Positions 1 through 64,000 of a DNA stretch of 64,000 nt are shown piece by piece. Within the stretch, counting starts at the first letter, position 1. Each line of letters opens with the position of its first letter. The notes below the pieces were generated by a model. It searched no databases. It had not been told where the DNA came from and saw only the letters and a list, made by a program, of their open reading frames with translations. Source of the stretch: Calcarisporiella thermophila CBS 279.70 (taxonomy: Eukaryota > Fungi > Calcarisporiellomycota); assembly GCF_041956535.1 (NCBI RefSeq), contig NW_027192206.1:333928-397927 (forward strand). Direction: 5' to 3'. Both the position numbers and the translations under genes were made by a program.

Positions 1-1239
1 AGTTTCGTATTTAACTATATTCAACCATATATTAGAGTATTAGATATATGAATAAAAACAAATAAAAAATGAGCCCTAACAAGTTCTTGTCTCTCCTGGA
101 GCAAGGTGCAAGCTAGTAAATATAATCGATGGCGGTGTCGAGAACACGGGAACAGATTTTTCTTCTATATTAAAGAAATTGTATGGAATGAGAAGATCAG
201 AAAATCAAAATGTAAAAATATTATAAGTTGCATCACTACCATCACGACTTCGAGTGCCGCTTGAATAAAAAGAAGTTCCACTAGAAGAAGAAATAAGACT
301 TCCACCTCCATGACCGCCACTTCGGTGGGCTGGCTTATACATAACTTTGGATTTTACTGGCTCGAAATCACTTATTTTAACCAGGTTCTGATCAACAAAA
401 AAGTGGCCTTCAATTTGAGCAAAACTCCATAAAATTGTTTCGGATTTGTGAGCGAGCGATGGTGATGAATTAAATTGTGAAACCAAAGATAATCGTCGAT
501 TAACACGGTCCGATGAATTCCATTCAGTAGAAAGATCATGTTGTTTAATTGCATATAAATCCAATGACGCTCGAGGAGTAGTATCTTCTATATCCATATC
601 AAGCGAGAACGTTTCTGAAAGATCTGTTTTTCGTCCCTGCAGAGATTCTTCGGTGAGATCTGGGGTAGATTCAATGTCGTCCACATCTAATAATAAAAAT
701 TAAGATATATATCTGTACATTTAGGTAAAATTCAAATAAAATTTACTTAAGGAATAAGGGGTAGCATCTATAGGTTCGTTAATCTGTAGAGATCCTGAAG
801 CCATCTGCTCGCTTCCACTAAGGAAGGATAGAGTTGATGAGGCAATTGACGTAAGGGAAGCAGAGCGTCTTATCAGATTGCGAAGGCCACTTGTACTTGA
901 CAATGATTGCTCGAGACTGTTTAGAACAGACGAGTTTGTCTTTGAAACAATAGTAGCATCCTTTCCATTCCTTTGATTCGATTTCGGAGTCTGTCGGATG
1001 AAATCTCGCGGTGGCTCACTGCTTGAACGAGAATGGTTTGCAAAACCGTTGATAAGTGAAGTAATATCCCTTCGACTTAATTGTGAAGAGCTTGGCCGAT
1101 TAACTCTAGCCCGAGGTGATGATGGCGCAGAATTGAAATGTGAAGGGGAAGTGTGGGAGTTGGTGAATGATATAGTGCAGGAAAACTTCTCACCGGCGAA
1201 AAATACACCATTCTGATCCAATGTAACAGAGATATTCAT
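1..1239 (-). CDS. RGP1: Rgp1-family protein (Ric1-Rgp1 Rab6/Ypt6 GEF subunit), 5' part; continues beyond left edge
   Basis: Exons give GVFFAGEKFSCTISFTN, ETILWSFAQIEGHF and VPVFSTPPSIIFTSLHLAPGETRT, motifs typical of the Rgp1 N-terminus; GT-AG introns; ATG at 1239. Confidence 0.85.
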
Positions 1240-2162
1240 GTTTAACAAATGACATAAATGTGTAATGAAAATATATAAAAAAGGTAAATATAAGACGGAT
1301 CGAGAATCTAGAAAAATATTTTCTAATAAAACGTTCCGCTAATCTGGCAACACACTAAATGTAAAATGTAATCCCATATATACTTATTTTATCGCGCTCA
1401 ATATTATTGACTCCACAAACGTAGATATTTCACAAAATTCCGATTTTTTTCGCATCATTAATAACCTTAGCAGACTTAATAACCCATACACGTTGAAATA
1501 GGCAAGAATTTGGATTATTCCCTAACATCGGCTTCAGGATGGTCTTATCTAATGCCCACATCCTTCTCCAAACAAAATTAATTACTATACACCTTCAATA
1601 TACCTGGTTTTTGTTTAAATAAAATGAAAAATATATTTATAAAAATTTAATTGGAGAACAATTATTTAAAATTTTCAAAATATTCAATTTTCAAAAAATT
1701 TTTTTAAATTTAAACTAAAAATTTATTCTAAAATAAAATAATTGTGATATTGGATAAAAATTTCATTATAACTTTTTTTAATCCTATTAGAATAATGTAA
1801 AAACTTTAATACATTATTTAATGCAATATTTTTTCTTGTTCAGCCAAAGTTCATTAGCCAAGAGTTTTTCACATTTTAAAAACACAACATCTATTGGAAA
1901 ATAAAAGATAATGCTAGTAGTATTTTCAGGTTTAAACGTAGGCAAAAACTTTCAATTAAGTAGCAAGTAAAGTTATTTTGTTTCATTTCAACATTTGAGA
2001 GGTTCCGCTGTTCCAATTGTTAATTTTTTCACTCGTTTAGAGTAACTCTCATATAATGAATTCAATACCGAGAAAGATACCAGTGAACTGTAGCTGACAT
2101 TTTAATTATCGTTTATTTAACTCACATAACACGTGAAAAATCAGATATACAGTTTTACGGTC

Positions 2163-2884
2163 TCATAATCCGACCCTTCTCATAGCGATCGCCTCAGCTT
2201 CTTTAAGAATTTTCTCTTCTAACAACAAGCCCTTCTTCACGGTTGGACGCTCTGTGAATACTGCGCCAAATGCACGAGCCTGTTCTTCTGCTACTTTTTG
2301 CTCTGTCTCTTCCATGGCACGAATAGCATAAAATTCGGAGCATGCTTGGGCATATGCCTGTTGTTCTGTTAGCCCCTTGTGGCGCATGAGATGAAGCTGA
2401 TATTGAATTACACTATGTTATGTTTAAAATTAAGATCTGAATCCTCTTTCCTATCTTATATCATAAGATGTACTAACCACTCTCCAGTTATTTCACTAGG
2501 GTGCATACCAGGTGCAAGTAAGCTGCTCCAATCATTGCGATTAGTTCCTTCACCTTCAATCAAGACACGAGGGCGATGAAGTTCAAAGGGATGATCGCGG
2601 AAAAATCGATGTCTGAGACGGTCTTCGGGATATATTATTGGCTGTGGACGTGGTTTTCGTGTACGTAGGTGTTTTTGTTGATGATGTGTTCTGGTTTTAG
2701 TGGTGGGGCCATGTGATTTTCCTTCTCCGAGAAAATCTTGTGCTTGATGTGAAAATACTATACTTGGACCGGGGGGAATAAGGCGCACAGCAGGATACCA
2801 CGCCGGCTGTTCCTTCAAAAGCCCTCCTTTGAGAAGATTTTTAACTTGGTGGTGAATCTGTGATGGTCTTGCTCGATAGGACAT
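2163..2884 (-). CDS. RSM25: Mitochondrial small-subunit ribosomal protein mS23 (Rsm25)
   Basis: PAWYPAVRLIPP and YPEDRLRHRFFRDHPFELHRPRVL motifs, AYAQACSEFYAIR in the last exon; one intron. Confidence 0.9.
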
Positions 2885-3016
2885 CTTTTTCAATTATTGA
2901 AATTATGTTTGAGATTGAAGAGAGTGCTGTGTTGACAGTAATTTATGTGGCGGAGCAATCAATTCAATAATCTAGCGAGAATTTCCAAAATATATTTCTG
3001 AAGATTTCTTGAATAA

Positions 3017-3850
3017 ATGGCGAATAGTGACTCAATTGATTGCCTCCCATACGTAGATCGCGAAATAGATGCTGAAGGTAAATCTCTCTTTTTTATAACC
3101 TTAATCACACATACTTATTTTTATTATTCAAGGGGTTCGCGATCTTGTAGATCAAATAGTTGCACAAGAACTGCAGGCATCAAAACTAGATCGAGCCGAG
3201 TCCCCGAAACCTATAGATCTCTTTCAGGATGATTCTCACTTGCTAATACGAGAAGAAATAGAAAGAGTGAGTGCTGGACTTGCTTTACCTCAGATGGATA
3301 CGACGCGATACCACCTCAATCCTCCTGAAGAAGAGAAGAGTAATGATCTCGATGCATGGCGTCAAGCGATTAACAACGCAAAAGCTCAATTGAAAGCACA
3401 AGAGAGCCGGTAAATACTTTATTATCTTACGTAGCTACAAAACATTAATCTTTATATTCTCTGCTAGACTTTCTAATCTCGAAAATTTGCAAAATAATGG
3501 ATCTGAAGCTTGGTTAGCTTATAATAGTGAGCTTGAGTATACCCTTGCACAAATTCAAAGTGAAGCGAACAATTATCGCCAACGTATCGTAGAACTAAAT
3601 CGACGAAGAAAACTCGAGCAGGTCATAAAAATTTTTATTAATTTTGATGTATGAAATTTTAGTAACACTAACAATTTATTAGGTCCAAGCTGGAAACACT
3701 CTGCGCACACTCCAGTCTAGATGGGCAGAACTTTTGAGACAGACGGTTCAAGTGGAGGTAGCATGTGCCACCTTGAATGCAGAGGTGGCAGACCTACGCC
3801 AAAAAGCATCCAAAAATGATTCTTCTAAAAATATTGGTGCAAATATATAA
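3017..3850 (+). CDS. SPF27: Pre-mRNA splicing factor SPF27/BCAS2 (NineTeen complex)
   Basis: IDCLPYVD start, MDTTRYHL, AWLAYN, LNRRRKLEQ, RWAELL across 4 exons. Confidence 0.9.
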
Positions 3851-4288
3851 ATGTATTGAAAATCCTCATTTTGTAACATCTATAATTCAAGTTTATTATT
3901 AAAAATCAATAAATCTACTCTGGAGAACATATATATGCTTCAATCAAATATTTTAGCAGCTACTACATCGAATGAAATATTTTGTGTAAAGAGTTTGAAA
4001 AAGACTCATTGATTATGCTAATTGCTTCAAATGTCAATATGTATTAGAAAATTGGCCATTCTGTATGATCTTGATTAACATAAATATCATAAATAGATAG
4101 TACATTGCTAATTGTTGTCAGGAAAAATTGAAAACTTTATTCAATTAGATAAGATTTTATCTGATATATAGTATATAAGGGGGTACATTTCCCAAAGTCA
4201 ATACAATATATTACTAAACTTAACGGCGCGTTAAGCATATCTTGCTATATATACACAGAGCATTATTACAAAAATATCTTACGAATAA

Positions 4289-6955
4289 TTATAAGGTTGC
4301 AAATTGTTTGTCAGCATGCTTTCTCCCATCATTAATATACCTTTTACAAACTTCAGTATAATTAAGCATGTGAATCTTGGGCACTTCACAACTCAACTTC
4401 TTTTGGCGAAAGAATTCTACATAAACTGCCGTGCTCCCTTGCTTTTTGCCCATCGTATTCAACAACTCTTTTTCTCGAAGCGAAATTGATGCCCCAAATA
4501 TGGGATCCGGCTCTTCATTGGAAAATTGATTTGATTCACCTCTTTTTACGAAATCCTGAGCTTGTCTGAGTTCCTGTAGGGTGTGCTCTATTTGGACCAG
4601 AAGCACGTTCTTAAAACTATACCGGCCATTACCGAGTGGTCTCGAATCATCATTTTTCAATGCATTGAGTTCGTGTCTTGCCTCTTTCACTCTCCCGAGA
4701 TACATAAGCATACGAGCGCGCTCAAATCGCGTAAAGTATAAGATATAGTGATCAAGTGCGATTTTAGCATTATGTTTAAGCACATTATCAAAGCAGGACG
4801 ACGCTAGACTTGAAAAATCTTCATAGGGGGGCGTAGATTTGCCGTTTTCACGAAAAGCAAGCTTGCACGCAATAATACCTTTGAGCATGTAACCAAGGCA
4901 GTAATCATCCCAGTAGTTGGCATACGTTTTTGTCTCATCCTCGGAAGTAAGGCTCTGATGTGAATCTGTGGCTGCTATTGGTACCGCTCCAGGGGGAGGA
5001 AGATTTTCCGCCTGTTGTTTACGTTTCTTGCCTAAGCAAGGTTCAATGACAACAGTTGGTATTACATTCTGGGCAAGGAGGTCTTCGAGCTTATTTAATT
5101 CTTCTGCGACTGCATCCAGGCAATCATGTAGCTGATCTATGTCCATGATATCGTATGCGTTCCAGATATACATGATTTCAAACATTGGGAGAAATAGTCG
5201 GTTCCCTTGAGCGAAAAACTTACGCGCTTTCCTCGCTACAAATTTCTAAATATTCCGTTAGATATTACAAGCATTGTGTGTTAATTAATTGTTATTCTCA
5301 CCTCGATCGGCAAGCAGATTTTCCCCATGTGAGTAACTAAGTGATTTACTTCTGACATAGTCTCAATCGTCTCATCTTGATCTACTTTGGTTCCAAGCGT
5401 GTACATTACGGCTGCCTTGTGGTAGCTGTATGTAGCTTTAGACCACATGCTCTCCATCGCAAGGAAATTTATCCACTTGAATGCTTTCTTCCAATCAAGT
5501 AGCATAGAGTAGCATAAGAATAGATCCCAGTATGAAACGTGGTGTAGTTGCTTCCATTCTTGATGAGTACGGGTTGCGAACTCGAAGATGCGGATTGCCG
5601 TAGGAATGTCATGAGTCAGCATATGTAGCTTCCCTTGGCAATAAAGGAACAAAACGCTGTGCTCATACCGCAACAGGAGAGAGCTGACGACTTTGACAGC
5701 GGTATTAAGGTTAAAGCTAGGGTTAAATACGAAGCTGCTGACGATGATATGATATATCACGACAAAACCCTCAATAATAGGGCGTCTCACACCAGCCCGT
5801 CCGCGAGATACTCCCCGTTCAAGAAGTGAGAGTTTGAAACCCTGTCGCCATCCACACGAAGCTTCAAGGAGTTTAAGGCCATACCCAAGATTACCTTTAA
5901 ACCCAACAAGCTTTACAAGAACTCCGAAAAATGGGTAGATTAAATTTATGTACGACAAACATATTATGATAATTGCCCATCCCAACGTGACACCAGAGTA
6001 AAAGTCATCGTCTATATTATAGCGCGAAATATCCTCTCCGTTATCAGCTTCGGCTTCAACGGCTTCCACGAATTTACTCATTGCGTTGTAGAGTACTTGG
6101 GAGCGTTTTACATATAACGCCGACCTTATTAGGGTCTGGATATCGTCTTCTTGAAGCCAGATAAGAGCACACAAGAATAGGTGTGCTTCTGCGGTTATGA
6201 GCTCCTAATATTTATATGAGCGAATAAAATTGTGCAAAATCAGATTGGATGTAAACTTGTAGCCTTACCGCATGTCGCTGGCACATTGTCATTTTCTTGA
6301 ATGATCTAACGGATGGGCCACCTAGAACGATGTCTTCTATTAAATTCTTGCTAGATTTTCGAAGATTAGATGCGAGCGCGATTGAGCATCGAAATGCCTC
6401 TATAGCTCTATCGATATCATCCGGTTGGAATGTAATTAAAGCACGAAACGCTAGAAGGAGTGCATAGCCATGTGTAGAGTACGGATATTTTTTATAGTTC
6501 TTCAGCAAAAGTGCTTCTGCGTCATTCATACGAGAATTAATAAATTTATCGAGCGCAAGTCTTGCTTGATCAAGATCTAATTTAAGGTGATGTTCGTCGA
6601 CATTTGTAACTCGCACACTGCTGTCACGATAACTAGATCGCCTTGATGTAGTAACACTTGACATCATTGATAACGAAAGTCTTTTCCATGACATAAGATT
6701 GGGAAGAGAACGGGAGCGTATTGTTCGCTCTGCAATTGAAAAGCGAGCTGAGAGATTTGATATAGCTCCGGTCGATAATGGACGCGCACGTGGGCGAGAG
6801 CGTGGTGTTTTTCGTTGTGCTGCAGTATTTGACTGTTGACTTCCCGTCAACTCATCACTAAAGGCCGTTAACGCATCTCTGGAATCATTTGGCGCATCAG
6901 TGATGTGGGAGTCTGAGGACATGAAGCTTCCAGACCACCTCTTTAGAGCTTTCAT
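4289..6955 (-). CDS. IML2/TTC39-family TPR protein (DUF3808)
   Basis: ESMWSKATYSY, LPIE|KFVARKARKF, WKQLHHVSYWD, HYILYFTRFERA, GRYSFKN motifs; 2 coding introns. Confidence 0.85.
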
Positions 6956-7616
6956 TTCTAGGATTAGGAAATATGAATATTAGTACTAAAATTTGCATTT
7001 TACGAAGAGAGACTTACTGGAGGATTTGGTGTGCTAGAGCAATTATTTATAATAAAAGGGTAAGATTGTTGTTATCCTAATTATTTTGAAGGAGAGTTTA
7101 TATAGCCCATCCAATTTCCAGGTTTGCCACTCAATTAATCACAGGCGCACATACCCCCGCAATATTTGTTATAAAAAATTTTTACCCGGTGTCCGTCGAT
7201 CGTTTAACTGTTCTTGAATTAGGTTAGGTTATTAATTTTAAATAGCTTAATTAACATAAAAATATTATTGTTCCCTAGGGACGCTTGTATCGCATCTTCG
7301 CTAATATTAATTCAAATTCTCATTTAAGAAACATAAAGTACAGGAAAACTAGTTTCCAAAAATTACTTAATTTTGAAAAAATAAGCTGTATGTCAGTAGG
7401 TTGAACCAGGAGACAACAATAATTAGATATACGATTTATAAAATGAAAGCTTTCGAATATCTCTGCTATCCGCCAGCCAAAAATTTCTCAATTTTATTAT
7501 TATACCGTTTTCCTAAAAAGGGTGATCTGAATTTCTCAAGAATAGACTCTACACTATTTAATAAATTATTTAGCTAAACAGTAACCAGAAATTGATCTAG
7601 CAAACTTTTTATCATC

Positions 7617-8863
7617 ATGACCAGACATAGTAAAAATAATACAGCGAGTCCGGTTTTTACGTATGCTGAATCTAATAGGCTTGAATATGGCACAAAAAAA
7701 GTAATTATCAAATATATTATTGCAAATCTCTTATTTACTGACTAGATCGTTTTGACTACAGCAACGTTTGGGGAGAGAATCGTTAAGAAATTTTGATGCA
7801 TGTTTTCTTTGCTTGCAGCGTGCAAGAGATCCAGTGTGTTGTACTGAGGGCCACCTTGCATGCAGAGAATGTGCTTATGAAAATATTCTAGCACAAAAGA
7901 AAGCAATAACTCGACAACAGAAGCTTGCAGAGCAACAGCGACTAGAACAAGAAGAAGAAACCCGAAAGAAGGAAGAAGCTGCAAAAGAGGCCCTAATCCG
8001 AGATTTGGAAAAGCAATCACGACTTCCAACCGGAGGTAAAAGAGACTCAGTGAATACCACCTCCTCATTCACTGAAAACGACAACGTCAAAGAAGATGCT
8101 TTGAAATCGCCCAATATAAACCATGCTGGTAAAATATCCACTCATTTTTTTTTTACCCAAGTCCATTAATTATTTGGTTTTACTAGATTCCTTGATAGCA
8201 GCCGGCTCTAAACGTAAATTTCAGCTTAGTGAGGATCAACTCGCTTCAAATTCTCAGAAAGACCTCGAGAAATATCTGCAAAGAATAGGGAACAAGGAAA
8301 AAGAATCTGAAACAAAAGGAAACGCACTACCGAGTTTTTGGATTCCCTCACTAACTCCCTCCGAAAAACCTGAGATGATTAAAGTGACTAAATTGCAGCC
8401 TATATGTGGTGGATCTGAGAAAGAACATACGTTTACGTATGTATTATTTAGCCATATCTGCTATTGAATTCTATTCAAGAACTGATTTTTCTGTTTACTT
8501 AGACTTAAATCACTGATAAATGTAAACTGGACCAAAGAAAAAGGAAAAGATGAATATTTTTGCCCTGCATGCTCAAAATCCTTCAGCAATTCGATGAAAA
8601 TTGCAAGTAAGTAAAGGGCCGAATAACCATTTTTATACACACTAATTATAATTTTTTTACTTGATGATTAAGTACTAAGAAACTGTGGTCATGTTTTATG
8701 CCGGGGATGTGTAGAGCAGTTTGTTCGACCATCAAAGCAGTGTTATGTGTGCAATGCAGCACTGAAAGAGAAAGATATCATTAATATGTCGGGAGAAGGC
8801 ACAGGTTATGCTGGGAGTGGCGGGAAAGTTCTTGCAACTAAATATGATGTTGCTTTTCAATAA
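7617..8863 (+). CDS. NOSIP: Nitric oxide synthase-interacting protein (RING/U-box)
   Basis: MTRHSKNNTAS start, FDACFLCLQ, LPSFWIPSLTP, C-terminal RING (CPAC...CGHVLC..C...CYVC), EGTGYAGSG. Confidence 0.92.
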
Positions 8864-9050
8864 ACACATTATATTATTAATAAATATATGTTTCCTTTGT
8901 TATAATAGTACAATTCCCCCATTCCAATATAATCCCAGTTTAATTACAAAGTCAAATCTTAACACTTGACATTGAAAGCATAATTTGTGACGGCAAAATT
9001 CAACTGTGTGATTTCTGCTTTTTAACAGCGAATTTTTGTGTCGAAAAAAA

Positions 9051-9703
9051 ATGAACAGCCTAGCTACATCAGAGAATTCTGATGCCACAATTGAAATAGT
9101 TCATAACGATTCTCTTCATCCTTCTTCTATCTCTTCTGATGTAACATTACCACTATCGCCTCCTGGTTCGCCACTTTCAGATCTCAAAGCAAAGTTTGTC
9201 CGATTTCACAATCTTACTCTCCAGGGTCTCCGCTTTAATGATCGACTTGTGCGCAATAAATCATTTAGAAATCCTCATATTTATGCGAAGCTAGTAGAAT
9301 ACGTAGATGAACTTGGAAGCAATTTTCCACCAGATATATTCGATCCACATGGTTTCCCTCAAGAGGCATTTGCAGAAAATATCGGTTTGTATATAGCATA
9401 TTTACCCAATTTAATGATTGGTAAATAAATCTTGGTGCTATCTAGCTACTGCTCAGAAAAAGAAGGCAGAAGAACGAGCACTTGCTCAATCACAACACCG
9501 TTCGCACATAGACTTCGTAAGCATGAAACCAGAGGCTAAAGACAGTTCAAATATAGCCGAGAAATCGGGTAAATACTTTGCAGCACATTAATGTATTTAA
9601 GAAACGTGTATTTAACTCACTCATTACAATTACTATAGCAGGTGCTAAAAAGCGCCTTTCAAAATGGGATGTACCTGCTCAGGCAAAGCGACAGCAACAG
9701 TAA
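9051..9703 (+). CDS. HCNGP/SAP30-binding protein-like
   Basis: FNDRLVRNKSFRNPHIYAKLVEYVDELGSNFP core and C-terminal KRLSKWD. Confidence 0.85.
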
Positions 9704-9889
9704 AAGTTGGAAGAAGAATTTGTATGAACTGGATTTAGATGTATGATAGCAAATCGAGAAAATTATTTTTTACATTAATAAACCTATTATTAATCTTGTG
9801 AACACTTTCTTGCCCGCACAGAGATCTTTGATCTCAACTAAAGATTATTTCCATCATAATCCTGACTTGTTCAATTAAAATTTGAGGCA

Positions 9890-12073
9890 ATGGAAACGGT
9901 ACAATTTGGTTTAAAATTGTATTATATATATGCTAAATTTAGTCGCATTCTTTTAGGCTGTCCGCAAGGCCACAAGAAGTTCCTCCACTGAAGCGCCCAA
10001 AGCGAAACACCTAAGAGGTAGATTGCTAAAATTTCATAGCATTTTTCTCTAAAATTTATGTTAACCAATCATTTTGAACAGTGTTAATTGACTACTCTTC
10101 AAGAGCTGACATAACATCTTTGGATGATATGTTTCATATCATCTATGGTAGATTGCATGAGTCGAATTGGGCTGTAAGTTATTTTTTAATATTTCACATC
10201 GGTAAAATGCACCATTAATAATTCAATTCATTTAGATTGTATTTAAAGCACTCATTACCATCCACATTTTGATGCGTGACGAGACATGTGGAGAAAATAT
10301 CTTAAGGTATCTCGCGGCCCGGCCTGCCATATTCAACGTGTCAGATTTTAAAGACAAATCTGGCAGCCACGGTAATTCCTTAGAATTATCCTACGATTCC
10401 CTCGAAACATAATTTATTGCTATTTACTTTAGGTGAACAGGCGAAAAATATTCATGCATATGCTGCTTATTTAGAGGAAAAAACTGCAACATTTGCTGAT
10501 CTTAAGGTGGATATTATTCGTACAAGAACACGAGGATCATCTAGTACTCTCCGAAAGGTCCCTCTTTCTGAAGGGCTCTTAACCAAGGTCAGAGTATTAC
10601 AACGGCAGCTGAATAGCTTGCTCTCATGTAAGGTAATACGGATGAGTAAATGGATATTTCGCAAAGCTCAGTATATTTACGAATCTTCTAAACAGTTTTT
10701 TATCGATGATGTGGACAATGTGATAACACTAGAAGCTTTTAGACTCTTAATTCACGATCTTTTGAGTCTATTTCAAGTGGTTAATGAAGGGATCATTAAT
10801 ATGCTTGGTAACTTTTTAAAACTATGTGTGTATAAACCATATTGCTCTAATTTTTATATATATTACCCAGAGCACTATTTTGAAATGAAAAAAGCGGACG
10901 CCCAATCCGCGTTAAAGATTTATAAGGAGTTTACAGCTCAAACAGAAAAAGTTGTTGATTATCTTGGAGTAGCTAAGCGACTTCAGGGGTCGTTAAGGCT
11001 AACAATTCCAACATTGAAGCATGTATGATCTTAGCACATCATATTAACCTATTTTTTGCATTTTTCATCTAATTTTATTTTTCGTAAATTATTCAATTTT
11101 CAAAACCTAGGCTCCAGTGAGTCTTGCTACAGTGTTAGAGCAATATATCAACAGCCCTGATTTTGAAGAGAACCGGGAAGCATACAGGAGCGGCCAGATA
11201 GCCAGCAAAGAGAAAAAAACAAACGAGTTCCAAAAAACCTCAGCAACGGTATCTTCCGGTAATCCTGCAAGTAAATATCTATACCAATACATAGAAAATT
11301 ATAAGTATATAATACTCAAGTTTGTTCAAGCAGAAGCCAACACCTCCAACTCTTCAAAGCCTGAAGCCCAAAAAGAAATTGATATGATTGATTTCTTCGG
11401 AAGTCTTGAACAAGAGCAAACAGTCGTTTTCGAAACCCCGCCTTCCGCAGGCCTTAATACAGTTCAGCCTTTAGCAAATCTCAACAGCTACGGAATGGCT
11501 AATTTTCCACTAGGAAGTTCAGCACCTATTACCACAACACCTCAGCAAAACTCAACACCTGATTCCAATCCTTTTCGACTGGCATTGAACCAGTCTGCGT
11601 CGATGGTTTCCACTACGACCGCGGGAACTAACCCTTTTCGGTGTTCACTCCTACCAAATTCAAGTTCAAATCCTTTCGCCTCTCCGCAACAGCTGCACCC
11701 TCAACCACAGCCTTTAATTCAGCAACAGCAAACGCAATTTTCATGGCAAACGCAGCAGCCTACTACCAACACATCTATTTCGCAATCCGGAGCGTTTTCT
11801 TCATGGCGACCGACTGACGCGCAGTTACCAATGCAACAGCTGCAGAATCCTACCGATAGGAATCCATTTCGAGACTTTTCGAACCCCACAGGAGCTACAT
11901 CCACAACGAGCTCAATCCAAAACAACCCCTTCAGCCTTGGAGAAAAGGCACCTCAAAATGCGCTCTTTCCATTACAATCGCAGCAACTTCAATACCAAAC
12001 ACAACAGCAACAACTCCAGTCGAAGTCACCATTTAATTCACAGGCTTTTCCTAACAGCGGATCTATTTTCTGA
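9890..12073 (+). CDS. ANTH-domain clathrin adaptor (AP180/Yap1801-like)
   Basis: AVRKAT...APKAKH, IVFKALITIHILMR, VNEGIINMLEHYFEM, PTLKHAPVSL; tail with multiple NPF motifs. Confidence 0.9.
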
Positions 12074-12286
12074 TTTTTTTTTAATTTGTGTCGACAGGTA
12101 TTATATCATTCCCATTCTTGACGCTATGTTTAAAGGGAATAAAGCCATTCTGGTGTTGTAACATTTGTTACCAGCCATTTTATTTAATTTTATAAATACG
12201 ATTATACAAATCTATCTGTATTATTCACACATAAGCTTCCGCTATTGGAGAAATTCAAACAGAAGGATTTCAAAACGTTTGGCTGT

Positions 12287-13779
<1,493 letters not shown>

Positions 13780-15211
13780 AGTGCTAGATGATTACTGGAG
13801 GAAAAAAAAACAGATGGCTATTATTGGATGATTGAAAATGGGGATTTTCTAATGAGGAATGTTCTCGTTAGGGTGAACAACCTGTAAAGAGAAAAAAAAA
13901 AATATTAGACCAAAACAAATTTTATTTATAGGGAAGATTAGTGAGGCGCAGCATCTTGGTTGACTACTCAGTTCGATATCACAAAAAGTTCCATATTATG
14001 ATAATATACTTTAATTAAATATTGGTTAAAAACCCATAGCCTAATGAAAATATGAAAAAAAACATACATTAATGTTGGTACGCAGAGTATCCCGACCTAT
14101 AATTCTCACCAATGTCCACCACAATTGATGCATAATATGCAAAGCCGTTATACCTGTTGTGCCCTGATTTGCACATATAAATTATTAACCCATTCATCGA
14201 TAATGTACGCGAAATTACAAATATACAGAATAGGCAACAACTAGAAGAAATGATTAACTTGAAACTGCCTTAAAGCAATTTCTATATATATTGAACTATA
14301 TTTCTTCTCTGCGATGTCAGGGGGCGATGTTTTACATCCCGACTTTTATTTTATTTTATTTCAGGTAGTAATAGGTTATGTGAATTTTCAGACTCTACTG
14401 CTGCGTTTTCGAGTTGAGCTTTCATTTTCTCAAAAATTCCATGAGACACGATGATGATTAAAAATAAAGATGAAATAACATGGCGTCAAGAGGGTATTTC
14501 TGTAGGGTTAACCTGTTTTATATGTGTAGAATGGAGCCAATAAGATAATACAAAAAACGTCCTAGCACTGGCACTGTTAGCCCTAGTCGCACTTTAAAGG
14601 GTCATGATCGAGCGACACCATGCTCAGGCTTTCATGCATAATAGGTTGGTAGCAGCAGCAACTCTATTACTTATTGTACATATAGTCGCAGGTAACACTC
14701 CACCGTTATTGAACATTGAGACGCATTTAACGTATTGCTCAATGGCAATGAAATGCTTTTCTCAAGCTAGACACATTAGGCATATATACAGACGTTTTTT
14801 AAAAAGATGAAGTATTCTCAAGTTGATATATATCCGAACTCTGCATCTGCATAGTTCGAATTACAACATGACTTATTATAAAGGATTTGGGTTTTCATTT
14901 TTAGTGTAATAAGAGGAGGGCTTTTAGCTTTTCGAAGAGAAAACCAGTGACGGAAGCCCTTTCTTCTTAGAAGGACTCTTCGCCATAGGGGAAAGTACAT
15001 AGAGAGAATTGTCTGAAGAATTTATAGACGAGTTTGTCACATGTATAGGGTCATTGTCCTACAAATAAATTGGCGACGTATTATTCAAAGCGGGGAGCCA
15101 ATATTCTGGCTTGGGTTTAGCGGAGTCGAAGACGAAATGAGGATGGATCCCTGCAAAGCGAGCTCTAGCAAATGCTCGATGATGTTGTTGGCAAATCGTG
15201 GTAGAATTCAC

Positions 15212-15219
15212 CGTGGGAA
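15212..15219 (+). promoter_or_regulatory. CSL-binding consensus CGTGGGAA
   Basis: Exact YGTGRGAA match about 810 bp upstream of the CSL ATG. Confidence 0.35.
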
Positions 15220-15758
15220 CCCTGAATTTGGCTCTTTAGTAAAGTCAAGATATAGGATAAATGGAGATGGCCTCTCCAATGGGGATTTATTCTAGTGCAG
15301 TCATCGTCTTTCCCTGAAGAGTATAGTCGGATGTGGTCCATGCAATGGAGACGAAGCTTCTCAAGGGACTCCAGGCGGAAGTTCAACAGGGTTTTCAGAG
15401 CTTGCGGGTTTCTCCCACGGCACTAAGAGTTAAGGCTCTTATCTGCGTGGTGGCTCAGCCCTTGGAGCACTCCAGGATTACGCTGGGGCTCAGCGCTCGG
15501 TGGTGGTCCCCTCTTGCCTGCAGGGCTTACTCCGCGCCTCGGCGACGGCGTGCTTATATAATGTCAGCCGAATAGGTCGGTGAGTTTCCATACGATGAGC
15601 ACAAAATGTCAGCTGCCTCATTTGTGAGATGCGATTATCAGCATCGATAAATTTCAGCTTGCGCAACATTTTCACATGCACATGTTTCCATTCTCTTGGA
15701 CCAAGTTTATCACTGCGTCTAATCGATAGCACATGACTAGGTAAAAATTTTTGTTTTT

Positions 15759-15766
15759 CGTGAGAA
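15759..15766 (+). promoter_or_regulatory. CSL-binding consensus CGTGAGAA
   Basis: Exact YGTGRGAA match about 260 bp upstream of the CSL ATG. Confidence 0.4.
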
Positions 15767-16025
15767 TTTATTAGTGTTATCTCTCTCGATCAATTTTTAA
15801 TTATTTTTCTAAAGGTATTTTTCCCTCAGTCGGTTAACTACTTGTTAACAAATGACACAAGATTTCTTTTTCTCCCTCTTTTTCCGCCCTTAGCCAACTC
15901 GACCTTGCCCCGCTCCCAAACATCCAAATCATCTTAATTAATTGCCCATTCTTGCCCATTTTCGCTTTCCTCCCAACCTCGCTTGAGTTTCCCCATTTTC
16001 TCCACACCGCCCCACCAATCAAATA

Positions 16026-17873
16026 ATGCCAGAACAACAGCCAAACCAACAGTCCGCGTCCATATCCCACATCTCCACGCCCCGGAAGCTCACTGACGCA
16101 CTCCCGCTTGTAGCTGCTGTGCTGCCTGCACAAGATGAGCCCTTCTCGGACCACAAGAACTGGCGCCGCATCCAGCACTCTTCCACCTACTCTCCTCTCC
16201 CCTGTCATCCATCTTCTCGCCGAACTTCACATCCAAATGCCGGAATGGAATCCCTGCTTGCTGCTATCGATAATCTCGCCGACGCACCCTTCCACCCAAG
16301 TCTAACTCGGCGTGCTCGTGCGTCCGCCAAGGCCCAGAAGAATCAACAGCAAAACCATCAACAAGGCTACCGGCATATACCTTCACCTAATTCCAGCTTA
16401 CCACTTGATGATTCCCCTTGTGGCACGGGGGGCAAACGGGCCAATTCCCCTCCCGTCATGTCGATTGCCTCGCTCTTGGATTCGCCCTCACCGCATTCCT
16501 CATCACCAAACGAACTTAGCCAAGTGGAGCGGTCAGTGGCATCTATTCTTGTAGCCACAGCTTCTAGATCGAGTCCCACGGATATCAACACAGAGCAGGA
16601 GAAGGCCTACAACGGAAAGCAGGATTCAAAGATCAGAAAACGATCTCGAGCCGACTCTGGGGCTATGTCAGAGCGGGAGAATCGAATCGTTAAACCCCGG
16701 CACTCTCCTGCTCCCACTCCGGGTACTTTTCGTGTTATATGCCAGCATGCGTCGGTTGCACAGAAATCCTACGGCGGCGAGAAACGATTCTTGTGCCCGC
16801 CCCCTGTAGTGCGCATACAAGGATTCAATGGAGTTGAGCGGCCGCATGCGGTCCTCTCGGTGATAGGCGAGGGGGTCTCGCAGGAACAGAGCACTCCCCT
16901 TGGTACCAACCTCACGGGTATGTTCAAATACTTGCATGTCAGCGCTGCCAAATCCAAGCAATTTCGCCTGCATCTATGCCTTGAGACAAGTTCAACGAAG
17001 CTTGCGGCCGACTCCGCACCCATAACCATTATCTCAAAACCATCGAAAAAGACCGCAAAGGCACGTAATGTCTCTACTTGCGTGCTCTCCAACTCGCGGG
17101 TCTCTCTTTTTAACCGCATCAACTCACAAACCGTTCGTACTAAATACATGTCTGTCGAAGCTGGAAGACTTTGTGCCAAAAACAGCAGCTGGTCGGCCTT
17201 TTGCATCCGCGTGTTGAATACAGAGTCAGCTTCAAGCCAAATGAGCCCAGAGCAGGAGCAGGAGCACGAGAGAGATAAAGATGAAGAGCATTCTCAGGGT
17301 GAAGAGATGGGCATCACACTGCACACGTCGGACGAACACGATGAGCAGGAAGTCCAAGAAGATAAAGGACCGTCCCCTCAAAATGCTGCTCTGGAGGAAG
17401 AAGCAAAAGGAGGAGTCGAGCCTCCCAAAAAGAGACACAAGAAAAAGGCTGAATCAAATGACACCATCAGCGCTAGCATTCCCTTGCTTTCATGTGCCCC
17501 AGTGCTCTATGGCACCGAGATCGAGCTATTTGATCCCGATACGGGCGTTTCCACCGGCCCGCTCATTGTTCGCAAGGTAGAGAAGGGACGCGTGGCGCGT
17601 AACGTCCGAGGGCCAGTAAGCCAAATGCAAAAAGTGGCCCTGCAACGTGTTGGTTCTGACCGTGAATATTTAAGCGCGTCACCGAGCACTTCGTCAGACG
17701 AGGAGCGCCACACGCAAGATGGGTCAACCTTCCTCAGCTTCCAGCGTTCCCGCATGGTACATCGTGAGGGCGAGATTCGTGGTGAAGAAGAGATGGGCGA
17801 CTTACTATGCTGGACAATTGTGGGTATCTCTGAATTCGAAGCCGTATGCCAAACCTCAAGTAGTCAAGAGTGA
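16026..17873 (+). CDS. CSL (CBF1/Su(H)/LAG-1) transcription factor, probably fungal class F1 (Cbf11-like)
   Basis: HASVAQKSYGGEKRFLCPPP, ISKPSKK, VSLFNRINSQTVRTKYM, GPVSQMQKVAL, WTIVG motifs of the LAG1 and beta-trefoil domains; single exon. Confidence 0.95.
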   Translation: MPEQQPNQQSASISHISTPRKLTDALPLVAAVLPAQDEPFSDHKNWRRIQHSSTYSPLPCHPSSRRTSHPNAGMESLLAAIDNLADAPFHPSLTRRARASAKAQKNQQQNHQQGYRHIPSPNSSLPLDDSPCGTGGKRANSPPVMSIASLLDSPSPHSSSPNELSQVERSVASILVATASRSSPTDINTEQEKAYNGKQDSKIRKRSRADSGAMSERENRIVKPRHSPAPTPGTFRVICQHASVAQKSYGGEKRFLCPPPVVRIQGFNGVERPHAVLSVIGEGVSQEQSTPLGTNLTGMFKYLHVSAAKSKQFRLHLCLETSSTKLAADSAPITIISKPSKKTAKARNVSTCVLSNSRVSLFNRINSQTVRTKYMSVEAGRLCAKNSSWSAFCIRVLNTESASSQMSPEQEQEHERDKDEEHSQGEEMGITLHTSDEHDEQEVQEDKGPSPQNAALEEEAKGGVEPPKKRHKKKAESNDTISASIPLLSCAPVLYGTEIELFDPDTGVSTGPLIVRKVEKGRVARNVRGPVSQMQKVALQRVGSDREYLSASPSTSSDEERHTQDGSTFLSFQRSRMVHREGEIRGEEEMGDLLCWTIVGISEFEAVCQTSSSQE

Positions 17874-18545
17874 AATATTTCACAAATATTAGTGTTGACA
17901 GAGTTTTGTTCTGCCCAGTCTTATTATTATTACTAAATCGAGAATAATTAGTAAAAATTTTTTTATCGAGATTACGTTTTGTATTGTTTTTTTATCTATG
18001 TTGAACAATTTTAATATCTCCGTATTTTTATTATTTTATCGAAGTTTTTTTATTTTGTTTGCCCACAATGCACTTATCATGATCCGAGTTTTGTTATATA
18101 AACGCAAACGATCAAGTGTAATCAAGAAAATATTCATTGATGTTTGGGAGGCGAAAGATTCACCAAAGTTATTAGTCTATAAAAAGACTACAATTTCCAT
18201 AAAGAGCCGCTATTTTTTGTCCCTTCAAAATGTGCAATTAAAGTCGTTACAATTACCAAATATTTGTTGAAAATGTGAACCAATATTATGTAAGGTATTC
18301 TGGTGCCTTTTACTCCACTAACATAAGAGTTTGTTTTTACTGCTCCAGGAGATAGTCCCAGATTACGGAGATGGTATTGCCATTACCATAACCGTTGCTA
18401 TCTACCATAGCCGTATCCATAATTCAGATTTGAATTGAAATCCTCATTCAATCTAATTAAGAGACCTGTGACGACATCAGATTGATTTGATTATACAATT
18501 TATTAATTAATAAATAGCGTTGCCCATTGTTTAGCGTGTCAACCA

Positions 18546-19425
18546 ATGCATGGTATATTTGTCGGAAGAAGCCTGGGTGCTCTCTCTATCGTGAATTATT
18601 CCCGCCATGCCTGCATTTATAAGTTAGCAAAGGTGCCTACATTAATTCTCGTGAACAGAGACTATTCGTCAACGGGGGATGACCAATTTCCATGGGATTT
18701 CGAAACAGCCGAGAACTGGCGTCGTAATTTTACTCGAGATAAAATCCCAAGAGGTAAACGCGTGTGCAGCCAATATTGAAATGATATGATTGTAAATCCA
18801 CTTAATAACGAAATCAAATGATTAGACACATTAAAAATCACTTTCAGCAGGAGTCGAGGACCCGGTGGACAGAATGTCAATAAAGGTTATTAGATGGATT
18901 GTTTATAAGCTCCAAATTTCATTTCTAAATGTTAGCATTTTGGTTCAATTAGTCTCCACAAAGGTGGATGTACGCTTTTTGCTGGACGAAGCGCAGTGGA
19001 TACCCAAGTATGCAAGAGAAAAATTAAAAGAAATAGTGAGTATCTCTGTTCTATTCCATTATGGATAAATTCCTAATTAACTTGCTATAATGTAGAGTCA
19101 TAATCGCATTAACAAGAAAGGAGAATTTGTGATGACTTCAGATAGGACCCGATCACAGGCTCAAAATCTCGAAGACTGCATTAATAAGCTACACGACGAA
19201 GTTCTGCAGGCCGTTGAAGTGCCAAGAGAGCCCGATGAGGAAACACTCAAGCGTATTCAGAGATTGTAAGTATATCTGACTGAAAAAATCTCAATTTATA
19301 TAGAAACGATATGTTTACATTACATACTTGGTAGAAAGCTTGCAGAAAAACAAAGATTAAAAGAGAGCAAAAAACATCATTCAAGCAAGAAGGCATCAAG
19401 ACGAACTAGAGGAACTGATGATTGA
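18546..19425 (+). CDS. ICT1: ICT1/Pth4-type codon-independent mitochondrial peptidyl-tRNA hydrolase (RF-1 domain)
   Basis: SRSRGPGGQNVNK|VSTKV, TSDRTRSQAQNLEDC, basic C-terminal tail, presequence-like N-terminus. Confidence 0.9.
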
Positions 19426-19574
19426 AACCCAAGTCATATTGTATAAACCATTTGGAATAGAATATTTGTCTGAATAAAGCATAGATATACTTTCGATTGT
19501 GTGGCTTAGACTTTTTCATTACATTTTAACTGCTTTGAAAATCCTATTGCTTTTCATATACAGCTCTAAATAAA

Positions 19575-21470
19575 ATGGCCTCAGCACTTGGCGGCAAACT
19601 TAGCAGAGAAGATTATCGGCGGCAAAAGGATCTTGAAGCGGCTCGAAAGGCTGGAACTGCACCAGCTGAAGTCGATGAGGAGGGTCGGGAGATTAACCCA
19701 CACATTCCTCAATATATTTCCAAGGCTCCATGTTTGTATTCACAAGCTATTTAAATTACAAAAGAGAAACAATGTATCTAAATGATTAAATTTTATAATT
19801 TTAGGGTATCTCGACACTGGGGCCCCTTCACTTAAACATCAGCGCAATCAGAAGGAGGCGGAGCAAAGAGATATCATTGATTTAGATGCACATCGTAGAC
19901 GTGGCAAGGCAGTAAGTAGTTGTTTAACAAGATCAATTTATTGAGTGGGTTATTCATCGATGATACTTTCATATAGGGCCCAGCAGCAACTAAATATCGC
20001 AAAGGTGCCTGCGAAAATTGTGGTGCAATGACTCATAAGACTCGAGATTGTGTGGAAAGACCCCGAAAGCTTGGCGCCAAATGGACACAGAAAGATATTA
20101 AACCAGATGAGTTGGTGGCAGATGTGGATGTGAACGATTATGATGCAAAACGAGATCGTTGGAGCGGATATGACGCAGCTGCTCATATGAAAATTATGGA
20201 AGGTAATTGAATGCGATCTATGTTTTGATCTTAGAATTAAAAGAATCATATATTGTATATTTACTCAACTTCCTCTTCTATAATACAGAATATGAAAAAA
20301 TCGAGGAAGCTCGGCGAAAACTGAAAGCAAATCAACTAGATAAAGAGGGCCCGTCAAGCACCGCGGAGGCGAAGAAGATCTCTAAACATGGAGAATTTAT
20401 GTCAGATGATGAGGATGGAGATGACGAGGAAAGATATGCAGAACAGGCTGACATGGTCGGTCAAAAAGTGGATACCAAGTCTCGCACAACGGTTCGGAAT
20501 TTGCGTATTCGTGAAGATACGGCCAAATATTTGCTCAATCTTGATCTGAATTCGGCATACTACGATCCTAAGACTCGGTCCATGCGTGATAACCCTAATA
20601 AGGATGTACCTCCTGAAGAGGTATGTATCATTAAAAAATTCTTTAGGCAAATGGCAGAGATGTTCTAATTTTTCTGAATATTCTTAGGCCGTGTTTGCAG
20701 GAGATAATTTTGTTCGATACACTGGCGAATCATCAAAGATGGCTCAGGTGCAAATGTTTGCGTGGGAGTCGTCGGAACGTGGTGGTGATGCTCATCTTCA
20801 AGCAAATCCCACCCAAGCGCAACTTTTACATAGTGAATATGTAAAGAAGAAGGAGCAGCTCAGGGCGTCGGTACATGACTCGATTTTAGCTAAATACGGC
20901 GGGGAAGAACACTTGAAAGCTCCACCAAAAGAACTCCTACTTGCTCAGACTGAAAACTATGTCGAGTATTCCCGGACGGGTCGTGTTATAAAAGGTCAGG
21001 AGCGTGCCAAGGCTAAATCCAAATATCAAGAAGATGGTAAACACCTTTTTGCCAAATTAATAATTCAGGATTTCAATTGACATGTGTTTCCTGCGCTTCT
21101 AGTGCTTATCAATAATCACACTGCTGTATGGGGATCTTTCTGGGCGGACGGGCGATGGGGCTACAAGTGTTGTCGATCCTTTATAAAAAATTCATATTGC
21201 ACCGGGCTTGAAGGAATTGAGGCAGCTAATGCATCCAATCTCTTGACTTCCTCAGCTGAACAGAGCGAAGAGCCTGCTCGCTCATTAGTTGAATTGCACC
21301 AGGAACAGCAAAAAGAACAGAAGAAAAAGGGTAAAAGAAAAGCAGAAAATGACCGAGACGAAGATAGTATTCGACGCAAGGTGTTTGACATCAGCGATGA
21401 GCAACTGGAAGATTACCAGAAAAGCCGGCAACACTATGATGATCCTATGGCGAATTATGTTGATAAATAG
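19575..21470 (+). CDS. SLU7: Pre-mRNA splicing factor Slu7
   Basis: [20 protein letters not shown], zinc knuckle [33 protein letters not shown]. Confidence 0.97.
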
Positions 21471-21580
21471 CGTTTTTTTTTAACGTTTATTAGTAAACAT
21501 AATAAATAACTTATGTATATCTGAGTGTAAATAGAAGCAGTTTCGTATTGTTTTTGAGTTAGTCCGTGTAATCAGAGAGC

Positions 21581-23251
21581 TTACCATTGCCAACTTTTGT
21601 TCAAGATATAATGTCCTATATAACGACGAAGTTTAAATGCACGTATATGTCTTGAATTCTCACCAAAAATCGCCACCCAAGGGCGAAAGAATTGCTCTGC
21701 TATAGATATTATATATCCAAATGTCCCCATGAAAAGATTTATTCCAATCTCTTTTAGTATATCCAACATTCCGATTAAATATTTAAATAGTCAATGGAAA
21801 ATAAAATCGATGGAAGAAACAAGAGTTTAAATAGTATAAATATAATATAACTTAGTATTCACGACTTTGAAGAGCATAAAAGGTATCAGAGTTGAAGGAG
21901 GTTGATAAACTGTTTATAGGAATCTGCTATGCCTCAATAAATTCCTTCAAGCAACTAAATGAATGATAATCGAAGTTCTCGTCAAGGCGACATGTACATG
22001 TTTTAAAAACCTTGTAGGATGAAGGACAGTGAGTAAATGGGTGGAGGCGGTAGCCGATATCATTCCACCAGTAGACTTGGTCTTTTCGCAAGAGTAGTAC
22101 CGCTGCAATGGATATCATCATAGCATCACCCCTTAATAAATTGTATTGTAATGATTAGCGCTAATCACAAGAAACGGACAGGAAGAAAAATTACCATCTC
22201 TCATAAAAGATCCCTCCATTTCGGTCGAAATAATTAAAAAGTTCAGTATACTTATCACTGCGGAAATAGCTTAAATCACCCATCTTACAAAACCAGTCAG
22301 CAAATTAATAATGTTTCATTTGAAATTCATAAGAATAATGTCACTTACTATGAAATTTGTCCACATATGGCAGAGATTGAATTTCCCTCTTTCGTCTATC
22401 ATGAAATTAGACAATCCACCTGGGTGATGGAATGGTAACTCAGGATGCAGAGAGGCATATTCCATAGATTTTTCCCAAAGAGTAGGTATGGTTTTCTCGT
22501 ATTCATGCAGGCTGATCGAAAAAGTCATCTTGATATCACGTTCCTTCATAAACTCAAAGGGATCGTACAAAATATCACACATGTATTCTGTTCCAGCCTC
22601 TATACGCCAAAAATAGTCCAACTCCTTCATGATGGGATGGCTAATAAAGGGCAATCTTAACTATAACCAGTAGATATATTAAAAGATAGGGGCAAGTTAC
22701 CGAAATATAAGGCCAGTGAAGAATCTAGATTGAAATCTGTAGTCTTCACTTTCTCCGAGAATGACATTGGTCATATTCTTGCGAACTTCTCGGGCAAGGT
22801 CGCGATCAATCCATTCGGGATAGCCCCACAGTTCCGAAGGTATTCTGATAAACTCGATATTACCAGAGGTGAGCGCACTTGTGTACTCGCGAAATTCGGT
22901 TGACAATTCTGTATCATATTTCAAGTTATAGGTTCAACTGTTTAATACGATGCAATATCAAGTACCTTCATCGCTGAATATAATGTAGGGATATCGTCGG
23001 TTCTTATTGAATGAATCTTCTATATTACGAATCGTAATACGCATTTTTTGTAACTGGTCGTTCCGTGCATGGGTTATAAAAGCTGCCTTGAGCCTTGGAT
23101 TCGGATGGTATAAGCGGTAATGGGGAGCATTATTGCGAGATCCGGCCACAGAATCCTGCCTCAAGCTTAAGTTGTTCGAAAGCTGGAGGCTAAAAACAAT
23201 GAATAGAGCTACAATACATCCTACTGAGATGATGAAAGCTCGTCGTGACAT
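21581..23251 (-). CDS. GT15 alpha-1,2-mannosyltransferase (KRE2/KTR family), type II membrane protein
   Basis: N-terminal TM segment, WGYPEWID, YFWRIE, FNLCHMWTNF, GGIFYERWGDA; 3' end boundary less certain. Confidence 0.88.
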
Positions 23252-23934
23252 TTTCCAGTAGAATTCTCAAAGCTTTTTCGCACTACCAAGCATTATTTTA
23301 ACTCGAAATGTGACTTCTGTCCACTATTTACGATGCTTTAAATAACTGTAATACTATCACATAGATTACAATCACTTTCAAAAGATTTTCTTGTCATTTC
23401 AAATAGGCAGGTAGTATAATTGGCAGCCTAATGTATTTCACTTAAAATACAGTAAAGGGATTTAATCTATAAAAGCACTGTATTATTCAATAGTTGTACA
23501 TTCAAATGCGGTCATTTCAGTCGTGAGGAGAGTTGTTGTTTAAAGCAATAGCCGAATTAGTTACTATAATAGGTGCGTTTTATATAAGGTAAGAAAACTG
23601 GAAATTTGAACAAATCTAGAGCGTCAACTTTGAAGGGGGAGGAAAATCCGTCCTCTGTGTGAATCGTATTTTTGCACAGCTTCTCTTTTTCCAAATACTG
23701 TGGCGCTAAATGCGCCGGATGACAGGGTAAATAATAAATAGTTCATTTGAGTATAAAGAATTTGTGAAGCTTAAATCTCCCCGAGATATCATTGTGAGAC
23801 CTGTGATGTCTCGGTTTGGACCGAAATGAACGGTGAATTGGGAGAGCTAAGCCTTAAAATCCAGCAAGGCAGTTTGAAAAGCTCTGGTTGTAGCTCTATA
23901 GATTCATCCTGTGATTTAACCCGTAAAATATATC

Positions 23935-25554
<1,620 letters not shown>

Positions 25555-25972
25555 CCTTCTAATTCAATCTCTTGATTATTTCAGTTTGAATATCAATATA
25601 TTCTCAATCTTTTCATTTAGTTTATTCCAAAATTATTGAATTTTTTATGTTGTTTATTCTTTTTTGTAATTACAACTGCATATTTAATTTATATTTTTTT
25701 ATTTTTTTATTACATGATTTGCGATAATATGTAATCCTAATGGGCTTCATTATTATTATTCTTTCACTGATTGATCCATTTTTTCTATATATTATCTGCG
25801 ACTATTGAATTATCATTCTTATGCTCTCTTTTTTTTTCAGGTGCAATCACATTTAAAGTGGTCTTTACAGACATAGACCCGTATTCACTTTTCTCATGTG
25901 CAAAGAAATAGATACGATAATTAATGTGTTTGATGTAAGTTTACTAAATATTGGATTTTTACACGATCTCTT

Positions 25973-27404
25973 TCAACTCACAAATGTGAAAACAACAAAG
26001 AAAACAATAACAGTTGCAAAGACCTAGGCATAAAGCAGCGGTTAAAGATGGTTAATAACATGTCAGATTGTATAAACTACCTTTAGCATCAGCCAACGAT
26101 TAGAAGAAATACTCGCATAATATTTAAGAAGCTCCTTCTGCGCATTGCTCACGTTCATCTCAATATCGTCGACATCCTGATCAATGCTAGTGAATAAACC
26201 AATGTAAATTTTCATGTATCTTTTCTGTGTCCCTTTTTTCTTATTGAAATAGCCTACCGCTGTACAGTTTCGCGTTGTTCTGCGACCATTTGTGCTAGCT
26301 GTTGGAAAATACTCCCAAGCTCGGCGATAGTTGATTCGATAGACTGGATTGCAGTGGAGCGGCTCTCGATATAATTAGTCTATAAATATTAGGGATCAGA
26401 AAGCATTGACAAATAAAGCCGAAATTGCGTCGTACATCTTGTTCTGTAATCAGTAGTTGGCTCTGTTGTTGATATTGCTGGGCTGGGTTTTCGGTAGATG
26501 GCGTTGCCAGATCAATGGCTAAGTAATCATTTTTAGAGGTGCTATTTCGTCGATTAAGGTTATAGAGAGGTGAATCTGGCATAGGGCAAATTGAAATGAA
26601 TCAGACATTAAGTTCATATCCAAAATAAATCAGATATATACCTGACATGGTTCGTGAGGGAGTTGATTCTGGCGAGGTGAGCATGAACTGTTCTTGACGG
26701 CTCTTGGATTGTTTAATGTTCTAAATAACAAGGCATTAGCCTATTGTCTATCTCTTCTAACCCCATGTATTTTACCTGTGTGCGTATTTCAAGGACATCT
26801 TTAAAGCTCATAGAAAGATTGGCTAGCTTTGACTGTAGCAGGACTACGATGTTAGCCGAGTTCTCTGCGGCCTGTTTGCTGGTGACCTTGCGTTTTGAAT
26901 CGCGAACGTATTGTTGAAGCAGTGCAATCTGTTTATTCAGCTTTGCGATTTCTTGCTTGATGATATTGGTGAGTTCCTATAGCAATAAAAAGATTATGAG
27001 AATGAATAGATCAAATGTTTTGTCAAGCATGCTGCTTACACTAATTTCTACGGGTTTATCATCAAAAAGAGTTTTTCGTTTTGCCACTGTTCTTACCAAT
27101 TGATTGCCAAAAAGTAGCAGATAGAAGGTAGCAATTAGTCAATGAGTGGATGCATTAATTATAAAGAGAACCAGAAAGATGATCTGATATAACACTAACG
27201 TTTTGCCAGTTTGTCAAGCTTTGATGAGGTGGAATTGATGTCTCGGGAAATTGCAAGAGCAATACGAATAAATTCGCTTTTTGGTACTAACGGATGGTGA
27301 TCATTTGCAGATGGCCGTTTGAGGTCGGGAGAAGGACGCTCGTTCCTTGAACGCAAACTAGTAGTGTTAACGATAGCGGAAAATTCATGAGTTCGATCTT
27401 TCAT
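25973..27404 (-). CDS. SED5: Syntaxin-5 (Sed5) Golgi t-SNARE
   Basis: MKDRTHEF N-peptide, LFDDKPVEI, SNARE motif IESTIAELGSIFQQLAQMV, C-terminal TM segment. Confidence 0.95.
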
Positions 27405-27596
27405 ATTTTAGTTGTATTTTTTTTTTCTTTCTACGATTTATCGATGCAAGTATAAGGAATCTCTAACAGGTGAAGAATAGAGAATGCACGGCCAAATTAA
27501 AGACGGTCACAAGGTGGCTATTTCGAAATTTACGGCGGACAAATGATATTGGAAAATTACAAAATCAAGTTGTAGTGTAAATTTATTAAAATATAA

Positions 27597-30210
27597 TCAT
27601 GACAATGCTGTTTCATTCCGCAACTCTCTCTCCCGTGATAAAGAGGCCATATGATCAGTAAGAGCATCAAGTTGTTGCTGGTAATTGCTAACGGTTGTCG
27701 TCAGCTCGTCCTATTGGATGATAATTCTCTGAGTGAAAGCCAATAAAGCAGTAGTATGTTGTGGTCAATATACCTGAAGCCGTGCGTTATCATGTTTTAG
27801 TGATGCGTTTTCCTTGGCTATAGAAGCCAACTTCGAACGAGCTGAGTCATAGGCTTTATATAGACGTGCGGATTTACTATCTGCAATCTGAAGCTGCATA
27901 TATAAAAGAGTTAATTAAGGCCCTAAATACGCATCAAATTCAACAAACCATTTCCATGAGCTGCTGGACTTTGGCTTCATAATGCTTTTTAATGAGCTCT
28001 TCGCGTACCCGCACTTTCTCTGAATGTGATATTAGCTAGAATAATAGCGAATCAGACACACACGACATGCTATTTGAATAGAAATGTTCTTGCATCTTAC
28101 ATTAAACTCATTCAAAGTATCGTCGGTTTGGGAGGAGCTGGACTCTAAAGTGGTTGAGGCGGATCGTGCCACATCATTGGACTCAGATGCAGTATTGGGT
28201 ATGTCTGAAGGTTCAAGATCCTTTGTATTTTGCGCATTTCCGGCATTATCTCCCTCTGGTTGCTTATTATCGGGTATATCAACCGGAGGAATGTAGCCAT
28301 TTTGTTCTTGTACATGTGTTGACGCGTTGTCATCTACCGTTTTCTCCTCAATTTCCAAAGTGGGTTCTTCATTTGCTTCAGTGGTTTTGACATCTGAGGG
28401 AGTCACTTGAGTTTCGACCAATATCTTATCTGACGTTGTATCTTGCGACAGACTCACAGGCAATTCACTAAGAGCTCCTGCAGATTTCAAAATATCTTCA
28501 CCATGTGAAGTGTCGATTACTTGTTTTGACGAATATTCTTCGGTTTCTGTGAATTGATCCTTGGTTTCAACCGTATTCTATAAATCATTAAACATAAATG
28601 CCTGCGATGAATAGATGGGCATATATAATAAGTCGTGAGGACGAATTACCTGAGTCAGTGCAGATATTCTAGCCGTCAATTCTTGGTGTTGCCTTAGGAG
28701 ATCCTCTTTTTCTTGTGTCATAGTTCGTATTCGCTCTAAATTTTAATTAATTTTTAAGCAGAGAAAGGTTGACAAGATTCGCCGTGAAGAGTAGGAGTTG
28801 TGTAAGGAGATTTACCCTGTAATGACAATAGACTAGCTCGCATGTCCTGGTATTGTGCTAGCCAAGATTCAATAGCCGATTTTACTGCCACGCTTGAATC
28901 CGAAGTCAGCTAAAAGATGGGGATAGTGGATACGATTTTAGCATTTGTAAACCATCAGCTAGTCGTGGAGATGGGCTTACCTCGCCAATTGGTGAGTCGA
29001 GATACTTTTGGAGGATTTCACTGTTCTCTACAGATTTGAACAAGATTGTTAAAGCCTCCTTCAACATATTTAGTTCATCCTGTAGCTGTTTATCATGGAT
29101 TTCCATCCGCGCGTTGTCCTGCTGGATGCTCGTCACCGCCCTACAATTAAAAATAAATTATTATTGAGAGTACATTTTCTAACAAGTAGATTTTAGCGGC
29201 ACATACTTCAGATAATCTTCTTTGGCCCTTGCTAACTCTCCCTCCAAATTTTCCACCTTTCTTTGGGAGTCTGCAAGAGCAATCTCATTAGAGCTGAGCA
29301 ACTTTTGTGATGCTTCCTAAATTTATTCAATAGTTAACAAAACTAATCAGAATTGCGATTCATTGAAATAATATTACCTCAGCCTCATTCAATTTTCTTT
29401 CTAACATAGTGACCTTTTCTTGTAGCAAATTAATATGCTGAGTATAGAGGCTATTGACTTCATAAACTTCTCTATGCAGTTTCTCTATGTGAAGACATAT
29501 TCAACAAGATATCAAGTATAACCTTGATGCTTCATATATATTAACTATACCTACCATTTTCCTCAATCTTCTTTCTAAGATCAAGAGTAGCCGCTTCCAG
29601 TGCCGCTTTTGACCTCTCCAATTCTTTCTTGATCGCAGAGGCACCAAAAGAAAATCCACTTGATTTCTATTCAAGAAAAATGCCATAATACATGATAAAT
29701 TTGGATTTCAAGAATGACAGAGATACTGAAAATATACAAACCGGTGTAGCATCTACTTGTAAATTCTCAATACGTTTTGTGAGTCGCTGATTGTGCAATG
29801 TTAGCAGGTCGATCTGTTCCAATAACTATGGAGTGCACAAAATTTGCTTAGTTATGCAATAAAATTTTAGAACAAATTACAAGACCCACACGTCGCAGCT
29901 CCTGCTCCTTCCCTTTTATCTCGTGCTGAAGTGAAACACTATGGTTCTGCTCCTGTTATCGTAAATGAATTAGCAATGAAGAAGAGAATTAGAGATGGAA
30001 TAATTGGATTTAATACTTTGATAACTGCCTGCTTCAGGACTGATTGCTGTGCTTTCATACTAAGCGATGGATTAGAATTTTAAGCGAATCAGTAACAATA
30101 CATCCACTTATAATAGAGCGCCCAATGTGCATAAGGATCATTATTTACCGAGAGTACTCTTGAAAAAGCTTTTGGTATTTTTGCGATAATTCTTCTAATG
30201 AGATTGTCAT
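27597..30210 (-). CDS. PPP1R21 (FERRY Fy-2)-like coiled-coil protein, short form
   Basis: N-terminal KYQKLFQEYSRMKAQQSVLKQAV...HNQRLTKRIENLQ (KLRAQ motif) and C-terminal DELTTTVSNYQQQLDALTDH (TTKRSYEDQ motif); many exons. Confidence 0.85.
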
Positions 30211-30510
30211 CCCTACGTTAGTTTAAAGGTGAGCACGCGTTATATCTCTGATACACAAGAGCAGCATGCTGACCAGCAGCGGAATATGCTGATGGTGTCG
30301 CAGATCGGTGCCCATCACTCATTTTGCACAATTATAATATAATGTGAAAGATGGTGTAGGGCAATATAATTTCACCATTAAAGAATCGCGTGCTACAATC
30401 TATTAGCCAAGCCACAATATCCTTCCGGAATATTGGGGGGAGGTTTATTATTTTACGCAGAACATACACACGTAATAGGGACAAAAAGGTCGATTAAAGA
30501 GAAAATGTCT

Positions 30511-31061
30511 TTAGAGCAGAGTCTCGAATGGTACAGGTGTGATGGTGGTGGGAACATTGTTGAAGGTGGAAACGCAGTGGCCCTCGCGCGGCATCGCTGG
30601 CTGACGCTTAAGGCACACCTTAACACCGGATTCGTGAGCTTCTTTCAACTTTTGCGCATTCTCTTTAACACGGTGGAGGAAATCCTGGCGGCACTTTGAG
30701 TGCTTGATATGTTCAATGCGGATATTGACGCGCTTCTCCATATAGCGATTGCCAACGCGCTTATGCACAATCACGCCGACGGCGTGGGGGGTAACATTGT
30801 AAACAACACCAGTGCGTCTAATTGCAGAGAATTTAGTCTAGGCTATTCTCTCATTCATATGGCGGGATCCGCTTCAATACTTTACCCATGGTAGAATTTG
30901 TGAGGCATTCCCTTCTGGACAGCAGCGTTAGCCTTGATGTCTACGATGTCTCCAACCTTATAGGTCTTAAGGTAGGTAGATAGTTTGATGGGACCATGGT
31001 TCCGGAAATCCCGGGAGAACATGTGCCGGGTACGGGCGCGGTAACCAAAAGAGTGCGGCAT
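30511..31061 (-). CDS. RPL21: 60S ribosomal protein eL21
   Basis: [40 protein letters not shown]; 1 intron. Confidence 0.98.
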
Positions 31062-31378
31062 CTTTTATGCTGAAATTAGATGGATGCAAGAAGCGACAGG
31101 ATTAATAAGCAAAATTTCCGAGGATTGATACGAGATGAGTGTGAACGGCTACCTTTAATCTCTCGTAATAATACGATCCCACTAAACTGGCTAACGAGAA
31201 TGGGGAGAGCAGAGAAGAGAAGCGAAAAATAGGTTGCGAGAAAGGCTCTCTTCTAAACTGCAAACAAATACGACGTCACATCCAATCCATGAATTGAGAG
31301 AAAATTTTCGCGCAAAAGAGTAAATAAAGGCCTCAGTAGCAATAGCTGTTCCACCTCTTTTTTTCTTCTTCAAAAATC

Positions 31379-32341
31379 ATGCCCAAGGTTCCGAGGAATT
31401 GTAAGATCATTTTACAATATATTTTAGTGCAATTTTTATTTTGGTGACCACAGGATGCTGTTGTCTCTAAATTTTGACAAGTGGAGAGAGATGAAGCGAG
31501 TTGTTTTTTAATCTGCAATTGAGCATCAATAAGAGATGTGTTTATAAAAATTCTCTCTTATTGATCCTAGCAACACTAATTGCAAACAGAAAATAACGTA
31601 CCCATCCTCCCATTTTTCTTGTTTGCTTTCTTTTCTTCCCTCATTTTATATAATTTTGTCTCCGTTGTGGATCCGCAGATTTCTAATTTTCTTGTAATTA
31701 TTGACAGGCTCTAAAACCTATAAGGTTCCCCGTCGCCCCTTCGAGTCGGAGCGTCTAGATCACGAGCTGAAGCTTGTTGGTGAGTACGGCTTGCGCAACA
31801 AGCGTGAGGTCTGGCGTGTAGGTTACACCCTCTCCAAGATCCGTCGTGCTGCTCGTGAGCTGCTCACCCTTGAAGAGAAGGACCCCCGCCGCCTTTTCGA
31901 AGGCAATGCGCTTATCCGCCGTCTTGTCCGCATCGGTGTGCTTGATGAGTCCAAGATGAAGCTCGATTATGTGCTCTCGCTGAAGATCGAGGATTTCTTG
32001 GAGCGTCGCCTGCAGACCCAGGTTTTCAAGCTTGGACTTGCCAAGTCTATCCATCACGCTCGTGTGCTCATCAGGCAGCGTCACATCCGGTAAGCATATT
32101 GCACTCGATTTTTTCTTGTGGTGGGGGGGGGGGAGAACTCTCTTGGCTAATACGCGTATGCTATTTTAGTGTTGGCCGTCAAATGGTTAACATTCCGAGC
32201 TTCGTTGTCCGTCTCGACTCGCAGAAACACATCGACTTCGCCCTGACTTCGCCCTATGGTGGTGGCCGACCTGGCCGCGTTAAGCGCAGACGCCAAAAGT
32301 CTGCCTCCAACCAGGACGGGGATGAGGATGCTGACGAATAA
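31379..32341 (+). CDS. RPS9: 40S ribosomal protein uS4 (S9)
   Basis: MPKVPRN|[34 protein letters not shown]; introns 31401-31708 and 32090-32169. Confidence 0.98.
31514..31591 (+). other. Intronic RNA hairpin followed by ACA (regulatory element or H/ACA snoRNA 3' hairpin)
   Basis: 12-bp stem 31525-31536/31554-31565, 7-bp outer stem 31514-31520/31578-31584, ACA at 31586-31588, ANANNA at 31489-31494. Confidence 0.45.
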
Positions 32342-32655
32342 ATTCCCAATACCTTTAAAGCTTCCTGTGTGCTTTTGGCGGGATGCGTGGGCATTGTTTT
32401 ATTTCTTTTTTTTAATGCAGAAGCCAATAAAAAGTGTATCCGTTGAGAGGTTTAGTTCTTAACGCACTACATTTTCTGAGCAAGCCCGACGTCATGGGGA
32501 GAATTTGCAAGTATATATATAGAGACAACCAATATAAATAGCAAACAAAAACAACAGTGTGTACATGATTCAAAATGGCTAGGTCCAACAAACCTGTATG
32601 TTCATATCTAAGCTATTTTGGCCATCAAACATAAACAATATACAGTTGAGTACTA

Positions 32656-34509
32656 TCAAAACACCAATATTACATATGCGAGGGTGGATAAGATCATCAA
32701 CGCAAAGCTAAGAGAGTAAGTTGAGGCAATGGAGTGAGGGGCGTTCGCACGAGCTACACCAGGTCAAAGAGTTAGATATGTGTTCAAGACTGTCTAACTA
32801 AAAAAGAAAAGCTTACTGCCGCAATCTAATCGACACTGGAATGCTAAACTTGTCATGTTGTTGAGTACGTTGTCCGGTGGGCAGATTTGGAATACATTCG
32901 GCTGCACCCTGCAGAAGCCTAGGTGAGGTGGAGCAACGACCGATGGGAATTCTCCATTCAGTTGGTTGTAATTGACCACGAGATATTGAAGATTCTGGAG
33001 AAGAGCGACTTGCTCGGGTAGGGGGCCTGTTAACTGGTTATGGCCCAAGAAACTTAATAAAGAGCAAAAAAAAAAAAAACGATTCGTAAGCCAATAGAGC
33101 AGCCAGGCATGGGAAAACAGAAAATGCTTACAGCCTCTGCAGATTTGTTAAATTACCAATGGTCTTGGGGATGCGGCCAGAGAGCTGGTTATTTGAAAGG
33201 TCCCTAGAAAAGTCGGATGAAGAATAGCTTGAATCGGGCCGACTAAAATCTCAGCACCAAGAAAAATCTACTCACAATATCTGCAGGCCGACTAAATTCC
33301 CTACCTTCTCTGAGATGCCACCAGTTAGTTGATTTTCACCCAGCACCAGAGTATTCAGATACAGCATGTCGTAGATCGACTCTGGAATAGTGCCGGTCAA
33401 TTGATTCTGTTTCAAAACTCTAAGAGGCGGATATTAGTTGTTTAGTGTCGCAAGTTCCGCGAAGAGTATAGATGTATAAAAGAGGGAATGTGTTAAATAC
33501 GCACAATGCTTGGAGGTTTTTTAGGCCCGAAATTTCTGCCGGAATGGTGCCAGTTAAGTTATTGTGATCTAGGTAGAGTTGTGTTAAACCTGTCATTTTC
33601 GCAATACTCGCCGGAATCGTTCCAGTCAGCCGGTTTCCGCTCAGATACCTGAGGATCATTAGTAGAATTGTTATTTTTCTGGAGAGCTATTGATAATAAA
33701 AAATAACCCACAATCCCTGCAGAGCCAAAAGATTAGTATAGGCTTCTGGTATACCCCCTTCAAACGTGTTATTGCGTAGATGCAAGTGCTCAAGTAAGGA
33801 CAGCTTGGAGAGAAAATCGGGCAAGGGTCCCCCAAGCTGGTTTCCGGTCAAACTTATAAATTTCAAAGTGTTGATGTTGCCTAATTCCAACGGCACGCCT
33901 CCTGTTAATCCATTGTCGCTCAGGTCCAGGTGAATAAGACCACTGAGCGCCCCAATGGATGACGGGATCGTACCTCTAAGTCCATTAGCGTTCAGATTCC
34001 TAAGGGAAAATGGGGTCAACGAAACCAGCTAAATTTAGGAGATTCTAATAAAAGAACACCCACAATTGAGTAACGACTCCAATATTGTTGCAGACCACAC
34101 GAGCCCACGAACAACAACTAAGCATATCCTGGCTCTGCCACCCCGTCGACTCAGTCCATTGTCCCCCGGTTTGTTTGAAGAATTGGCTCAACGTAGTGCA
34201 CGTTGAGCGAAGCGCTTCAATGCGCTGTTCATTAAGAGTTACATTGGAAGGAAGTCCGGGAATGTTTCCTATTCCAGGGGCCGCAGTGGTAGTAGGCGCG
34301 GCGCTGGAGCTAGAAGGCGGTGCAGAAGATTCAGGCGTGGGGGAAGCCGATTCAGAGGGGGTCGGCGAGGGAGAATCGTTTGTTGTGGTGGTCTGGCCGG
34401 CATCGGAGCCATTGCTAGTTTCCGATGGGGGTATGGAAGTGCCGCTCTCTTGTGCCCTTGCCGTGGTCAGTAGCAGCAAGACCAGTAGGAGAAATAGCGA
34501 AAGCCTCAT
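32656..34509 (-). CDS. Secreted, probably GPI-anchored, plant-type leucine-rich repeat protein (~11 LRRs)
   Basis: Signal peptide MRLSLFLLLVLLLLTTARA, S/T/P-rich stalk, N-cap CCSWARVVC, LxLxxNxLxGxIP repeats, hydrophobic C-terminus SFALMILSTLAYVILVF. Confidence 0.88.
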
Positions 34510-35000
34510 GATGGAAGGAGAAGAAAATGCAAAGATGGGCTGCAAGGCAAATGGCGGGAAATGAGAAGTGAAAAGTGGAAATCGATGGTGAGGATGGAGG
34601 CAATGAGACCGGTGAAGAAACAGTTTGTGCGCCGTTAGACCACACCCGCACACTTCTTGCACTGGAGAATTCCATAATTTTTTTCGACTAGAGCTGTACC
34701 ACCACGGCTGTCAAATTTAGAAAGCCTGGAGGATATGATCAGTGCTCTCTGGATCAGAAGACAAAATTGTCGATCTTTTAGACGATCGATGCAACATTGT
34801 GATAAGTTTATATTGCCCGATGGAAATTCCATGAAACATTTCTTCTTTTGCGAGGGTATAGCATAACACACTCGATTCTCACACTATTAAAATAAAGTTA
34901 CAATGAAACAGTGGGCTCAAGCCGCGTATGAGCGGATGGAATGGCGGGATCCTGCTTGGCTTGTTTTGGCAACGCTCCTCGGCGTAATGAGCGAGGCTTG

Positions 35001-36552
35001 CTACTTTTTGACCGAGGCCAGGCAAGCAATCATTGCAGCCCCTATGCCGCTTCCGTCAGCGGCTTCGATCAGTTTGATCCTGTCGGCGTTGTCTCCCACA
35101 AGCTCGTGGAGGGCTGCAACAATGCGCTCACGGAAGCTGGGATAGTGCTGGAATAACGAGCCATCTATTCCTACAGAACATCCTTCCTCCAGCGCGTCAC
35201 AATGCTCGACCACCGCTACCAGGCCGGCAGCGGCAAGGCGTGCCGCGCGCGTGCCTACGAGCTCGACAATCTTCTTTACGATTCGCCGGTCGGTCAAGGT
35301 GGTTTTGGGCACATTTAGAATGGACTCGAGTACGTGCTGGGTATGAGCGAGGTCCGGGGTGGCATCGGCCTCGATGGTGGACATGTAGCTGGAGTCAAAG
35401 CTCCACAGGCGATTCAGGTCCACAGAGGAATGCGCCTCAAAGAGAAGATTGCAGTCTACGAGGTGCAATACGGCGTTGCGCACGATCTCGCCGAGATACA
35501 TCCCCGATATCATTTTCTCATAGGTCTGACTGCGAGGGTTCACCGACTTACGGTCAAGCTTGTTGTCATAGGGAGTCACGGGCAGCACGTGGCGCTCCAT
35601 ATCAAACGCGCCCCATTCGGTGTTCACCGCCATAAGCTCACCGGGAGAGTAGTTGCCGCCGCTCAGCTTCTTGATATTGGACACCTTCTCATAATAGGCT
35701 AAAGATAAAAAGCAAGAGACAGTCAGGCTGCATGTCCAAGTTATACAATGAATTGTCAGGTTCATTCGACACAATACCTCCGTTCGTGCCCGTCCCCAGA
35801 ATCACCCCTAGTACCGTATCCGGCTCCCGGTAGCTCTGGGCAATTAGAGTGCCCACCGTGTCATTCACGAGCGCAACAACCTCCACGGAGACATTTTTGC
35901 GCAAAAGCGCGTCCTGCAGCATCCCAACAATGTCCTTTCCGTCCATGCCCGAGCAATTAAAGCCCTTTGTCCAGTACAGCAGCGTGCCTCGGTTGATCGC
36001 CGTCTGGTTGACCGCGAAGGAGAACGTAAATCCGAGCTTCGTCGCATGTGGCATTTGGGGATCCTCTGAAGAGTAGTTCGTGAGATAAGTATCCACGCAC
36101 TCGGCAAGGTAATCGAATAGCTTTTGCGCCGGCCCAGTGCGTAGTGGCTCAGAAACGGTGAACTTTTCCTGGCGCAATGTGAATTTTCCGTCTCCCAGCA
36201 GGTTGACCTGACACACCCGCAAGTTCGTTCCGCCGAGGTCGAGAGCCAGGAAGCTGCCAGTTTCTTTGCCGGTCAGCCGGCCAGGAACAAAACTAGGGAC
36301 CATAGGAACTGGAACGCCATTAAGCAAATCAGCCCGAAATGCCTCTACAAGCAATGCAAGCTTACCCGTTTGATTGTCCTTTTCCAACCCCTTCATCATT
36401 TCCACTTTTATCGCCTCCGCCACCTCGCGTAATTTCTCCGCAGAAATCGTGAAGTCGCGCTCCAATTCATTCACCGCGGCCATTTGCTCCCTAGTGCCCT
36501 CCACATTGCCAATAGTGGTTGCCTGAACTCTATGTGTTATCCAGCTGGCCAT
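35001..36552 (-). CDS. Hexokinase/glucokinase
   Basis: LALDLGGTNLRV, LGFTFSF, WTKGF, VNDTVGT, ILGTGTN, NTEWGAF, EKMISGMYLGE, DGSGIGAA; 2 introns. Confidence 0.97.
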
Positions 36553-36939
36553 TAGCGTCGTGTTTCAAAGGTATAGAATTGAGGTAGACAGGGTGAAGAA
36601 AGGAAGAAAGGCCTGGGCTATTTGCCTGAAAATGGAATCAATCGATATAGTTGCCCGCCAAGAACTCTGTTCACCTGAGGAATGCTTGTCATTGGAGAGG
36701 GAGAGGAGTAGGTTTAAAATGGAATTTGACAAAGCCTTTTTGAATTGTTTATTCTCCAAAAAAAGGGATTAAGTATTGAAGAAAGAGGATAAAGAAGAAA
36801 AGCATTCAGAACTTTAGCAGAGTAAACTTGTCAAGTATGGCTACATGGAAAGAATATAACAAGGGAGAGATTAGTCAAAGAGTATAAACGAAAAAGTCAA
36901 AAACAGCAACTATGAAGCATGAATTTTGGGTCCAATTGT

Positions 36940-38707
36940 TCAAAGACTTGTATCATCCTCATCCAGTGTCCCCGTTGGCTCCGGGGAAAGAGGGTCCTCA
37001 AAGTCGCCACGAATCTCTTCATTTCGCTCGGCGGAGCCTGTTAATGTGCTCGCAGCATGCGACAAGTCCATTGCATCTTCCGATCTGTACTTCTCATTTA
37101 GATAGCTTCGCAGCTCTTTAACGCCTTTTCCGCTGAAAACACAAAATATGGCAAGTTGGTGGGGTTGAAATTTGCTTGGTGCCTGCCGGCAAAACTGCTG
37201 GATATCCGGCTGCAAGAAATCAGGCACTCCCGTCAACGAAAGGTGGTTCAGGCGTGGAGAGCTATTGAGCAGCGCTCGAACCGCTCTGAGCGAAAGGCGG
37301 CTACAGTAGGAGAGATGTACGCGTTCTAGTGTGGTGCATGCGATGCCTTGTGTGACAAGTTCGTTGAGGAAACGATCTGTGATATTATTGCAGCGAACGA
37401 GGCCTATTCTCCGTAATCGTGGGAGATGTGCTAGTTCGACGACAGAGTCGTCAGTGATCTGGGAGCAGTTGGCAAGGTCAACGTAGCGCAAACGCGAACA
37501 GTGCTTTGCGAGAGCTTGCACTGCACGGTCTGTGATTCCATAGCAGTGACCGAGATGCAAAAAATGCAGATTTTTCCCCAGCGCGGTGATGTGGAAGACG
37601 CCATCATCAGTAATATGGGTGCACTTTCCAAGCATTAGGGTGCGAAGTTTGGGAGCAGAGCGGACAATGAATCGAATTGCATTGTTGGAGATGGAGGAGC
37701 AGGCGGTGAGATCGAGGAAGCGCAAGTGTTCGAAATGCGGCAAGATATCAAATTCGAAGGCAGCGTCAGTGATTCTTGTCCATGCGAGCCTTAATTCTCG
37801 GAGCTGAGTGCAGCGCAAGAGAAGCTCGCGAATAGACTCATCGGACACGGAGCATTCTGTCACATCAAGCTCCACCAACTGAGAACAGCACTCTGCCAGT
37901 TTTAAAATGGACGCATCTGTTATTAAATCACAGTGGGCCATCTTGATCTAAAAGAGGACGCACAGAACGGGAAGAATATGAAACTATCGGCCTATTTGAC
38001 CAAAGGATACTAGTATCACTTACTCTCTTCAGCCGTGTGCAGTTCATAGCCAACGTCTCCACCGCATAGTCGGAGATGTTCTTACACAGTGCAAGGTTAA
38101 TCCCTTGCAATCGTTTGCAGTGTTCAGCGAGTAGAACGACGCTCTTATTAGAAAGATTTACTATATCGCCAAAATCCACCACCAGCAAATCGTGCAGTCC
38201 TCGCAGCAATGCTGTCACCCCCTCGTCTGTGACAGAGTGGCATCCATTCAACACGAGCCGTTCCAATCGATGGCAAGATGAAAATTGCGTCAGCTGGGTA
38301 TCGTTCACATCGAAAAATGTGAGATTGAGCCGCCTTATAAATCGTGAGTACTGAAAAGTGGAATTCTCATTAGAAAGCGTCTCAAGCATGGCATTGAGAT
38401 TCTCTGCACGCTGGATGAACGGTCGTTGCCACAGCTTCTCAGCCGCACATTGACTCCAAGCTTTGCAAACAAGCATGCACGAGATGAGATCTCTAGGCGA
38501 GTTGAGCTGCTTGATTATGTGTGCAATAAGCTCGGTGGGAAGATGATCGGGACTGAATGGAGTGACAGAATATGCATCGGTCCATGATGAGCTTGATGAC
38601 ACCCGATCACAATCTAGTTCGTGAAGGGAGGGATTCGATGATTCATAGTGGGAGGGGGGTCTCTTCGGAAGTCGCAGAAGTGCAGATATTTGATCTCGAA
38701 TAGTCAT
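36940..38707 (-). CDS. GRR1: F-box/LRR SCF substrate receptor, Grr1-like
   Basis: F-box LPTELIAHI...LVCKAW, IRRLNL, LGKNLHFLHLGHC, LERVHLSYC, LNHLSLTGV, FCVFSG; 1 intron. Confidence 0.9.
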
Positions 38708-39123
38708 TTTGGCATTGGATGGGTTGAAACAAACGGAGAGCGAGGGAAGGGAGGGGCGAAGGGAGGGGCAGAGAGAAGGAGATGAAGCAGAATAGAGAGA
38801 ATACTAATCCAATAAAGCTCTGGTGCTAAAGTGAAAACCGGGGCGATTGGCCTTTGTGTGGCTTTTCGCTGAGTTGGTCAGATTCATAAATAACCTAACC
38901 TAAAATAGTATTGTTATTGAAAAAAAAAAATTAAAGAGCTGAGGGTACTTCATCAACATGGAAACCGTGTCGCAGGATAAAGTAGGGATAAGAGTATTTT
39001 GAAAATCCATCACAAGAAAAAAAGAAGAAGGAGAAAAATAGAACCAAGAAAAAAAAAAAAGAAATATTCCAAGATAAATGATATTAAAATATAGTATATA
39101 TATATCTCCAAGAATTAGAGTGT

Positions 39124-42100
39124 TTAAAAGGCCCGGACTGTATCTATAAGGCGCTTGACTCCCACCATCCAGTATCCGCACTCTTCATATTTTGTTGTAA
39201 GCAGGTCCACATGGATACGAATGGCCGTATTGTAATCGCGTGCCTCGAGTGCTTTAAGTGGGAAAAAGGAATGGTTAATTTTCGACTGTCATATAGGTAA
39301 AATAGGAGAGAAACTATATATTTACTTTGCACTAGTAACAACATCTGCTGCACTACCTGCTGCGAGAGTTCCCCATTATTCAATAGATCAAACAGGTTAT
39401 TGAGACGCTTCTCTGTATCATCAAGCACCCTGCGTTGATGAGGCTGCATGCAATATATTCAATGCCCGTGAATACCGAGTTTATTATTTTTAACTTATTG
39501 TGAAAAATACTTACCGCAGCATTTTGTCTTGCACGCACGAGCTCATTCGTCAAAATGGTTAAAATGGGCTTGTGTGAATCGGGAATATGGGAACGGTCAC
39601 CGGCAGCTATTTAAGGGGGAGGAGAGTACAAATAGTTGGTATGCATAAATAATGGAATAAACAGATGGTAAGAATATCGAGCTTACGATATCGCTTATCT
39701 TCTGGGGCGGCCAGCTTTCCGTGCATTTGGGGCCGACCTCTACCTGCGGGTTGAGGTTGCTGTGGCTGTGGTGGGGGCTGTTGTTGCTTTTGCTGCGGCG
39801 GCTGCTGTTGGTGATGATGAGGATGAGGATGCGCGGGATGAGCTGGCTGGAGGTGAATAGGAGGAGGTGGGGGAGGAGATAAAATTTTTTGAGGAGGTGA
39901 GGGAACGCCCCAGCGTGCTCCTGTGGGTTGTGCAGCATGCTGCAACGGTGAGGCTATTCCACCGGTAGCCGCGGTTGGAGGCGGAGCAGGCGGCCCGGGT
40001 GGCTGGAAACTCTGGGCATCCGGCCGATGCTCGCCATACATAGCTGAGGGCATGGCATTCATTTGCGGAGGGGGGGAGAGGGGGGAAGCGACGGGAGGGG
40101 GATGAGGAGCAATACCCCCCACATATGGATGATTTCCTGCGGGTGGATGAGTAGGATCACTAGGCGGGATAGGATTCGAATTGTGAAAAGGAGCGGTTAT
40201 TGGGGAGAAGACTTTATTGCCCTGGAGCTGCTGACGCTTCTGTCTTGTTGGGTCGGGGGATGGGACCATAGGAGGATCATTCCAATGGCCTTGATTGCGA
40301 AGTTGAGAAGGTGGTAGCTCTCGGACATTGGATGCTGCTGGGTCTGCTACAGAGTCCATGGGGGGAGGAAGCGATGCGGTAGAGATGGCATCCATATAAT
40401 TACTGTAGGGATTAGTATATGTATGCGGAGTATTGTAGACTGCATTGGAGAAATAGGAGGACGAGCCTTGAGTGGCCTCGTGTGTATAGCCCCAAGATGG
40501 TTGGATTTGAGACTGTTGCTGCTGCGGCTGCGGTTGCTGCTGCGGCGGCGGTGGCTGAGGCTCATGCTGTTGTGGTTGCTGTGGAAGGCCGGGGCCAGGG
40601 CCGTAGGGGTGGGGCATTGGATCTTGGGGCCCAGCAGCCTGTGGTTCGTTGTAGTGATAGTAGTTCTGAGGTGAGGTTTCTTGGTTTTGAAGCGACTGAT
40701 CTTGGGGTTGGAAGAGAGCAAACGGGAAAGGAGGCGCATTGGTACCGGTGATATAGCCACCAGAATGGTAGAGGCGATCGCGCATGATACCGATAACCTC
40801 TGGTCTTGAGGTGGGACGTTGACTACGGAAACCCGTGGGTATGAGGTCTAGATATTTCATAGCATGGGCGAGTAGACCTTGGGATGCTAGCAGCTCGGCA
40901 TACTCGTAGTATTTGGTATAAAGAGGGGCCAGGCGGTATTCGGGGGTTTGACCGTCGGTGTCTTCAGGGGGATGCGTCAGGTTGGGATCCTCGAAGTCGA
41001 TTGCCTTTCGCAAAACCGCCACCTTCTCCATAAGATCTTGGAGCAGCAAGGAGCGGCGTGAGCTGAAACCAGCGCTGGTGGAGAAGCACTTGCGCTCTTC
41101 GTCTTCTATCTCCGAGACCCAAATGCTGACCACCTTCTCAAGGTTTCCTGATGCTAAATAGCACAACCCGGCACTCTCGCGGAAATCCAAGGACTCCGAC
41201 TGACCTCGCGAGTCAGCCGAGTAAAGCTGACGCCAGCGCTGCTCAAGCCGGTGTCCCAGAGTCTCGCAAAGTTTGACAAATTCATCTGTACGAGCAAACG
41301 TGCAGAGCACCACCATAGTTTCCCTCCACTCCTCCAGAGCGGTGTTGTCCACCACGTCGGCCAAATCCCCGGCAATAATTGCTCGGAGTAGTCGCAGGTA
41401 GGAGGTGTGGGCCGCTTGTCTTTCAAAGTAGGCTTCCTGTGCGCGGGCCAAAAGCTCCTGCCCTCCACAAATGGCAAGAAGAAGGGCATCCGTGAAGCGA
41501 TTTGCTGCAATGCAGACATCAACAGCAGATTCAAAGTGGCCCAGGACTACGGCACGGGTTATGCAACGGTCTACCTCTGAATCCCGAGAGGAATACATGT
41601 GGAAAAGGCGTTGGGAGTCGGAGTCGGGGGGACGGGGTATTGACGGGGAATCGAGGGAATTCGGTTTGATATTCGCAAAGGGGTCTATAGATGAGGCGGA
41701 ATTCTGATCCTCACTGAATAGGTCAGATTGTCCAGAATTGAGATCGGCCCTCTCGGCTGGCTCGCTGTTGCCGGCCGAGACGTGCGGGGGATCGCTAGCA
41801 GCAGCTGTCTTGGTGACGCCACCTCTATCGGTGCTCTGGTCCACTGACTTCTCAGCCGTTCGAGAATCTCCCAAGTGCATACGTTTGATTGCGGCAGCGA
41901 CTGAATCCACCACACTTTCTTTCTCGAATCCAAGGTAATTGACCAACTTCTCGCGGGCATTATCGTCAAAGAGGGACCGAAGCAATTTCCATGATTTGCC
42001 TTCCCTCAGGGAATCAGTCGCCTTTGCTTCACAGTAAGAGTTCAAGGAATCCGACTTAAGGGCCTCTTCAAGCATAATAGAACGCTTCACAATATCTGGC

Positions 42101-43779
42101 TCAGTTTTTGGCGTTGAGATGGTCACTGTGTACACAATAGGCTGGGTAGGTGGTACGGCCCCAGGTGCAGTAAGGTTCTGAGCAGGAGATTTAAAGGAGA
42201 CTAACTTTCCGCCAAAACTGAAAGTGGCGCCCACGGGACGCCGTAGCCATTTGGGTGGTCTCTTAAGCTGAATGGTTGCTGAAGCTGGCGTGGCTCCAAG
42301 GGCCTGCTGTGAAAAGGGGTCATATTCGACTTGGTTTTGAGGAGAAGAATCTTTCAGGGAATAGTCTTGTAGGGAGTGCAAATTAATCTACAATAAACAA
42401 CGTTAAAAAGAAAGAGGAGGGAGAGAGAAAATCTGAGGTGCTTCATACTTTTCCATCGAAAGAGGCGGACGCAAAAATGTCGGGATTGGTTTGATCCCAA
42501 TCCACTTTGAATGACCAATTGGCACTCTGGGGAAGCTAAAGATCACTCATTGGAGTTAGCGCGTCGTCAATTTCGAGATTTCGATATTCGAATACTTGCC
42601 TCGCCAATGATTTCACCGCTTGTTGTATTCCAGCAGATGGTACGGCAATCTTTACCGCAGGAAAGGACAAGCTCCGAATCTTTCTTACACCACGAGACTG
42701 AAAGGACGCCTTTTGTATGGCCAATCAAGCTCTTCTCAGGAGCGTGAGCTTGACGCAAATCCCACATTGAAATGACAGGGTTGCTATCGTCTTCCGAGGC
42801 CGTAATCAATTGGGTAGCCTAAAAACGAGCAATAGATATGAATAATCCATCATTGCTAGAAGAGAAAGCCATCAAATGAACAACGCACCACATCCGGGTT
42901 CCAGACTACGGCCGACACCCCGCGTAGGCCAGCCGCGCCACCCATATGCATTGGCATCATGGATGAGTTGCCCGGAGGAAGATGTAATATCTCGCGCCGA
43001 TTGCGCAAGTCCCAGATTACGGTGTGTCCCGTTGTCGATGATGTGGCAAGGATATGTTGTACTTGGCAATTCCAAGAGAGATGGGTGATATCCTCCAGTT
43101 TGGATGATCGCGACCCGGGCGAATATGGCTTATTTAAATTGTTCAGATCCAGGATGTAGATCTATTAGACAAAAACATGGGCATTAGATTTGGGTCCGAT
43201 GTTCGCAGGCGAGAGCGCTTGTGCGTTACCTCACCATTCCCAGCAGCTGAGGCTAGGAGATTGTGCTGGAATGGATTGAAGTCCAATCCTCGCACGGATC
43301 CTGTGTGTAGCGCCTGAGAAAATATAGGGGCCTTGTCGCTAAATACAATATGGACATCAGCAAATAGGGACAGTGGAAATTTATCTTCCTCCAACGCACC
43401 TATTATCATCAAGTATAGCCGCTGGATTCCATAGATTCACCTCGCCATTCTCCAAGCCGCCTGCTAAGATTCCGTAAGGTTTATTAGAAATAGGATAACC
43501 CCAAGCGAGACGATTAAATCTACGTAAAATAAACGTTTCAGAGACCGATCCCGAATATGAAGGGGAGAAAACGCACCTAGCATTGGCCGGGATCGAGCCG
43601 ATGGGGCTTAACCCCTCCGAATTTTGGCGCTGAAGGTCAAGCCGAAATATCTCAAGCTCGGCGGTGTTTGAGAACGAGGCATCCAGCGCGCCTGCCACCG
43701 TTCCTGTGGCAATATATGGGAGATGCTGCGCCGGACACCAAGCGAAGGTGGCAGTTCGGTTTATTTCTTTGAGTTTCAT
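39124..43779 (-). CDS. SEC31: COPII outer coat protein Sec31
   Basis: [24 protein letters not shown]40 repeats, [19 protein letters not shown], proline-rich region, C-terminal [14 protein letters not shown]...WMVGVKRL. Confidence 0.97.
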
Positions 43780-44723
43780 CGCGCGCTCGGTATCTGGTCG
43801 AGTGATCGCGTTGGCCTGCGGCTGTCTTATAAATCTCTTAGCAAAATGGTACGATTAATGAATGCAGGCGAAGAACCAACCGTCTTTCAAGCAAGGGGGT
43901 TCCGCTTGATTTCTCTCTATATTGATTGTGTAGGGAAAAAAAGAAACCGTATTGAAAAGGGTATTGGAAAGGGTAGCAGTGTCGTGTGCACTGATTGTTT
44001 TTAAAAATCTACGGCCCTATTGGCCCGTCCAAAAAAGATTTCAACAGCCTAAGGAAATCTTTTATTATAAAATATTGTTAAATAGCGTTGCGAGAAGCTT
44101 ACACAAGCCATACGGACACCCAATTTTTTAACTAATTAGCACAATGTACAAAAGTAGACTAATGTTGAAATAAATGGAAAGGCATTTTTCAAATGAGCGC
44201 TCAATCAGGTGCATCGCCACATGAACCGGCTTCTAGTGGTGGCCATGGCGCGAATTGTGGCGACGAATATGTGGATCGGTGGTTAGTTTGTGGAGAGAGG
44301 CAAACAGACCCCCTAATATTCGGAGAGAACATGGACATTTCAGCCCCAAGAGCACTGAGCAAAAAGGGCTCGCTTTGAAAAGCCCCTGACAACAGTGACA
44401 TTACCAGTTACACCGCAGCCCACGACGAACAGGAGCGGGATGACCTCGCGAGGAACATTATTGCGCAAATGCCTCAAAATAGCCATGTTTATTCGAGTGC
44501 GAATTCAGGTAGTTTTTATCTTTGAATAGGGGAAAGACCGCTAGACAATGTCGAGGGAAATGTTTTCGAGACTGGGCTTTTTAAAACATTTGGCAAAAAA
44601 TCACCCGACCGAAATATGTCTGAGAATTTCCTAAAATACCACCCAAGATTTGCCCAATTCACACTCTATTGATGAAAAAGTAGTGACATGACAGTAAACT
44701 TTGCAATGTTACAGCTTGGAATT

Positions 44724-46181
44724 CTAGTGACTCCTCTCCGGTTTTTTCCATGTCTTCATAGCGTTATTGGCGCCCATGACCTAGCATGATGGGCCCGTAC
44801 AACGGGAGCAGACATTAGAAAAGCCTCATAAATAAAACTATCGATGGCTGTACCTTGTATGCAATCTGGTTGACCCAGTTTGGCATCATCTTCATCACGG
44901 GCATCAAATGGACATAGAGCGGCATATAAATAGTCTGGCTCTCGTCACGATCGAGCACATCAATGATCACTTTCACTACGTGGATTGGCTCCAGGGTCGG
45001 CGTAATGAACGGCCAAGGGAAGTAGACGCCGTTAAACAGCCCCGTGTTGACATGGCCAAGGCAAAAGAGGCTGACGTTGATCTTGTCCGCACAATGGCTA
45101 TATAGTCGTAATCCATTATGGCAAGCGTTGCTAGAATGAATTCATTGTTCACCTACCGTGAAACAATCTCCTGCCGTAATGCCTCGTGCAAAGTGTACAC
45201 TGCCGATTTCGTCGCGCTGTATACACCGGCCTGTGGGCATCCTGCGAGTGAGAGTGCGGAAGACATGGTGATCTGGAGTGGGTAACGATGTTAAGGTGAA
45301 ACCATGTAGGGGGATAGGAAAGAAAAGAGAGAAAATCATACTATATGCCCACGGTTATTCTTGATCATGTTGGGTAAAAATTGTTTGATTGTCCAGAGAT
45401 TCGAGGTAAAGTTTGTGCCCACAACGCTAAGTATACCAGGAAATGGTTAGAATAGAGACACTGGTTTCTTTTCAGGGAGAAGACGCGTACTCTTGTATCT
45501 CCTCTACAGAGAGCTCAGTAAGAAGTTTGCCATCCACGACAGCCGCATTATTAACAAGGACAGTTGGGTGGCCCACCTGTAAGGATAAAACAACGCAAAC
45601 CATAACTACGATAGATCAGAGTTTGTAATAAAATAACCGTACCTCCTTAATGATCTTCTTCGCCGCACTTTCAACTTGCTTGGGGTCGGATACGTCACAT
45701 TGGTGGTAGATAATATTACCTAACAACAGAAGGATCAGTAAGTAGTCGATAATTCCCGATAAACTGGGTGCGTACTTTGCTGCGTCTCTATGGGATTGCG
45801 ATCTAGCACGACGACGGTCACTTGCCGAATGGCTAATAATTCAGCCAGAATTTGACCAATTCCACTCGCCCCTATCAAAACATAATTGAGTCCAATGCGA
45901 CAGAAACAAAAGTACTAGGGAAGGAAATTACCTCCGGTAATGACAACAATCTGTTCCTCCCACTGAAGCTTCTTTCGCCTCTTTATACGAAGCCATGTAG
46001 CATGCACTACGTATATGATAACAAGGGCAACCAGATATCGAATTGAATAGTAAGCAATCCAGCTGTCCGTATCGACTTGGAATGCGTAGAGGATGGGGAG
46101 TACGACTAAGCCAATAGATGGGTGGAGGACGGTCACTCGGAAAAGCTGGGCTACGAAATCTATGCTGTAAGGGGTTGACAT
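44724..46181 (-). CDS. Membrane-anchored short-chain dehydrogenase/reductase (RDH10/Tda5-like)
   Basis: N-terminal hydrophobic segment, VVITG|GASGIG, CDVSD, LVNNAAVV, GHVNTGLF; ends ...KKPERSH*. Confidence 0.9.
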
Positions 46182-47274
46182 GATGCTCTTTCTAATTTTC
46201 GTATGAACAAGAACGAATGTAAAAAGAATGGCCTGTTCCTTCCTATCCGAATAATAAAATAAGAAAGCGGATTCTTCGTGTTAGGTGTCACAAAATCTGA
46301 TACTTTCAATGGACGGCACTGCATGATCCCAAGGAGCTTAAGCCGTAATTGAGACAATGCATCAACAACTATTTTGCCTTTGAGATCCAAGGTTATAATC
46401 CCCTATTTTCCTCGTGGCATCACTGAAAAACTTCTAATAAATCTTTGGTCATCTTAAATAGACTTGTAGGTGTATCAATAGAACGATATTTCTCGAAAAA
46501 ATTCGAACATTCAATATTGCGCAATATTAACGCTAGGGCATTCGATATGGATGCGTTTACCACTACGCCAGTTATAAAAGCAGGGAACCTCGTCGTTGTT
46601 AGTTGGGAGAGGATGCACTTAGTATGACTTGTTCGAAAAGCATAGCGCAGCCGGATCTGTAGTAAAGCTTTAAAATGGAGGATGAGTGTATACATGTAGA
46701 ATAGTGATATTATGCCTCAGACATATTGTAGTTCGAACTTGTTGAAGCAGTCTCCCCTATCCACCTTAATAGAGATCCCGGAGAGCTGCTCGGCTTTTGT
46801 TAAACAGTTTGTATTGACTCGCAGTCTCTTATTGGACATAGAAAACAGATATTAGTGCTGAAGCTCATATGTATATGTGAAATCATTTGGTTTTTCCTTT
46901 CATTTTACAAAGCTTATCATTTTTCTAGTCACTTCATCAGTAGAAGAGGTAGATATATATTTCACTAAGGTGTAATAGCAATCCTAACTCGTCAATTGCG
47001 CCTGTTCACTTGAAATTTATCTGATCACCTCGGTATACACGCCAGCCGCCTGCACATGTTCAATCCGGATACAAGCGAGTTCTCATCCCGAATCACCACA
47101 ACTACCACCCAGCATGCCACCACCTACCTAGTGGCCATAAGCGGCAAATTTTTTTGTCATACCGTATATTATGCCCAAAAAAAGAGCATTCAACTTAGTC
47201 AATTGTATTCCGGCCAATGAGCAATTTGCAGTGGTAGAAAGTATTCATTGCTACGCTATAGACCCCTTTCCTAT

Positions 47275-47299
47275 ATCGTCTGATATAGCGGTAGCCAAT
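47275..47299. promoter_or_regulatory. Candidate fungal SREBP site (ATCGTCTGAT, reverse ATCAGACGAT) next to a CCAAT box
   Basis: Motif at 47275-47284, CCAAT at 47295-47299 and 47214-47218, TATA-like TATTTAAA at 47366-47373, upstream of a sterol isomerase gene. Confidence 0.35.
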
Positions 47300-47432
47300 A
47301 AATGGGGGCCTAGTTTTGAACATTCTAGTGCTGCCAACGCTGCTAGATGAGCCGCTCAACCCGCCTATTTAAATACTGAAATAAGGTCGGCGGGGGAATG
47401 ATTCAGCTCCTCTGGTCTTGGACATATCCGCC

Positions 47433-48161
47433 ATGAACTCCACGATACCTCATCCGTACTACCCGCGCACGGCCAAGCTACCAGGCTACGTGCCCAACAC
47501 CCTCTCGATGTATGATTGCCTCGCTTGGGTTGGGGTGCCTGTCGCGTTGACCATGGGCTTGAGCCTATTCTTGCTCCGTCAGCGCAAGGATCTTACCACC
47601 CGGGAGAAATGCACGTTTGTCTGGTTCGCCGTGTGTGCGCTGATCCACTCCGTCCTCGAGGGATATGTTGGCGTTAATCACAAGGCAGTCGCTTCGGATC
47701 AGTCGCTGCTCGGCCAACTGTGGAAGGAGTACGCGCATGCCGATTCCCGCTACTTGACCAGCGATCCATTCGTGATCAACATGGAGCGCATTACAGCGGT
47801 AAGTGGTTAAAAGAGGCACCAAGGTATGGCGCATCTCGTCTCATGCTTCCTTGTCTAGTTCTGCTGGGGCTCCCTCTCCATCGTCATTTGCTACGCCATC
47901 TACCACAACAAGCCCTATCGCCACGTAGCCCAGCTGGTCGTTTCGGTTGGCCAGCTCTACGGCGATATCCTCTATTTCGCAACCACGCTTTTCGAGGGGA
48001 ACCCCCATGTGAATCCGCACTTCTTCTATGTATGGGTCTACTTCTTCTCTTTCAACTTTGTCTGGGTGGTAATACCCTCGATCCTTATCGTTCGGTCATG
48101 GCAACACCTTACGAAGGCCGTAGCGCGATGCCAGCACACCGATAAAAAGAAAACCAAGTGA
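47433..48161 (+). CDS. EBP: Emopamil-binding protein family sterol delta8-delta7 isomerase
   Basis: HPYYP, IHSVLEG, GQLWKEYAHADSRY, MERITA, GQLYGDILYF, NFVWVVIP; C-terminal KKKTK ER retrieval signal; 1 intron. Confidence 0.95.
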
Positions 48162-48225
48162 TCTCTGTTTGTGTCGTTCATCAGCATACATTGTAATAAA
48201 AAAATTGCACATGTTTTAATGCAAT

Positions 48226-49065
48226 TTAAGTTTTGGAATCGTAATCCGTCGAAAACATCCAAGGGCGACACTCGCCGCCCGACAAAAAGTCCGTTTTTCC
48301 ATTCCACTGCATGGCCCAACCTCCATCCTCCCTCCTTACAAATTTGCACACGCTCGCCAACCCGGAGTTGATATAGGCGTTTCTATTACCGATAAGAGCC
48401 CGTCCGGCGGCTATCACTCCGGCAGCATGCGTGCAAAGCAGTATATTCCGAGTGGGGGACGCATCTAGAAGGGCGACTAGATCGCGGAGATATGCTTCAA
48501 AACGATCATGGCACTGAGAAATAGTTTCGCAGAGGTGGGTTGTTGTCTCCAGCGGTTTGTGGGTAGGGTCGACGAGTGGAAAGAGGGCGTGCAGGCTCTC
48601 CACCGTTGGTATCGTATAGCTGTTGTACTTTTCCTCAGCTCCAAACCATTCCCTTTTGAAGGATACCAGTACAATCAGGGGCAGCGGTGAAAATGAGCAA
48701 GCGAGCACTGCATACCTTATTCCATATTCCAGTTTTACATCTAGTTCTCTCTTAGAAGCTTGAGCCACGGCGCTGGCTGTTTGTATGCACCGTGAAAAGG
48801 GAGAACAATAAATTAGGTCTAGGCACTTATCGGACATAAAGGCACCTAGCTCGCTAGCCTGCTGCAGTCCGAACGACGAAAGGGGTGGATCGTATGACAG
48901 CCGGGTGGGAGAGATCCAAGATACTCCTTCGACGGCGTTCATTTCCCAGTCGGCTCGATGGCCATGCTATAGATTACAAAGTCGATGAAATGGAAAGCTC
49001 GCATTTGTTCTGAAAAGAATTGGGTTAGAAAACCTTACGCGAACAATGTAGATGTTTTCTAACAT
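48226..49065 (-). CDS. Histidine phosphatase / phosphoglycerate mutase-like protein (Tfc7-like)
   Basis: MLENIYIVR|HGHRADW, DPPLS, SPFSRCIQTA, EWFG, LLCTHAA. Confidence 0.9.
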
Positions 49066-49537
49066 GTCTATAGGCAACAATAGCTCTCGAGAATCTAAAT
49101 AAATACCTTAAATAAAAGCAGGCGCAAACTGCCAAAGAGCCGTAATAATTTTGCCCCCCCAAATTTCTCCCCTGGAGGCCAATACGAATTCCGACGCAAA
49201 GACGGTGCCACAAATCTAGAAATTGATAAGGGGGTGGCGGTTGTCGAGTAAATGTGCCGGGCAGAGAACCCTGGACAGGGCCATTAGTTTCAAAAATTAA
49301 GGCTAAGGGAGTATACGAGAAATGAACTTGAGTCAAGAAAAGGCTACTACGCGAGCCTAACATATAGCTCTCGCCCTACTTTAATATAGTTATGTTGATG
49401 ATTTTGAAGTTCAGTCGATATTTATTACAGTTGATATCATTGCGCTGGATCCTCCAAAAATTAAATACTAAGGCTTCCTTGGCTTAATAATATTTACAGG
49501 ATAAAGATAAAATAAACGTGGAATGATAGGTGCTGCC

Positions 49538-50862
49538 TTAAGAGCGGTACTTATCGCTATATCGATGCCTTTTGGAGGCATTTCTCCTTTCTTGCCACTG
49601 CTGCCTGGCAGCCGAAGTAAGATCGGGGTTAAATTGCGAGTTGTACTTCCCAATTGGAGCCTCTTCAGGTTCGGGGGATGTTCTGCCGTGGATAAGCTGA
49701 TACGCTCGCTCGCGTTCCGCTCTTTCTCTAGCTAATCTCTCCGCGCGTAACTCCTCAAGACTTTTGCTGGAGGTGGAGTGGGACGACGAGGACGAGTGCT
49801 TATCTCGCTAAGGAAAAAAAAAAACGTATTCAATCAATCCGATCCTAGCGGCGAAACATCCAATGACCGCTCAATACCTTATGGACCCGCGATTTATCCT
49901 TCATCCTCCTAGAGTCTTTGTGCTTTTTCTCCTCTTTTTTCTCTAGTATGTCCTTTATTTTAGTGAGGGGATCATGCCGCTTCTTCGAGTACTCGTCCTT
50001 TTTTCTGATATTAACAGACATTAGAGCTATGAATACGAATAAATAGAGATAGGAGAGCCAAGACATACTCGGATTTATATCCTTTAGAGTGATGGGATCC
50101 TGAGGACGGTTTACTTTGGTCATCTCTTTCCGCACCCATCCACCATGGCTTTTGCGCTATATCATGATTCAAGATATACAAATGTTATGCGCAACTAATG
50201 TTAAATACCTAACAAGATCGGAAAATCCAGTAACATACCTTTACTATCCTTATCAAGATACATGTTCATTTGTCTAGCTAATTTCTCTTTTTTTGCCCGC
50301 TCCTCCTCCTCTGCTTCTGGATTCTCTAGTTTTGCCGTAGCAGCTGCGTTTTCTGCCTTTTTTAAAAAAAAAAAGCGTATTTAACATCTTTTTTCCAAAT
50401 GACTCAAGATCAATATATACTTTTTCGAGATCCTCCCAAAAATTAATATGCCTCGCAGGGGCCCCTTCTTCCTCAACTTCTCTAGAGACGGCACTAGTGG
50501 TCAGGGCACCCTCACCGACTAAACGACTCGCTTCGGCATGAGAAGGAGGTGCATTGAGCTGATTTTTCTGTTGTGCTCGCTCCCGTAACAAATTTAAGCG
50601 AGCCTCGCGTTCCTAGTAGCCACATAGTCATTAGAAAGAATTGGATACTAAGCATCGTCAAAAGATAATTACAGCAATAAGAACACGCTCAGCCTTCTTG
50701 CGCTCTTCTTCCGCAGCCTCCTCTTCATCCTTCCTGACTTTCTCTCGGTTCTTTACGTTATAGACATGCCAACTGAGAGGTGAGGTTAATGAAAAATTAG
50801 CGAAAGTAAATTTACAGTGGCAAAGGGAGAGCAACGTACCTTTTATGAGGGAGAATATTCAT
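49538..50862 (-). CDS. LENG1-like protein with CIR N-terminal domain
   Basis: MNILPHK|SWHVYNVKNREKVRKDEE, HINFW, PWW, DPL, LEELRAERLARE, YNSQFNP. Confidence 0.88.
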
Positions 50863-50999
50863 GTCGGTTTAATTTGTGTAGGAATATCGTACTAGTGCAT
50901 GATGGCCCCATCGACTCTGTCACGATGTGACTTTACAAATTATGGCGCAGCATTTTGTGTATAAAAAAGAACACCGTTGGATTATTTGCAGTTCTCACC

Positions 51000-51660
51000 T
51001 TTTGTTTATGTATTTTTCACTTGTCTTCATTTCTTTCATTTCTGCATTACCTCCCCTATTTTCGGCACAACAATAAGGTGAGTCCTCTTTCATTTCCCTT
51101 TGAAATTCACAACAAGCGGGGATGATATAAATTGTTGGCACCAGTCAGACAAAATCTATGGTGATTAACATCCCGGGCTCTCACTATACGCAACAACGAG
51201 TAGCCCCTGAGCTTGAATCTATTAGCTTAATTCCATTGGAATTGGAATCTCCTTAAAATGACTAATTTGTTTTTCATGCTATAGTGATATGCTCAGATAA
51301 TCCACACCTACGAATATCGCTTCGTTGCCGGTCAGCATTGACTGTTTACGCGTAAATTCTCCAGGAAGGGTTTGCTTTCAACGGTTGCTATCGTTGGATG
51401 CAGACGCTTTTTGTAGAAAAGCGCTCTATAGCCTCTATTTTGGATTGGTAGGCTCTTGGGGATGGGCTGTACACTATTTTGTTTGAAGATTCACCATCTG
51501 AATCTTTGAACTATGTGAATTGTGGTTCAAGTGAAGAACAGGTGCATGGGAAATCATGGATTATCCATTGCGCCTTTTCGGTATACTTAACCCCAGCACT
51601 TCCTATGCTTATACCTAATGAATAGTTCATTCAATAAAACTATGATACTATCCCTAACAC
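51000..51660 (+). ncRNA. Probable non-coding snoRNA host transcript (ends approximate)
   Basis: Intron 51078-51284 (AG|GTGAGT, ACTAAT, TAG), pyrimidine-rich exon 1, AATAAA at 51633-51638, no substantial ORF. Confidence 0.6.
51113..51215 (+). ncRNA. Box C/D snoRNA, predicted guide for 18S rRNA Gm562 (yeast numbering)
   Basis: Terminal stem CAAGC/GCTTG, C box GGGATGA 51119-51125, D' CAGA 51146-51149 preceded by TTGTTGGCACCAG complementary to 18S CUGGUGCCAGCAG, C' GTGATTA 51161-51167, D CTGA 51207-51210. Confidence 0.8.
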
Positions 51661-52046
51661 CATAAATGTTTTGTAAAAAATGAACCAACATCACAGTAGA
51701 CTCCAGTGCTTTACCGATGAATACTGGATTAAAAAGATATTACAGGTCAAGCATTATAGGCGTCAGACAAGAATTCAGACTTTGAAACAAGATATGCTCC
51801 TCAGCTATAATAATAAAACAGGCCATATTTCAAGACTTCAATTATGATTCTATGTTTTGCTCGTTCCATGGTTCGTTCTTAGCCCAATAAATACGAGCAA
51901 GGGAGAGTGTGGATGCATCTATGCATAAGGCTGCGTGGAAGATGAAACCACGTTCAGCAGCGCAAAATCATTAAACAAAGGTTGGCCACGATTTAATGAT
52001 AAGATAGAGAAGAGAGTTCTAGATAATAGAATACAAAAAAATAGTA

Positions 52047-55000
52047 TTAAGACAGCTGCTCCATATAGTTGGACGGCACAAGCCCCTCCTCTTCATCCGC
52101 TTGATGGCCCGCCCGCCACCATCCATCCGAATGAGTCTCCACCACCCAGAGTATGTCTCCGCACTGAAAAGAGAGCTCAATGTCGATGGCCTTCGTATAA
52201 TCATACTTTGCCCTCGCCCAAAATAGTATCCGCTCTCCGCGTCGATTATAGTTCCAACGTGCTAAGATCCCTTCGTGGAGCGCCCGCGGGGGAATGCTGG
52301 AGAGATGGCCCTGCCCATACGGGGCTGGGGGATGGCCTTGATACGGGAGGGTAATGTTGGAAGAAGTCATGCCTTGCGCTAGTGAGTACCGAGCTTCCAT
52401 ACTATTGCCTCCTTGCACGTATTGGATCGAGGAGAGAGAGCGGAAGAAGAAGGACTGCGGGTTTAAGCCGGACACGGCAGCCTCAAAGGCGTCTGGAGGT
52501 CCGTATGGAGAGGTTGGTGTACTTGACGAATCTTCCTCATATACTATCGCGGTCCGATTTACTATCTGGAGCGATTCTGCATCCCGTTTTTCACCCTCGC
52601 ACACCTCTTCCGCCGTAAGACTTGCGACCACGATCGACTCTGAAGAATTCGTGTCCGGAGATATCTGACTTTGGGAAATGGAAGAAGTATCCGATCCCAT
52701 AGAGGATGCAGCCGTCTGGGGTGGAGGCTGCCCATGAAGCTGTGTCGTTGCCTCGGGTATTTTCTCGGAAACAGAGGACGGTGGGAGAGTCTGTTCGGGT
52801 TCAATTGTCTTCCCTGATAGATGGGGTGGTAGAGTAGCTTGATTGGGAGAGGTAAGAGAGGATAGCGGTTTTTCCCCGTCTTTTGCCTCAGCATCCATTG
52901 CTGTGTTAGAATTGGCTCGTATTCTTCTGGTTGATGAGGATATGGATAGCTTTTGGTTCAGCTGGGAGAGAAGGTGGGCGAAAGAAAGCCTTTTTCCAGA
53001 GGAGGGCCTACGCCTGATTTCTCCGGATGGACCAGATGCGTCCTTTTCCACCGATACAGGCCGAGCAGCAGGAGGCTGTCCATCTTGGGATAGACACGTT
53101 TCACTAAGCTTTGGATCTGTAGAGGAGAGCATGGTGAGCGTCTGTTGAGCACCATTGGGTGGATCCAGAGATCCACCGTCATTGACAGGATTAGATTGAT
53201 CCAAAATCACAGGGCTTATTTCAGAGATGGCTTGGGGGGCAACCGCACTCTCGGGGGAGTCGTCTAAACTGATGGTTGTGTTGGTGTCCAAACTTTCAGT
53301 GTCCCCCGTTGGTCTTCGTTCTTGTTCCCCCTCTGAAAGTTGGTCTAATATCGGTTGGCTAGAGCTAGGGGCATCCACTGAATAGCGTCTGGGTTTGTTG
53401 AAGGAGGGTGTGATATGACTAGAAAGAGTCTCTACGGGCATTGTGTATGATTTTGGTATGGTGGAAGTAGCGATTGTTGAAGATCTTCGTCGTGTGGAAG
53501 TTCGGGAACCGGCCAGTCCTGTTTCGTCATCAAAGCGTTGTATTGAACTTGTAGGATAGCTATGAGAGGGAATATCTTCGGGGCTGGGTATATCAACGAA
53601 TAGCGAGGGTTCTGTGAAAAGGTAGCACAGGTGTGAATGAGCGTCTTCATCGGGTTTGAAATCTTATGAATTACCTGGTATCTCATGAATCATTCCTCGT
53701 TGCTTAGCAAACAGGGCAATATCCTCATCCACCTGGAACGAAATATGAATTCATCATCCTCATCGAAAATGGGTCAAGAATCAGACTCACATTGCAGAAT
53801 TCTAGAGAGACGCGGATGCGCTCACATGTCTACAAGGATAGGTAAATAGTCGAAAAGGGGTGCGATAAGCTGGCCTCCACTTACCTCCTCGTCCGACACA
53901 CACACCGAGGACAAGATATTGGCATAGTTCCATAAATTATTTCGCAACAGTTTTATTCTGTCCTCCTCCATAGTTTGGAATTGCTATGGTTGGGAGAGGC
54001 ACTTGCATCCTTTAGAAATTGAAACGCTCTACCACCGGCAAAACCTCTCACCTCGCAGGCGTCTTTCCATTGGCGGTTCCATTTCTCAGCGGCAAGTCGC
54101 CCACTATGAGCTGCTTTATGATATTCCTCCTCTAGAGTCCGTAGATTCCATTAATATGTCCGTTACTGAAGAAGGCTATCAGAGCTCATTGATCATCCTT
54201 TCTTACCCATGGCCCGTACGCTCTGCCGGAGTTTCAACAGCTTCATACGTATCTACACCAAGAAAAAAAAAGATTGGCTAAGGTTCTAACCAGAGTGCAA
54301 GTCAACCCATCTACACTCACGTACCCTATCCGCATCCACTCCTGAGGATGACGCCATGCTATGTTGACAATCCTGCAGCTTGAGGCACTCGTTCTCATAT
54401 TTCTCTTTCACCTATCATTCATGACCAGTCCAGTTGAAGGATAAAGCAGAACTGAGAAGGTATAGATCACCTTGCCTAAGTATGATAAGTGCAGATGCTT
54501 ATTTCTACGGGTTTTTTCGATTGTACTTAACTACAAGGAGACCGAATAAAAGTGCATTTTCAGCTCTAGTTGAAAAGAAGAAAAAAACGAATAGTAGCAG
54601 CCCAGCTCCAAAGTCTCACCACTTTTCTCTTATCGCTCTGTTCGACAATTAGGTCATTAAGCGGCATTTCTAACTCACACCTAAACTGTCGCGCGAGGTC
54701 AAGGTGTGACTTGGCAGACGACTCGAGTTCACGTCGAACAGTATCCATTGAAGTCCGGAGGGTGCTAAGGGGGAGAGAAAGGGCTAAATGAGGCGGCGGC
54801 CAAACAGTACAACGAGTTCATGAACGATAGCCCACCCTATCTCCTCTTTTCCTACTGGCATTTTGGCCAACTTGAGCAATTGCCTTCCATAATCCTCTTC
54901 AATTTTCGCTCTAATAGCAAAGGCAGAGGAGTCATTCACTCGCTCATTGGCCACAATTCATTTCATATTACCTATGGCTGTAAAAGGTCTTGATTTCTTC

Positions 55001-55200
55001 GCATGTCTGTTTGCCCCGTTGAGTTCGGATAAGAAGGGTATCGAGGCCTCTATCGTTCTTTTCTTCGAAAACATGCATACGCTTAATGAATTTCCATACT
55101 CTCCATGAAAAAGGCATCTCCGTATTACCCCAAAGTAATGAAAAAATAAAGACTCGGATTCGGGGCGGACCTTGTTCTGCACCTCGTAGGTCTCTCCCAT
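52047..55200 (-). CDS. F-BAR and SH3 domain protein (Cdc15/Imp2/Hof1/PSTPIP family)
   Basis: GLDTLLIRTQRGKQTCEEIKTFY, AKIEEDYG, QFQTMEEDRI, LWNYANILSSVCVSDEE, C-terminal SH3 ARAKYDY...GWW...GLVPSNY; first exon junction uncertain. Confidence 0.9.
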
Positions 55201-55482
55201 AGTAGCCAACTAATGGGAGGAATAGGATGGAGTAGTGCGTTAGAAGAAAAAATTTTTGGACGGGAAAAAGAAAAGAGCACACGTTAGACGCGTTGAATGA
55301 ATTATTAGCCAGTCACAGTAATAAGATTTTTTTTCCCATGTGGGATAAAATTGGAATATGAAATTAATTATGTGGGATGGCTCGAGACAAAACGTGAAGT
55401 TGGTTGAAAAAGCAGCATGGGCATGATTACATATCTATCAATCTATCTATAAATGTACATGATAAGGTCTAGCCGTGACATC

Positions 55483-56479
55483 TCACAGGTCTCTAACGCT
55501 CTTCTCTTTCTCTTCCACCACGTTATCCGTAGTGAGCAAGTTGCGCTCCATCCAATCAATATCCTCGCCGTTGAAATCGCACTCTGCCTGGCTCCTCCAT
55601 TGTTTCGTCTCCAAGTCCTCTAGTCGGACACCCCTGCTTTCCAGTCCTTCGATGGAGGCGGCAATCTCTTTTCGATCCAACTCATATCGCCTCCGAGAAA
55701 ACTCCTCGTGTTGTGGCCACCGCGAACCGAGCAGGATTCGGTGAGCACGGTGCAGGCAGGCGAGGGCCAATGTATCCACGGATGGTGAAAGGAGGAAAAT
55801 ATCCGCGGTTTGGCGCCAGGCAATGTGATCTTGTTTACGTGCCTTGTGATAGCGAACTATATACTCTAGCGCCTCTGTAAGATAGCAATTGATCAAGCCC
55901 TTATGTGTTAGTGAAAGTTCACCATGCATGCGATGAATGAGCATAAACTCACCTCTTTTTCTGCCCGCCAGGATATATACTTCGGCTTTGAAGCGGAGGG
56001 GACCGGGATCGTTAGAATCCTAAGTTTATACAACTCCATATGATGACCGAATCTTTTCTGAAAATGGGGTCTATTCCTACCAGCATCTGGATATATTCAA
56101 CCGCTTCTTCCACTCTGTTCAATCTCAAGCAACACCTTGCCGCAATCTCCATAATATCCTTCATTCCGCGGCGCTTACTGCTGCACTGCAAGTACTTTTT
56201 CACCAGACACAGCGCATCGGCGTACTCTCTTTTTGCGTAGTATTGATTGATCGAGTAAATGAGACGGTTGTAGCCGTCGCGCTCGGCAAGAACCCCCGCC
56301 ACATCATCGTTTGGATTGACCAAGAACCATTCCGTCGAGTCGATCTTGGCATTGTAGCACGAGGGCGTCTCAGCCTTTGGGATGGAATGAGCCTCTTCTC
56401 GAGGCGCATCGTCGCCCGAGTCGTCTTCGACATTGATGAGATGGAAAATGCCGTGGAGCTCCTCTGCGTCTGCATCCAT
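55483..56479 (-). CDS. Uncharacterised helical/TPR-like protein
   Basis: Three exons with canonical splice sites; TPR-like YAKREYADAL...AARCCLRLNRVEEA. Confidence 0.65.
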
Positions 56480-57620
56480 GATCGCAACCTGCTCCGAGAC
56501 TCTTTCTTCTTTCGATTATTTTGAATTGGATGCGGCGCAGCGCTGTGGAGGCATTGCCACCGTGGCGACTGGAAATCGGGCTGGATTTGCTTAGAGGGTC
56601 GACACGTTAGATTTATTAGTTTTTTTGTACCCAGCGTCCGCAACCAGCGACTGGGTGGTGGGTCCGTTTGCCCAAAAGCGGCCGACTCAAGCTTCCCCGA
56701 TAAGCCTCAAGCTCGTGATAGGGGCAACCAGCGCGGGCCGGCCTATGGGAGGCTCTAAGCTATCGAGGGCAGGCCGTGAATCAACACGGGCGGGCCCGCA
56801 ACCCCCGACCGCTTCTGCTGCCGGAGCGGCGGTGAATGGTGCGCCTGGCTCGGAGCGCTTTGTCGCACGGAATTGTATAATCCCGTGCTTGCCAAATGGC
56901 AGAACCCGACGGAGGCATTAGGAAAGAGCGCTCGGGGACGGAGGTAAGGTTAGCCTTTGCAATTGACTAGCTTGTGTAGCAATATCACATTGACAATTCG
57001 GACCAGCTGGGCCCGCTGCGGATTGTCCCAGGTTGCTAAGGGCGAGCTCGAGCTGCTCGCGGCCGTCGCGATATCGGTGGCCGTGCGGCACCGGATTTTT
57101 TTTTGGGCCAAGGGGGGGGGGGGGGCGCACAGGAGCATGGCGCCGGGGGTCTCACCTGAGGGCTGCCTCCTCCTCGGCCCAAGTCAGGAAAAAAAATTCA
57201 CCACGTGGAAACCGACAAACGTTAAGTTTTTCTGTGCGGGGAAGAGCTGCAAGTAAAAGCTAAAATCAAAAAGGGCGGGTAGCAAGCCTCTTCCCGCTTG
57301 CTTTTTCCGCCCGCGCTATTTCCTGCCGCCCTTTCCACATCATCTCCCGCCATCTCCTCACCCTCCTTCTTCTCTGTCTCGCGCCGCGCCTAATTGCCGG
57401 GCCTACGATTCCCATCCAATCTCAACCCGTGTTTACGCTTCCGCGCCTCTGTGAAATCCAACTCGCCCTGTCTTTGGAGCTTCTCGGGACAAATCCACTC
57501 GCGCCGCCATTGCTTAATCCTCTGGCCTCCCCCATTGCTTTAAAAATTCCACCGGCATTCCCTTCACTAACCACGCAGGCTAAACTGCCCACTGGAGAAG
57601 AGGTGGAGGGAGGAGGAGGG

Positions 57621-59097
57621 ATGGGGCCATCAGCACGTGCCAACGTTTCGGATGAAGGGGACCTGAGCTACTATGAGGAGAAGTACCGGAAGATGAAGAG
57701 GAAGTTGAGCGAAGTATCCAAGGTAGGTGGGCCTGACCATTGGCCTCATGCGCAGCGGTAACCTTGTTTCAACACGATTAGGAAAACGATGCGCTGACGG
57801 CCAAGCTGGAGCGAGCTCGACGGAAAGTGCACTTGCTGGTGAAGGAACGGGAGTAAGTACATGTGGGAACCATTCGATTTTGCACCAGGATTCACGGTTA
57901 GATTGAATACGCTAGATTGCTGTGCGAGCGATATTTGCGACTGATGCCCGCTGCCGAGATAGAGGGCTCCGAGAGCTCTTCTGAATCGGAGGAGGAGGGA
58001 CCGCGGCCCTCCAAAGTCGTGGAGGAATCCCCCCGCGAATCGCAGCCAAGTTCTCATAGGGAAAGCCCCCCTAAACCGGCCGCCGTCCCGGTTCGAATCG
58101 CCACCCCCCTCTCCTCTACCCCGGGCCGTCCGCAGTTGGGCTCCGAGGCATCGCCCCCACGACAGAGGCGGCAGCGCAAACCCATCGCTGGTCGAGTGCG
58201 GCGCGTGCAGCCCATAGAGCGAGACGCAACCGGGGCGTACAAGCTTCCTGCCCAGGTCGGCATCATCACCGTCTACAGCCTGGGAAAGGTTGTCTACGAC
58301 CGACCTGCTTACCACAACGCGCGCTATATTTTCCCGGTGGGGTTTCACGCGGCACGGCCGTTCATGTCCATGGTCGATCCCACCAAGACGGTGCTGTATC
58401 ACTGCGAGATTGTCGACGGCGGTGAATCCCCCAAGGTAAGGGACCCTAAAAAAGGGCCCAAAGCTCCCGCGAGGTTGAGCAGCACCGTAATCAGCTCTTG
58501 TTTTTTTTTGCAAAGTTCATCGTCACACCCGAAGATCAACGCGATTGCCCCCTCGTTGGACCCTCTGCGACGGCGGTCTGGACCGTCGCGGTGCGTGAGG
58601 CCAATGCGCTGCGCAAGCGCGAGCATTCCAACTCTGCGTCGGGGCCTGACTACTATGGCTTCACCCACCCCACCATCGCCAAGATGATCCAGGACCTCCC
58701 CAACTCGGACCGCTGCACCAACTATGTTCATCAAAACTTCGAAGAGATGCGCGAGCGCACCGCCCATGGTGTGGCGGCCGCTGCGGTCAAGAAACTGGGG
58801 AACTTGCTACGCTACGGAAGTGCAAATCGGCGCGGAACCAAATCTGGCCCCGAGGTAATGACCCTCGCTAATTTCGGCGCAAGTGCTGGGACCTATAGTG
58901 GGCATGATCCCGCATCGCAACCCATACAACCACAGAATGTGCAATACCAGCATTATCAGCTTGGAGCTAGTGCTATGGCTGAAGAGAAGAAGAATCTTGA
59001 GGAGAGGAGCGAGGAAGAAGAAGAGGAGGAGGAGGAGGAGGAGGAAGAGGAAGAAGAGGAGGAAGAGGTATATGAAATGTTGGAGGATAGCTCATAG
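57621..59097 (+). CDS. TBRG1-like FYRN/FYRC domain protein with N-terminal coiled coil
   Basis: YEEKYRKMKRKL, VYSLGKVVYDRPAYHNARYIFPVGF, YHCEIVDGGESP, SGPDYYGFTHPTIAKMIQDLPNSDRCTNY; start approximate. Confidence 0.88.
59011..59067 (+). repeat. GAG/GAA trinucleotide tract encoding poly-Glu
   Basis: Uninterrupted Glu run near the C-terminus of the TBRG1-like gene. Confidence 0.9.
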
Positions 59098-59384
59098 TTG
59101 GCCACTCCAGGATAGAACGATGCTGCTCTCATGCTCTATGTGGACTCTAATCACCCGCACTCCCCATTTTTGGCTTTCATTAATTAAATGATTTGTATTT
59201 TTTTTCCCTCCCTCCCCCCTTTGATTGTTCTTTAATTTGCCCTATAATGAGCTTCCTTTGTCTTAAGCAACTATTTATTTCTTTTACGATACTCGTTTCG
59301 GGATGAGGAATTTATTTTATAGCATTTTGTTATATATTATTTAAACAAGATATCCTTAGATGACGATATAGGGAAGGATAAATA

Positions 59385-59700
59385 TCAACAAATGAACATG
59401 GATACACTGTAGAAGAGGACGGCGCAAAAAATACGGAAGGGGGTAGCGAGGTCACTGACGGGGGATGGCTGGCCTTGAAGAATGAAGGCGGGCAAGCTAT
59501 GGAATTCGGTCCTCTTGAGAATGTCTCGGCACAAGAACAGAAACGGCGAAAAGCTTTGCATCTCCATGGAGATGCTTTCTTCAATGTTGAATTCTCCCTC
59601 GGAGCCCTCCTTAGGGAGGCACGCAGTGGTGGTTAAGGAAGCTGTGCCAGCTCTCGAAGGGGCCCTGGCCACATTGTTTGCAGGTGTTGCGAGTATTCAT
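59385..59700 (-). pseudogene. Frameshifted small ORF with a C2HC zinc-finger-like N-terminus
   Basis: TATATAAA at 59801-59808 (minus), ATG at 59700, CKQCGQGPFESWHSFLNHHC, TAA at 59611-59613 with an overlapping open frame continuing to 59385. Confidence 0.35.
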
Positions 59701-60307
59701 TGTGTTTGGAGTGGCGGTAGAAGCGGTGGTTATCTTTGGTGGTGGAGAAGAGAGTTGATATTCAACAGAAAGGCTAAAGGGGAAAAGCGGCCTTGGTCTC
59801 TTTATATAATTAGAAATTAGCTCTTGCAAATTTCTTGGAAATTTCTTGGGTCTTGGAAGTGTGGCTAGCAGCCTATCCTGGGGTGGGACTAGGGATATTT
59901 CCCAGAGAATCTCGGCCACGGTGCCTTTGTGCTGCCCGCAGCCGTTTTGCTGAGTGCCGAGCCTCTGAAGGCTGGCGGAAAGCCCCTTCCCTAGGGGGCC
60001 TCCACGTGCCAAGGCGCCAGAAAAGGAAATTTCTCTTGAGACGTGGTATTTCTAATCCGAATAGGCGCGGAAAAATGCTTGTTTGTGCCCCACCGGAATT
60101 GGGGCCCAGGGGATAGGCCCAAATTAGCCGAGCAGTTATGAAAACGTGGACAAATCCATGGTAAAATGGTGGGCAGAGAAGGCTGAAGAACCTCTATAAA
60201 AGTAGGAGAGCGGTGAAAAGGTCGCGGCCCGATCTCGGCACTCTGCTCCTTTCTCGCCACCTTGCCTTTCTAGCCTATAAGGAATCAAACCCAATCCCGC
60301 CGCTTAA

Positions 60308-61074
60308 TTAATCTCCAATCCGATCTCTTATAATAACCATTCCCTCTTCAATAACAATATCAAAAGTGCATCCCAAACTCTTATGAGCAAATCTAGTGAA
60401 AGGAACAGAGAAAATAGATCTCCCATGTTGATTAAAGATGTCCCAAAACGATTTAGGATGACCATTCTTTACAACGCCAGCTAATTCCTTCAAAAAACGC
60501 GAATATGTTGTCCATTTGGTTTGAAGGACAAAGAGGCCTTTCTCATTGACCCAACGAGGGTCGGAGCCTTGTAACTAGTAATAGCAAACAGATTGATATC
60601 GTCCCTAGCAAAACTCGCCAACTGCCAAAACCCCTCTATGACAATTGCCGGTACTCCAATTTTAATACCACCACGCCTAGCATGGTTTGGGGATTTTATT
60701 TATCAAATACATTGGGTTTCAATAGGAGATATTAGATAAACCCTGTCAATGGCTTCATTTCCATCGATGGTCTTCTCCACTTCCACGGAAAATTGTAGAA
60801 GCTCCTCGTATGACTCCTTGTTAGCAGCCATTTCTTGGCTCCAATCGATTGAATCCGTACATTTTATTATTTTCTAACCTTATATTAACCAATCAAGTAG
60901 CCTCTTGGCTTCATAGAACACTTCGTCCCTAATGTATTGTAATGGTAAACTATCCAACTACCTTACTTGAAATAGGCTTGACATACGTATCAAACCTACC
61001 TCCATGACCATGGGGGCAAATGGGGTGTTTGCTTTTGGATTTGGTGAGCCCGATGGGTCATGCTTCTAAATCAT
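60308..61074 (-). pseudogene. Decayed intronless ~250-codon ORF of unknown origin
   Basis: One frame with six stops and a frameshift near 60493, protein-like composition. Confidence 0.4.
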
Positions 61075-61690
61075 TAAGCCACACTTGATTCTCCCTTATT
61101 TCCCCTATTTTTCCTATCCCGGGGAAAAGGAGGAGCAGATCATAAGAATAATAAAATGGTAAGCACTTATATGAATATTCTCTTTTTCTAATTTCTCTTC
61201 TTCTCTTTATTCCTCCATGCGCGGATGTGGAGATGTTTCTGAGTAAGATCCGAAGCTATGCAAGGTATCTCTGCTTGAAATGGCGTGTTTTAACAGCACT
61301 GAGGATTTGGGTTGCATTCGAACTTAAAGATTTACACCCTTCCCCCCCCCCTCTACTTGCAAACTCTCTACATCACATATCGACTTGTAGAGGGTAGCTT
61401 CACTAACTCAGTATTGAGGATGATCATACAGCCGTTACCACTAACATTCTATCCGCGAGAAAGAATGAAAGTCTTGTCCAGGAACTCTGAATTTCAGATG
61501 TGGAAATGCGTTAAATAAAGAGCTGGTCTGACTGCACCTCTGTCTATGAAGCTCTAGATTCTTGATTTTAGCTTCAAATACAGATCTTACTGCAAATTAG
61601 GCCTTACTTACTGCATCCATTATCTAGATTGCTTCCCTCTAATGCGCCCCATGGCTTATAAGAGCAAAAAAATTCGAGTGTAGGAAAGAG

Positions 61691-61698
61691 TATAAAAA
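61691..61698 (+). promoter_or_regulatory. TATA box of the Cys/Asp-repeat peptide gene
   Basis: TATAAAAA about 110 bp upstream of the ATG, followed by a pyrimidine-rich then C/A-rich leader and CAACCATG. Confidence 0.7.
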
Positions 61699-61802
61699 GG
61701 AGCCTGCTTTCGCCTTCCTCTCGCTTTCTTCAATATCTCTCAGCGCACTTCTTAACTACACCAAAACAGCACTACTTTCCCATCCACCTCCACCCAGCAA
61801 CC

Positions 61803-62211
61803 ATGAAGTTCATTGCCATTCTCTCAGTGTTCGTCTTCTTCGCCGCCATTTCTGCCGCTCTCAATACCGCCTCCCAGGATCTCCAGAGTCAATCTAATGC
61901 CGTTGACCTCAAGGTATTTCTTTGATACATGGGCAGGCTGTCGTTGAGTTGAATACTAAATTATTTGCGTTCACAATAATTAGAAATCAGTGGACATGGT
62001 GAAGCGATGGGATGATTGCTGCCAAGACGATTGTTGCAACGACAATTGTTGCGATGATAACTGCTGCCACGACGATTGCTGCGACGATGACTGTTGCCAC
62101 GATGACTGCTGCCACGACGATTGTTGCGATGATGACTGCTGCCACGACGATTGCTGCGATGATGATTGTTGCCACGATGATTGCTGCGATGATGACTGTT
62201 GCAACTGCTAA
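61803..62211 (+). CDS. Secreted prepro-peptide (112 aa) with 13 xD(D/N)CC repeats; metallothionein-like
   Basis: Exon 1 61803-61913 (signal peptide MKFIAILSVFVFFAAISAA), phase-0 intron 61914-61983, exon 2 KSVDMVKR followed by the repeat array. Confidence 0.88.
62008..62202 (+). repeat. 15-bp coding tandem repeat, 13 copies
   Basis: NNN-GAY-RAY-TGY-TGC units with mostly synonymous third-position variation. Confidence 0.95.
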
Positions 62212-63694
62212 AAGGTTGTCAAACCTCCCTTTTCTTCAACTATTTTGAAACCAGAACGAAGAGGCATTCTTTTTTCTTATTTTTGCACTTTGCATCGAAT
62301 TCCATCAAAATATTCTACTCTTATTCAATTTTATTTTTACTTTTCCTCGAATATGTTGTCCTAGCGCGACATATTAAAGAGATCAATTCAAGATCGAAAA
62401 TAAAATTTTTATCGTCTATCCCCCTACGTGCTTGAATTATGATTTCCAAGTGTTTTTTCTCTTGGAATAACAATCTGAAAGTTTGTGCTGTGCTACATGG
62501 AAGAAGAGGGTTGAATCTAGCAACGCTGCTGGCAATCGCATACATTTTAATAAGATGGTAGCTTGATATTGCGAAGAAGTTGAATGCACGACAAAAGGAA
62601 CAATGATTAATAAGGTTGCTAGAGCATGGCTTCATCTTCAACTCTGTAGGAGACCGAGCGGGCATTAGGAGCCTTCCGAACAACACAATTTAAGGGCATA
62701 TCCCGGGAAGTGGCTCTCTACGTGATGTTGAAAATGCTTATGACTTCTTCGAGCTTATTTAGAATACAGAACCTTTTGTCTCTGACCACATGTTGATTAA
62801 GTTACGTCGAAATGGATGATATGCGTAATCAACCTTAAAAAGGCCCCCCTTCCGGTCTCTCAAGCTTATCTTATTTTTGCACAAATACCTAGTACATATT
62901 TTTCCCTGAGTGGCTGACTTTAAAGAAGCCATTGACGCTATCCTGAGCATGGCTTAACCTTGGGGGTATCTACATAACATTCTTGATAGGCACATTAACC
63001 GTTATGCTCCAATCGGTCATTCAGGGGGGTTGACCTGCGAGCAATGGTAGGAGAAGTGGATGGGGGTGCGATGATGGGATGGGCCAAGAGGAGCGGCCGG
63101 CTTCGAGTCTATGGCGGTGCCTAGCCCACTTTGGGAGAAGACCAGTCTTGGAGCCAGGAATTTCCTCAGGACCGCTTGGAATCCTAACGTGAAATGGAGC
63201 CGACCACGGGCCTGTTTGTTTTCATTGGATTAATGGTTCATGTCACACAAACATACGTGCCGATCGATTGGGGAAAATGGAATTTATTTTTCAGAGCACC
63301 TTCATTTTTCTCCACCCATCTTGTACAGAAAAACAAGAATCACGTCACCGTCATCCCTCTCTCCCATCGCCATTGCTTCATTCTCTCCTTATTTTCTCCT
63401 TTTTGTTTTTGCGTGATTTGAGGGGAGAGCGCTTATGTAAATTCTCTCCTGTCACTGTTTTTCTTTTTCCCCATTTCCATTCTTTAATCACAGCTTTGAT
63501 TGATCGTCATCTCTCCGTCTTAGCATCTCCGGATTGCGATCCCTACACAGCCTAGGATCATCTAAAATAATACTATCGGTAAGCATTGTGTTGATGGAAT
63601 GCGGGCGGCGATGTTGTTTTCCTTTGCAGCAATACAGTGGAGCCTGGGTTAACATTTCTATTGTTTCATTCATCAATCCGACCCTATTAGAGAA

Positions 63695-64000
63695 ATGAGA
63701 ACACATAGAACACTATGGATAGTCGCACTTCTCGCCCTCTTGTTAATTGCAGCGGAGGCAAATATTAGTGATGGTGGCCGTAGAGTGGTAAAACGGCAAA
63801 TAACAATCCAGCTTCCCGACGAAAAGAATCCACCTCCACCCGATAAGAATCAACAAAACCCGGATAAGAATCAGCCTCCTGCCAATGGGAACGCGGGCAA
63901 TGCAGGCAACACCGGCAATAACGGTAATGCGGGTGGAGGTGCGAATGGTGGTGGGGGTGGAGGAACTGGTACTGGGGGCGGCGGCGGCGGCGGTGGAGGA
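63695..64000 (+). CDS. Secreted Pro/Asn/Gly-rich protein, 5' part; truncated by window edge
   Basis: MRTHRTLWIVALLALLLIAAEA signal peptide, VVKR|Q, PDKNQ twice, GN and poly-Gly low-complexity region; open to 64000. Confidence 0.75.
   Translation, partial: MRTHRTLWIVALLALLLIAAEANISDGGRRVVKRQITIQLPDEKNPPPPDKNQQNPDKNQPPANGNAGNAGNTGNNGNAGGGANGGGGGGTGTGGGGGGGGG

Follow-up and report, generated by a model that had tools for sequence, protein, structure and literature searches.

An undescribed family of predicted secreted, acidic di-cysteine peptides in Calcarisporiella thermophila and Mortierellaceae: candidate extracellular metal ligands

The window analysed here, a stretch of 64,000 nucleotides from the genome of Calcarisporiella thermophila, a saprobe placed as sister to the rest of Mucoromycotina (PMC10079182), carries near its 3′ end a small two-exon gene on the forward strand (61803-62211). 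From a start ATG at 61803, a first exon of 37 codons (61803-61913) encodes the putative signal peptide and most of a pro-region; a predicted phase-0 GT-AG intron of 70 nt follows (61914-61983; donor GTATTT at 61914, branch-like TACTAAA at ~61954-61960, acceptor TAG ending at 61983), and a second exon (61984-62211) closes with TAA. A TATA box (TATAAAA, 61691-61697) lies 112 nt 5′ of the ATG, and poly(A)-signal-like ATTAAA (62373) and AATAAA (62399) motifs lie downstream (62373-62404); the C14 paralogues described below have a TATA box too, and an AATAAA at comparable distance. A first-pass annotation of this DNA had proposed just such an intron, joining the repeat-coding frame to a signal-peptide exon behind a TATA box, and every element was found in place. 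The gene is presumably transcribed and spliced; left unspliced, exon 1 hits a stop three codons into the intron. An alternative in-frame acceptor at 62004 rebuilds K|R-W over the junction; whichever acceptor is used, the same mature peptide is predicted.

The coding sequence of 339 nt specifies 112 residues. By hydropathy, which peaks at 3.0 across 11 residues, the N-terminus is signal-like, with a signal peptide of about residues 1-18 and a putative cleavage site after ISA. The pro-region ends in exon 2 (61984-62007) at Lys-Arg (KR, residues 44-45; 62002-62007), where kexin would be predicted to cut and release a mature peptide of 67 residues, (xDDCC)13-NC (62008-62208; to 62211 with the stop). 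This architecture and its composition had been read off at first pass, and a recount gave the same figures: 29 Asp, 27 Cys, 5 His, 4 Asn, 1 Trp, 1 Gln and no Lys or Arg, for a mass of 7.6 kDa, a net charge of about -29, 40% Cys and 43% Asp.

The codons favour the Asp/Cys reading frame. Selection on this frame had been suspected from the repeats, and counts of differences from the repeat consensus bear it out, with 20 synonymous against 12 non-synonymous in the window gene (p 6e-4) and 77 against 22 in four copies pooled (p 8e-20), where the null is the 33% expected from transitions alone and the repeat units are not independent. The Thr/Ala-rich +1 frame is not favoured by the codon test (16:83). 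The antisense in-register frame has the same wobble positions as the Asp/Cys frame, and the test cannot separate the two, but the antisense frame has neither an ATG nor a signal peptide. In the Mortierellaceae relatives introduced below, three independent close pairs differ in the mature region by 13 synonymous and 7 replacement changes (p 0.004 against one third), a tighter constraint than on the pre-pro region; the raw pN/pS of ~0.1 is biased low by two-fold codons.

Five copies of the gene are present in the C. thermophila genome. The paralogue C14:418123 has a phase-0 GT-AG intron after the same codon as the window gene and is identical to it at 15 of 18 signal residues, in line with the claimed signal-like N-terminus, and at 9 of 19 pro residues; its mature part opens KR|WH and continues with 13 CC pairs and one single Cys. 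C14:419737 (L038:5738-5991) arose by recent tandem duplication; its promoter is nearly identical, and it has only three CC pairs. It has no GT at the shared donor, with another GT seven bases further on, and may be degenerate or decaying or may splice from that second GT. In the two C19 copies, whose 5′ parts are given as N, we counted at least 16 and 8 CC pairs; a stretch of ~400 bp upstream is common to both (337 of 402 positions identical). One of them adjoins a secreted-type precursor with three dibasic sites (C19 ~495,000-495,600; L040:6474-7124, minus strand), composed of Gly/Tyr/Cys-rich and Ala/Asn-rich modules, KEP-like and without a Pfam match. A candidate further copy, C18:191333, was rejected for lack of a signal or start context. 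The genome also contains six kexin-type P-domain loci (C5, C7, C17, C19); yeast has a single Kex2.

We searched the gene model exon by exon. A profile of the exon-2 copies, run against 1.84 billion representatives, returned 52 matches, most of them acidic period-5 repeats without CC and one a fungal family member, Linnemannia gamsii KAK3843584.1; short arrays were missed by the profile. A word-index search with exon 2 gave one candidate and no match, ESM Atlas queried with exon 2 and P0056 gave nothing useful, the best hit among PDB sequences had an E of 8.5, and NCBIfam had no match. Bacterial and viral DNA-pattern matches were not accepted as homologues. Roughly half of those from bacteria encode Thr-Thr-Ala-Ala-type linkers in another frame, and in the remaining bacterial ones the CC tract belongs to an unrelated protein. 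When the pattern was loosened to CC-n9-CC, antisense poly-Gln overwhelmed the results. We also observed xDDCC tracts in Planctomycete and Granulosicoccus proteins (L046, L047, L051, L053, L054; P0059, P0060, P0062, P0066) and as tails of DUF4342 and PF22746 proteins, apparently by convergence. The literature searched, which lies outside most subscription journals, held nothing on a DDCC metallothionein in fungi or a secreted metallothionein in Mucoromycota.

Later searches added L. elongata, Mortierella sp. GBA35, a Logan contig and Lunasporangiospora selenospora, and four further Mortierellaceae assemblies were reached through the neighbouring genes and then inspected for the ORF. An intact single-exon counterpart occupies one syntenic locus in all nine Mortierellaceae assemblies, between a gene for a Kre9-like wall protein and ORMDL, with PDI, RpS22 and CN-hydrolase genes mostly close by. 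Four of the nine annotations, including that of L. elongata AG-77, omit the gene although the ORF is intact (L082:2354-2803 (-), L083:5165-5521 (-), L084:9683-9994 (+) and L085:2601-2885 (-)), and the annotated relatives (KAK3843584.1, KAK3838602.1, KAF9088799.1 and KAF9582869.1) are labelled hypothetical or merely secreted. Mature parts in these fungi measure 20-82 aa, with 23-34% Cys and 37-56% acidic residues; seven of the nine junctions start (K/R)R|W(H/N) and two start NR|GG. Seven promoters (L066, L067, L068, L076, L083, L084, L085) contain CGCG-n3-ATTTATCA within ~230 bp 5′ of the ATG, and all nine have 2-4 HGATAR sites per 400 bp against a background of ~0.9 measured at five loci, which suggests control of the Mortierellaceae genes by a GATA factor (iron, nitrogen or development); the GATA element is absent from the Calcarisporiella copies. 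A second secreted-type protein of L. elongata, KAK3816781.1 (P0097/P0071; L080:10001-10657), has KR|W followed by a 30-aa acidic Cys segment and then, after RR, a Pro/Val-rich and GGPGF-rich wall-like module; it has no Pfam match, and as a query it found no counterpart in the C. thermophila genome.

The Mortierellaceae genes are probably kin to the window gene, and we consider common descent of the two sets likely. Both lineages have the signal, pro-region and cleavage-site layout, the acidic CC unit, the repeat period and the junction type: the uncharacterised Mortierellaceae proteins run from signal through pro-region and (K/R/N)R to an acidic CC array, mostly with L-x-(K/R)-R|W-(H/N), and LSKRWH is common to the C14 paralogue and L. 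elongata. Trp follows the basic site in 9 of the 12 complete members, compared with 3 of 160 background dibasic sites. The Mortierellaceae proteins differ in coming from a single exon, with no intron, and in a pro-region that is longer than in Calcarisporiella. Exon 1 of the window gene does not align with their pre-pro regions, which is why we call the kinship no more than probable; low-complexity arrays also converge easily, which counts against common descent. Synteny between the two was rejected, as the gene neighbourhoods differ. The sequences nevertheless make a well-supported case that two early-diverging lineages of fungi carry an undescribed family of small, acidic di-cysteine peptides, predicted to be secreted, for which a function can be proposed.

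Variation within this family narrows what that function could be. Every complete member has a hydrophobic, signal-like N-terminus and a pro-region, and the cleavage site, which the first-pass annotation had taken for a Kex2 site, is dibasic in 10 of 12 and NR in the other two. Mature lengths range from 16 to 82 aa (23-41% Cys in the homologues), CC pairs from 2 to at least 16, and total Cys from 6 to at least 33, with 6, 8, 9, 10, 24, 26 or 27 in the homologues; the shortest intact members have 20 aa and 6 Cys. In most complete members one Cys is left unpaired, at the C-terminus or close to it, and mature peptides contain 0-5 His. Three ideas of the first-pass annotation fare badly here: a spare thiol left by an odd Cys count does not fit a parity that varies, His as a needed ligand does not fit members that have none, and a disulfide ladder of fixed fold does not fit the spread in CC pairs. 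With Cys number, parity, His and length all variable, it is unlikely that disulfides fix the fold, that a thiol is held in reserve or that His is essential. We likewise rejected a hydrophobin- or defensin-type disulfide peptide, as the Cys number is not fixed. AlphaFold2 predicted no structure for the mature peptide (pLDDT 48), weak evidence from a single sequence. The conserved core consists of the signal, the basic cleavage site, the Asp spacers and the vicinal Cys pairs.

The first-pass annotation had recognised no family, and we found no described one either, the lone Pfam match being to keratin B2 by Cys-Cys spacing. Metallothioneins are defined as proteins of at most 300 aa with 15-35% Cys, less than 10% aromatics and a cytosolic location (PMC7216689). 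The window product is small enough as precursor (112 aa) and mature peptide (67 aa), has 1 Trp per 67 mature residues, and has 24% Cys (27 of 112) in the precursor, whereas the mature part lies above the range; its signal-like N-terminus and pro-region, from which its location is read, set it apart from cytosolic, leaderless proteins. Neither Pfam nor NCBIfam gave a metallothionein profile match. Yeast Cup1 and Crs5 and S. pombe Zym1 resemble it in being small, Cys-rich and poor in aromatics, with CC clusters, several gene copies and no predicted fold without metal, but the window product differs from them in its signal peptide, pro-region, dibasic site and strict pentapeptide period, and in a mature part so rich in Cys and Asp and devoid of Lys. 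At best the peptide works like a metallothionein, and we do not class it as one. KEPs, in which Kex2 sites separate the repeats (PMC7329392), are alike in their ER signal peptide (here from hydropathy) and dibasic processing. The window product has instead a single KR before an uninterrupted array that contains no basic residue, and was rejected as a KEP because Kex2 sites do not separate its repeats; the parts of the supplements of two KEP surveys that we could consult contained neither DDCC nor EDCC.

The best single hypothesis that we can infer for the window peptide is metal chelation: we give an even chance to a secreted, polyanionic thiol/carboxylate metal-binding peptide, metallothionein-like yet not cytosolic. 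The signal peptide would take the precursor into the ER, and kexin would cut after KR in the Golgi to release an unfolded, polyanionic chain in which Asp-Asp-Cys-Cys is repeated. In each repeat, vicinal thiols and carboxylates, sometimes with His, could make up an independent metal site, so that capacity would rise with repeat number. Soft or borderline metals (Cu, Zn, Cd, Ni) would be bound, probably Ca too, and the peptide might serve as their buffer, sink or scavenger in the cell wall, the medium or the vacuole. In half of the family, cleavage would also leave Trp-His at the N-terminus, where it is known to form a Cu(II) site; Trp-His stands at the predicted new N-terminus in 6 of the 12 complete members, while the window copy starts Trp-Asp and lacks that site. 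N-terminal Xaa-His peptides, one with Trp-His included, bind Cu(II) (PMC7503498).

Several lines of evidence point to metal binding. Among the non-Cys residues of 13 mature peptides, 69% are Asp, 8% Glu, 6% Asn, 6% His, 5% Gly and ~1% basic, and nearly all of these are possible ligands, which we count in favour. A CC number that is variable, with no fixed parity, fits additive sites rather than a fold, and the intact 20-residue members, short for building a structural polymer, are easier to reconcile with a ligand than with a scaffold. The tighter constraint on the mature region in Mortierellaceae is a further point in favour. A vicinal Cys pair preceded by acidic residues also occurs in Helicobacter Hpn (EEGCC motif), where an acidic Cys-Cys peptide binds Zn and Ni via CC (PMC10221980) and an Hpn-derived acidic CC peptide binds Cd with a competitivity index of 12.5 (PMC8041291), the CC pair being the measured anchor for all three metals. 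Comparable DDCC tracts lie in unrelated bacterial proteins: between HMA domains of ZntA/CopZ type (P0066, P0072, P0092, P0096), in exported CopL-like proteins (P0088, P0095; below the cut-off), in an ArsE-like thioredoxin (P0070) and in an FKBP (P0090). These Hpn and bacterial sequences differ from the fungal peptides in being bacterial, His-rich or embedded in larger proteins, with two to four motifs, and the likeness is a convergent motif without homology. Metal-handling contexts account for ~8 of the ~35 matches outside the family. It counts against the chelator that most bacterial DDCC tracts are in proteins of unknown function and that many are cytosolic.

The main objection to the chelator is that thiols are oxidised along the secretory path, so that the Cys pairs may have become disulfides by the time they leave the cell. 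Three further points count against it: no Lys in the predicted mature peptide would offset the charge of a metal-thiolate cluster; two phytochelatin synthase loci are already present in the genome; and the family has no metal-response element in common, an MRE-like TGCGCCC being found at -160 of the window gene only (background 0.23 per 400 bp), with no MRE-like site in the promoters of the C14 copies. The wider proposal of an ancient Calcarisporiella/Mortierellaceae family of kexin-activated extracellular chelators (secreted metallothionein or peptide metallophore), with capacity tuned by repeats and cleavage able to unmask a Cu(II) site, is tentative. If the chelator is real, it would be a new route of extracellular metal handling in common soil fungi, metallothioneins being defined as cytosolic, and one would then have to ask how such thiols get through the oxidising ER. 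In a 2017 review, Candida Pra1 was the only proven fungal secreted zinc scavenger to be named (PMC5812535).

A structural role is the main rival but less probable, and on balance we think it unlikely: after cleavage, the CC pairs would link chains by disulfides into an acidic, insoluble matrix that covers spores, sporangia or the hyphal wall, binds Ca2+ and might nucleate or inhibit mineral, much like di-cysteine and acidic proteins in the coral skeleton or keratin-associated proteins in hair. Oxidation in the ER speaks for such a matrix, and so does the period-5 CC spacing, which passes the 27-bit cut-off of PF13885 (Keratin_B2_2) in both exon 2 (30.8 bits) and a paralogue (33.2 bits). The keratin-associated high-sulfur B2 proteins are alike in placing CC every five residues. 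They are animal proteins of the intracellular hair matrix, with Pro/Ser/Thr/Gln spacers, and the window product differs in its Asp spacers and in its signal peptide and predicted secretion. Among 414 non-Cys mature residues of the family there are no Pro, Ser or Thr and 1 Gln, so the residues typical of keratin-associated proteins are missing; the PF13885 match rests on Cys spacing, and automatic annotation would mislabel the window copy as keratin-like. Coral galaxins offer a precedent as secreted matrix proteins with tandem di-cysteine motifs, and Asp-rich proteins bind Ca (PMC4890752), but galaxins have ~12% Cys and are much larger, and no galaxin-named match appeared in the Pfam, word-index or profile searches. 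The Mortierellaceae genes adjoin the Kre9-like wall protein gene and the PDI gene, KAK3816781.1 couples its KR|W acidic Cys segment to a wall-like module, and the CGCG-n3 element and GATA-rich promoters may reflect developmental control; against this, neither neighbourhood nor GATA element is common to Calcarisporiella, GATA sites are equally compatible with iron or nitrogen control, and members of only 20 aa are intact and conserved. The chelator and matrix roles can coexist, for instance in a partly cross-linked wall peptide that traps metal. Should the peptide prove structural, it would represent an acidic wall component joined by disulfides, of which we found no description for these fungi.

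It is improbable that the products are signalling or defence peptides (pheromone-like, anionic antimicrobial or RiPP precursor) with a W(H/N) end that is recognised and an acidic Cys tail serving as scaffold or carrier. The pre-pro layout with predicted kexin processing, the enrichment of Trp after the dibasic site and the three-site Kex2-type precursor beside one C19 copy would suit such a role. Yeast alpha-factor likewise begins Trp-His. Mature length, on the other hand, varies five-fold, a net charge of -29 is unlike that of receptor ligands or cationic defensins, only one cleavage site is present, and a non-systematic look recognised no tailoring enzymes beside the copies. Still less probable is a redox role outside the cell, as thiol/disulfide buffer or antioxidant, in which metals have no specific part; the very high thiol density and the linked PDI gene of Mortierellaceae could be cited for it, but it leaves the strict Asp spacers unexplained and finds no PDI linkage in Calcarisporiella. 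That the array is non-functional, a simple 15-bp repeat or a silent copy as its low complexity might suggest, is hardly credible given a diverged paralogue that keeps the intron, signal peptide and TATA box, the synonymous bias in the repeats and the intact ORF at all nine syntenic Mortierellaceae loci.

The preferred chelator reading is easily tested, as the shortest members, of 20-30 residues, are open to synthesis. Elsewhere in the window, short broken reading frames lie 5′ of the gene on the minus strand (60308-61074); a repeated transposon at this place was rejected, as 60250-61100 is single-copy in the genome. At the window's end, another signal-peptide ORF starts on the plus strand (63695-64000), with RR and KR sites and an Asn/Gly-rich tail, and reaches an N stretch just beyond the window end.
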